Positions 1 through 64,000 of a stretch of 64,000 nt of DNA are shown here, one piece after another. Made by a program: the position numbers and the translations under genes. The stretch is from Octopus sinensis (lineage: Eukaryota): positions 169,446,001-169,510,000 of the forward strand of contig NC_042999.1 in the NCBI RefSeq assembly GCF_006345805.1, written 5' to 3'. The notes beneath the pieces were generated by a model that was given only the letters and a program-made list of their open reading frames with translations, was not told where the DNA came from and ran no database searches. The stretch's first letter is position 1, and every line of letters starts with the position of its first letter.

Positions 1-263
1 CTGGCACCTGTGTCGGTGGCACATAAAAAACACCATCCGAGCGTGGCCGTCTGCCAGCCTCGTCTGGCACCTGTGTCAGTGGCACATAAAATCACCCACT
101 ACACTCTCGGAGTGGTTGGCATTAGGAAGGGCATCCAGCTGTAGAAACACTGCCAGATCTGACTGGCCTGGTGCAGCCTTCGGGCTCGCCAGACCCCAGT
201 TGAACCGTCCAACCCATGCTAGCATGGAAAGCGGACGTTAAACGATGATGATGATGATGATGA
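1..263 (+). mobile_element. Octopus-type SINE-like retroposon with ~60-nt tandem units and RTE-like 3' tail ending (GAT)n
   Basis: gttggcattaggaagggcatccagctgtagaaac...gcatggaaagcggacgttaaac(gat)n. Multiple copies occur in the window. Confidence 0.85.
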
Positions 264-289
264 TCAATAAAACAAATCAGCTTCTTCTT

Positions 290-1030
290 GACATTGCACT
301 TCACTCAATGCACATTTCCTAGGTGTGGTGACATTGAATGCTCCCATTGACTTGATTGCTGCTTCATTTCTGGATCATTCCTGTGTCACCAGTGATGACC
401 TTCAAAGAAAATTCCAGATTAACTTCCAACTGTTCTTTCAGTTGCGACTGCTTTTGATCTTCCGTGAGCAAGAGAGACACAAATTTTGCTGCAACTCCTT
501 TCATTTGCAATTCCTTGCTCAAAATTCCTTGGCAGGAGCTCCAGGATACACCAGTCATATCAATAAGTTTGTCAGTTGTTCAGCATTGGCCCTCCAACAT
601 CCATTCAAGAATTTTCATGTTTTCTTTCGTCTGGGAGGTTGACAGGCGCCTTGAATAAGATTGGTCCTTAAGCAACAAGGAACCATTCCTAAAGCATAAA
701 AACCACTTGTAAAATTGTGTTTTGCTCATGGTAACATCCTTGTTAGCTATTTGAAGCATGACAACTATTTCAGCTGTCATTTTCCCCAGCAGAAAATAGA
801 ATTTCATGGAAGCATGTTGTTCCTTCATTTCAACAATTGCAAAAATTGACAAATAGGGGATAAGCACTGTAAAATAAAGATACACCATGCGGCAGTATGA
901 CTTCACACGATGCTACTAGTTGGCAGACTGATGTCTGAGGGTCACATCAAGTGACTTCTAGTAGTGAAGCCTGAGCTACAGTGAGCTTGTTCCACATAAA
1001 ATGTTTCCAGTTACTTTTGGGTACCTCTTC
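290..1030 (-). mobile_element. degenerate mariner/Tc1 transposase remnant
   Basis: ORFs 580-906 (EQHASMKFYFLLGK...FYKWFLCFRNG, HTH) and 364-558 (KFVSLLLTEDQK...VITGD). Confidence 0.8.
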
Positions 1031-1821
1031 ATAGTTATCAATACATTATATCTAAAAAAAGTAAAGCTTGCCCACAGTAGATAGATTATAAGTCTGTTCC
1101 AACAATCACAACAATTGCTCTACTATCAATATACTGTCTTCTTTCTGTCTCTTCTTTCACCACTACAATAGTCTCTCATCCTCTGAACTAGCAAACTGAA
1201 ATATCCCCATAGTATTTCACCTCTCTATGAGGACCTTTACAAATCACTTTGTCCTCTTTTCTTTACACAGTACTATGTTTGCCTCACAATCTATGTTTTC
1301 CTAGTGATATTTATCCAAAAAAGATGCCTTCATTTATCTTATTCTTATCACTCACACACATTATGTTTTATTTTCTCTCAAGCCTATATTAAATACTATT
1401 GCTCACTCTTCTCTCCCCAAAATCACATCTTCATGTATCTTACATTTACTATTTCAACCACAAAATTATAACAGTTTATTAACCTTATATGATAGCTCCT
1501 ATTTTCCAGAGAGAAGGAAGTGAAAAATTTGTACTTACTGTTCCTCCACTGCAACATTATGCTGCATATATAAATTTTTCTTAATAGCCATTGAAAGCCT
1601 CTATATGGTTACTTGATCTGTTAGAAATAATAGACAAATAACCTTCAGTCTGCACCCTACCATCTTATAAAAGGACACATAAGATATCTTGTCTAGGGTA
1701 GCTTGGAAGTTCTTATAAAACCTTTCTTTGCAGTCTTTCTTGAATTTCAACCAAATCTTCTTCAAATTATACACCAGCTCCTTAAAAGGGAAAAATATAT
1801 CAGCTAATGAAGTTCTACATA

Positions 1822-2218
1822 TCTTTATATATAAAAGAGAGGTTGTGTGTCTGTCTGTCTCCTACGATTTAGATTCCTAACTACTCCCACATTTTGCGGT
1901 GCAGTTTAACCAAAACCGGGTATCTTATAGTCGTGATTCATATCAAGCCCTTCTGGGTATTAGCGTGCATCTACGATGAGTCTACGATTTAAAAAAAATT
2001 TACCATCAATTTTTCACATTTTTAATGCATTTTTGGCATATATAAGGGAAGTAACTCTCTAAAAATTTATTATTAAATCTCAGAACGTAAAAAGCTACAG
2101 TAATACCCCCTCCTTTGTGGTTAGCCATATTGAGATGGCTATTATACTTTACATCTCTAAAAATGCTTATATAGTTATTTCCCTTACAAACCCGAGCAAC
2201 GCCGGGCAATATTACTAG
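1822..2218 (+). mobile_element. non-autonomous Helitron
   Basis: 5' TC, 3' hairpin cccgagcaacgccggg followed by CTAG, inserted between A and T. Confidence 0.8.
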
Positions 2219-3324
2219 TACTATATGAAAATAAAGAGCATGTTCACTGCTGAAATTTCTTTGATCATAGGTCTGATGGATTAGGGCTAAACAAGGGGGA
2301 AAATTACATGTAATCAAGTTAACAAGTCAAGTAATAATTGTCATCAAATGACTCCTAGCAAAGGAAGTGCAAGATACTGGAGCTTGGATAGGAGGCAGTT
2401 TGCATTTGTTTGAGAGTATAGAACCAGAGAAGAGTTTGGCAATGAGCAAACCTTTTTGTGTAAGGAAAGATTTGAATATGGCCCAGGTTATTTACTTGGA
2501 TACTAAGAGGAAATTTAAAATCTAGTTATATCACCACTAAGGTTCTATCCCCTGCTCATTTTTATTCAAGACCTTTAGAAAAAAGAATTCTAGAAATATA
2601 TTGTATAAGAAGTTTTTCCCTTGACTGCCTAATTGTCATGGCAAAATCTTTTAAAGAGCTGTAGAAGTTCAAAGTTTGAACAAATTAAGTCAAGTTCAAA
2701 AAGACCTGGTTGTTAGCTAAAGGTACCTAGCATCAGACGGTATGGTGAACACAGACAGAAGAAATGAACTGCATCATAAAGTAGCTCGCTCAAACAAAGA
2801 AAAGGTAGTAACAGATCTGGACGCATAATTATTCAAGTGGTAATTTCTTTGTGTACTCAGCCATTTTTCTCCTTTATTATTGTTGCTGATAAAAGTAGCA
2901 GAATCTGTTGTGATGGACAGAATTGTATTTCTTTACATTTGGAAATCAAATCACGTCAGGATTGATTTGCTCTCATTGTCCAGGGGTGGGAAAAAAACAA
3001 ATATCTGACAAATAAGTTCCATGGCTAATTAAATCAACTGCATCTCTCCAAAATGTATGGCCTTGTTCCAAGGTGAGAAAGAATTACTATTATTTCAAAA
3101 GAAAAAGTGATGTAGAAATGGAATATCATACTAAATGGCCTGAAGTATTTAGTTTTTTTCCCCCCATTATCCACTAACTTCAAATCTTGTCAGAATAAAT
3201 TTGATTTTCATCATTTCATGATCAATAAAACCAGTATCAATATTATACTGAAGTAATGCATTCAATAATACTACCCACTACAAATCTACGAGTTTGTGTG
3301 AATATAAAAAAAAAAAAATGCATG

Positions 3325-3660
3325 ATTACCTTAGCGAAGGCAGAGGTATTGTTTTCAGTTGTGTTTGTTTGTTTGTCCGTGGACAAGATATCTCAAGAAC
3401 CAATGGATGGATTCGGATGAAACTTTCAGGGATGTTTGGCCTCATGACTGGCACAAACTGATTAGATTTTGGGACCAATCCGGTATCAGACAAGGATTCT
3501 GGATTACTTTTCCTGCTTTTTTACTTATTTTTTGAGAGCGGTTGGGTTCATTTTTAGTATTCTCGTTTATGAAAGAAGTTGAGTTTATTTCAGATATTCT
3601 CATTTTAAAAATCATCTCTGGCTAATTGAGAGGACGTTGGTGTTACCTTGGCAGAGATTT
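3325..3660 (+). mobile_element. Helentron/HINE-like non-autonomous element
   Basis: Starts attaccttagcgaagg, has a gtttgtttgtccgt microsatellite and ends ccttggcagag. The pattern is typical of DINE/HINE-like repeats (recalled). Confidence 0.5.
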
Positions 3661-4182
3661 TAACTTATTGCTTTTATTCGCTAAGTGAAGATAGAACATC
3701 AGACTTCATATATTCAAATTTTAGTATTTCACTATCCTGAGTTTAGTTATAGTCAGGAACAAATGAACAGAATTTCCTCTCCCTAAATTCACTTGAGTAA
3801 ATTTCATCAGAATTCTTTAATGAAATTTATCTATCCCCTATTCTTATTAATGCAAGTGCTTGTCTTGCACACACTGTCCAATTCCCAGTCACTCTCTCAG
3901 CTCACACCAAGCTTCAAATCATACATTTTACAGCATGCTTTAGTGCTTTTTCTCCATGCAGAGCTGTGTGCAAATCATCCCATGGACAAAAGTTGTGCAG
4001 TAGGAAAGAAAAATGTTGACAAATAACTTCCATGTCACACTGAGTGGAATTAGTTAAACAACATCATTACTATCAAAAGAATATCAGCTATTCCTAATTT
4101 GTCCCACTCAGTTCAGGCAGCTCTGTCATATTGAGATAGCCAAGCAGATGATTCTGAGTAAACCAGAATTACCTCTCTTTTA

Positions 4183-4604
4183 TCTCTCTCTATATAAACG
4201 GCAGTTTGTCTGTCTGTGTGGCTGTCAGGTTGTACCCTCACCCTGACCACGGCTTTCAACCGATTCTGATGAAACTTGACACACACATAGCCCAATGTCA
4301 TAATTCAAAACTAACGCAGCGAAAATTTTGAAAAGTTCCCCCAGTTCTGAAAAAAATCGATAAATTCGACATGGGGTCAAGAATCTAAGCTTTTCATATG
4401 CAACACATTTTCTGTTGTAGTTTTCGCAACTTGCAATCGGGAGACAGCTAGGAACATCGTATACACAGAAGTATTCGAGTGAAGAGAAGACATTGCAACC
4501 TACACATGCGCCTTCGTTCCCTAGAGGGAAAGGACTAGATTGGGATTAGTCGTTGCCTACTAGGGGCTCTTACATACCCGGGCAACGCCAGGCTATGCTG
4601 CTAG
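4183..4604 (+). mobile_element. non-autonomous Helitron
   Basis: 5' TC...tatataaacggcag; 3' cccgggcaacgccagg hairpin followed by CTAG|T. Confidence 0.8.
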
Positions 4605-6059
4605 TTGGATATAAGTGCAGTACGGAAATTAATGCATGGTGCACTTGTTTTGCTGTCTAGTTTGTTGTGATAATATTTCAATAGGAGTAGACAAAGTGGA
4701 ATGACTGTATGACAATCTCAATTACTTTAACGAGTGTGTTTATGAAAATTTGTAGATGTTTTATTGTCTGTGTATGTGCACGAGAAAGTGTGGGAGAGAG
4801 AGGGGAGTTTTGTATATGTCTAGATGAAGCTGTCTTTGAATGATAACAGCTGAGGAAAAAGGAAGATAGATAGATAACAGGGAAGAGAGTAAGGAGAAAT
4901 GATTTAATTATTTAGTTTAAGACACTCTTCCAAAGATTTAAGTATGCTTAGTGACTGTCACCACCAACGCTACTATTGCCAGCGCCACCTGCATTTGCAC
5001 CTGCTCCAATATTTCATCTCCTCCACCTCACTGGAGATTCAGATAAAACACTGGCTTGCTAGCAGCAGCAGTAGTAGTAATGATGAAGATGATAATCTGT
5101 TTATCTGTGGCTTATCTCCAGATTAAATAACATTTTCTGCCTCAAGCTACTTAAGAGTGGTAGAAGGAGTAATTAGGTGACAAAATATTAGTTTTGGAAA
5201 TGGGGTAGGTTGTGCAGGTGAGTGGGAATGAAGTGTTTACTTATAGATGGGAGAGGGATGGATTGCCAGAAAAACATGGTGAAGTCTGAGTTGTGAAAGT
5301 GACAAAATGGTGTAAAGACCGGAAATAATTTCAAAGTTCTCAGAACAATAGAACAACAATCAATATTATGAATCTTTGACCTTTTCTTCTCACTGAAGTA
5401 CTTAACACTTAGTATGTGCAGCGAGGATATTCACAACAGTACATATTAAGTTGAAATTGTCTGTTTTGGTTACATTTAATTTTATCATAAGTTTTCATGT
5501 GTGTGTACATTGCACTTTCTTCCTGTCTCTTTTCCATCACACCGTTGATCCATACTCATTCTTTATAATCTTGGATACCCCTAACCTACCCACACACGCA
5601 ACCCATCCCATCACCTTTTCAACTTTATTTCCCCTTTTTCTCAGCCCTGTCACGAATCCCGGTTCAGTGCCATACTTCTGCATCCTTTCTTCCCTGTGTC
5701 TCTGATCTCCCTCATAGGAGGCCTTGCAAGTTATGAGCAATCATCACTAGTAGCATGAAAAAAGCATCCAGTAAATTAGTTGGCATTATGAAGGACATCC
5801 AACCATATAAACCATACCAAAATAGACATTAGTATATGTGTGTGAGTATATGGTTTGAGATGATAGCTGTAAATGAGTATCATTCATTTCCAGTATTTTT
5901 CAAAAACATGCCTGGCCATAGGGAAATATTAACTTGCTTAGAAGTTGGCAACAAGAAATCTATTCAGCCATAAGAATATCTGTCTCAACAAATTCTGTCC
6001 GACCCAAGCAAGCATGAAAAAATAGATATTAAAATAATGGTGAAAGTGATCCATATATA

Positions 6060-6720
6060 TTCACACACCATCAGGGTTCATTCAAGTTACTTTTCATTAA
6101 TGGCCAATATTATATCCTCTTCTTTTATGTCAATATAATCGATGTGTTGAGCTGCTGTCTTAAAGAACTCATCAGGTTTATCTATTTGCATATCTCCTAA
6201 TGGAGCTAATGGAGAAGTGAAAGCAATTTGGAATTGTTTAGTATTTCATTTATCTTTTCAGGATTTGCATTCCGTGAACTGTGGCCCTATCTAGTAATGC
6301 ACTGAAGCTGATACCTTTGCAAATTTGGAGAAGGCCTTAAGACTCATTTTCATATTTTTGAATTTCCCTTGTTTCTCGTTCTTTTCACATAGTTTGTTTC
6401 CAGTCTTTGAAAGTATCTTTTTTTAAGTAGGACTACTCATTGTCATTAGTTTACTTTAGTGATTTGAGATTTTTATTCTTCATCACCTAAGGATTCTTTA
6501 GTCTAGGAATAATATCTCTTTGTGTGGCTCAGTGGCTTCCATTACCAATGCATATTCTTCAAGTTTCATGTCATTGTCTTGCATAGAGAGACTTTCAAGA
6601 TAATCTAGTTTCAGGATCTCTTTTTCAACCAATTCCAAGTCAACTTTGTAGAAGTACAGACTGGATAGGGTTTCGGTTCTTCCTATGTGGTATACATCCC
6701 CTATTTGCTTTGGACCATGC
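6060..6720 (-). mobile_element. highly degraded CR1/L2-like LINE fragment
   Basis: Minus-strand translation includes PDEFFKTAAQHIDYIDIKEEDIILAINE, similar to the linker of the 16.2-kb LINE. Confidence 0.45.
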
Positions 6721-6739
6721 ATTATAAGTTCTGTATTAT

Positions 6740-8095
6740 GGTCTCATGGGTAAGGAACAGAGATATAAATTTTTCTGGGTGGGCAATAGATGGTGTGGGA
6801 GATGTAGGCATACTTTCAGCAGAGAAATGGATAGAGAAGATGATCAAGGTAGTGAGAGTGTGTGACAGGGTAACTAAGCTTGGACCAATCTTGGAAAATA
6901 CAACAGCAACGTTTATTTCTGTATTTACTCCTCAATCAAGATTGGTAGATGACCAAAGGATTGATTTTGTGAGCTCCTTTTGCAGATGATCGCAATGGTG
7001 AGTAACAGTGGCATTATCTTTGTGGTTGGTGACTTCAGCAGACATGTTGGGCAGCAACCCAATAGATTCCATAGTGTACATTAAAGATATAGTTTTGATC
7101 CTAGAAATGAGGAGACAATATGGCTCTTGAAGTTCTGTGATGCAAATAATCTGATGATCTGCATCACTGACTTCAGGAAACCAGTCAGTCACCTGATCAC
7201 CCATCAGTCAAGTGGGCATGCAAGCTAGATTTACTGTTAGAAAATAGGATAGACAAATGCTTTGGAATGCAAAGTCCTTCTCAGGTGAGGAATGTACAAC
7301 CCAACATAGGTCAGACTTAAAGCTAAAAGGACTCAGAGTTGCAAAACCAATCTTGAAAAGAAAATTACGGAAGCTTACAGATTCAATGAACAATCAGGAA
7401 TTTAGAGAAATAGTAACCAAAACATTGAACAAGAAGCTAGAGATTTATAACATGGAAGAGAATTTCCTTTGAGACAAGTTCTTTTGTAGCAACCTAATGA
7501 AAGTAACAAATCAAATCAGTAGCAGGTCCATAGTTTCAGCCAGGCTATCAGTGATGTGGTGGTGGAACAGTGAAGTAGAGAGAGCAGTAAAAGAGACGAG
7601 GCTGGTTTGGATGGATTAGAAGAAATATACTCATGGTTAGAAGAGAAGCTAGGACCTTGCAGTAGGGAGAGAAATGGAAAGAAAGAGGTTTTCCAATAAT
7701 CTACAGTATGAAACCCAGAAGTATGAGATGTTATGGATTACAGAACGGTATAACAGAACTGAATACAAATGGATGATGGTACACATTCACTTAGTGATTC
7801 TGAAACAAAAAAGGCATGGTAGTGCAGCAGTGAAAGGCTGTGGAGAATGCATGGGAAAAAGAGAGTCTTCCTAATATAGACCCAATGGAGGTACTGCTCC
7901 TGGTCCATCAGGAATTACTACTGAAATGTTTAAAATATCTGGTAGAGTGGACTACAACCTAGTCACCCCTATATTTAATCAGGTTGTCCAGGAAGGGAAG
8001 GGGTCATACCCAACAACTAGTGTAGCAGTTCCATAGTCAACTGCTACAAAGGTAAAGCAGGCACTTTAGGCAGAAGTAACTGCAGAGGTATCAAA
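6740..8095 (+). mobile_element. degenerate RTE-clade LINE (APE endonuclease to start of RT)
   Basis: GVGDVGILSAEKWIEKMIKVVRVCDRV..., KSFSGEECTTQHR and APGPSGITTEMFK motifs. Confidence 0.8.
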
Positions 8096-8149
8096 TTTCA
8101 AGAGAAGACTGCAACACTATGACTGCGTTTTGAAATAGTTGCCCAACCA

Positions 8150-9270
8150 CTCAAATGTGAATATTGTATATATCTCAACTTTGTGAGGGCCTATCAAAGG
8201 CCTTCGCAAAGATTTGTAACATATAGAATATGAAAACTAGGAAAGTGACTGCATAACTTTCTAAAAGATAGAAGCCTGGCAGCAGTACCAATGGGAAACA
8301 CAATTATTGTACGGAGTCATTCAGGGCACTTTCTTGGAGCCATTGCTGTTCATAGTAGCCCTCTCAGATATGCCTTTAGCCTCACAGACAGCCACCCTTA
8401 CAAGCTGTGTAGATGATACATATGTCTCACAGAACCCTGGCAACACCACACATCTGCAACAAGAGTTAGATGTAATATACAAGTGTGCTGAGGACAATAA
8501 CATGCAGTTTAATGCTGAAAAGTTCCAAGCCCTGTGCTATCTGCAGGCAAACCTAAATGCAATTGGGCATTGACATGGTTAATGATACAATCTTCCGTAT
8601 GCATATTACTAAGTTGGCAATGAGATGTGGGCAACTAGCTAGATGGATAGAACTTTCAGAACAAGAGAGCAGGACATGGTTTCCTTGAGGACATTTGTCC
8701 TAAGCTGTTTTGAGTATTGCTTTCAACCATGGTCACCACATAGTTTAAATTTAATAGCAGAACTCAAAGCAATCCAACAAAGCTACACAAAGAAGATAGT
8801 CTCAATGCAGCTGATTAACTTAAGACTCAAGAGTTTACATCTCTACTCTCTGGAATGAAGGCAGGAAAGACATGCTGTAAGATCCTGGAAGGACTTTGTC
8901 ACAAACTTTGGCATTGAAAGTTATACTACGACTAGAACATGATTCCATTGCATAGTGCCAAAGATCTCCCCCTTGCTATCAAAATACATGGCCAGATATT
9001 GCAATACCTTGGGATTCATGAGCTTACAACTCTTTGGTATTCTCTTGAAAGACTTTCGAGATCTACATGGGGTAGATGTAGATGTCTTCAAAATAGAACT
9101 TGATATCCTGCTATAAAGAGTCCCTGATGTACCAACTTCACATCAATAAATGCAAATGGGGCCAGTGACATCAGACTCCTTCATTCACCAAATGCCTACT
9201 ATTAAAGAAGGATTAATGAAAATGTAGTAAAACCAATGGTGCTCCAGCCTGACTCCAGCTCTTCAGCTGA
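8150..9270 (+). mobile_element. degenerate CR1/L2-like LINE RT and C-terminus
   Basis: GVIQGTFLEPLLF...VDDT (YADD-like), FNAEKFQ and EYCFQPWSPH motifs. Confidence 0.8.
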
Positions 9271-9589
9271 AACAGACATTTATATAATTAATTGTGCTGT
9301 GTCCAGGATGGAAGCCATACTGTACTTTGGTTAGCTTGGGCTTGACAGTTACTGTACATTTCTTTTCCTGACACTTGGTGTAGATTTTATCCGGGAGGTT
9401 CACCAAGGAAATTCCTTTATAATTAGCACACTCCCTCGTCTCTCTTTTTAAAAATTGGGATCATCTCCTTCTCTAATTAAGGCTTTTATCATCTCAAACC
9501 AAATTTTATCCTCTTTGGTGGCCTTGTTACATTTAAGCATTTTAATTACTTCTAAGAGTTTGTGATTAATGGGTGTCTTCTGGTTGCTA

Positions 9590-9960
9590 TGAACCTATGC
9601 AAATGCCCAAATGATTGTTTCGATTTGAGTTTCTATATAGTGATGAGTTGAAACATTTCAACAAGGGTGTTGGACTTTGACAGGATATATTGTCACTCAT
9701 ATACACTTCATCGTGGTAGTGCACTGTCTCCATATTGAGTTAAAAGCCTCTGATGAATTTCAGCACCTGACTCACCTTCCGACCAGAGAAATTGGATCAC
9801 TGCTCTTTGGTGCACATTGCTGGTGGAGTGGCCATGATTGCACTGTAAAGCGAAAAAGAAATAGGGTGCAATCAGACTTTGATCACATGACCACAATAGT
9901 ACCAACTATAAGCATGCATGCTCAGAAGGGGCTGTGACAATAATAAAGATATGTTACAGT
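9590..9960 (-). mobile_element. mariner transposase N-terminal remnant
   Basis: QRAVIQFLWSEGESGAEIHQRLLTQYGDSALP (HTH of SETMAR/Mos1-like transposases). Confidence 0.8.
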
Positions 9961-11004
9961 GAAAAAGCAGATAATTTTTGACTTCCCCTTGTGTGTGCAT
10001 TTAAGAATTGAGGGGATAATCATAATCCCGGTTATCACCTCATCAGAACATCGATGGCCACATCGTTGGTCAGGGCAGAACAATTAAGTATTAGAAAACA
10101 AAGGAGGAATGTTTCAGGCAGATGCAGTTCATGAGAAGGTGTTTAGTGTGACATCAGAGCTAGGGTAATAATAGATTCCTTATCCCTGTTTCCCTACTGA
10201 TAAAAAAAGGGCATCAAGCTTCAACCTGTGATGCTCAAACTGAACATGAATAGCATCGATTTCACTTCCAGTCTTCAGCCAATAAAAGAGCCTGTTCATG
10301 ATCACTCAACATTTCAGAAATAACCAACTTGCCCTCAAATTACATCCAGCCATCTTAAGAAAATGATGATATCTATGATTTAGCAAAAGTATTTTAGATT
10401 TGCTGTATCCAAACTGTAGCAACAGTAATCACACCAATCTGAAATGGATTGCAAAGGCTATGGGCACTGTCCCTTCTTTCTAAAAACTAATTAAAAAGAG
10501 GAAAAGGATTATTTTTCTAAAGTTTCTTCCTTTGTTGATGAGTCTTCTTTACCAGGGACCCAGCACTGCTGATTTTTCATCCCAACAAACAGAAGTCCTA
10601 CACCTAACCAATGATTCTAATGATTTTCTATAAAAAAGGAAACAGACCAGAGTTTTCTTTGGATATCAGTATTTCACATTTTTGGAACATAACATTTCAA
10701 AATTCTTCAGTTATTAGCAAATAGGTTGCATAGTTTATTGAACGTAGATGAATTTATATCAGTTTGAAGAGTGAGTGTTTTCTAAAATACTTAGGAGTGG
10801 AACCCTTGTGTAACAAGATGCTCTGTTGTCATGGATAGGTATGAGTGACTCATGGTGAAGTTGAGAACATTTAAGGAAGAACTGATACTTGCTCTCAGAT
10901 AAACCTCTTCATATCTCTCCTTCTATCTGTCTTTATCATTTCCTATGTTTGTGTCTCTCATCTCTCTCTCCACTCACACACACATGCACACACTCCTGTC
11001 ATAT

Positions 11005-11398
11005 GGAAGCACTACTTAGCACTCCGTTGGTTACGACGACGAGGGTTCCGGTTGATCCGAATCAACGGAACAGCCTGCTCGTGAAATTAACGTGTAAGTG
11101 GCTGAGCACTCCACAGACACGTGTACCCTTAACGTAGTTCTCGGGGATATTCAGCGTGACACAGAGAGTGACAAGGCCGGCCCTTTGAAATACAGGTACA
11201 ACAGAAACAGGAAGTAAGAGTGAGAGAAAGTTGTGGTGAAAGAGTACAGCAGGGATCACCACCATCCCCTGCTGGACCCTCATGGAGCTTTTAGGTGTTT
11301 TCACTCAATAAACACTCACAACGCCCAGTCTGGGAATCGAAACCGTGATCCTATGACCGTGAGTCCACTGCCCTAACCACTGGGCCATTGCGCCTCCA
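11005..11398 (-). mobile_element. tRNA-derived SINE (OR-like) with 12-bp TSD
   Basis: Head gtggaggcgcaatggcccagtggttagggc...ggtttcgattccc (A and B boxes). TSD ctcctgtcatat at 10993-11004 and 11399-11410. Confidence 0.88.
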
Positions 11399-11548
11399 CT
11401 CCTGTCATATATGTATTAAGTCACACACACATTTACAGATTACTCAAGTTCATTGAGTTTACACACTCTGTCAGTCTCTCTCTATCCTTATCTCATCCTC
11501 ATCTGTGTGTACCAATGAAACCACAGGATACAACCATAATTTCACCAT

Positions 11549-12099
11549 TTACAGTACAATTACTGACTGTTCATTGCTGATTGTCACATGCCTCTCTTTC
11601 TCACTATTTTCCTATCATTACCACCACCACCACCACCACCACCACCACCTCTGCATTTGGCAATCTAGTGTCCCTACAACATATCTACCTTCCTATCAGA
11701 CTCTCCATTCAACATAAATCATCACATGCCTTTTATTCAATACCTTCTAAGACCATTGTTCTCACAAATTCATCTTAATCTCAAGAGAAAGGTGATTTAA
11801 GGAAGCAGTTGATATCTATATGTGTGTGTATGTATCAACTGCCTCCTTAAATCACCTTTCTCTTGAGATTAAAATGAATTTGTGAGAACAATGGTCTTAG
11901 AAGGTATTGAATAAAAGGCATGTGATGATATATGTTGAATGGAGAGTCTGATAGGAAGGTAGATATGTTGTAGGGACACTAGATTGCCAAATGCAGAGGA
12001 GGTGGTGGTGGTGGTGGTAGTGATGGTGGGGTAAAAAAAGAAAATGAGGAAGAGAGGCATGTGACAATCAGCAATGAACAATCAGTAATTGTGTTGTAA
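11549..12099. repeat. long inverted repeat (foldback), ~265-bp arms with an 18-nt loop
   Basis: 11549-11814 is the near-perfect reverse complement of 11833-12099. The ORF track shows mirrored peptides on the two strands. Confidence 0.95.
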
Positions 12100-14124
12100 T
12101 TATATATATATATAAATTCAAATTTAAAGTTAAAGAATTAAGGTTTACAAAGTAGACCTTAAATGCATCTGGTGTTACTGCAATCGATTTGCAACTGGAT
12201 AGAAAGCCCTGCAAAGAGCATTGCAACCCTCTCAGAAGTGGGTAACAATAGAATGTGAGGTGGCCCTGAAAAGGCTGTGTTATCGTTCTCACAATTGTAA
12301 CAATTTGGTAGGTAGTCCTGGAAGAGTGTGTAAAACGTTCGCAGGTGAATACGGTATATTCCTTTTCCACCAACAGCAGCGGACGTGCTGTTACAAAACT
12401 TCATGCTCTGTGAAAACAGAATAGATGCCCTATGGAGGAAAGAGGAGGATTAATCATGGATAAGTAAATACAGGTAAGTTTGAAAATATACAACAATAGC
12501 ATCTACTCACCATATGTCGGAGTGTCGAGGAATAAGAATCCCCCCAGCTTTGTCCCGGACAGAATTGTAAGCGAACTTCTGTTGTGGAAGGAGCTTTGGC
12601 TCATTCTCCGCTATGTACTGGGCAAGCTCATCAACATTATAACATGTCTCACGCAGCAAATCTGAAGACAGTGTGTTTGCGCCTTCCCGGTTTCAAGGTA
12701 GGCCATACACTGCCAACGCACTACCGCCCATATTGAGAACAGTATCTTCGATTTCAAGCAGTACCTTGTTGTAAATGAGGTCACTGTACCCGACCTCCAT
12801 TGATGGATTTAGCAACTGAGCTTGACGCAGGAAATCTTCAGACATAAAGAGGCGGGATCACCCAAGTCGCACCATAGGAATAGAATAGCGAAAAGTGATC
12901 TTAATCTTTTAAGGAATTTTAAGAAAACACCCTCTGCCATAGTGGCACGCCATTGTGAAGTCCACGCCTGAAGCAGGCTTCCCGGAAAGTGTCACATAAT
13001 TCACTGTCAACAGTTCTTATGTGTCGAAAGCTTTGTGGACCAAAAACATCATGGAGGAGAAGGTGCAGGTGAAGACGCACATGCTGGTTGGGAGGTACAG
13101 ACAACTGTTAAACTTGACGCCTGGATGTCCTTGAACATCCTGACCTGACTTCCTACGCATCCAAGCGTTCTTTGACCACACACAGTAGGACGGGACTTGG
13201 GGGTATAAAAGTGTTTTGGCAAATGTGTCAAGTTGGTAAAGCCTAAAGAAACCGGTCAAAGTTGTTTCTTTTGGATTGGCCGCCAATTGTGCATCAGTCT
13301 GTTCAGTAAAGTAAGCCCACTGGCCGTTTTCCAAATGAACCGCTAGTTGTATGATGGCGAGGTTCCTTTGGTGAAGTGGAAACCCAAACATTCGCTGAAA
13401 AGCTTCCCCACTGCTGATATATCAACCTGGCAAGTGCTGCGACACCTCGTCCATGCTATTGTCCTTTTGAAGGCCGAACTTGGCAGTGTGAGTACCCTTG
13501 TTAACATATTTACTTTATTTACATATGTACTTGATTGATTTTACTGAATGACAGAACTCCACATTTATATGAGCGTTGAAAATTTTCATCAGAAAGGGAC
13601 AGTATGGGACCACCCATCTATTATCAAGTTGACGACCCTGTAACGTCATAGTGAATCCCCCATTTGCAGGCCGCCTTCGTCTGTACAGTGGATATCCGTC
13701 GCCGAGACCGCACGGACCATGCACCATGTGTCCTTCATAATGTCATACAGCTGCTGGTCAACAGTGGGGTGACCAACCAAACCAAAATGTGCGCGTTTGG
13801 AGACCCTGTCTTCTGCCACTCAACAGTATACATGTGGCACTTAACAGGCCGAAAAACCTGCCCTTTTTTGATTAAATCAATTAGCTTAGCCAGCTTCTGC
13901 CTGAAAACCTTGGCAATAATATCATGCCGACGGCAGCAAAGGGTGAAAGTTACTTGTACCGAGAAATTTTCTTGGAAAGTATGCGTAAAATTGAAGGGGG
14001 AAAGGTTTATAAAAAAGGCAAATAAATAAACTGACAGGTATTTGTATGTATTAGTGTTTATTGTCTGTCTCTATATATGGTAATAAGTAAATGTGTTTTA
14101 AAAAAGACTTTCAAAAAAACTCAG

Positions 14125-14490
14125 GCACAGGAGTGGCTGTGTGGTAAGTAGCTTGCTTACCAACCACATGGTTCAAGGTTCAGTCCCACTGCGTGGCATC
14201 TTGGGCAAGTGTCTTGTGAGTGAATTTGGTAGACGGAAACTGAAAGAAGCCTGTCGTATATATGTATATATATATATATGTGTGTGTGTTTGAGTGTCTG
14301 TGTTTGTCCCCCTAGCATTGCTTGACAACCGATGCTGGTGTGTTTACGTCCCCGTCACTTAGCGGTTCGGCAAAAGAGACCGATAGAATAAGTAGTGGGC
14401 TTACAAAGAATAAGTCCCGGGGTCGATTTGCTCGACTAACGGCGGTGCTCCAGCATGGCCACAGTCAAATGACTGAAACGAGTAAAAGAG
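14125..14490 (+). mobile_element. abundant Octopus tRNA-head SINE (family A)
   Basis: gagtggctgtgtggtaagtagcttgc...ttgggcaagtgtctt...gcatggccacagtcaaatgactgaaac. Confidence 0.85.
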
Positions 14491-14609
14491 AGAGAGAGAG
14501 AGAGTTTGTAGGGAATAAATGTTTGACTGTCAATCGTATTTGAAAAAGATTGACAGGTATTTGTATGTATGTGTGTATTTGTATGTATGTGTGTTCTATA
14601 TATATATAT

Positions 14610-14975
14610 TACTCTTTTACTTGTTTCAGTCATTTGACTGCGGCCATGCTGGAGCACCACCTTTAGTTGAGCATATCTACCACAGAACTTATTCTTTGTA
14701 AGCGTAGTACTTATTCTATCAGTCTATTTTGCTGAACCGCTAAGTTACGGGGTCGTAAACACACAAGCAATGTTTGAGGGACAAACACAGACACACAAAC
14801 ATATACACACACATACATACATATATATATATACAACGAGCTTCTTTCAGTTTCCATCTATCAAGTTCACTCACAATGCTTTGGTGGGCCCAAGGCTATA
14901 GTAGAAGACACTTGCCCAAGGTGCCATGTTGTTGGTAAGCAAACTACTTACCACGCAGCCACTCCTACACCTAAG
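14610..14975 (-). mobile_element. SINE family A, inverted relative to the 14125 copy
   Basis: Reverse-complement of the same consensus, about 120 bp from the + copy. Confidence 0.85.
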
Positions 14976-15329
14976 TAAATGTGTTTTAAAAAAGATTTTG
15001 AAAAAACTCACAATTTGTAGGGAATAAATGTTTGAGTGTCGATGTGAAAGTTACTTTTTTCTTGGATCATTCATAAACGTTCATAAGAGTAAGTAGCAGT
15101 TACTGGTAGCAGCAAGAGGAAAGTAAATTTTATTAGAGGGGGAAATGGTTATGTATGTAGTTATTTTTTTCGTAATTGGGAGTTATTTTGACCGAAAAAT
15201 ATGCCCGTATGACCTAATTAATGGTATTTAGAATATTAATTCCGATTTTCAACATACACACACAGGGAAAATCTGCCTTTTATAGATAAGATATATATAC
15301 ATATATATATATAATAATAATAATAATAA

Positions 15330-16190
15330 TATTAGGGAATATTATTTCAAACTTACAGGGAAAAATTCAATTTATTAATACTAAATCAAATTTCTATATG
15401 TACATAAATTAGAAAAAAAACCACCTTGTATCAATTCAACAATGAAATAATTAAATTATACCATTAGAAAAAGATTAAATATAAGATCAAAACATATACC
15501 AATGATTAAGTAATGTACAAAACAATAAATTAAAAATATATTATTTGTTTATTTGCTACATAGTATTACATTGAAGTAAATAAGTTTAATATTAATTGAT
15601 ATTTTGGTCAATTCTATAAGTGAGTGTAATATTAAATCTATAAATACTATATATAAATTAATAATATTGTAAGTTTAAATTATAGGTGTGTATATATTTG
15701 AACCATTTTATACTTTTAATTCTAATGTTCATAGTTTGTACTAGCATTATGTATATAACTTAACATGAAGTTTTTTTAGTATATATTACTTAATTAGAAT
15801 AAGATTTAACTTAGATGTTTATTAAATAAATAAATTAATTAATAAATAATTTGATTTAATGTATATAGATCAAATTATAGTATTGTAGTTTTCACTTAAT
15901 GTATATTTTGTATTTTATATATATATATTTATATTTATTTGTTTTAAATATTTTAATTAATTGTATTTTAATTTTCTAGTAATGATATATTATAGTTTGT
16001 TATTCTTTTTTTATATAAGTTAAAATATATTTTCTTAGATATAATAAATATTTGTACCTATTTATTCTAGTTTTATTTTCACCAGACTATATTTGTTAAG
16101 ATATTTCGTGTTTTACAAGATTATATATGTATTTTTATTTATTTAGTTATTTTATTGTTTTTATCTTGGACCTGAAGAGTGGCTGTATTT
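15330..16190. repeat. extremely AT-rich segment, possibly a Penelope-like terminal remnant
   Basis: Near-absence of G and C over ~850 bp. It ends in a CTGAAGA-gtggc half-core at 16172. Confidence 0.35.
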
Positions 16191-16209
16191 AAATTGAATT
16201 GATTTTACT

Positions 16210-17360
16210 GTTATCACCTTTGTGAATAGAGCATATAATGCCTTGTTTTAGCTTTTTATGTAGTTTACCACTTGCAAGCAAACTTTTGAAAAGTATCTGA
16301 AGTGGTTTCTTCAGGAGAATAGCTAGGAAACCAACAGAATCAGTGTCAGAGTTTGAACTCATTTCATCTATGGCTGCTGTTACATTTGTTGCCTCAATGT
16401 TGGTGTAATCAGTGGTTGGTACCTCATTTTTTAGAGCTGTAATATTAAAGAGTTCATTCGGGTTTTTTATCTGCATGTGTTTAAGGGGGGAAGTGAAGAC
16501 ACATTTAAATTGTTCACTGAGTACCTCACTTATTCTCTCTGGGTCTGCAGTTAGTGAGCCATTCCCTTGGAACAATGGTCCTATTTCATATTGTATTGTG
16601 ACTCTTTCTTTTGCAAATTTATAGAAAGCTTTAGGGTTTGTTTTTAAGCTTTCCACAGCTCTGTTCTCTCTCTCTCTCTCTCTCTGCTCTTTGAGAGTTT
16701 GATCTTGCTTTCGATTTCTAAGAGTATCTGTACTAAAATAGACTTCTCCCATCCTTCAGTTGTCTATTCATTCAGTTTGAAACTTTTGATCTGCGTCTCA
16801 TAAGGATTTTTCTGTCCCTCGGAGTCTTGTTTGTGGGTATGTTGGCCTTTCTTTCTTTCTAGTGCATTTAGTTTGAACTGTTGACATAAACTGAGTTTCA
16901 AGGCAATGTCTTGCATACGTAGAATGTTGAACGAGTTTCATTTGTGGATCTCTTTGCAGATTGATTCTTGTTTTGCTTTATTGAAATTTTGGCTGGACAT
17001 GGCTTGAGTCTTCCTCATAGATTAGATACCAGCAGTTTGTGCAGGACCATACTTACTTCCACAATGTTGTGGTCTGACAGTGCTGTTGGTGTCACCCTCA
17101 CATTATGGATAAGGTTCACATTATTTGTTATTTTCCCTGGTTGGTGTGAGTATAATTTGTTCCATGAACAGCATATTAGAGAGTTCCAGTAATGGCTCTA
17201 CATGCTTTTGTTTATGCGGTGGCGACATCCCAGAGAGGATGTGGCCTTCTGACCATTTAACATTTGGGAAGTTGAAGTCACCCAGGAGAAGTATATTGAT
17301 GTGCTGATCTAAGTTTGCCAATACCTTTTCTATCCTCAAATTTGCCATCATATTTCATGG
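16210..17360 (-). mobile_element. degenerate CR1-like LINE (APE to pre-RT)
   Basis: LGDFNFPNVKW...PTRENN (17121-17351) and NPKAFYKF...QGIICSIHKGD (16189-16752). Confidence 0.85.
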
Positions 17361-17534
17361 TATCCAGTGGATGATATATTGTGCATACAACTACATCAAC
17401 TTATTTTATATGTAATATTAAGGTGTCACAAACTCGGTTTGAATGTAACAGTTATACAAAAGGCGTGACATCTTCATGGATGTACATAGAAACTCTGCCA
17501 TGGCTTCTTTCTCTTCTGCTTGTACAAAATACAG

Positions 17535-17543
17535 CATACTCTG
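17535..17543 (+). CDS. candidate 9-nt microexon (CATACTCTG)
   Basis: cttctttctcttctgcttgtacaaaatacag|CATACTCTG|gtatgt. The upstream partner exon is not in the window, so the phase is unverified. Confidence 0.35.
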
Positions 17544-17764
17544 GTATGTGTGCTTCCATGTCTGTTACATGAGGAGTTAGATGCATTTCAGAAAGATGCA
17601 TATAGGAAGAAGAAGAAAATGGAGATTGTGAAGTTAATAAGGGTTTATTATCAACAACAAATTGAAGATCATCCTTTACAGCTGTTTCAGTTATACACTG
17701 AATTAATTGAATATTAAGTTCATATTTCTGAGCATAATATCTTCAGAGAGAACAAAAAATATAC

Positions 17765-17849
17765 CAATAGATGTTTCTATGTTTGCTTTTGGATTCATCA
17801 TAGCTGACTCTGCTATAATGAATCCATAAACAAACATAAACATCTATTG
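17765..17849. other. 85-nt imperfect hairpin (pre-miRNA-like)
   Basis: About 35 bp paired, one 2-nt bulge, three mismatches, 7-nt loop tgactct. Confidence 0.55.
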
Positions 17850-17879
17850 TCACAATTGTACAACTGGAAAGAAGTCCAT

Positions 17880-18880
17880 ATAGGTGCAAGTGGGGCTTTG
17901 TGGTAAGAAGTTAGGTGCAAGTGGGGCTGTGTGGTAAGAAGCTTGCTTCCCAACCACATAGTTCCAGCTTTTGTCCCACTGCATGGAACGTTAGGTAAGT
18001 GTCTTCTACTATAGTCAGGCCAAACAAAGCCTTGTGAGTGGATTTGGTAGACAGAAACTGAAGAAAAAACCCTGTCATATATGCGTGTATGTGTGAGTGT
18101 TTGTTCCCCACCATCACTTGACAACCGGTGTTAGTGTGTTTACATCCCCATAACTTAGTGGTTTGAAGAAAGAGACTGATAGAATAAGTACTAGGCTTAA
18201 AAAGTAAGTCCTGGGATTGATTTGGTCAACTAAAAATCCCTTGAAGGCTGTGCCTCAGCATGGCCACAGTAAAATGACTGAAAGAAATAAAAGATAAAAG
18301 GTAGATAACAAATAGTTTGTACTTTTTTTTGTATTTGGTTTGCAAGATTCTTGATGTAAATTCCTGTGTTGAGACAAATCATGTTGTATCTTGGGAGGTC
18401 ATTTTGCCAATAATAACACATTCACAGGTTCAATTCCACTTCTTTATTGTTAGTCAGTTGGCGTAGATGTAGCTTTGTGGTAAGAAGTTTGCTTCCTAAC
18501 CACATGATACCCAGTTCAGTCCCACTGCATGTCATCTTAAACAAGTGCCTTCTACTATAGCGTTGGACTGATCAAAGCCTTGTGAGTGGATTTGGTAGAT
18601 GGAAACTGAAAGAAGCCCGTCATATATGTATTTACATATAATGTTTGTGTGTGTATATCTTTGTGTCTTGTTTGTCCCCCATCACTGCTTGACAACCGGT
18701 GTTGGTGTATTTATGTCCCTGTAACTTAGCAGCTTGGCAAAAGAGACTGATAGAATAAGTACTAGGCTTTACAAAAATAATAATAAGTACTGGGGTCATT
18801 TCGTTCGACTAAAATTCTCCACAATGGTACCCCAGCATGGCCACATTCTAATAACTGAAATAGGTAAAAGATAAAAGATA
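17880..18880 (+). mobile_element. two diverged tandem SINE family A copies (17880-18300, 18465-18880)
   Basis: Same consensus as the 14125 copy. The first has a 31-bp duplicated head. Confidence 0.8.
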
Positions 18881-19879
18881 GTTAAATACCTGACCAATTA
18901 ACTACAGACACATACATGCTGGAATATACTCAAACATGAAAACACATTCACACACACACACATATTCTCTGAACCAATTTAACATGAACATGCACACTTG
19001 TTCAAACACTCATGTGAGCATTCACACACATACATGTACATGCAGATTCACACACACACACACACACAGATGCTTGCACACACCTACTTTGTTCTCCCCC
19101 CCCCCCCTTCTCCCATACCTCACATAAAGAACTACACCCTAAATCCATCCATAAATCTTCAGCAGATATGAGACCAAATTAACCTAGAACAAAAGGTCAG
19201 GCCCTTAAATAGGTCACAGATAGCTAGTGCACACACACACATACAAGCAGTTACACAGGTGTACACACACAACCCCATACACACTCACACACACATACAT
19301 TCAAAATCCTTTCTTTACTTTCACCCTTACCTTCTCTTGTAAGTAAACACACATCTACATATACACATACAAGTGTGCATATACACACAGACATAAGACC
19401 TATTCTCAGACAGACTCAGAGCAGACCTTGGAGCAAGAAGGGAAGTCATTAAGTCACTGAAAAGGCCACGTACAACAACAAAACAACTTTGACTAACAAA
19501 CAATTGATTAATTATTTTACTTGTTCTTTAAACAAATGATCACTTATTTAGTTGGTTAAATATTTAACCAATTCACTAACAATGAAGAAGTGAACTTGAA
19601 CCTGTGCATGTGTTATTATTATTGATGTTGGCAACAAAGGGAGTCTTTCTTCAAGTGAAGGGTAAATTGCATGATGCTTATCCTAAGGGTAATGTAGTGT
19701 GAGTATTGAAGGTTGGAAAGAAATGAAGCAAGCTAGATGTGTAATGTTTGTGTGCATGACTGGTAAAGCACAATTGAGCTGAGGAGAAAACTGAGTGTAT
19801 TTCTCAAGCCATTGCTCATCGTCTCTTTTTAGCCAAATCCAGTGGCTAACCTTCTCCGCTGTAGTTTGGATAGCGGTCA

Positions 19880-21030
19880 TGGTGGTATTTACCTTACGAT
19901 GAGCTAGGCCTAATGATAACAACAGTCATTTCACACTGTGTTTAACAAACCCTCTACATCCAACTTCGATTGGAAAATGTTCCGCTTTCCATCCTGCGTC
20001 TTCACATTCCTCGAGGAGGTTTACATAACGGTCAATCTTTCGAGCCTGAGAGGCGTCCATGTTATCTTCATGAACAACCGTTAACTTGACTAGATTCACA
20101 ACTTTCTTTCACACCACATTAAAATGTCCAGTTTTTTCATAACTGGGATGGGTAGGAGTCCTTGGCACCCTGGTAAATCTGCAATCCTTTCCCAATAGCC
20201 ACTTTTCATTTCTCACAGGAAGTTCCTTGTTCTTCTTGAAACGGATCCGCTGTCCTGAGCGCACGAAAGTAATGAAATCTCTAGTTGGTATTTTTAACGA
20301 TTTTTCTCAGTGCTGTTGAGATGAATTTGGTTCTTTATAGCATTGAAAATGACCTTAAGGACCAGGTTGTGTCTCCATGTATACCTATTCAATGCTAGTG
20401 AACAGTTGGAAAGAATATGTTTCAGTCTTCCAGCCTTTCCGCATTTGCATCTATCATTCTCTGAGACATTCCATCTTACTAGATTTGCAGGTGATGGCAA
20501 AACAGGATGAACGAGTGAGAAAACTTAGCCGAGATGTGGTCCACCTTTATATCTCATCCCAACTTATTTCCATCTCAACAACATGTTCTTCCCAACTCGT
20601 CATCTGACCTTGATGAACACATCGGATCAAATGAAGCTCTCTTCTCTCTGCTTCTCTCGTTTTGATGCTGTTGCTAACAACAGATCTGCGTTCACTCCGC
20701 ATCATGCTTGCAAATGGTCTGAACTGATCCGCGCCAAAACCAAGTCCTTTCCGATGGTTCTGCGTTGCTCCCACCATATCTCTGTGTATAAGAGAAGCCA
20801 AGATGTCATCAGTCTCTGCTTCTGCTTTCCATTTCCTGGCTGCTTTCACCTCTGGTGGGTTATGCCTGATTTCCATGTCCTTCAATTCTCTCAGCATCAT
20901 GACCGTCTGTATCTTCCCCAGTTTATAAATTTCGTCTATTGACGCCAGTGGTAACTGCAATGAACCTCTTTTACGATAAAGAGCTGAACTGTTCAACATC
21001 CGAGGTAGGCCTAGCCACTTTCTAATGAAT
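19880..21030 (-). mobile_element. RLE-endonuclease non-LTR retrotransposon 3' part (R2 superfamily, HERO/NeSL-like)
   Basis: CCHC zinc knuckle RCKCGKAGRLKHILSNC...RYTWRHNLVL and the C-terminal motif ECEDAGWKAEHFPIEVGCRGFV. Confidence 0.85.
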
Positions 21031-22077
21031 GCATTACAAGGCTACCTTGTATATTAAAAGTGGCCACGAAAATCATGGGTACAGTTTTCTTTAATGTGGC
21101 TTGGTTCTAGGCACAGGTGACACTTGTTGGGGGGTGTCCCCAAGAATCACCGGGTACCTAGAACTGGCCATTTAAAAAAAAATCTGGAAAAACCAGATTC
21201 TTGGCTGATTGGGTCCACATGGTAAAATCAGCTTTTGACCACACCCAATCAGCCTATCCACTCGGGTTCTATCCCGAGTGGCAAACCACAGACCCAAGCC
21301 CTTCTCAACTTCTTCCCACAATACATGGGAAGAAACAATATTTCTTCGCCCTCTAAGGGCCAACTTGCAAAATTGCGAGCGTCTTTAGGGGTGTCAAATA
21401 GCAACCACACTGTCACATATTTGACACCCCTGGAAATATATCTTATAGTTGGCATATACTCCGCCAACTCTCTCTCTATGTTGGTCTTTTTAAAGCGGGC
21501 GATGTGTCGAGCGACTTAGAGTACTTTCGCAGCACCACCATCCTCTCCTAGAGACCTTTTAACTACTGTTTGGGTGAAGCAGTTTCCCACCCCTACACCT
21601 TATCTTTCTTTGCCATGTTTGCGAGCAAAAAAGTCCAAATCAAAGTTCAAAAAAATGTTCGAAATCAAAACAAAAGGAAGACAGAAGAAAGAAAGAAGAC
21701 AGTTCAAAACACAGCAAAATAAAGCACAATTCTAGCCGACGGTACTCCTGGCCTCGGATAATCCACCAGGAGGAACAGTTCCACAAATTGGTATGACTTT
21801 CACAAATTTTTGTAAGATCCACAACTTTTTTTTTGGGAGGTGAGACACGCCCCCAAAACAACAATTCTCATAACTAAGTGAGTCACTTAGTGCAACTGCA
21901 GGCAGACAAATGTCCAGGGCCCAGTGAGGATTTCTTATTTGTGAAAAGAAAAACAATATCAAATAACAAAATCCCACTAAATCCAAAAAAAAAGCAAATG
22001 TCTACCTTACAGTCACGCCCTCAACGTTCTTCAATTCAAGAGCACTGCGAAAGCATTCAGTGTGGAAGTAACTGACT
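21030..22077 (-). mobile_element. Tx1/L1-like LINE 5' end and ORF1 remnant
   Basis: ORF 21249-21467 (LLFDTPKDARNFASWPLEGEEILFLPMYCGKK...VCGLP) resembles the RRM-type ORF1 of such LINEs. Confidence 0.5.
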
Positions 22078-22419
22078 ATATATATACATACATACACACC
22101 CACTGGCACTATCATACTTACATTCTTCCACTCTTTGGCCATCCACTCCCTTCACATATACATATGCACACACTCACACACACTCACACTGGCACATTAG
22201 CACATACATTCTTCTACATATCAGCACTCCTCGCTTTATTTGTCACCGTTTCACTTACTCTTCCACCTGTCACTTCAGCTTTGCTGCTCACTCTTTAACC
22301 TGCCAATACTTCTTCCCTTACTCAGGTTTCTTCTACTGCTTCCCTCCTTGTGTCTGCTCTTCTCTCGAAAATGACCATTTTTAGTCCTGACTTCCATTTG
22401 CGATTTTCCTTCTCTTACT

Positions 22420-22815
22420 CTTTTACTCGTTTCAGTCATTTGACTGTGACCATGCTGGAGCACTGCCTTTAGTCGAGCAACTCGACCCCGGCACTTATTC
22501 TTTATAAGCCCAGTACTTATTCTATCGGTCTCTTTTGCCAAACCGCTAAGTGACGGGGACATAAACACACCAGCATCGGTTGTCAAGCAATGCTAGAGGA
22601 ACAAACACAGACACACAAACACACACACGCATATATATATATATATATATATACGACGGGCTTCTTTTCAGTTTCCGTCTACCAAATCCACTCACAAGGC
22701 ATTGGTCGGCCCGAGGCTATAGTAGAAGACACTTGCCCAAGGTGCCGTGCAGTGGGACTGAACCCGGAACCCTGTGGTTGGTAAACAAGCTACTTACCAC
22801 ACAGCCACTCCTGCG
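22420..22815 (-). mobile_element. SINE family A
   Basis: Full-length reverse copy of the consensus. Confidence 0.85.
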
Positions 22816-23959
22816 CCTATATACCATGTGTGTAACAATGGTTTTTCACTTTCTCGATCTAAGATTTAGCATAAATGTTCCCTACTCGCTTTTGCTTATG
22901 CACTTCCTCCCACATAAATAACACCTTCCCACTATATATATATATATATATACATACATACACATATACTGATTTAGTGGTAGCTTCATTTGTATAGTCT
23001 ATACCCTGGCCATCCACACATACACACAAAGACTGATTTTTATGACTACTGAATAGAAAGAGAAAGTTATAATGAGTTATCTGCAACTGTCCCCAACTCA
23101 ATCAGTGGACTGTGTGAATTACTTTCTAATGACAGAACATAGGAAAGAATTTAGTGAGAACTTACAGAACAAAGGAAGTACTCAATGACAAAAACAACCT
23201 CATTATTCAATAGAGAAGAACTTTTATCTCAGCCTCTCTCCCTTTCTCTTTTCTCCCTCTATTCCATTTGGTTTTCTTTTTTGTTTTGTTTTCTTTGGCT
23301 TTAAGAGTTTGAATTGTATTTTTTTTCATATGATTTGCATCTAAATTTTCCCATTTATTCTCATGAAATCTCTCATTTTTTAATCTCATTTTGTCTCTTT
23401 GGTAGCTAATTGTTTATCTATCTATCTATATACTTATTTATTTATTTGTCAGTCTACCTACTTATCTATTCTATTTATCTGTCAGTCTACCCACTTAATC
23501 TATTCTTCCTCCAATGCATTTTTTCACTTAATAAACCACATGTTTATTGTTTTATAAGGAGAGAAGGATATGGCCAGTTGAATCAGTGCCAATATAATAT
23601 GGGTACTTAGTTCTAGTTTAACAACCTTTTTAAAATGTAAAGTGAATTCTGGTGGAATATACTACTTGTACTAGGAACCATTGAACTAGCTCCTTATTGA
23701 AATCATTTATCTGACAAAAATGAATCTAAAGATGTCTTTTGCCCAGACATAACCAATTTTGGAAGAGGACCTATTTCCCCCCAGGCCCCACTATAACTTG
23801 CCCCAAAAATGTATCCCCCGCCAGTGGTAGGAAAAAACAGCTTTATTTTTGATATTTTATCACAATTGTTTTATACTAAAGAATCTACTGGTAACTCTTT
23901 TATTAAGTACCAAGTACAAAAAAAAAGTACATTATTAATTAAGAAATAAAAATGAATCC

Positions 23960-25695
23960 CTTTAATGAGAACATTGTACCTGGTGACTATAGCAGATTTC
24001 CTTCATTCAAGGAGACAATTTTGTTTGCTTCAGCTGTAAATCCCCACATTTTGTAATTTCAAGCCTGCTTCTCTGAGCTCAAAGCAAATCATCAGCACTA
24101 AAGCCACACTCAGCCAACTAAGACATAGGGAAATGAATCAAAAGTTCCTTTGCTGAAATGGCAGTGTTAGGACATTTCCTTTCAACTGTATCACATAACC
24201 TCATCTTGGTACCATTCATTTTGAACAAAGTATTCATGTTGCAATTCTGATAGCTTTTTTTGGAACTGCACTGGAACTTCAGAGATATCTACTAGCATGG
24301 TTGAGATAACCTAGAAGGAAAATTTATTTTCTTTAAATCACCAAATCTGTCATTAAAGTCTCTTTTCAGCATTTTCAAATGATCAGCAATTACATATGTA
24401 ATAGTATTTGTTATCTCACATTGAATCAACCAGTAAAATTGACTGAAATTTCTTGTAGAAATATTCCTTAACCCTTTAGTGTTCAGATTATTCTGTCAAA
24501 TGTGATGTTTGTTTATTTAAAATGGTTTGAATTAATCATGCATTATCTTGTAATTTAGAGATTTCGGTGATTTGATTTCTTAGTTTTAGAATGACATGGT
24601 AGGGCTGAGGTGAGAGGCGAGATCTGGTCAGTTTCAATATAAAACAGGTTAAATATTTTGGCCGAATATGGCCGGTTTGAATGCTAAAGGGTTAAACATA
24701 ATTCTAAAACTGTAGTGAATCCAAAAATCTTTATTTTTGCGTCAACAAAAGTTCTATTTGCTCTTTAGAGTTTCTTGTTCAAGTTACTTAATTTCTCAAA
24801 GATATTTATCAAATAATTGACATATGCTTAGTCATCTGTTGTTCACAAAAGCTCACTGAGATCATCAAATAATTCCATGAATCTCTTCAAGTAATTTCCT
24901 TTTAACAACCATCTTATTTCTGTATGAAGTAATAATTGAACAGGCTCTGCAGTTTGAATCACATAGAACTGCTTAAGAAGTCATTCACATTTGGTTTTTG
25001 ATTTGATGATGTTAATACAGTTGATCCTAGATTGCCAAATCTTGTTAAGAACAGGGGAAAGTTTCTTGGCAACTAAGTTTTCTCTGTAGATGATGCAATG
25101 TACAATTAACATGTTTGGATTTTCATCCTTCATCACTTTTAAGTATCCTGTTTCATAACCCGTCATATGCAGCATATGATAGACTGTTTTATTTTACTGT
25201 AGATACCAACTGTGTTAACAGCCATTTCTAATGATTCAATGATTCACAGAACATCTCTTCTTGAAACTCCTCTTGATCAATATACCTCACCCCACATATG
25301 CCAATAACAGAGCATCACTATCTCCAAAATTAGATTCATCCACTTGTACTAGCTGTTTTTCAACATTTAAATTTCTGGAGGGATTGGTTTGGCTAGGCTG
25401 AGTATACCTGCTGTCCTACAAGCAGTCTTCACACAGTCTGCTTGGCTGGAGGGATTGGTTTGGCTAGGCTGAGTATACCTGCTGTCCTGCAGCAGTCTTC
25501 ACACAGTCTGCTTGGCTGCAGGGATTGGTTTGGCTAGGCTGAGTATAGGTGTAGTATGTTTGCTGTGAGAAAAAGATTTTCACAATTTCATGTTCCACTA
25601 AAAAAAAAAAGAAAAGAAAATTTGGATCCCATGCCCCCACCACAATTTTTCCAGGCCCCACCTGTGAGGTATATACCCCATGTTGGGAATCACTG
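23960..25695 (-). mobile_element. hAT (Buster/Charlie-like) transposase remnant
   Basis: VHCIIYRENLVAKKLSPVLN motif (24981-25175). TIR-like cagtgattcccaac at 25695. Internal ~70-bp tandem repeat x2.4 at 25378-25545. Confidence 0.75.
24468..24695. mobile_element. piggyBac-like MITE family 1
   Basis: TTAA|ccctttag...ctaaaggg|TTAA. Confidence 0.85.
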
Positions 25696-25893
25696 AATTA
25701 ATTAATTCAGTAATGAACTGAAAATTATTTTCAACTTTTTCTACATAATTTAAAACAATGAAACTATTGTGTGTGAGGAGAAGGGGAGGGAATGCTTTTA
25801 TCCTGTTTTAACCCTGTTGATCCGGTTACTTGTTTTATTATTTGACTTACAATTCTGTTTCTTCATGTGTTTTGCTTTTTTTTCTTCTTTTAG

Positions 25894-25990
25894 TCTGAAA
25901 ACCCTACTGAAGGAATGTCTTTCATTGAAAAACAGAAATACTTTGAAAGAGAAATACAACATCAAGCTTCAGGCGTTCCACGGCAACCAA
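25894..25990 (+). CDS. scrib: scribble homolog internal exon (SENPTEGMSFIEKQKYFEREIQHQASGVPRQP), phase 0 to 1
   Basis: Long polypyrimidine tract ending tttag at 25893 and donor gtatat at 25991. The peptide resembles the Scribble C-terminal motif (human PEQLSFRERQKYFELE, recalled). The end phase joins the 35143 exon. Confidence 0.88.
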
Positions 25991-26020
25991 GTATATTAAC
26001 ATTTATTATATAACATCTTT

Positions 26021-26234
26021 TTAACCCTTTTGTTACCACCTCTGGCTCTGTAGTACAAATGTCATGTTTTCATAAGTTTCGAATTAAAATCTTCCACTAA
26101 ACTTTAGCCACAATTTATGTTCCTAACACTGGCTGAATGATAACTAAGTTAATTTACTAAATTCTTTGTTATATTTAAAGTAATTGAAAGAAACACAGAG
26201 CATCTCAGAATAAATACGGTAATGAAAGGGTTAA
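26021..26234. mobile_element. piggyBac-like MITE family 2
   Basis: TTAA|ccctttt...gaaaggg|TTAA, 30 nt downstream of the 25990 donor. Confidence 0.85.
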
Positions 26235-26329
26235 ACCTTTATTTTGTACACTTTTTATTTTTCAAGCTGGAGGTGGGAATGTCTTAATTTCATTTCTTCA
26301 ATGCCTTTAGTGAGGTTTAGGGTTTAAAT

Positions 26330-27270
26330 TGACCTCAGTACTTGACTGCAACTTATTTTATTGCCCCCACCTCCCAAGAAGATACAAGACAGATTGAAAC
26401 CTAGCTGAATTCTAAGTCAAATTGAGTTAAAAATCATAAAGAGTCATAACTAAATACTGCTTGATATTTTATCTTTCATATGTTTGATTCTTCCATCCTT
26501 TGACCTCACATAATAATGAATTATGACATGGGAAAAAGCCACACATTTTACAGACATTTATAAAGACAGTACTTGTTTGATACTTTATTTTACCACCCTC
26601 ACCAGAAAGAAGCATGAAAGGCAAAGTTGACATCAGTAAGATTTGAGCTCACAATATAAAGGGACATAATAATTCTTTCTGCTATAACAACAAGACCTGA
26701 AGTTTTGGGATACCTATTTTATTGACTCAACTGGTACCTATTTTATTGACTCCAAAAAGAAAGAAAGGCAAAATCAGCCTTGGCAGAATTTGAACTCAGA
26801 CTGTATAGAGCCAGAAAAATACTACAAAGCATTTTTTTGTGATGCTGTAATGATTTTGCCAGCTTGCCACCTCAATGGCTCCACGTTTTGGTATGAGACC
26901 AGTAATTATTGGGGGAGGGAATTAGTCAATTACATTGATCCCAGTGCTGCTCAGTCTGAAAGGATGAAAGACAAAATCAACCTTGGCAGCATTTGAACTC
27001 AGAATATTGAGATCCAGAAGAAATGCCTGTAAGCATTTCATTCAATTCACTATCAAGTCTGTCAGTTTATCACCTTTTATAACAACGACAACAACAACAA
27101 TAATCCTATCTGCTATAGGCACAAAGCCTGAAATTTTGGGGGAAGGTGCTAGTCAATTTCATCAATCAGTGCTAATACTCATTTTATCAATCCCAAAAGG
27201 ATAAAATGCTAAGTCAGCTTTGGCAGAATTTGGACTCAGAATGTAAAGCCAAAAGAATACCACTAAGCAG
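26330..27270 (-). mobile_element. head-to-tail array of old diverged SINE family C copies
   Basis: Repeated ggtacttattttat..cccc..aggatgaaaggcaaagtcgac..ggcagaatttgaactcagaa blocks. Confidence 0.7.
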
Positions 27271-27301
27271 TTTGTTTCTGCCTGCTCACTACATTTATAA
27301 T

Positions 27302-27587
27302 CACGTGACTGAACAGACCATCAGATGTTGCTACACATCGCTGGTCACAATGTGTTCGCATTGTTTTAGCCTTCGAATGACGCCACCCCGCTGGCTAAGC
27401 GAGCAGGCCAACAGAAGAAAGAGTGAAAGAGTACAGCAGGGATCACCACCATCCCCTGCCGGAGCCTCGTGGAGCTTTTTAAGGTGTTTAAGCTCAATAA
27501 ACACATACAACGCCCAGTCTGGGAATCGAAACCGCGATCCTACGACCGCGAGTCCACTGCCCTAACCACTGGGCCATTGCGCCTCCA
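27302..27587 (-). mobile_element. tRNA-derived SINE (OR-like), alternative-tail subfamily, 10-bp TSD
   Basis: Same head as the 11005 copy but a different 3' half. TSD catttataat at 27292-27301 and 27588-27597. Confidence 0.85.
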
Positions 27588-27869
27588 CATTTATAATAAT
27601 GATGATAATAATTCTTTCTACTATAAACACAAAGCTTGAAACTTTGTGAAGGGGGCCAATTGATGACATTGACCAGTCTTCTACTGGTGCTTATTCTATC
27701 AGCTTTGACAGGATAAAAGGCAAAGTCGACTTTGGAAGCACTTGTGTCCAGAACATAAAACTAGAAGAAATGCCGCTAAGCATTTTATCCAGCATGCTAA
27801 CAATTCTGCCAGAATAATAAAAGATGAAAGACAATTCACTGGCTGTATCACACAACTACCATCTATGCT

Positions 27870-28180
27870 GGTGGCATGTAAAAAGCACTTTCAAGCATTG
27901 GGCCTCATGGAGGCAATGACAAATGACTGAAACTTTCAGCCACATGCTATACTTGAGTAGAAGACCCATCAAGCCAAGTGAAATTCTAGTTGTGGCAGAC
28001 ACTGGTGTCATGCAACTGGCATGTAAAAGCACGCAATACACTCTCAGAATGGTTGGCATTAGGACAGGCACCCAGCTGTAGAAACCATGCCAAATCAGAA
28101 TGGAGTCTGGTCAGCCCCTCAGCTTGCCTACCTTGGTCAAACCACCCAAGCCATGCCAGCATGGACGATGGACATTAAAT
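27870..28180 (+). mobile_element. older RTE-tailed SINE-like copy
   Basis: ggttggcattaggacaggcacccagctgtagaaacc...gcatggacgatggacattaa. Confidence 0.7.
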
Positions 28181-28749
28181 ATTGATGGTGAGGAGGAGGA
28201 GGATGATAATAAATGCCCTGATACATTACTAGGCACTAGCTCTTATGGCTTCTTATCTTGACTGATTGGAAGTGTTAAAATATACATGTTTTGTCTTGGT
28301 GTAAAAGATAGGCTACAACAAATATTCTGCTCACTACTAAAAGATTTGTTTGTCAGTCGCTGACTGTAACCAGTTGAGCATATCCATTAGTGGCTGATAT
28401 GTGCATGGTCATGAGCAGGAGTAGTGGGAGAGCATCATTTCCATGTTCTTTGGGGTTTGGATAATTGACCTCTGGAAACATGGGTGCGTCATTCATCATC
28501 CTTATTCAAGGACCTTTTGAGCATGATGAGCTACTTGACCTGAAGAAAATTCTGACTACACCCTACCTGCTAGGTCATGTGTTGTTAATCTTGGTCTGAG
28601 TTCACCCTGCTGGCACATATGGTTGTGATGCAATGTGCCTGGTGTACCCTTATAGTCATGATGGGTATATTGGGCATCATATATTTGTACCCCAGTGTCA
28701 CTTTGATGGCATGCGGTGCTCTCTTACTCGATAATAATGATGATGATTT

Positions 28750-30160
28750 CTTTTATTTGCCACCTGGGTGATGGATGATAGGGATGATACAAAGATAGAT
28801 TTAAGGTTTGGGGATTTACATAGAATTGAATGATAAAAAAATGTAAGCATAGACAGTTTACAATATAAAGAGAAAAAAGAAAGATATATCAGTATATATG
28901 GTATAGAATATTTAAAAAAAAAGGCATGGAAGTACTGTCAGAAAGTCCTGTCCAAGATGTGTACAGAATGATGAAAATTGTTCTGCATGCATTCTTTCAG
29001 CATCTGAGTATTGTTGTCATGTGTGGAATAGATCCAGCTGTCTGCTGAGTCCATGATGAGGAAGCCTTGATGCCCTACTGCTTTCTTTTAACCAGGCAGA
29101 GAAGGCAATTTTTCTTCTTGTGCTTCAAAAATACAATTCCAGTCACTCACTCACAAGATATTCCCAGAAATGCTTTTAGATGTTTGAAGAAATATGGTCT
29201 TCCAGCTCCTGTCAGGGCATAAACAGCCATCTACATTCACATCCTGGACCACCAGCTTACTGTCCAGGTTCAAGAAGATTACCCATACCTTATAATCCAA
29301 GGGTTTCCGAAACAACACTACCATCCTGCCAGTTGATTTCAGTAGATTACACAAGGAAATAAATCTCATAGTCATCAAAAATGGGACTTTAGTGTATGCT
29401 CTGCAAAGAACCTAGTTTCACTGATTGTTACTACAGCCACGTTAAGGAACCTGAAATCATTAAACAAATGACCTTGCTTCCAAATAAATCCCAGACTGCA
29501 TACATTTATATGCTCAACTCTGAGAACAGCCATATTTTTCAAAGACAAAAAAGAATTGTAAGGGGCCCTTTGTAGATTCAGCCTCCTCATTGGTGTAGGA
29601 AGAATTATTCAAAGGCCTACATAAGGTTTGTTTGTCTGCAAGATTTTTTTAATTTGGGGCAACCTTTTTTAAAATTGTTTTTCATCTTTATTGTGACACA
29701 TCTTTTTTCCTCCTTACATGATAAGGTTTCTGCATCCATTTAATTTGTGTTAGGAGTAAGATGTGGATCTCTAAGTGTGTGTGTAATTGATTCTCTGAGT
29801 TAGTGGACTTACAGATGAGTGATAACTCTCCTGCCTGTAAGGATGGTAATTGCTGAATAACTGATTCATTGTTCACTATGCTCATCTCTACCGTTACTTT
29901 TCTTGTGGCTGTTTTTCAATGCATTTCCTGATATTGAGGTTGTTGCTGCTGTCATCGTACATGGAAGTTTGTGTTTTTCTTGCTGCTGTTAGTCAGCTTT
30001 TCTCCAGCTTTGTTTTGTTGTTGTGAGCAGAAGTCTTTTAAATGGGAGTTGCAAATGTGGCATTTTGGTTTTCTGCTTTCTACCATGTCCCAGAATTGTA
30101 CCTTGTTCAACCAGGGTATTCAGGCCTCTAATTTCTACACATGCCACCACCTACCAGATG
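28750..30160 (-). mobile_element. internally deleted Tx1/L1-like LINE (ORF1 end, APE start, 3' end)
   Basis: MAVLRVEHINVCSL...VVTISETRF (APE domain I/II) and GRMVVLFRKPLD. Confidence 0.7.
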
Positions 30161-31447
30161 TCTAAGTCTTGTGTGTCTGTGTGTTTAACTTCCCGGCACA
30201 TCTCCTCCTAGCCAACAAATCGTAGAACCACCAAAAATGGGTCACTTAAAGTTTAGGCGAATGAAAATTGAACTGCGCTATTTCTTATTTCTTTATTGCC
30301 CACAAGGGGCTAAACACAGAGGGGACAAACACGGACAGACAAAGGGATTAAGTCGATTACATTGACCCCAGTGCGTAACTGGTACTTATTTAATCGACCC
30401 CGAAAGGATGAAAGGCTAAGTCGACCTCGGCGGAATTTGAACTCAGAACGTAACAGCAGACGAAATACCTCTAAGCATTTTGCCCGGCGTGCTAACGATT
30501 CTGCGCTATTTCTGTTCCGAAATTCATCTTGCAAGTGCAAAAATCGATAATGTATTTGTTTAGGCCTTATCCCATGCATTGAATTGTGAACTTTACTCAG
30601 TCAGCTGTTTGACGTGAACTGTGTTCACCACGCGTGCAAGCATGCGTAAATTGCATGAAAAATAAAAAATCAAGATATAAAAAAGAATCGCCGTAAACAT
30701 TGTAGAAATTCGGCCAAGAAATGAATTTTCGGGATGTAGCCTGGAGGGTTTTTTTGTATTAATCGTTTGGACTTTGTGAACACATACCAATTGTTTTCAT
30801 AACATTTTTAACGCTTTAAATTAAATGTGACCATTTTGTGTTGAGTTTGCAGTTTGAATCACTTTAACCAAATTTTAGCAGGCCGGATTTTTGATCATCA
30901 CGATACATCGCCAGCGACTCCCTGAAACTCACCCCTGAAATCCCCGTTGAGAAATCTATATATATAAAACTCAACTTGTGTGTCTGTGTGTGTGTCTGTG
31001 TGTTTAACTTTTGGATCTACCAAGTTTCATTATTAAGGATGGAAAGTAGTGTGTAGCAAATCTCTATATATAAAGCTGAAGTTGTCTGTGTGTGGCAGGT
31101 TTGGTAGCCTTCAACTAACACTATCTCCTTCGAGACCCTGCAGTGCAAGTTGACCAAAATTGAGAGTATGATAGAAGAAGGCTTGGTCTTCATTCTGTAG
31201 AAAATAAAATTCAAATCGGACTATATTAACACCAAAAATTATTTACATCGAAAAGGTGCTTTTTTTCTATGAAAATCCCTATTTTTTACGATTTTTGACT
31301 GCTGTCACCATTTTTCGATGTATTTCAACTGGAAAAATGTTCACTTGAAGAGAATAACAAGTTGCATAATGCAAAATTTTTACTTTTCAAAAATTCCAAT
31401 TCTAAAAGGTCAAAACAAACCCAAGCAACACCGGGTGATACTGCTAG
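30160..31447 (+). mobile_element. cluster of tandem or nested non-autonomous Helitrons; complete copy at 31061-31447
   Basis: Repeated TC...tgtgtgtctgtgtg heads at ~30160, 30955 and 31061. The last ends with a cccaagcaacaccggg hairpin and CTAG|T. Confidence 0.7.
30286..30504 (-). mobile_element. young SINE family C copy with TSD
   Basis: Clean consensus gcagaatcgttagcacgccgggc...gaggtcgacttagcctttcatcctttcggggtcg. TSD gctatttct at 30277-30285 and 30505-30513. Confidence 0.85.
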
Positions 31448-31659
31448 TGACTAATATTTTGATTTTTATCACACACAATTCCTCATGTTTGCCCTGGACA
31501 ATTGATGTTTCTGTGCAAAGGATTCTGTGAGGAATCTCACTTTCAAAGAGTCATATTGTGTCTGTGTGTGTATCTGTTACAAAGTTTACGTCAATCCATA
31601 ATGTCTTTAAACATTTTTTGACTTTGATGTGTAAAGCATTAAAACCCCACCTAATTTTT

Positions 31660-32200
31660 AATCATCATCATCATCATCATTTAGCGTCCGCTTTCCATGC
31701 TAGCATGGGTTGGACGGGTCAACTGGGGTCTGTGAAGCTGGAAGGCTTCGTCAGGCCCAGTCAGATCTGGCAGTGTTTCTATGGCTGGATGCCCATCCTA
31801 ACGCCAACCACTCCGCGAGTGTAGTGGGTGTTTTTTACGTGCCACCTGCACAGGTGCTAGACAGAGCTGGCAAACAGCCACGAACGGACGGTGCTTTTAC
31901 GTGTCACCGGCACGGGGGCCAGCCGAGGCTGGCAACGAACACGAACGGATGGTGCTTTTACGTGTCACCGCACGGGGCCAGGCGAGGCTGTCAACGAACA
32001 CGAACGGATGGTGCTTTTACGTGCCACCGACACGGGGCCAGACAGAGCTGGCAGCGGACACGAATGGATGGGTCACTTAACCCCTGCTTTCTGATATATG
32101 ATTTGATTTTGATTGTTCTCACTGGTCTTGCCGGGTCTTCTGACGCACAGCATACTTCCATAGGTCTCGGCATAAAATAGTTCTTTTGGCAGTCGTTTCC
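31660..32200 (-). mobile_element. RTE-tailed SINE-like copy with ~5 tandem units, plus RTE LINE 3' fragment
   Basis: (cat)n tail at 31665-31680 and repeated acggatggtgcttttacgtg units. Confidence 0.8.
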
Positions 32201-32577
32201 ATCAATTCTGAAGGAATGGCAATGTCAGCTTCTCTTTCTTCTGCTTCAATCAAGGAGACTTTCTCCAGAAACCTTGTTACTCCTACAAATGAGTGACTTT
32301 TGTTGTTGATGTCGTTGTTGTTGGAGGAGATGGTGTTGTAGCAACATCTGTGGCTGTGGATAAAGTTGCAACCCTAAAAAGTTGTGAAGATGATGTCTAT
32401 GTTGTTGTTGCGGTCGATTGGCGGCAAAGGTGGAAATTCATTGTTGTTGTTACTGTTGCTGCTGCAGTCATTTTTTTCTATTTTCCATGTTGCTGTTGTT
32501 GATCCTGCTGTCTACTTTGGGATGAGATGACACAGATTTGCTTTGTTTCAGCAGCAAGGCCGACTAGTATTTCTTCT

Positions 32578-32608
<31 letters not shown>

Positions 32609-33169
32609 TTTCTTCTTCTCCTCCTCCTCCTGTTCCCCCCTCCCCAGCCCCTCTCCCTCCTCCATCATCATCATCATAACAACAACAACAACAACATTAA
32701 TGTTACTCTCTTCCATTTCTGCCCTTCTCACATTGATGTACTTTCTTCCTTTAATGATTATTATTGAATCCATGATGAAAAATGAAAGGAAGATAAACTT
32801 TCCTATTATATGATGCAAAACTTAAATCAGAAAGTCCCTCAAGAAATGCAGGTCTTTATACAAAAAAGAAGCTCATAAGCAATTAGTAGCTCACTTCTTT
32901 TCTATGTTTATACAAAAATGAAATGGAAACAGTGAATTTCAGGATAAAAACATGAATTTGTTGACAAATTTTCTGGAACCAAAGTTAAGCATGGCTTACT
33001 AGAATGCCAGTAGCAGCTGCAACAACAACAACAACAATAATAATAGTGGTGATGGTGGTTATCTGCATTTTCTCTAGCTACCCTGTGTTAGCCAAGAAAA
33101 AAAGAACATGAAGTCATGACTGAACTAGGTCTTACATACACTGGAAGTAATGCTAGTATTATGAAATAC

Positions 33170-33380
33170 CAACAGAAAAGAGATTGCGTAGATATATACC
33201 AAAAAGGTCTCTGAGAATGGCAAAGCAGCCATGCTCTGGGATATGCCATTGCACACTGACCGGGAGCTCAAGGCTCACTGGTCAGATATTCTCATGTACA
33301 ACCAGGAAAAAATTCCTCCCTCAGTCCCAGCAGATGATAATAAATCTCTAAAAGAGATGGAGAAATTATCCAAATAATAA
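33170..33380 (+). mobile_element. RLE non-LTR endonuclease fragment
   Basis: LWDMPLHTDRELKAHWSDIL...PADDNKSLKEMEKLSK (PD-D/ExK-like). Confidence 0.65.
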
Positions 33381-33920
33381 TAATAATAAAAATTCCTGAA
33401 ATTTGTGGGGATGGGGATAGTTGATTACATCAACCCCAGTGTTCAGCTGGTACTCATGTTATCAACCCCAAAAAGAGGAAAGGCAAAGTTGACCTCAGTG
33501 GAATTTGAACTCAGCATGTAAATCCAAAAGAAATTCCACTAAGCATTTTGTTCAGTGCCTAAAATGTGGGAATGGGGGTTAGTTGATACCATTGATGCCA
33601 ATACTTGATTGGTATCAACCCCAAAAGAAAGAAAGACAAAAAGGCTTAAACTCAGAATGTAAAGAGGGATAACAAATACTTCAAAGCATTTTATCTGACA
33701 ATTTAATGACCGTTACCAGTACTATCGATAATGCTTTAATTATGAAATTTTCTAAGACCCGAGATTTGAGAGGAGGAAGGATTAGTTTATATATCAGTCC
33801 AGGTACTTAACTGGTACTTTATTTTATCAACCCCAAAAAGATGAAAAGCAAAATTGGCCTCAGCAGGATTTGAACTCATAAAAGTTTGAATAAATACTGC
33901 AAGGTATTTTGTCCAACATT
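33380..33920 (-). mobile_element. tandem old SINE family C copies
   Basis: Three degenerate repeats of the ggtact...caacccc...aggcaaagttgacctc...atttgaactcag block. Confidence 0.65.
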
Positions 33921-34366
33921 CTAACAACTCTGTTGCTCTGTTGCCAATGATAATAAATTTGTCTTTGGATAATTATTTTAAAGAGACCTTTTGGGTTGTT
34001 AAAATAAGTATCAGTAAGTAATGGGGTCAATGTAATTGACTTGTACCCTTCCTTGGAATTGCTGGTCTTGTGCCAAATTTTGAAATCAATATGAAGATTG
34101 ATTTAGAGTAAAATTGAAGTTAAAGAAAGCTTGTATTTACCAACTGGATTTTGAGATTTTATTATTACTATATTTTCCTCGTATGCAGTGGAGCTGAATC
34201 ATATATTTTCTTCGTCTGTTTACTTACAGAATGCTCATTACTTTAACAATAAACAAATGAACATTAATTACACATTAATTACTCCACATGGCATATGAAG
34301 TAATCTATAAACATGTGTGTATCTTACTGTGAAAATTTGGAATGTTGAGGTTCAAAAAGCATGTAA

Positions 34367-35090
34367 CCCTTTCGTTACTATATTTCTGACCAAAATACAC
34401 CCCTCATGAGTTTCAATTAAATTCTAAAATAATCATGAAGTTAGGCTTGTTTCATTAAATAACTGTAACTTTTTTACTTATCAACATATTAATGTGATAT
34501 TTGGAACATAATTAAAGAAAGGGTTCTTAATCAATTCTATTGCATAACTTTTGTCTCAAAGTGACTTTAATTACAGGTAAATCCAGGTAAATTGAGCAAA
34601 AGGTAAAAAATTAAAATTTTGTTTAAACATCACCATAGAAAATGAATCATCAGCTAATATTCAAATGGGTATGCAACAAAATTTTGATAAAGAAGAATTG
34701 TGCATATCACTAGATCCTCAGTTGAATTTAATGCACAACAGGTGTACCATAAAGGTGGAATAAACTGAAATACTGGAATCCACCGCAAGTTTGACCGAAC
34801 TAAAGAAATCGGTCAAAAAGGAATCCACCGCAAGTTTGACCGAACTAAAGAAATCGGTCAAAAATAATATACGGCCCTGGTTATGGTGTGGAAGCGATAA
34901 ATTCCAGACCACATCGTTCCCTAGGCCATGCTGACTAACATTATTTTCTCTGTATAAAAACTAAATCCACGCAGTACCCAGTAATTTGCTTCACAAATTT
35001 TCCGAAATTTGAACCCCCATTTTGTGTTTGTTTACATTCTGCGTAAGTTTGTTTCCGCATTGATTGCTTCAAAGTTAAATTGGCAAGTTA
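34367..35090. mobile_element. piggyBac-like non-autonomous element end with a 45-bp subterminal tandem repeat (34775-34864)
   Basis: Begins taaccctttcgttac. Carries two identical 45-bp units, each with a tttgaccga/tcggtcaaa stem. Confidence 0.5.
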
Positions 35091-35142
35091 TGAAAATACA
35101 TTTAGTCATTAGTGTTTATACATTTATTTATATTTTTTTCAG

Positions 35143-35199
35143 CAAAGCAGTTCAGTTACCTATCAGAACATGAAGTAGCTCGTATGAAACAATATGAAG
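35143..35199 (+). CDS. scrib: scribble homolog exon (T)KQFSYLSEHEVARMKQYE, phase 1 to 1
   Basis: tttttttcag acceptor, gtaatc donor, 57 nt. Resembles Drosophila Scrib FSFLSKDEVEKLRQEEE (recalled). Confidence 0.88.
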
Positions 35200-35809
35200 G
35201 TAATCGTTTCATCTGTCAATTGTGTGTGTGTGTGTGTGTAGCTTTGATGCTTTGATGCTCTGATGAGTTACTTGCGAATCCATTTTCTAATCTAGTTTCA
35301 AATTCTCAGTTGAGGCTGTCGCATTTTTATTATTGATTCCTGTGGAAAAGGCAGAAATATCACAACCTCCTGTTATGATCTAAAATCTGGAGAGCATGGA
35401 CGTGTATGCACATATGCACAAAAATAGAGCAGTCGATGAGAGAATTGTTAGAGCTTTGAACAAACTTTCGTTCATCTGTTCAGGTTATTTCTTCTGCAGC
35501 TTTGCTTTTTATTCTTTTGAGTTGGATGAAAAGGATGGCAGCACCAATCAAAGACTGGATTTGGCTACAGAGCAAGAACTGGTGTCCATAAGGCAACCCA
35601 ACATCGTCTTCAACTTCATTACAGCAATTCCCGTGGTGACACTTGTACCATACTGTAGCAGTCCTTGCCCTTTCCTTGGATGACATCTCTGGTATGGAAA
35701 GAGAAGAGCTGCTGTATAGGCACCTTACCCATGCTCTACCAACACATACTCAAGTAATACAGATCCATCCACTCAGAAATGTTTTTACATTTATATACAA
35801 GATACAAGA

Positions 35810-36131
35810 TATGTGCAGGTGACACGTAAAAAGCACCGTCCGATCGTGGCCGTTTGCCAGCCTCATCTGGCACCTGTGCAGGTGGCACGTAAAAAGCACC
35901 ATCCGACCGTGGCCATTTGCCAGCCCCGCCTGGCACCTGTGCAGGTGGCACATAAAAAGCACCTACTACACTCACGGAGTGGTTGGCGTTAGGAAGGGCA
36001 TCTAGCTGTAGAAACACTACCAGATCAGACTGGGCCTGATGCAGCCTTCTGGCTTCCCAGATCCCAGTTGAACCGTCCAACCCATGCCAGCATGGAAAAC
36101 GGACGCTAAACGATGATGATGATGATGATGA
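35810..36131 (+). mobile_element. RTE-tailed SINE-like copy
   Basis: Three tandem units, body and (gat)n tail. Confidence 0.85.
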
Positions 36132-36719
36132 TACATGACAGTAAACATCAGAAAATAATAAGCTCACATCAAGATATGTTCAGAACTCATATATAACACA
36201 CTTCTAGACCATCACTTTTGGAATGACTAAACCTTACTATATCTGATGGCATTTCATAGCAAATGCATGCATCACACACACGCACACACACACAGGTAGA
36301 TAGGTGAAACTGTGGATGTGTGGTAAGAAGTTTACATCCCATGCACATAATTTTGGGTTCAGTCCCACTGCATGGTACCTTGGGCATGTGGCTATTATTA
36401 GGACAGCCAAAGGCTTGTGAGCAGATTTGGTAGATGGAAACTGAAAGAAACTCTGTATGTGTGTGTGAGTGTGTGTGTGTGTGTGTGCGTGCATGTGTGT
36501 GTGTGTGTTACTGTTTCCTTGCTTTAACTTCACATGATAATTGTAAAAGAATTTTTTGGTATTTATATAATATATAAGTTTTATTTAAATATCACAAATT
36601 ATAATAGGAACTTAATAGTATTTATATGTATTTGAGTATAAATAAGTTATTTAATCTTATTGATGAATGATTAATAATGATTAGTGAAATTTATGTTATT
36701 TAATTGTATTTATTGTTAT

Positions 36720-37200
36720 TAATCATCATCATCATCATCATCATCGTTTAGTGTCCGCTTTCCATGCTGGCATGGGTTGGACAGTGCAACTGGGGTCTGG
36801 GAAGCCAGAAGGCTGCACCAGGCCCAGTCTGATCTGGCAATGTTTCTACGGCTGGATACCCTTCCTAATGCCAACCACTCCATGAGTGTAGTGGGTGCTT
36901 TTTACGTGCCACCAGCACAGGTGCCAGGCGAGGCTGGCAAACGGCCACGGTCGGATGGTACTTTATACGTGCCACCGGCACGGAGAGCAAGGTGAGGCTG
37001 GCAAACGGCCACAATCGGATGGTGCTTTTTACGTGCCACCGGCACGGAGAGCAAGGCGAGGCTGGCAAACGGCCACGATCGGGTGGTGCTTTATATGTGC
37101 CACCGGCATGGAAGCCAGTCGGGGCGGCGCTGGCAACGGCCACGTTCGGATGGTTCTCTTATGTGCCACCGGCACTGGTATCACAGCTACAATTTCCATT
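36720..37200 (-). mobile_element. RTE-tailed SINE-like copy, inverted relative to the 35810 copy
   Basis: (cat)n tail, body and ~5 tandem units. Confidence 0.85.
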
Positions 37201-37279
37201 GATGTTGATCGATTTTTATTTTTTATTTTTTTTATTTTTTTTTTATTTTCACTTGCCTCAACAGGTCTTCACAAGTAGA

Positions 37280-37510
37280 GTTTTGTGTCCCAAGAAGGAA
37301 AGGTATGCATAAGTGGACTGAGGCCATGGGTTATGAACTCACTTGTTCTGCTGAGTCTTCTCATGCACAGCATACTTCCAAAGGTCTCGGTCTCTAGTCA
37401 TTTCCTCGGTGAGACCTAAAGTTCGAAGGTCGTGCATCACCACCTCATTCCAGGTTTTCCTGGGTCTGCCTCTTCCACAGGTTCCCTCAACTGCCAGGGT
37501 GTAGCACTTT
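37280..37510 (-). mobile_element. RTE LINE C-terminal fragment
   Basis: Minus strand reads GRGRPRKTWNEVVMHDLRTLGLTEEMTRDRDLWKYAVHEKT. Confidence 0.75.
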
Positions 37511-38119
37511 AATATTATTTATATTTAATGATGTTTATTTATATTATTGCTTGTAATGATATTATGTTTAAATATATTATTTATTGTTGTTATTATGTGT
37601 TGAGATTGATTTTAGTATGTGTTGCTTTAGAATATTAAGTAATAATAGTTGAAGCAGTGTCCTTCATTGTCAATCTTCCTTGAAAACTTGTCTAGTTATG
37701 GAGAAATATTACCTTTTTTGGGAAGCAGGTGAGGGTTGACAACAGGAAGGGCATCTGGCTGTAGAAAAATTCACCTCAACAAATTCCATCCAACCCATGT
37801 GAGCATGGGAAAGTGGTCGTTAAATTGATGATGAGAATGATGATGATATTATATATGTCATTTTCATCATCATCATCATTTAATGTCTGTTTTCCATGCT
37901 AGCATGAGTTAGACAAATACATACATACATATACATACATACATACATACATACATACATACATACATACCCACCCCCCACCTTCCCTCCAAGCAGCTAT
38001 AAAATCACTGCTTCTTGTTTTAGTTACAGTTCAAGCTAGAGTTTTAGGTGGTAAGTCAGCTTGATCACTTATTGTATATACCTATTACATTATGCTATTA
38101 AACAGAATGTTACCTGAAC

Positions 38120-38151
<32 letters not shown>

Positions 38152-38203
38152 TTACTCTTGTTGCAATTGTTATAATGTCTTTTAAAAAATTCTAATTTGG
38201 TAG

Positions 38204-38291
38204 AACAAAAAGCTTCCAATATGTCACATGAGGAACTTCTGGAATATATGTCACCTTACCAAGAGACAGAATATAACCAAGTTCTTGCTAG
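38204..38291 (+). CDS. scrib: scribble homolog exon (E)QKASNMSHEELLEYMSPYQETEYNQVLA, phase 1 to 2
   Basis: ttggtag acceptor and strong AG|gtaaga donor. It is the only good candidate I found that bridges the phase-1 end of the 35143 exon to the phase-2 start of the 55818 exon, and it continues KQYE-EQK. Confidence 0.8.
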
Positions 38292-38716
38292 GTAAGACCA
38301 TATTTTTAATGACTCACTATTTAACATTTCTAATTTTAAACTCTTTTTTTAAAAGGTTTTGTAATTTTATTTTGAATTTTCACTTAGAAAATCTCAATAT
38401 TTTGGCATTAAAATTTTAAGGCTATCAGTAAAAGGTACCGTTGTATATTTCCATTATTAACACTGCAAGGACTAAAAGAAGATAAATTCACCTTGTTTTT
38501 AGTTAGCAATAAAACTTTGTATAATGGACAAGTGTTTCGTTACTGATCTCAAATCCTTCCATGAGAACCCAAAAGTAATCCATCATCCTTTTCTATGCCA
38601 TCCCAGTAAATCAATGGATTATGGGATGTTAATTTATGTATCAGTAAGGCAGATAGTCTTTCCTAATTATGGCCTTCAAAGCTATTGGAAGAAGAGATCC
38701 CTTACTTGAAAGCCAG

Positions 38717-38936
38717 TTAACCCTTTCATTACTGTATTTAATTTGAGATGTTCTGTGTTTATTTCACTTAATTTTGAATATAACAAAGAATTTAGTAAAA
38801 TAACGTAATTATCATTAAGCTAGTGTTTGGAACATAAATTGTGACTAAGGTTTGGTGGAAAATTTTTATTCAAAACTTATGAAAACAAGACATTTGTACT
38901 ACAAAGCCAAAGCCGGTTTTGTAACGAAAGGGTTAA
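38717..38936. mobile_element. piggyBac-like MITE family 2, opposite orientation to the 26021 copy
   Basis: TTAA|ccctttc...gaaaggg|TTAA; reverse-complement of the 26021 copy. Confidence 0.85.
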
Positions 38937-39408
38937 GGTGTAATGTCAGAAAGAGCATCCAACTGTTAAGCATTGCCTCAATAAACAAACACTATACTGG
39001 AATAGTTCTACCGATACTGGAGACTATCCTTAGCATTAATTGATAAGTCATAATTCTCTATAGTTCTGTTGAGTGAATGATAATGTATATTCTTCAATGT
39101 AATACAAGTTGATACAATTCAATTCCTGCCTGAGCAATTACATTTGACTCATATCTTATTCTTGTGATTTTCAAACTCATTCAATAGTATGATGTCCCAA
39201 AAACTCCATAAGGGTTACACAAAATTTTTAGATGTTCCCTTCAAATGAGTGGTGTTTTTGTCACCTTTTATTATCCCCAATCATTTTCAAAGCTAAATTC
39301 TTGTCAGTTTACCTTTCGTTTTCTTACCCTTAAATTGCATGAACCAGAAATGAACACGTGGTTAATATGTTCTCTATTTTTTGCTTTTCCTTCTCTTTTC
39401 CACTACAG

Positions 39409-39420
39409 CCTTGATCTTAG
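39409..39420 (+). CDS. scrib: candidate 12-nt microexon (adds LDLS), phase 2 to 2
   Basis: ttttttgcttttccttctcttttccactacag|CCTTGATCTTAG|gtattt. In frame with both flanking exons. Confidence 0.6.
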
Positions 39421-40463
39421 GTATTTATTCAGCATGTTATATTTTAATGAATGCATTTACAAAATTTCTAAAATGATAAAAATATACCTAATTTTAAGTA
39501 TTCTGTTTTGTTTTTTTTTGTTTCAAATTTTATTTGCATTTTTGTCTTGTGTTTCTTATTTCATTTTACTGAATTCCTTCAATTTCATATGTTTATTGTC
39601 AGTGGCATGTCACTAGACTCAGTGTTGTTCATAATTAGTTGATTTGGAAATGATTTTACAATAGACATCATTAGCAATGTTTTTGTTGTTATTATTAGAA
39701 TTGTCTCTCCTGAAATTTCTGACTTTGTATCAATGTTAGAAACCAATATTAAAAGCATCTTACAAAATACTTCAGTATTTAGGGCACTACTGGCAAACAC
39801 AGGTCTTATCATTTAATTGTCATCAAACTTAACTGTGGAAGGATATTAAAAGCATAACCATGAATGCAAATATTTCTATCATGAATTAAATAACTATTAG
39901 TTATGGAGTTGGATACTATTTAGGAATTTAAAAAGGTTTTAAAATGTTGTGAAATGCATCACCAGCAGTTTGACCAAACAATTCACCACTGTCTGTATAC
40001 ATGTCAGTATTGAAAGAATGAAAGTGTTTAAAGAGCAGTTATATCTTTGCTAATGTTAATGAAAGTAAATTAATGGGACTCATATTTTCCTGTAGTACCA
40101 TATTTAGTAATGGTCCTTTACATTCCAAATTCAAATTCTATCCTGGTCAACTTTGCTTTTCAACCTTCTAAAGTCAGTAAAGCACAGTTAAGTCCTTGGG
40201 TTGATTTAATTATATATACTCTCTCCCAAAACCTGTGTGTAGCCTTATGCTAATGTTAGTAATCATTATTATTATTGTAACTAGGTTGTTGCCTGTTCTT
40301 ATGCTGCCAGTAAAAATATTTATTAATCATGCACATACTTTCATAAATTATTCAAAGTGAAAGTCCTTCTTTTAAACTCTGTGTTGTCTATAAGTTGAAA
40401 GACACAGAAACACACATGGACATAAACATACAAACAAACAACCAAATAAAATTACTATATATG

Positions 40464-40496
<33 letters not shown>

Positions 40497-41043
40497 GTAT
40501 AAATATCAATAATAAAGTGATTGTTTCTTATCAGGAACAAAATGTTTAATAGGACTGCTATAGAAGTGCTCAATTGAATGAGACAAATATATTAAACCAT
40601 GGTTGCAGAACAAACAAATATAAGGTCATTTCATATCTCATAACATTTGACCACATAATGCTTTTTCTTTCACATAGAATATGCATGTATAAAATCACGG
40701 AAGATGAAACACAACTCATCAATACAAGCATATAAGAAAAATGTTTGAATACAGTCTATCGCGATTAAAAATTAATGATTAATACGTTAGCAACTAAAAA
40801 AAAATATATTTTAACATTATAACATCTAGAATAATGAATATATAAAAATATAAAGAAATATATAAATATATAAAAAGATATAAAAAATACATATATATAG
40901 GAAACATATAAATAAATAATATATAAGGTAAGATAAAAGTTCATCATTTAGAAATTTTTTCAATTAAAAATTACTTTTCAAGATAAGGGAAAACCTATTT
41001 TTAAAAGCCAGTGTCCAAGCAAAAAAAAGGAAGAAACCATATT

Positions 41044-41136
41044 TACATTCCCTGTGGCCATTTCAGGGGTTCATCACCGTATTTAATGCATGAGGGTGCA
41101 TCACGATAATTACTCCTTCATCAGGGGAAAAATAAA
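41044..41136 (-). ncRNA. type I hammerhead-ribozyme-like motif 1 (Penelope/retrozyme-type, non-canonical C16.1)
   Basis: Minus strand reads uuccc-CUGAUGA-[extended stem II agg...ccu]-GAAA-UGGCCA(palindrome)-CA-gggaa. Confidence 0.55.
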
Positions 41137-41167
41137 GAAACACACATCACGTATGAAATGGCCACAG

Positions 41168-42005
<838 letters not shown>

Positions 42006-43149
42006 TTTTTGATGTGTTTCACTGTGTTGACTGACTTGCACTTAAAGTTATCACGTTTTTAGTCAAAAGTTGTTAGGTATTAAGATGACGTACACACACA
42101 CTCTCTATCTCTCTCACTGCATTTCTCACTCAACAACTTTTTCTCCTCTCTTTCTTCTATTCAAAGTGAAAGTTTTTTTAAAGTCTTTGTTGTATTTGCC
42201 TATATGTTGAAAGACACAGAAATACACAAACACAAACAACAACAACAAAAAAACTATATCTATATATGTATATATATGAATGTGAGTTTGAAAGGATATA
42301 TTATCCAGGCAGATACTATGGTGGCTCTCAGTTATGCTCCCAGTTATGGCTAATCGCATCAATCAGTATTTAGCATCTATCACTACTATTAGTTGTCAGT
42401 CACTCTGTAAATGCCTCTGATGGGTAATTCTGTGTTTGCTTCACTGGATGGTAATATTACCTGGAGTATATAATAGCAATAATTATAACAATAGAGAACA
42501 TGGAGTCTTGTTCATCCTCAAAATTTATTTCCTCTTATTTTACAACTTTATTCAACATATTTTTATGATCTTTATGACCTACACATATTTCCACTGCACA
42601 AATTACAGGCAGTTGCAGAAGCAACCTGGCACAATATTTGGTGCAGCTTCTTCAGGGCCTATCCATTTTGCTAGTTTAAAAACTATATATATGTACACAT
42701 ATAGTCTTTTTTGAAGTGTGCTGTTGACAGACTTGCACTTAAAATTCCTGCTTTTTAAATCAAAACATGTAAATTACTATTGTGACAACACTACCTATCT
42801 ATCTATCTATCTTTCACACACCCTCTCTCACTCACACTATTTCTCTCTGAACAACAACAGTTTCTCTTCCTCTTCTAAAAATACATTGTGATGTATATTT
42901 TGACTCCTCCTCTTTTTTCCTCTCTATAATAGACATTGTGACTGACAGACAGATGAAGATCCACTTCTCTTTTATTATATAAAATTAGTTTAATGATTAT
43001 TGTGTAGAAGTTATAGAGCATGAAACTATTTTATTTATACTTCTAAGATTCTTGAGAAAAAAACAAGCTCAAGCCATTCTCAAATAAATTTATTGCCTTG
43101 TACTCTATACTGGAATTGTTATTGGATTCGCAAAATTGTTAGAGCATTA

Positions 43150-43730
43150 GAAAATAATTGCCTTGCAGTATTTCTTCCAAGTTTTTACATTCTGTGTTCA
43201 AATCCTGCCAAGATCAACTTTGCTTTTCATTCCTTCAGAGTTAGTAAAATGAAGTACCAGTTAAATACCTCCTCCTTTCAAAACTGTTGGCTTTGTGCTT
43301 AAGTCAGAAACAATATGGTGGCAAATTGGCAGAATAATTAGATCATTGGTAAAAACTACCCTGTTCCAGCCCTTTATGCTCTGAGTTCAAGTCCTACCAG
43401 TGTCAACATTGCTTTTCATCCCTTTGAGTCAATAAATACAGTACCAGTCAAGTACTGGGGTTGATGTTGTCTATTACTTCCCCGCCTCTCAAAATTACTG
43501 GCCTTGTGCTGAAATCAGAAGCTATTAAAGGTGGTGAATTGACAGAATCATCAGAGTACCAAATAAAATGCTTTGGGGTAATTCTTCTGGCATTAACATT
43601 GTGTTCAAATCTCATTGCAGTCAACTTTACACCTTTCATCTCCTCGGGGTTAATCAAGTACCAGTCTAGAACTGGAGTTGATATCAACTACTCTCACCTC
43701 AAAATTTCTGACCATGTGCCTAAATAGAAA
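43150..43730 (+). mobile_element. tandem old SINE family C copies
   Basis: Three or four degenerate gttcaaat...gtcaactttgcttttcatcc...aagtaccag blocks. Confidence 0.65.
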
Positions 43731-44039
43731 CTATCATTGTTATTGCTGTTTTTCTTCTTTCAATTTGTTTCCATTTCTTGCCAGGTATCTCCTCGACACC
43801 TAGGGCAAAAAAACTCACTGTATACATTGATAGGCCATTGAAATAAACATGTCAGTTTGTTCATTTACAAAGTTAAATGAAGTTATGTAGAAACAATTAT
43901 TCGTTTGGATGATAATCATTTTCACTGACAATTCTCTTTGCAATACATGTTCAAACAATTTTTTGCATTTCTTGCAACGATGCTAAGCCAGAGATCATTT
44001 TCAAATTATTATTATTATTATTTCTTATGTACACAACAG

Positions 44040-44470
44040 ATTAGACTGTTGGAAAAGAAAACTTCCTAACATCGGGTTACAACAAATAACCTTAGATTCC
44101 AAGAACTCTCCTGAGTATTCTAGTTGTCCCTAATAACACTGTTTTCTGGAGCTGTACTGAACTAGGTTTTATGTCTATTTTATCTATCCATCTGTTCAAA
44201 TCTTTAGGGACAGTTCCTAGTGTATCTATAACTACAAGGATACATTTTACCCACACTTTCCATAGTCCCTGTAATTTAATGGCTTGGTACTAGTACTTTG
44301 GTTTTCTCAGTACCTCTCATATTGACTTTCTCATCATTTGGAACTGTAAAGACAATTATCTTGTACTTTCTATTCCTTTTGTCTACTACTACTAAATCTA
44401 CTAAGTTCTTTTGAATGTGAAAACAGATCTTTCCACCTACCCATTTGACCTTGGGTGGTAGGGCAGGGAA
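44040..44470 (-). mobile_element. RLE non-LTR retrotransposon 3' fragment
   Basis: Minus strand reads DLVVVDKRNRKYKIIVFTVPNDEKV and GTTRILRRVLGI. Confidence 0.7.
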
Positions 44471-44924
44471 AAGATTGCTTTATGGAATGTATTTTGCAGA
44501 AATTTCTTAATTCATATCCTGTGAATTGTTTCCATTATCTGGAACTAATGTGTCTGGAACACTGTATTGAGCAAATAACTCAACTAGTAACTTTACTGTT
44601 GTCGTTACGGTAGGTTTATTATGTCTGCATACCTCTGGCCACTTTGTATAGCTATCCACAATGATTAGATAGTATGCACTGTTCACTGGTCCAGTGTAGT
44701 CTATAAGGATCCTGGACCATGGGCTTTCAGTCTTTGTATGTAGACTTAGTTTGTCCAAGAGTACTTGCAGAAACATTCTTTTTTAATTTTTTCTTTAACT
44801 CTTCAGACAGATTATTTTTAGAGGGACAACCATTTACATTTTTACAATAGAGTTTTATGAGGAGGTCCCATAAATTTTTAATGACAAAGACTTACGCCTT
44901 GCATGTTTTCCCTTGAAATGTGAA

Positions 44925-45225
44925 AGGAGTGGCTGTGTGGTACCTCAGGCAAGTGTCTTCTACTGTAGCCTCGGGCCGACCAAAGCCTTGTAAGTGGATT
45001 TGGTAGACGGAAACTGAAGGAAGCCTGTCGTATGTATGTGTGTGTGTGTGTTGACAACTGATGATGGTGTGTTTACATCCCTGTGACTTAGCAGTTCGGC
45101 AAAAGAGCCCAATAGAATAAGTACTAGGCTTACAAAGAATAAGTTCTGGGGTCAATTTATTCAACTAAAGGCAGTGCTGTAGCATGGCTGCAGTCAAATG
45201 ACTGGAACAAATAAAAGAGTATTTA
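44925..45225 (+). mobile_element. SINE family A inserted in the Gypsy remnant
   Basis: Consensus match with a deletion in the head. Confidence 0.8.
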
Positions 45226-46266
45226 GTCCACATTTTGCCTATGAAATGTAATTTGTCACCCATCATGCTACAAGCAGATTTCGCTGTTTTTCTCAACATA
45301 GGTTTCGATATTTTCTTCCGTGTGTCCATATTTACTGTTGAAATATCACTTCCAATATCCATTTGAAGTTTAATATGTATTTCATTTATTTTTACATTTG
45401 GGAGTTGATTTTTATTTCTGCTGAGAGCACTCTAGGATTTTTAACGTTTGACCTTCACAATTTTGTTTTGCAGTGTGAACTCTTGTGACCAATTGTTTTG
45501 TAACTAACATTTTTTTGATTTTTAAATGGATAGTCTTTTCTGAAATGTATGCCCCCACATTCCTAACATGGATAAGGGTGTGGTGCTCTTTTTTGGTTGT
45601 ACTTTTCCTGTCAGCATATCTGTATTTTTGAGGAATCTTTTTCTTGAATTTTTCTACATCGTATTTCAGGTTTACCATCCTTTGGCATTCTTCTGCCACG
45701 GACTGTAAGGTTTGATCTTAGTTTGATTGTTCCAATTTAAAATGACTCCTTGTCCAAATTTCTGTATCTTCGCTTGCTGTAAGGATTTGTACAAAAATAA
45801 AACACTTGAACATTTCAGGCAGGTGTAAGTTCTTTGAGCTTAAAACTTTTACACATTGTGTTGACTGTTCCTACATATGTGATAAAATAATCGTTCCCTT
45901 TTTTTGTTATATTCCAACACTCCATTCGAGTGTTAAATAGAGAAGTTTTATCACCAAATATGTTAGACAGTAATTCTATTGTTTTTTAAAACAAATTTCA
46001 TTGGTTTTTGGGGGCAATATGAAATTACAGTTATATTCATACTCTAACAGAGCTACTTTTTGCAATAACAATCTCACTTTTTGTTCATCGAACCATGATT
46101 ATCAATCTTGCTTCAAAATCTCTTTGTATCTTCTGTAGTACAATGCAGAAGTTATACCCTCTTCTGGGTTATAACTGAATTCATTAATGAAGTTCAAAAT
46201 GCCATCTGGTGGAAACGAATGTTCCTCGGTTTTGGACTTCTTTGAATATAGCTCCAGTAATTGTTG

Positions 46267-46651
46267 AGTGGAAGCGCAATGGTCCAGTGGTTAGGGCAGC
46301 GGACTCGCGGTCGTAGGATCGCGGTTTCGATTCCCAGACCAGGCGTTGTGAGTGTTTATTGAGCGAAAACACTTAAAGCTCCACGAGGCTCCAGCAGGGG
46401 ATGGTAGTGATCCCTGCTATACTCTTTCACCACAACTTTCTCTCGCTCTTACTTCCTGTTTCTGTTGTACCTGTATTTCAAAGGGCCGGCCTTGTCACTC
46501 TCTGTGTCACGCTGAATATCCCCGAGAACTACGTTAAGGGTACACGTGTGTGTGGAGTGCTCAGCCACTTACACGTTAATTTCACGAGCAGGCTGTTCCG
46601 TTGATCGGATCAACCAGAACCCTCGTCGTCATAACCGACGGAGTGCTTCCA
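46267..46651 (+). mobile_element. tRNA-derived SINE (OR-like) with 14-bp TSD
   Basis: TSD tccagtaattgttg at 46253-46266 and 46652-46665. Near-identical to the 11005 copy. Confidence 0.9.
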
Positions 46652-46879
46652 TCCAGTAATTGTTGTTGTATTTGCTGCTGTAATAGTTGATTTTGCAACT
46701 CCTGTTGCTGCTCTTGTTGTTTCCGTTGCAACTTTTCTATGGAATCTAATAGGTCTTCTATTATTTAACAAGTTGTATGACAAACAAATTGTTAAATAAC
46801 CTATGTGAGCTTTGAAACCCTCATCAGATGTTGTGATGTAATTTGTTACGTTAAATAAATAAGAGAGAAAATCAGGTGT

Positions 46880-49855
46880 AGTGTTGGCAAATCTCAGAAA
46901 GCATGGAAGTTTTGAAGGATGCAGTGCTCCGACAACTAACAACTGATGCCGGCAGTTTGTTCCATGCTTCAGCAACTCTCAGCGGGAAAAATGCTTCCTA
47001 AAGTCATGGGAGCTGTGCTGTTTTCTGACTTTGTAAATATGCCCACAGGTGTTAGATGGGTGGAGTTTGAAAAGGTGCTCAGACTTATTGTTAGTAAGAT
47101 GGTTAATAATTTTATGGGTGTCTGCCAAGTCAGCTGCCAGACGTCGGATTTTCAATGTGTTCATGCCCAGGGAAGTAAGGCGTTCAGAATATGGCAAATG
47201 CCTGATGGAGGGTATTCTCTTGGTTGCACGTTGCTGAACGGCTTCCAGACGATTAATATCCTGGGCAAGATAGGGGTTCCAGACCGGTGATGCAAATTCC
47301 AGGTGAGGATGCACCATAGCTATATAAAGCCTCAGATAGATAGCCGGAGAGCAGCTCACAAAAGACTTGGTGAGTGATGCCAAGACATCCTCAGCCTTCT
47401 TAGCAATTTTAGCAATGTGTTTTGTCCAATGCAAATCGCTGTCGACAATACTGCCCAGGTCACGTTCACAAGAAGACTTTTTGAGATTAGTGCTGTGGAA
47501 GGAGTAGGTGGACGCTGGGTTTTTCCTCCCAAAATGCATGGTGGTACATTTGTCCACAGCTAACTTAAGTTGCTAGTCCATACCCACTGCTGCGGTGTGT
47601 CCAGGTCTGATTGCAATAAAGATCTATAGTGTACAGGATCTGTCCTCTTTATTTCGAGGTACAGCTTGATGTCATCTGCATATTTCAGCACTGTGGCATT
47701 CTTTAAGTTGGCATCTATGTCATTAACATATGCAACAAATAAAAGGAGGCCAAGAACAGATCCCTGTGGTACACCAGATGTCATCTCATAGGGTGAAGAG
47801 TGCTGTCCTAGAACTGTGACAACCTCTTTTCGGCCGATAATAAAAGACTTCAATCAGTTATAGAGATTGTTTCTTGCACCCATTGCAGAGAGTTTCACCA
47901 TAAGTCTTTTGTGTGGCACAGAATTAAAAGCCTTAGCAAAGTCCAGGCAAACAACATCCACCCAGGAGCTGCCATCAGTGATTTGGGTAACGTCCTCAAG
48001 AAACTCGATGAGTTGATTACAGCAGCTGGAGTTAGGAATAAATCCAAATTGTGATGGCTGGATGAGGCTGCGAGACTTCCAGAAGTTCCAGAGGGTTTCT
48101 CTGACACAGGATTCCATCAGTTTGGTGATGCAGCTAATAAGACTGACAGGTGATGTGCAGTCGCCTTTTTTGAACAGAGGGATAACACTGGCAGTTTTCC
48201 ACTACTCTGGAGTAACACCATTGTCAAAACAGAATTGAAAGAATAGTGAAAATTGGTTTAGAAGAAAGTACCCACCGTGTTTGAGAAGTAGGTATGTAAC
48301 ACCATTGAGACCAGGAGAGGCATAGTTACGTTTACTCTTAAGGTGGCGTTGTAGCATTGCTGGTACAAATTTCATAGTAGTTATAGAGTCTGGTCTCAGA
48401 GGTGATGGAGATGGAACATTTTGATCTTCGACAGTAAAGATGCCTGCTTTGCATCCAGCAACGATTTCTGCACATTCTTTGGGATCCCCTGTGTGGAGAT
48501 TGTGAAGGGGACCAACTGGGGAGTGAGGTCTCTGCTTTGAATGTACATACTTCCAGAACACTTTTGCTGTCAGGGTTGGTTGCTATGCACTGTTCGAATT
48601 CAAGCACTGCCTTTTTTGTCACCTGCCTGAGATGGTTGGCTGATCTATTGCACTTTTTCCTGTTGATCTCTGTTTGGTGCAATTTGTATTCCTGTTCAGC
48701 ATTATGGTGTTCTTTCGTGGCAAGTCAGACTGCTGCAGTCTCCCAAATTGCACTATTGCGTGGTTTTTTGTGCTTGCTTGGTACTGATGCTGCACATGCC
48801 GCCCATATTTAGAATGTTCTGAAGTATAGTGTTCACATCTCCAGAGGCATAAAATTCGAGCCAGTTTGGGCATCGCAGCTCAGTACAATAAGAGCTCCAG
48901 TTTGAAGATGGTTGTGGTTTTTGTTACAACCAATCAGAGACAAGTCGGTCATGATCATGGAATGATCAAAGTCACCAAAAGGTTCTTCAGTAGTGACACT
49001 AATAATTGTTTCAGGAGAAGTGGTAAATAGCAGATCCAAAGTGTTGTTACCCCTTGTGGGGGAGGTAACGACTTGAGACCAATTTGAATTCAGCCCCAGT
49101 TCAAGGAAAACATCTGCACTTTGCAGCCAACGGAAGTCAATCTCAGGGAAATTGAAGTTCTCTGCAATATAAGCATAAGTGGCTGTTTTCATGGATATCA
49201 AAAAGTTGTGTGTCTTGATGATAATTTGGGGGAAGGGGGGGGGGGCAAACAACTCCAAGTAGAAGTGTTGACATGGTCATGTGTATATTGCAGAAAAATA
49301 CTTCCTGTTGAGATTGGTTCAAATCATCACGAGGAATTGCCGATAGATTTGAATGAACGTAGACCATTACACCCCCACCACAACAATTAATGCAGTCTTT
49401 ACGGAAGAATTTATAGCCGGCTATGCTGAAAACCCCATCACAGAGTGCAGAATGTGCCCATGTTTCTGTGAATGTGATGAAATCTGGGTTGATACTTTTG
49501 ACATAAGAGTCAAAAAGATGTACCTTGTTGCATAAACTACGGGCATTTAAGGACAACAGTTTGTATCTGGATTTCAGATGACGATGATATACAGGGGATG
49601 GCTGATTGTTCTTGTTTAGTTTCCCATGATTTTTGTATTGCCAGTTATTGTGGGTGTAGTATGCTCAGTCCAACTGATATCCCTTATCCACGACTCACCA
49701 GACTTGACGAATTTCCATATTTGCCCATTGTCACGTAGGTTAAAGCTTTCCTGTGGCACAGAGTTGCGATTTAGGGAAGCTACAGATCTTAGCTTTGGGC
49801 ATACATCAGGTGGTAGAGCAGGACATGTCCGAAAGGTAATTCTGTTTTTGCACCA
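46880..49855 (-). mobile_element. CR1-clade LINE, near-complete but disrupted ORF2 (APE + RT)
   Basis: SLNARSL...TETW...GGGV; PTRGNNTLDL; DFAKAFNSVPH; GVPQGSVLG...YADDIK; LEFASPVWNP. Split by stops and frameshifts. Confidence 0.93.
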
Positions 49856-50021
49856 CAACCATACTGGAGCACCACTTTTAGTTGAACAAATTGTACCTAA
49901 GCCTTATTCTTTCTAACCCTAGTACTTATTTTATCGGTCTCTTTTGCCGAACTACTAAGTTACGTGGATGTAGACACACCACTGTCGGTTGCCAAGTGAT
50001 AGTGGGGGAACAAACACATAC

Positions 50022-50063
<42 letters not shown>

Positions 50064-50203
50064 GACGAGCTTCTTTCAGTTTCCGTCTACCAAATCCACT
50101 CACAAGGCTTTGGTCGGCCCGAGGCTATAGTAGAAGACACTTGCCCAAGATGCCATGCAGTGGGACTGAACCCGGAACCATGTAATTGGTAAGCAAGCTA
50201 CTT
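49855..50203 (-). mobile_element. SINE family A whose head is split by a Tx1-like LINE (remainder at 53470-53490)
   Basis: Ends ...gtaagcaagctactt at 50203 and resumes ctacttaccacacagccac at 53470. Confidence 0.8.
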
Positions 50204-53200
50204 TATTTCATCAAATTTGCCAGAGGGGAAGAACAAAGACAAACAAACATAAAAAGGTGAAGTAGCTGCTAATCGATTAAAAAATAGTCTCGGATGATAG
50301 GTGAATCATAAAAAAATATATATAGTTTTAAAATAAAAAAAAATTTTATGTTCATTGTGATTTGCAATGTATTTCCTAAAGGCTTCCGGCCACCTAGGTA
50401 GAACCTTTAGTTTTCATCTTGAATGCACTTACTTGGTGCCAATCACACCTAACTTACTTTCCATAGGTTTCCATCATTTAACAAACATATCCCATGTCAG
50501 ACACCTCTTCTCCAGCCTGATCTTACTATTGAGGTGATAACCAAAGAAGTTGACCGACCCCTGACCAGTGACAAAGGTACCTGTCATTATACCTTTCACA
50601 CGCGTCTTCCATACTGTTTTTTTCAGTATGGCTACTACGCAGAAAAAACAGGCCTTCCTTTACCTGCTAAGGGAAGGGGGTGGCACAATCTTGATGATAG
50701 ACTCAGCTGGTAGCTGTCCTCTTCCCATCACTGACATCAGTTGTTTGACGAAAGCTATCGGTCCTTATAATTCCGGACACTCCCTATCCTGCCCACATCT
50801 CAGGCATGTCGACAAGACGGCACTTCCGTGCCTTGAAAGCTTGTCATGAACCGGTGACGCTGTACGGAAGCACTGCCAAGCCAGGGATTTCTGGTAATTA
50901 TCCAGTTACACCGGCTCATATGATCTCCTGAACAGGTTGATTAACTGATTTTCATCGTAGCCCAGGGTCTCCCCCAAGGCGTCTTTGGACTTGGTCTCTA
51001 CTAACCCGCTATAAAAATCCATGGTGGAACTCCTGCTGCCGGCATTACCCATCCGAGAGAGTAGCTGAAGTGCCTGACAGCACTCCAATTGCCAGTCCCC
51101 CAGCCTAGGTCTCTTCTTGATCCACGCACCAACGTCTGTTAAAGACATTAACTGTGGGAGATAGAACCGGAAGTGCAGTGACCACACCTGCTCTCCATCC
51201 AGGTAAAGCCAGAGGTGCCTCAACCTTAACACGAATTTTCGCATCTTCAGCCAAGGCATCCCTAACCCACCATTTAGCGGTTTCTGGCAGCAGACAGAGC
51301 GCTTCACGAGTGGCTTTCCTCCCTTCCACTAAAAGCAGAAAAGGATTCTCTCCAACTTGTTCAGCCACAAATCAGAGCAAGGTACTACAGTCAGACGGTA
51401 GGTGATAACCAATGCTATAAACGTCTGCACCACCTCCGCCCTCCCTAGCAAGGATAACGCCCGCCCACACCAAGTCTGGGTTAGAGCAGTCACCTTGCTG
51501 GTCACCTCACTCCAATTTTTCTCTATCTGGAGGTCTGGACCAATCCAAACTCCGAGCAGCTTAACAGGACCTTCTGTCCAATGCCCCACTACGTTATTGG
51601 ACAGTACTGCCACCGCCTTGTAACTTTTAATGGCCTTTTCCACCACTGGAAGCTGGCCTTCATCTGCCATGATGATGGAGATGTCATTCGCGTATGCTGT
51701 AGCTCCTCTTCCACACCATAGATCATGTGGCGTGCCCCCTAGTGCCTCCAACTTCCGCAGCAATGGCTCAAGAGCCAGTACATACAAAAGCAGAGACAGA
51801 GAACACCCCTCACGCACTGATTGTTCGGTCTTGAATGGCTTTGAAAAGAAACCATTCACTTTCACAACAGACTTAATATCGCTGTACAGCACAGAAATCC
51901 AACCACGGGGGGTCGGGCTTAAGCCAGCTTTCTCGAGGACCGCCGCCATGTACCGATGGTCAACCCTATCAAATGCTTTAGACTGATCTAAATGTACCAG
52001 TGCCCTCCCTGCACCACAAAGTTTCCTCACCCTCTCTAAGGAGTAGTGTATAAGATGGAGATTGTCATGGATCGACCTGCTTGGGATGGCACACGTTTAC
52101 GCTTACTCTAGCAGTCCACCTATGACCCACGCCAGTATTCTCACTAGCACCTTGGCCAAAATCTTTAACTCTGGGTTCAACAGAGTTATGGGCCTGAAGT
52201 TCCCCATCTCGCCCCCCTTGCTCATGTCCTTCCTGATCAATGTCACCACCCCTCGGCTCGCAGACTTGGGAATTCTCCTGTTCTGCTGCCAATTGGCACA
52301 GACGCTGGCCAGCAGGTGCCCAATCAAGTCTGGCATACTTTTATAAAATTCATAGGGTAGACCATCGAGACCCGGCGACTTCTCCCCGGGGCATTTGCCC
52401 AGCACCTTGATCACCTTGGCTGTGATTGGCCCTTCACAGCACTCAGCCTCTCGTGCTGACAGACATGGGCTGCCAGACAGGAAGTCCCTGAAGGCCTCAC
52501 CATGATCCAGCACCCCACCCATCCTGAACAACACAGCGAAGTGCTTGTAAAGTGCCTCACACATCTCATCCTGTCCCTCGACTGAACTCCACTGTCATCA
52601 ACAAGAGACCATATTGTGGCATCGTTGCCACGCTGGGTCTCTACCATATGGGCCCATCCGGCAACATTAATTCCTTCGTGGCTCAATGCACGCACTTTAG
52701 CCTGAAATCTTCACTCCTCATGCTTGGCTTTGAGGTGACGGTCCAGGGCCATTCTCACTGCTAGAATGTAGGATGCAGAGCCCAACCTCAATGCCTCCTC
52801 TAAGTCCTTAACTAGCTGCCCTTCTATTCTAGCCTTTACTAGTCCTAGCTAGTGGCTAAACCTAATAGACTCGAAACGAATGGCTCTCTTGAGGGCGAAC
52901 CACCACCACGCCAGTCAACGCCCTCTGTAGTAGCTCTTTAATCCGGCTACGGTATGGCTCGCAAGTCAAAATAGACTTGTTCAGCTTCCAGTAGCCGGAT
53001 CCTCTCTTAACTGTCCTATCTGTATTCAGCCTACACTTAACCATTTTATGGTCAATGTAGGACACCTGAACAAGCTGTGGACAACTAAAGCTATCCTTAT
53101 CTGTGGCTCTTCTGACTATCCTGTCTAAGTAAGACTTGAGCCTTCCATCGCCATTAAACCAGGTCCACTCTGGGACATTCGGATGGTGAAACCTGTACCG

Positions 53201-53469
53201 ATCTGCTAGCTGAAAGCGCTTAAGCAGATCCATGAGGCATGAGTTCTCTTTCCTACCGGTCAAGCCAACGCTATCAATGCGCGCATCAACAATAGTGTTA
53301 AAGTCTCCTAACACCACGAATGTTTTCGACATTGCGAGAAAGTTCTCCAGGTGCCGATAAAAATCAGTTAGAAATCCTCTAGCACAAGGTGCATGGAGTC
53401 CAATCAACCTGAAGACCTTACTGTTGTATGTCACATCAAGGATGACCAACCCACCTTCAGGGTTTACAT
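50204..53469 (-). mobile_element. 5'-truncated Tx1/L1-clade LINE ORF2 (APE, RT, C-terminus)
   Basis: VVLGDFN...SYLDRI...DHK...GYWKLN; SPGLDGLPYEFY...RPITLLN; LDQSKAFDRVDH...REGCSLS...YANDI. Confidence 0.92.
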
Positions 53470-53630
53470 CTACTTACCACACAGCCACCTCCATATATAT
53501 ATACATATAGATCTATATATATACATATATATGCATATAAATCTATATATATACATATACATCTACACATATATATATGTACACACACATATATATATAT
53601 TTATACACACATATATACATGCATACATAT

Positions 53631-53661
<31 letters not shown>

Positions 53662-53734
53662 CATACACACACATATATGTATATATATAAATATATGTAT
53701 ATATACATAAATATATATATATATATGTATCTTT

Positions 53735-53943
53735 CTCTTTCTCTTTTACTTGTTTCAGTCATTTGACTGTGGCCATGCTGGAGTACCGCCTTTAGTCAAG
53801 GAAATCAACCCCATGACTTATTCTTTGTAAGCCTTATTCTATCGGTCTCTTTTTGCCGAACCGCTACATTACAGGGACATAAACACACCAGCATCGGTTG
53901 TCAAGTAATATTTGTGGGGACAAACACAGACACACAAACTTAT

Positions 53944-53985
<42 letters not shown>

Positions 53986-54150
53986 GACAGGCTTCTTTCA
54001 GTTTCTACCAAATCCACTCACAAGGCTCTGGTTGGCCCAAGGCTATAGTAGAAGATACTTGCCCAAGGTGCCATGTAGTGGGACTGAACCCGGAACCATG
54101 TGGTTGGTAAGCAAGCTACTTACCACACAGTCGCTCCTTCACCTATATAC
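53735..54150 (-). mobile_element. SINE family A embedded in TA/CA microsatellite
   Basis: Full reverse copy flanked by (TA)-rich tracts at 53490-53730 and 54150-54350. Confidence 0.85.
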
Positions 54151-54752
54151 ATAAATATATACATATATATATACATACATATAAATCTGTATATATACAT
54201 ATACATCTATACATATGCATGTAAACATATACATCTATACATATACATGTATATATATGCATATATATACATACATATATATGTGCAGATATATATATAT
54301 ACACATGTATACATGCATGTGTGTGTGTGTGCATGTATATATGTGAGATATTAAACTGAAAGTATTGTCTCACATTCCAATAGATGTTATTGTTTCACTT
54401 TTGACACATAATACTGAAATAGTGTATGAGATAAGAGATTGCTTCAGGCTCGCATGAGGCAAGGTGAAACTTTTTGGCCCATTACACTGCATGGACCCTA
54501 AGTAAGGCATGTGTAAAATTTGAATGAAATCAGTTGGGTAGTTCTTGAGTTTTGGTGATGCACACATACAGATAGACACACATTCTCAGTGTTATGTTTA
54601 TAGATAAGGCCTAGAGCTCCTACTTTTGTCTTCCCTGATTCTTTAGACAACAAATGATGGCAGATTTACTGCTGTTGGTTTGGCTGCTGTTGCTGTGGCA
54701 TTAAATATAAGAGTGTGGTTGTTGTGTCTACTAATACAGGTTGTGTGATTGG

Positions 54753-54799
<47 letters not shown>

Positions 54800-54800
<1 letters not shown>

Positions 54801-55050
54801 GAGTGAGAGAGCAGTTCATGCCATCAAAGTGACACTGGGGTAAAATATACGAAGCCCAGTATACCCATCATGACTACCCGTCTGATAAGGGTACACCAGG
54901 CACATGCATCACAACCATATGTGCGCAACATGGTGATCTCATATCAAGATAAACAGCACATGACCTTGCAGGTGGGGCCCAGTTAGAATTTTCTTCAGGT
55001 TGAGTAGCCCATCCCGCTCAAAAGGTCCCTGAATAAGGGTCGTTTAAGGA
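54800..55050 (+). mobile_element. SINE-like repeat 3' part after (TTA)n; inverted homolog at ~28480-28735
   Basis: gccatcaaagtgacactgggg...cccatcatgactac...gggtacaccaggcacatgcatcacaacc matches the 28.5-28.7 kb region in reverse. Confidence 0.65.
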
Positions 55051-55817
55051 TATTATTATCATTTGGCAATTTCATTTTCATTACACTCCCAAGTCTAGGT
55101 CTGTTTGTGTGCATTTGCTTCTTTGTTTGTTTTTTGTGTGTGTTTTGGTTTTGTGCTTTGTATTCTATGTAACATTTGTACAGTGCCAAAGTAGTGCCAT
55201 TGTTTGTATCTTGTGCATATTTGTAAGCTCTTAGCTTTGGTCATGTATTTGTCTGCATGTTTTTTGACCGTTCCCAAGATACTTAAATTATTTCTGTTTC
55301 CAGTCCTCACTTTCAGGTTATCTCTGTTTATAAATCTTTATATTTGGATAATTTTTCCATTCCTTTAAGAATCTGTTGAAAATGAAACTTTGACTATGAG
55401 GCACTTTTTACTTACTAATCCTCAACAACATTTCTTTGATTAGCCATCGCTAACGACACAATGAAATGTCTACAGCAGAGATGCTGAAGACGTTTCACTG
55501 TGTCTTTTGGTGAAATCCATAACTCTTGCTTACAACCATCATCTTTAGGACTAGTCTCAGAACTGAAACATATCAAACATTTCCAACACCCAGAAACCAC
55601 CCTGATTGTGTAGATTTGCTGCTGTTGTCAATGTCCCACACCAATGTTGTAGTTGTAAATAAAGAACTGCAAAATTTAGGTCTGTGTTTATTCAAAAGAA
55701 ACCCTTATCATCTCTGTAAATTGTTTGTAGGTGATGTGAAATAGCAAGTTTAATTTTACAGTAGTTGTTATTGTTCTTTTATATTTAACTTTGCTCATGT
55801 GTTATTCCTGTAAATAG

Positions 55818-55982
55818 TAAAACCACTCCACCAGCTGGCAGTGTTCGGACACTGAAAGCTGAAAAACGGCTGGTGCCACAGAAAATGTCTGATTCCAACA
55901 ATGTTGACACTTCTGGAGACAATTTAACTACAGATGAAAGAGCTCGTGAGGCAGAGAAACGAGCTGCATGGCGGAAAGCCAG
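55818..55982 (+). CDS. scrib: scribble homolog exon KTTPPAGSVRTLKAEKRL...DERAREAEKRAAWRKA(R), phase 2 to 2
   Basis: aaatag acceptor, AG|gtacaa donor, 165 nt open. Strong match to Scribble VRTAKAERR...RALEAEKRALWRAARMKSLE (recalled). Confidence 0.93.
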
Positions 55983-56262
55983 GTACAATATAACGGCAGA
56001 TTTTATCTGCTGTCAACTTTCTTTTGTCCACTGATTTTTTTTTTTTTTTTTTTTTTGCTTTATCATTCTTTTAATTTAGTCTTTGTGACTGCTCCTTTTT
56101 TGATCTGCTTTTCTCTCACAATTGCTCCCTTACTGACATACGTGACTCAAGCGACTCTTCTTTTACTAATCCTTCTTATTCACTGAACAAACCCTTTACT
56201 GACATGTCTAGTTCACAGGACTGATCACTTGCTCACCTTTCTGATTTTGTGTGTATGAGTGT

Positions 56263-56491
56263 TTAACCCTTTAGCATTTAAACCGGCCGTATCCGGCCAA
56301 AAGTATTCTGCCTGTTTTATGTTCAAACTGGCCAGATCTGGTCTCTCACACCAACCCTACAATATCATTTTAAAAATTAACAGCTACCTCATCAAAATCT
56401 CATAGCTACAAGATAATGCCTGATTAGTTCGAGGTAATGTGGATAAAAAAGGATTAATTTTGGCAGAATAATGCGAACACTAAAGGGTTAA
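56263..56491. mobile_element. piggyBac-like MITE family 1, opposite orientation to the 24468 copy
   Basis: TTAA|ccctttag...ctaaaggg|TTAA. Confidence 0.85.
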
Positions 56492-56703
56492 ACTGGCCAT
56501 AATTATCTTATGTATGCACCTTCACACATAAATTTTCTCATACACACATGCTATTGGCTCTTTAGAAATATATTACCATATTTCATCTGCATAACCAATT
56601 CTAACCATGCATTAATCCAACCCTGCTTTATTACAGCTTGTAAATCTATCTGCTCTCTGTTTTGACCTTATTATAATACCCACCATATTAACACCCCTTG
56701 CAG

Positions 56704-56840
56704 AATGAAATCATTAGAAGCTGACACCCTGAAGGCAAAGGCTGTGATTGAGAGAGCTAATGAATTATCTCAAAATATTTTGAGTCAAGACCCAAAATAC
56801 AAAGTCAATCCACTTTCCACCATAGATATTGCATATGCTG
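56704..56840 (+). CDS. scrib: scribble homolog exon MKSLEADTLKAKAVIERANELSQ...IDIAYA, phase 2 to 1
   Basis: ccccttgcag acceptor and G|gtatgt donor. Completes the WRKAR-MKSLEAD motif across the junction. Confidence 0.92.
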
Positions 56841-57076
56841 GTATGTAATTGCCTTCATATTAACTGGCATTTTCATTTCTTTGGCTTTTTAAAAAATTGT
56901 TTATATTTTAACTTTATCTGCATGTAAATAATGTTATACTAGACCAGTGAGTCTCAGACTTTTTTTTTTTTTTGCCAGTGGTACTCTAAAATGTAGATAA
57001 AAATGTTATAGCATATTTGATGCCAAAATTAAAAATTACCTTTAAAATGTCATCTTAAAATTGTGGCATAAAATTC

Positions 57077-57550
57077 AGCATCATCATTGTTTAACGTCCG
57101 TTTTCCGCGCTAGCACGGGTTGGACGGTTCGACTGGGGTCTGGGAAGCCAGGGGCTGCACCAGGCTCCAGTCTGATCTGGCAGAGTTTCTACAGCTGGAT
57201 GCCCTTCCTAACGCCAACCACTCCGCGAGTGTAGTGGGTGCTTTTTACGTGCCACCTGCACAGGTGCCAGGGGGTTCCGGCATCGGCCACGATCGGTTGG
57301 AGCTTTTAACGTGCCACCGGCACGAAAGCCAGCCAAGACGGCGCTGGCAACGGCCACGTTCAGATGGTGCTTTTTATGTGCCACCGGCACAGAAGTCAGT
57401 CGGGGCGGCGCTGGCATCGGCCACGTTCGGATGGTGCTTTTTATGTGCTACCGGCACAGAAGTCAGTCGGGGCGGCGCTGGCATCGGCCACGTTCGGATG
57501 GTGCTTTTTATGTGCTACCGGCACAGAAGCCAGTCGAGGCGGCGCTGGCA
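57077..57550 (-). mobile_element. RTE-tailed SINE-like copy with an expanded ~60-nt tandem array
   Basis: Body plus about five gtgccaccggcac...ggccacgttcggatggtgctttttat units. Confidence 0.85.
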
Positions 57551-57920
57551 ATTATAGTGTTAAAAGAAACAGTTATGAATGTACTCTATTGTAGTATCTA
57601 CAGATGTAGGTTGATTAATAGGAAACCTTTTCCTGATGTTTTTGTGCTATTGCTTCAACGTTTGGACATACGTGTGATAAGCATCCCCTTATTTCTTCAT
57701 CAATGCAGTGGAGCCTCTCTCCCTTCTCATTCTTGGTGTTATTTAGTGTTGAAAATCCTAATTCACACAAATAAGAAGTTGGAAATTGTAAGCAAAACTA
57801 ATAAGGCTTTGTCAGCTACTGTGAGGTATTCCTTTTGAATTCAAATCCAAAATGTATTAATAAGTATCTCCAAGTGCTTTATTTTAAACTTGCAAAATGG
57901 TTTCCAGTTCCTCTTTTCAG

Positions 57921-57947
57921 TACTTAGTCAGCCTTTATCAAGGGCTG
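57921..57947 (+). CDS. scrib: candidate 27-nt microexon (VLSQPLSRA), phase 1 to 1
   Basis: tttccagttcctcttttcag|TACTTAGTCAGCCTTTATCAAGGGCTG|gtacgc. In frame with the flanking exons. Confidence 0.5.
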
Positions 57948-59679
57948 GTACGCAGTCTCATTCCTAATTGAAGTTAGCTGCTTCGGCTTTCCAACTAGAT
58001 CTATGCACTATTTCCTGCAGAAGTTGTCTTGAACCATGACAACTGAAGAATGTCATCAAGGAAATGGGCATGGCAGCTGAAACTAGCTCTCAAGATGGCT
58101 ATGGTTGATAAGTGACTGCAGATGGAACCCTTCAGTAAATGAAGACTAGCTCAGCCCTCGCTACCCCACTCAGGCAAAGCTGACAAGCTAAGGGGCAAAA
58201 CACTTGTAACCCTGAAATACTTGCTGACAATACAGAAGCTTTCATCATTGCAATCAATTTAGAAGAGCTTGCAAAACCTCTGAATATCTCCTGCAGTTTC
58301 TGCATGGGGCAAAGCATGTTTATTTCACCTATGTAGAGATTTCAAATATTGTATTTTACTGTGTTCGATGAGGGAAACTTTTTTTTTTCCTTTCAGCATT
58401 GTCAGCTGATTAACTACAATAGGGGTCATTTCTTTAATGCCGTTTATATGCATTAAAGGAAACACTAAACTTACCCAATTTTGCTCTGTTTTCCTAAATT
58501 AAAATTTTCTTTTTGAAAGCAACCAGAATTGTTTCATTTTTACCTTGCATATTGCTGTTTACAACATTAAGCTGAGTAAATATATAACAAACATTGAAGA
58601 TGTTTACAGCCTTTCATGTTTCTCTATCAAAAAATGCTATTAATTCTTTTTGTAGTTCATGAATGAAAGTGAGCATTTTGCCTTTAGAAAGCTAAGTGAC
58701 TTCTTTCTGGATGCAGAAGTAATCAAAAAGTGCTGAGAGTCCATTTCTTTGAATAGCTGTTCTTCACTTTAACAGTCTACTTTTAATATAACTAATGATT
58801 CCAACTATGATTTAACACTAACTTGAACTCTTCTTGAAATATTTTTGAAGCTAGAAACTCTGTATGTAAAAAAAACAATGAGTACAAAGAAGAATTGGAT
58901 TTTTTTTTCTATGAGTGATACAAAAACTTTCAACAGAGCCTGTTCTATATAATGCACCATCAGTACCAGTACCAATATATGATTTCTAAGTTAAATTCAT
59001 TTATTTCAAGATAACCAATTAAAATATCCCAAATAGCTTGACCTCATGTAGTTATTGGCATTTCTTTACTACATAAATACTGATTGATTATCTCATCACC
59101 ATTAATAAAGCACTATTACCTGTGGATTCATCAGGTATTAATGCAAATTTAACTTCCTGAAATTTTTCTGGATATTTTTATCTTCAGATAAATCTAAAAT
59201 TCTCATATGTATCATATCATCTGAAAGTGGAATATTGTTAATATCTTCATCTTTTTCTTCCAACATGGTTTTAACAATCTGTTTACAAACTAGCGGTTGA
59301 AGTTATTTGACCCTTTTCCGGCAGTTATTTTCTCAAATATTTTATATCGCTTTGAGTCTTTGAAAGAATTAAGATCTCTATCCTGTAGATGCAAATGCTT
59401 AGTAGTAAAATTTCTTTTTAATTTACTTGATACTATTGGTTCATTGTACATTTTTTCACCTCAAACTATACATAATGGGCTTGGTTGATCAATTGTTAAA
59501 ATTTACAGAAAAACAAAAGATGAAGACAGGTGTATAAACAACAAGCAGATGTATTAGTTTGACACTCAGTAAAGTGAGAAAGTCTTCTACATTTCAAGCC
59601 TTCACTCTTCAGCAGAAAGGGACACGATGAAATAAACAGAGAGAGAGAGAGAATAAAAAAAACTTGTGGATTTAGCGAT

Positions 59680-60170
59680 CAATCAAGATGACTGGTTGGG
59701 AAAAGGTAGTTAGACAGGAGAGCTAGGAAGAAGGGGAGATAATAAAGTACTGGTGATCCCAAAACAAAGGTGTATGTGTATGTGAGAGTGTGTGCATGTG
59801 GATAGGGGCTAGTGACTTTGACGTGTGGATGTATGGGTGTGCGGATGATGGCATGTGGGTGTGCAGATGATGGTGTGGGGTGTGGGTGCTGGGAAGTGGC
59901 CAGTGCTAGTGTGTGTAGAGTAATGTGGAGTGTTGGGATTTGATGTGTGGTGTGGTGTGTCTGTGGGGATGTCAGTGTGGGATGTGGGTTTGAGGTGAGT
60001 ATGTGGGTGTGGATGGAGGGGGTATGAATGAAGGGAGAAGGTGAGTAAGTGGGAAGAGAGGAAGTAGGTTTCAGAGTAAAAGAGGAGAGGAGAGGTGGGT
60101 AGGAGTGAAGAAAGGAGGTAGGTGTCAGATGAAGAGAGGAGAGGAAAGTTGAGCTCGTGTGGTGCAAAAG
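59680..60170. repeat. GT/GA-rich low-complexity tract
   Basis: Strand-asymmetric G-rich degenerate (TG)n/(GA)n. Confidence 0.7.
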
Positions 60171-61761
60171 AGCAAAAAGAGAAGATTAATTCCTGTTCAA
60201 GGCAATGGTGAACTTTTGCCCTTTTGTAGTATTTTTTGACAAGTGTTTACCTCTAGACTGTCATCTGTCATTTCTTCCCTTAATAAATGTTTGGCACTGG
60301 ATAAACGATTTTCACTTCACCTCACCCGAAAAGAATTCTGGTGTGAAACTGATCCAAAAGATAAAAAGCGCATTGTTTTAACTAATTTTTTATGGGAACA
60401 AACTGAATGTCATGATTAGCTGCAGTAATTATTCACTTGTTTCATTCATTGCCATATATGAAATATAACTTAGCTCAAACTTCTGTTTTTAAAGAGTTGT
60501 TTGTAAGTATATGGATTACATTTGTTCTGAACAAAACAAAATGAAAAATAGGCATGCACCAATGATATTCCTCAGATCTTATAACAAAGTGAAAGTGGAT
60601 GTAGTTCTTGTTTTCTTATGTAATATAGAAGTCAAAATTCAGCAGAAATTGTGCAGCCTTGTGGCCCCTTATTTTAAACTTATGTCTGCTACATTATCAT
60701 TTGTATGTAGCCTAAATTGAGATTTTAGACCCTGTTTTCTTTATTTCCATAATTTTTTAGCTGTACAATGAAATTGTTTTGTGATTATACTATATTTCTA
60801 GTTGAAAGCCACTGTATTTGGTTTGTCTCTTACTACTGAATTGAGTTAGGTTTTTGGAATTATCTTGAAAGTGACCCAATCTGTTTTCTATTGATTTTAG
60901 TTTCTTTTACACAAATACTCTAGATTTGTTGCCACTATATGTAGTGCAACTTAGTTTCGTTGTCTATAATAACTCTAACAATTACAAAACTAGATTAGAA
61001 CTCTTCCAAACTAAAAAGTAAAACTTATAGTCAAAAATCAAATAATTGTTGTTATGTGTAGTTTGGGTTCTAATGGGAAAGACAACCAAATGAAAGCCAT
61101 TGTTATTGTTACGTGTTTATTGACTGCTCATGTTACACGGACTCGACATTCAGCGTAGTGATACATAATATACTTTACACACAGTTTGTACTATTCACTA
61201 ACAAAATAGTGCCGAGAGTGGAGATGTAGTTTGGCATACGTAAACACATAGATATGAATGTGTAACAGTTGTGTAAAGCAAAATTTTAGTAAAAGGAGAC
61301 ATGGCTGATCAAAGGAAATATGGTGGAGAACAATAACAAAAGATCTTAAAAGTAGAGGGTTAACAATGGAACAAGCTGTCAAGGACACTTTCAGTGGAAT
61401 GATCTTACTATCACCTGAAGTGTCATGAGGCACAATGAGATCTGAATGAATGGATAGCAAATATGACAACTTTTCTACAGAAAGAAATTTGGGGCTGAGT
61501 ATTATGGCTCGGCAAAGTCACTTGAAATCTTGTTAACGAGAATGCATGACTGCAATTTGAGGTAAGTGATAGATTGTAAGTTCTGCATTGGATGAAGAAT
61601 GGTTATTTTGCATGATTCAACTAAAACATCATAGTTCTTGCACATAACTTATAAATTACTCATTATCATCACCATCACAATTGTCACCAAAAATCTTTTA
61701 TGCTTTATTGCTCTAAAACATTTAGTAGCCACTGAGATGTATTTGTGTGTTTCTATTATAG

Positions 61762-61817
61762 ATGCTGATTCTTCAGAAGAGTCTAGCAGTACTCAGAATG
61801 GTGATGGTAAACACATG
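61762..61817 (+). CDS. scrib: probable scribble exon (D)ADSSEESSSTQNGDGKHM, phase 1 to 0
   Basis: ttctattatag acceptor and ATG|gtgagc donor. The phases link the 56704 exon to the 63352 exon. The sequence itself is low-complexity, so support is structural. Confidence 0.7.
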
Positions 61818-63351
61818 GTGAGCCAAAATTTATTTTTCATCTTCCTGCTGAGTGTGATGACATTGAGAAGTTCATCATATCTACTTTGTTCATAAACATG
61901 ATTAACAAATTAAGATTAATAAATTAACCACCACTTCCAGCTACTGTTGTATGTTTTCACACACTTCTAACTAAGTGCTTCTTAGTCAAAATTTTTAACA
62001 AACTACATCTCTTAACTTTTGTGGATTTCTAATTTTAGATCCTCTTCTAACTAATGCCACTATGTACTACACCTGCTTCAAATATTCTACATCACTAATA
62101 ATTCAAAGAACTTGTGTTCAGAAACAAGCAGGGATAGGCTTTTCATTCCTCAGCAGCACTACTGAAAGAAGAGATAGTTGGTATTACTAATATCTGACAA
62201 GCTTCCCATCCAACTAGAATTACTCTCCCTCAAAAGGATGAAGGTTTAAGCGAACTTTAAGTCTCTGCAGAAAGACTTAGAATTGAAAAAGACCTGCTTG
62301 TCACTTCATATCATTTAGAGGAAATTTTGCAACTTTGCCATTGATATTTTGGTCCTTTGCCTTGCCCAATTTGGAAGAGTGACCATACACACCTGCACAT
62401 ATATTCCCACACTTCTAAAACCAATTTCAATTTAAAATCTTGAAGCCTGTCATTGGCTTCCTTCACACACATCAGTGTTGTTTATTTGAAAAGTGGTGGT
62501 GAATTGTTGTTTAATTTGCTTTATTTTTATGTCATAAGGAAAGTTGTTTCCCTTATGATTATAACTAAAAAGAATTAAACTAATACTTTTTGCCTATTTT
62601 TGAATAAATGTGTGTATGATTTATAGTTCGGACAACAGAAAATAAATATCTTTTTGGTAAAGGACAAAATTCACAACTTACCTTTTACTCTTCAGAAAAT
62701 CTCTTAGGCTGGTTAATGTCTTCCACCTAACTAAGACTAACAGTAGCCATCAGCCCCTGTAAACCCCTGTGTATGATTAAAGGAGTAAGTTTGGTGATAA
62801 GTAACTTACAGCATTGTACTAGTTCCATCAATAACAATAAAAATTAGAAGTAATATTTATCACCACCCACACGTGGGCATTCTATTAGAACAGATGATAC
62901 TGCTATTTTCACCCCAGGAGAACACCGCCTCCAGCTGGTTATTGAATGCACTTTGCTCTCGATATATATTGCAACTGGGGATAGACCCTCCCCCCCCACT
63001 CCTACTATTCTAGCTCAAAGACCACCAGATCATCCTCCTAAGGTTGAAATCATGTGATCAGGTAGTCTCTGAGCTAGAATAGTAGGGGTTCTCTCCCCAC
63101 TTGTAATATATACTGAGTGTGAAGTGCAACCCACTTAAACCAATGTAAATATTCTGCAAAGCTTTCCGCTGTCCTATGTCCAGAAGTTTAGATAATACAA
63201 AGATCATCCTCCATACTACAAAAAGCTATAGTTTCATGGTGATCTTCCCTATTTTCTAATATGTTTTTGTTTTTGTTGTCAATAATATTTGTTTTCATGT
63301 CAAATCCTTAATTAACTTAAGTTGATAGTAAACTACTTTGTCCTTCTTCAG

Positions 63352-63561
63352 TCAACCACAGAATCTGAGACACTTATTCATCAAGTGCTACCCCGGGGTC
63401 AGTTATCTGTCCAAAAAGGGAAAGGAGACACTACTATACGCAGGTCAACCCACATGATTGATCAGAAAGTGTCAGAACTCACTGAAGAGGTTTTTGATGA
63501 AAATTTAGGGAAACCTGTCTTAAAAACATATAGAATTACTGAAAAAACATTAGAGCATGAG
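63352..63561 (+). CDS. scrib: probable scribble long-isoform C-terminal exon STTESETL...TEEVFDENLGKPVLKTYRITEKTLEHE, phase 0 to 0
   Basis: tccttcttcag acceptor, GAG|gtaggg donor, 210 nt open (ORF track 63322-63618). Resembles the tail of arthropod long Scribble isoforms (recalled, not verified). Confidence 0.72.
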
Positions 63562-64000
63562 GTAGGGTGCCACAGGGTTACACATGGTATAACAGTGCCA
63601 TGTGATGCCATGCAGTGACACGATTAGTTAACATTTTGGTTTTGGCTTTGGTTATTTTCATTATTTTGTTTTGGTTTTTGTTTCTTTGGAAAGAACTGTT
63701 GCTGTTTTCTGCTTTTACTCTCTGAAAACTGGTTGCTTCTATCTCATGACACTCTATTAATCATTTCATTATATTTAACTTCATTCAATAATAATTGGGG
63801 ATTCCTTTCTGAATCACATAAATTAGGACAAAGATGTATTTTGACACGAAGAAGCATAAATAAAAGAGAAATATTTAAACATACAGAACTATTAGCATAT
63901 TATATCCTTGAGCAAGGCACCTGATTTTATCTTGCTCCAATCTACTCAGAGTACCAACCAGGAGCTACAGCATCATATACATCTCTTCAGTGATCACTTA

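What the first reader, a model, noticed from the sequence alone, without database searches (positions are those of the whole stretch)
39330..39440. 12-nt candidate neural microexon in scribble (39409-39420)
Seen: a long pyrimidine tract with TGC (39382-39384), a TTAAT branch-like site (39362), then cactacag|CCTTGATCTTAG|gtattt. It is in frame with both neighbouring exons, giving QVLAS-LDLS-KTTPP. TGCATG lies at 39336 and GCATG at 39432. It sits in one of the few repeat-free islands of a 17.5-kb intron. Known: bilaterian neural microexons of 3-27 nt depend on Srrm3/4 (eMIC) and carry UGC motifs next to the acceptor, and (U)GCAUG is the Rbfox site. Inference: a tissue-regulated microexon that alignment-based annotation would easily miss.
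Basis: partly seen in the sequence, partly recalled or inferred. Interest (0 to 1): 0.75.

Follow-up and report, generated by a model that had tools for sequence, protein, structure and literature searches.

The report
Conserved 12-nt scribble microexon, octopod
The 12-base segment is very likely a real, optionally included mini-exon of the cell-polarity gene scribble: cuttlefish transcripts carry a matching 12-base insert at the same exon junction, but whether it is brain-specific is still untested.

Summary
The sequence is as described. CCTTGATCTTAG (39409-39420) has AG and GT flanks and keeps the reading frame between exons 38204-38291 and 55818-55982 of an octopod scribble gene. It gives QVLAS-LDLS-KTTPP.

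The decisive evidence comes from Sepia esculenta RNA-seq contigs from public runs. Some join ...QVLAS|KNVGQ directly. Others carry a 12-nt insert, CATTGATCCCAG (SIDPS), at exactly this junction. The insert has the same length and phase as the window candidate and is 9/12 identical. An AG/GT-flanked 12-mer that similar is expected about 0.03 times in this 17.5-kb intron, and the only one present is the candidate.

The same junction carries an annotated 18-nt alternative exon in the nemertean Tubulanus. Aplysia has an unannotated 15-nt candidate there (S-LDSK-S). Three metatranscriptome or RNA-seq products read SLNT/SLNTK/SLAG at this position.

The neural, Srrm/eMIC and Rbfox part is untested. 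The cis features fit (UGC at -27, 59-nt AG-free zone, best pyrimidine tract in the intron, GCATG on both sides) but are weak on their own, and the inclusion evidence comes from whole larvae. No transcript from the window's own species was reachable.

The parts
25894..25990 (+). scribble coding exon (SENPTEGMSFIEKQKYFEREIQHQASGVPRQP), donor CAA|gtatat
   Evidence: tblastn of Sepia and Argonauta products; sequence read
35143..35199 (+). scribble coding exon (TKQFSYLSEHEVARMKQYE)
38204..38291 (+). exon upstream of the microexon (EQKASNMSHEELLEYMSPYQETEYNQVLA + AG); strong donor TAG|gtaaga; ends in phase 2
   Evidence: 93% identical to Sepia P0002 residues 59-87. The phase-2 'AG|gt' end is also seen in Aplysia and Tubulanus.
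39336..39341 (+). TGCATG (Rbfox-type motif), 73 nt upstream of the acceptor
   Evidence: Presence shown; function inferred.
39362..39366 (+). TTAAT, a candidate distal branch site (fits YURAY) at -47, near the start of the 59-nt AG-free zone
   Evidence: inferred
39366..39408 (+). Polypyrimidine tract (34 of 40 nt are pyrimidines) with two TCTC and one TGC (39382-39384, position -27), ending in the acceptor CAG
   Evidence: One of only two such tracts in the 17.5-kb intron.
39409..39420 (+). 12-nt cassette microexon CCTTGATCTTAG. It adds four residues (Ser-Leu-Asp-Leu / LDLS) and is phase 2 on both sides.
   Evidence: 9/12 identical to the Sepia esculenta transcript insert CATTGATCCCAG at the same junction. 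It is the only AG/GT-flanked 12-mer within 3 mismatches in the intron, against 0.027 expected.
39421..39426 (+). Weak donor GTATTT (exon end TAG)
   Evidence: The constitutive exon 25894-25990 uses an even weaker CAA|GTATAT by the same score.
39432..39436 (+). GCATG, 12 nt downstream of the donor
   Evidence: Presence shown; function inferred.
55818..55982 (+). Downstream exon (KTTPPAGSVRTLKAEKR...ERAREAEKRAAWRKA), 165 nt, phase 2-2. It carries the first half of the WRAAR box. Its Sepia counterpart is itself a cassette exon.
   Evidence: Sepia P0005/P0154 join the microexon directly to RMKSL. WRAAR box as defined in PMC10626209.
56704..56840 (+). Next exon (RMKSLEADTLKAKAVIERANELSQ...), the second half of the WRAAR box

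Best explanation
Window 39409-39420 is a genuine, evolutionarily conserved 12-nt cassette microexon of an octopod scribble (LAP4) gene.

When it is included, the upstream exon (ending ...GCT AG) is spliced to C CTT GAT CTT AG and then to T AAA.... This inserts four residues into the disordered C-terminal linker (QVLAS-LDLS-KTTPP). The insert lies about 50 residues upstream of the WRAAR box, which binds SHROOM. When it is skipped, AG|T restores the same Ser codon.

Shown:
- the sequence anatomy and frame;
- gene identity;
- a 12-nt insert that is either present or absent at this exact junction in Sepia esculenta mRNAs, with related sequence.

Inferred:
- that the octopod copy is spliced in the same way;
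- that recognition of so short an exon with a weak donor depends on the strong upstream pyrimidine tract with UGC, read by the Srrm234 eMIC microexon machinery, and therefore occurs mainly in neurons, with GCAUG (Rbfox) sites possibly helping. I put this regulatory part at about 0.5 if the exon is real.
- that the insert tunes an interaction or the spacing of the linker next to the SHROOM-binding motif.
For: - Anatomy and frame.
- Gene identity. The Argonauta hians scribble homolog has LRR and 4 PDZ domains, and its C-terminal exons map to the window.
- Orthologous transcripts: P0002 (242 aa, contigs L001/L002) and P0004 (246 aa, L005/L006) differ only by IDPS, encoded by the 12-nt insert CATTGATCCCAG.
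- A third isoform, P0005 (L007/L008), and a sequence variant, P0154, also carry the insert.
- The six contigs match at 99-100% identity outside the alternative segments; apart from the 12-nt insert, L001 and L005 differ by one extra gap.
- L005, L006 and L008 trace to S. esculenta whole-larva RNA-seq. The species of L001, L002 and L007 is inferred from their near-identity to these.
- Similarity statistics: the only AG/GT-flanked 12-mer within 3 mismatches of the Sepia exon in the intron is the candidate, with 0.027 expected by Markov simulation.
- It is also the only frame-preserving candidate that starts S-[LI]-[DN], and it has the top pyrimidine tract.
- Deeper conservation of the junction:
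  - Tubulanus polymorphus RefSeq isoforms X1 and X2 differ by an 18-nt phase-2 exon there.
  - The best-pyrimidine candidate in the Aplysia intron is a 15-nt exon encoding S-LDSK-S with UGC at -11.
  - P0008, P0011 and P0052 read SLNT-R, SLAG-R and SLNTK-R. For P0008 and P0011 the codons are AGC...AGR, as expected for AG|C...AG|N junctions.
- Cis features match those reported for eMIC-dependent exons: long AG exclusion zone, UGC near the 3' splice site, UCUC-rich tract, weak 5' splice site (PMC8797185; window values).
- Drosophila scrib has an eMIC-dependent 30-nt exon.
Against: - No transcript from the window's species or any other octopod was available. The only octopod protein found (Argonauta) is the skip form, and it is an annotation model.
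- The donor is weak.
- No Sepia genomic DNA was available, so that the Sepia insert is a separate exon is inferred from the octopod, Tubulanus and Aplysia genomes.
- Neural specificity is untested: the traceable inclusion evidence is from whole larvae.
- TGC alone is expected by chance in about 40% of such windows.
- GCATG is not found near the Aplysia candidate or the Tubulanus exon, and Tubulanus lacks UGC within 120 nt upstream.
- The two middle codons differ between Sepia (ATT..CCC) and the octopod (CTT..CTT), so the peptide is only loosely constrained.
Confidence: 0.8

Rival explanations
1. The exon is real and alternatively spliced, but it is not neural-specific or eMIC-dependent. Inclusion would be broad, developmental, or controlled by other factors such as general pyrimidine-tract binders, Rbfox alone, or kinetic coupling.
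For: - The traceable inclusion contigs come from whole S. esculenta larvae, not dissected brain.
- Included and skipped forms each won the per-run assembly in different runs.
- The Tubulanus exon has no UGC within 120 nt upstream, and neither it nor the Aplysia candidate has GCATG nearby.
- The motif statistics in the window are weak.
Against: - The acceptor architecture (59-nt AG-free zone, UCUC-rich tract, UGC at -27 in the window and -11 in Aplysia) together with a weak donor is what PMC8797185 describes for eMIC targets.
- Drosophila scrib is an eMIC target gene.
- From my own knowledge, cephalopod hatchlings are rich in nervous tissue, so whole-larva inclusion is compatible with neural expression.
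Confidence: 0.35
2. The octopod segment is a decayed relic. The microexon is used in decapodiforms (Sepia) but is no longer spliced in the octopod lineage, and the intact AG/GT and frame are leftovers.
For: - No octopod transcript with the insert was found, and the Argonauta model skips it.
- The donor GTATTT is weak.
- 3 of 12 bases differ from Sepia.
Against: - The octopod and decapodiform lineages separated in the Permian-Triassic, roughly 250-300 Myr ago (my own knowledge). Unconstrained intron sequence would not keep 9/12 identity, both splice dinucleotides, the exact length, an open frame and the best pyrimidine tract of a 17.5-kb intron.
- Annotation pipelines routinely miss 12-nt exons.
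- The protein database evidently lacks octopod transcripts for this region, so the absence is uninformative.
Confidence: 0.08
3. It is a chance pseudo-exon: an AG...GT pair behind a pyrimidine-rich stretch that happens to be in frame and is unrelated to the Sepia insert.
For: - There are 421 frame-preserving AG..GT segments in this intron, 44 of them 12 nt long.
- The donor is weak, and the individual motifs are common.
Against: - It then proved to be the only AG/GT-flanked 12-mer in the intron within 3 mismatches of the Sepia exon, with 0.027 expected.
- Length, phase, first base C (AGC Ser), Leu/Ile-Asp and terminal AG are all shared.
- The same logic independently picks out one candidate in Aplysia.
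Confidence: 0.04

Closest known systems
Srrm3/Srrm4 (Srrm234 eMIC domain)-dependent neural microexons of bilaterians (PMC8797185)
   Same: Length 3-27 nt and frame-preserving. Lies in a disordered region next to an interaction motif. Long AG-free zone, UCUC-rich pyrimidine tract, UGC close to the 3' splice site, weak donor, strong upstream donor. Conserved across distant lineages.
   Different: Neural enrichment and eMIC dependence are not shown here. The motifs are not statistically compelling, and UGC/GCAUG are not shared by the Tubulanus exon.
Sepia esculenta scribble 12-nt exon CATTGATCCCAG (Logan contigs from SRR20545813, SRR25114244, SRR8281661, SRR20545816)
   Same: Same junction (..NQVLA-AG | exon | T-AAA..), same length and phase, 9/12 bases identical, S-[L/I]-D-x-S. 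This is the presumed orthologue and the direct evidence of expression.
   Different: Encodes IDP rather than LDL. Known only from mRNA, with no genomic flanks available. Also seen joined directly to the RMKSL exon, with the next exon skipped.
Tubulanus polymorphus scribble isoforms X1/X2 (XP_074656603.1 / XP_074656604.1): 18-nt exon CTTCAATGTTGGAAAACG at OZ123233.1:13817613-13817630
   Same: Alternative microexon in the same intron position. The upstream exon ends ..TCC AG|gt (phase 2). The microexon starts with C, giving AGC Ser, and the next exon starts with T.
   Different: 18 nt rather than 12, ends in CG rather than AG, encodes FNVGK, has no UGC upstream, and sits in small introns (about 0.3-0.5 kb). 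Homology as opposed to independent origin is not established.
Drosophila melanogaster scrib eMIC-dependent exon DmeEX0009376 (30 nt; table in PMC8797185)
   Same: Same gene family, a short frame-preserving exon, and experimentally eMIC-dependent in neurons.
   Different: Its position in the protein relative to this junction could not be mapped here. It is 30 nt, and there is no evidence of orthology.
Human SCRIB alternative exon 36 (short and long SCRIB; PMC4350421)
   Same: Alternative splicing within the C-terminal region of Scribble.
   Different: Not a microexon. It lies in a vertebrate-specific C-terminal context (SADH motifs, absent from invertebrates according to that paper) and has no positional correspondence shown.

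Membership tests
Cassette microexon (3-27 nt, frame-preserving) | Length 3-27 nt, multiple of 3, no stop codon, canonical AG/GT flanks | tested here: met
   12 nt, AG|CCTTGATCTTAG|GT, reads S-L-D-L-S in frame
Cassette microexon (3-27 nt, frame-preserving) | Observed both included and skipped in mRNA | tested here: inconclusive
   Met for the Sepia esculenta orthologue: P0004/P0005 carry the insert and P0002 lacks it, in contigs that match at 99-100% identity outside the alternative segments. No transcript of the window's own species or of another octopod was reachable.
Cassette microexon (3-27 nt, frame-preserving) | Conserved at the orthologous junction in other species | tested here: met
   Sepia: 12 nt, 9/12 identical, with chance expectation 0.027. 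Tubulanus: 18-nt annotated exon at the same phase-2 junction. Aplysia: 15-nt S-LDSK-S candidate. P0008, P0011 and P0052 show the same pattern.
eMIC (Srrm3/4, Srrm234)-dependent neural microexon | Higher inclusion in neural than in non-neural tissue | not testable with these tools
   The traceable inclusion contigs derive from whole larvae. The tissue of the skip-form runs (SRR7369732, SRR5319790) was not found in the literature library.
eMIC (Srrm3/4, Srrm234)-dependent neural microexon | Inclusion depends on the eMIC domain protein | not testable with these tools
   Needs knock-down or a minigene experiment.
eMIC (Srrm3/4, Srrm234)-dependent neural microexon | 3' splice-site architecture: UGC close to the acceptor, long UC-rich pyrimidine tract, long AG exclusion zone, distal branch point | tested here: met
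   UGC at -27, two TCTC, 34/40 pyrimidines, 59-nt AG-free zone, TTAAT at -47. Caveat: TGC alone is expected by chance in about 40% of such windows. Only the pyrimidine tract is rare (2 such stretches in 17.5 kb).
Rbfox-regulated exon | (U)GCAUG in the flanking introns | tested here: met
   TGCATG at -73 and GCATG at +12. 2.7% of intron positions have GCATG within 100 nt on both sides.
Rbfox-regulated exon | Motif conserved next to the orthologous exon in other species | tested here: not met
   No GCATG within 120 nt of the Aplysia candidate or the Tubulanus microexon. Cephalopod orthologous introns were not available.
Scribble / LAP4 gene | [quoted passage not shown] | tested here: met
   The window holds only C-terminal exons. 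They align to Argonauta hians 'protein scribble homolog' residues about 1590-1817, a protein with LRR_8/LRR_14 and 4 PDZ hits. WRAAR-type sequence EAEKRAAWRKARMKSLEAD is at 55940-55982 / 56704-.

The most novel reading that the evidence does not exclude
The 12-nt exon is the cephalopod version of an ancient alternative-splicing module in the Scribble C-terminal linker. The module would be spiralian-wide (molluscs plus nemerteans, more than 500 Myr old).

It would consist of a 12-18-nt microexon, S-[L/I/F]-[D/N]-.., followed by a second cassette exon that carries the first half of the WRAAR box, which binds SHROOM. Neurons could then switch Scribble between forms with altered or absent SHROOM/ROCK coupling.

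This module is largely unannotated in molluscs. The Argonauta and Aplysia models lack the microexon.
Probability: 0.3. Interest if true: 0.65.

Novelty: new member of a known kind. Interest (0 to 1): 0.5.

Why it matters
Microexons are the most conserved class of alternative splicing in vertebrate neurons. The programme outside vertebrates and flies is barely charted, and the papers I could search had nothing on cephalopod microexons.

This case shows that a 12-nt exon picked from raw sequence alone can be confirmed by cross-species transcript evidence. It also shows that current gene models miss it (Argonauta; probably Aplysia).

Biologically, the exon sits in the Scribble C-terminal linker, just upstream of the one C-terminal motif conserved in all metazoan Scribbles: the WRAAR box, which recruits SHROOM2/4-ROCK. 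Next to it is a second cassette exon whose skipping halves that box. If inclusion is neural, this gives a concrete, testable handle on how a polarity scaffold is retuned in the large cephalopod nervous system. It also provides a marker exon for asking whether the eMIC programme operates in molluscs.

Tried and rejected
1. An 88-aa spliced peptide across the junction found nothing. This was a false negative of the word index: P0002 shares 17 consecutive residues with the query and was only found with a different query. Negatives from that tool are therefore weak.
I used an alignment of P0002 and P0003 instead.
3. The Argonauta hians genomic locus was not obtainable because the gene spans 259 kb, so there was no octopod-octopod intron comparison.
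4. An exact look-up of the intronic ORF 39245-39613, meant to find contigs of the same species, returned nothing on record.
5. A profile search with 9 sequences returned no new cephalopod transcripts.
6. Two metagenome scans, one for the inclusion junction and one for a 20-nt block conserved between octopod and Sepia, each gave 0 hits. The collection holds no cephalopod scribble, so this is uninformative.
7. In the Lottia gigantea locus, the intron where the exon should lie is a 3.1-kb run of N. Inconclusive.
8. I considered SADH spectrin-binding motifs as functional context and rejected them. The paper states they are vertebrate-specific.
9. The tissue of SRR7369732, SRR5319790 and SRR8281661 was not found in the searchable literature.
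10. An alternative 27-nt version using the GT at 39436 is frame-preserving but has no cross-species support.
11. Splice-site scores come from a rough PWM written from general knowledge, not MaxEntScan. I used them only for ranking within this window.
Full report
**1. The observation**

The stretch ...ttctctattttttgcttttccttctcttttccactacag|CCTTGATCTTAG|gtatttattcagcatg places the 12-nt segment at 39409-39420. TGC is at 39382-84, TTAAT at 39362-66, TGCATG at 39336-41 and GCATG at 39432-36.

The upstream exon ends ...CAA GTT CTT GCT AG|gtaaga at 38291. The downstream exon begins tag|T AAA ACC ACT at 55818. The split codon is AG+C (Ser) with the segment and AG+T (Ser) without it. The products read ...NQVLAS-LDLS-KTTPP... 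and ...NQVLAS-KTTPP.... The intron is 17,526 nt.

One small addition: the downstream exon ends at 55982 (CAG|gtacaa) and continues into 56704-56840.

**2. How much is chance, from this sequence alone**

The intron holds 421 frame-preserving, stop-free AG..GT segments of 3-27 nt, 44 of them 12 nt long. Existence alone means nothing.

- The candidate is the only one that combines at least 90% pyrimidines at -23..-4 with a donor at least as good as its own.
- Its tract is one of two stretches with at least 85% pyrimidines over 40 nt in the intron.
- It has a 59-nt AG-free zone.
- The donor TAG|GTATTT is weak: 15% of all intronic GT score as well with my rough matrix. However, the constitutive exon 25894-25990 of the same gene uses the even weaker CAA|GTATAT.
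- TGC occurs 14 times per kb and is uninformative.
- GCATG within 100 nt on both sides occurs at 2.7% of positions.
- The segment lies in 38937-40116, which has no other copy in the window. Much of the rest of the intron is microsatellite and an antisense LINE.

Taken alone, this makes it a good but unproven candidate.

**3. Gene identity**

The window contains only C-terminal exons: 25894-25990, 35143-35199, 38204-38291, 55818-55982, 56704-56840, 61762-61817 and 63352-63561.

A profile search found a 1819-aa protein, P0006, whose last ~230 residues align to these exons. It is GAB1600140.1, 'protein scribble homolog [Argonauta hians]', and it has LRR and four PDZ hits. More distant hits are scribble/lap4 of Aplysia, Tubulanus and insects.

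The window is therefore from an octopod scribble gene. Genomic contigs L003/L004 from another octopod are 85% identical to 62387-63974. The Argonauta model reads ...NQVLAS|KTSPTVG..., which is the skip form.

**4. The decisive evidence**

A search with the spliced C-terminal peptide found P0002 (242 aa). It is encoded by spliced RNA-seq contigs L001 and L002 and reads ...NQVLAS|KNVGQASVVRTAKAEKR.... Its 90% cluster has one other member, P0004 (246 aa). P0004 is identical except for ...NQVLAS-IDPS-KNVGQ....

At the DNA level, contigs L005 and L006 carry CATTGATCCCAG between ...CTTGCAAG and TAAAAATG. L001 and L002 lack it.

A third form, P0005 (contigs L007 and L008), and a sequence variant, P0154, carry the same insert joined directly to the RMKSL exon. 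Outside the alternative segments the six contigs match at 99-100% identity.

L005, L006 and L008 come from Sepia esculenta whole-larva RNA-seq: SRR20545813 and SRR20545816 in PMC10466719, and SRR25114244 in PMC10442824. The species of L001, L002 and L007 is inferred from their near-identity to these.

So a decapodiform cephalopod expresses mRNAs with and without a 12-nt insert at exactly the junction where the window has its candidate.

**5. Correspondence of the two 12-mers**

| | sequence | peptide |
|---|---|---|
| Octopod (window) | C CTT GAT CTT AG | S-LDL-S |
| Sepia | C ATT GAT CCC AG | S-IDP-S |

Length and phase are the same and 9/12 bases are identical: first base C, Leu/Ile, Asp, terminal AG.

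In the window intron the candidate is the only AG/GT-flanked 12-mer within three mismatches of the Sepia exon. A first-order Markov simulation expects 0.027. It is also the only frame-preserving candidate beginning S-[LI]-[DN].

The 12 nt next to the window's flanking exons (gtaagaccatat; tcctgtaaatag) do not resemble the insert. In the octopod the counterpart is therefore a separate cassette exon, not an alternative donor or acceptor.

I consider coincidence essentially excluded.

**6. Deeper conservation (suggestive, not needed for the verdict)**

- *Tubulanus polymorphus.* RefSeq isoforms X1 and X2 differ by FNVGKR at ...KMMSS|...|ESKKLSP. In the genome the upstream exon ends TCC AG|gtaaag. 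An 18-nt exon, cag|CTTCAATGTTGGAAAACG|gtaaaa, follows 0.3 kb downstream, and the next exon starts tag|T GAA. This is the same phase-2 junction.
- *Aplysia californica.* The corresponding intron (exon end TCC AG|gtgagc) contains 70 frame-preserving candidates of 6-27 nt. The one with the best pyrimidine tract is also the only one starting S-[LI]-[DN]: cag|TCTGGATTCCAAAAG|gtaaca, encoding S-LDSK-S, with UGC at -11. It is not in the Aplysia protein models.
- *Transcript-derived products of unidentified spiralians.* They read VLS-S-LNT-R-SSGVVRT (P0008; its best named match is Aplysia), IMS-S-LAG-R-PKQ (P0011) and VLS-S-LNTK-R-MKNL (P0052). In P0008 and P0011 the Ser is AGC and the Arg is AGR, as AG|C....AG|N junctions require.
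- *Lottia.* Uninformative, because the intron is a gap.

**7. Mechanism**

Shown: the anatomy, the frame, and alternative use in Sepia.

Inferred: a 12-nt exon cannot be defined across itself and here has a weak donor. Recognition must rest on the unusually strong acceptor region. Its architecture is:
- a distal YURAY site at -47;
- a 59-nt AG-free zone;
- a UCUC-rich tract;
- UGC at -27;
- a strong upstream donor.

This is what PMC8797185 reports for eMIC-dependent exons in flies and mammals. That paper also lists a 30-nt eMIC-dependent exon in Drosophila scrib. This makes Srrm234/eMIC-driven, neuron-biased inclusion the most likely mode. It is not tested: the traceable inclusion evidence is from whole larvae, the tissues of the skip-form runs are unknown, and UGC and GCAUG are not shared by the Tubulanus exon. 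I put it at about 0.5 given that the exon is real.

At the protein level, the insert lies in the disordered linker. It is about 35 residues after the conserved KQFSYL..HEV..MKQ block and about 50 residues before EAEKRAAWRKARMKSLEAD. The latter is the WRAAR box, shown in human SCRIB to bind SHROOM2/4 (PMC10626209). A plausible effect is altered spacing or a new short motif next to that site. This is speculation.

**8. Novelty and score**

This is a new member of a known kind: a conserved cassette microexon in a gene already known to be an eMIC target in flies. I found no paper on cephalopod microexons. I could not check whether RefSeq isoforms of Octopus species already contain it.

Interest is 0.5. 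It would be higher if the spiralian-wide module (microexon plus the neighbouring WRAAR-half cassette exon) and neural regulation are confirmed.

Noticed in passing
window 55818-55982; Sepia contigs L007/L008 (P0005, P0154): The 165-nt exon after the microexon (phase 2-2) is itself a cassette exon in Sepia. P0005 reads ..QVLASIDP-RMKSL.., which deletes the VRTAKAEKR block and the first half of the WRAAR (SHROOM-binding) box. Gastropod-like P0016 (VLS-G-MKSLE) and P0052 (SLNTK-RMKNL) show the same skip.
   Followed up: partly
L001, L002, L005-L008 (Sepia esculenta RNA-seq contigs), 5' parts: All six contigs share a stop-rich 5' leader of about 375-780 nt before an ATG (MEPETQKENPTEG..). This gives a 185-246-aa C-terminal-only scribble product without LRR or PDZ domains. 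The cause is either an internal promoter or a retained intron. Lottia model LOTGIDRAFT_175955 and several short metatranscriptome ORFs start in the same region.
   Followed up: partly
window 63352-63561: This 210-nt phase 0-0 exon (STTESETLIHQ...EKTLEHE) is absent from the Sepia and Argonauta products, which run from ..HM straight to VEVTK(K/Q)QIY... Tubulanus and Lottia contain the equivalent segment, so it is probably another cassette exon. The VEVTK exon must lie beyond the window end.
   Followed up: partly
L014 87536-87550 (Aplysia californica KB942645.1:87764-87778): Unannotated 15-nt candidate microexon TCTGGATTCCAAAAG (S-LDSK-S) in the orthologous scribble intron. It has the best pyrimidine tract of 70 candidates, UGC at -11 and donor AAG|gtaaca.
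   Followed up: partly
L014 about 90015-90023 (Aplysia): NAGNAG acceptor (ttttag|tag|CCCCCG) at the exon after the microexon position. It explains the one-Ser difference between the two Aplysia protein versions (LLSSSPPRS versus LLSSPPRS).
   Followed up: no
window 51332-53473 (- strand): Antisense LINE-type retrotransposon inside the large intron: Exo_endo_phos endonuclease ORF at 52865-53473 and RVT_1 ORF at 51332-52096. Further RT-like ORFs at 46982-48582 had no Pfam hit at E<=0.001.
   Followed up: partly
window 31700-32180, 36720-37310, 57110-57840: A G+C-rich repeat family whose three reading frames are all open for 100-200 codons. It stands out against the 38% GC background. No Pfam hit for the copy tested.
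   Followed up: no
window 41110-42060, 53370-54400: Long (TA)n / (TATA..TG)n-type microsatellite arrays, which read as YIYIYI in translation. They fill much of the intron downstream of the microexon.
   Followed up: no
window 39409-39435: A second in-frame donor (GCAT|gt at 39436) would give a 27-nt version (S-LDLRYLFS-I) of the same exon. There is no cross-species support for it.
   Followed up: no
tool behaviour, versus 19 and 47: The word-indexed protein search missed P0002 and the Argonauta protein even though they share identical runs of 17-19 residues with the queries. Negative results from it should not be read as absence.
   Followed up: yes
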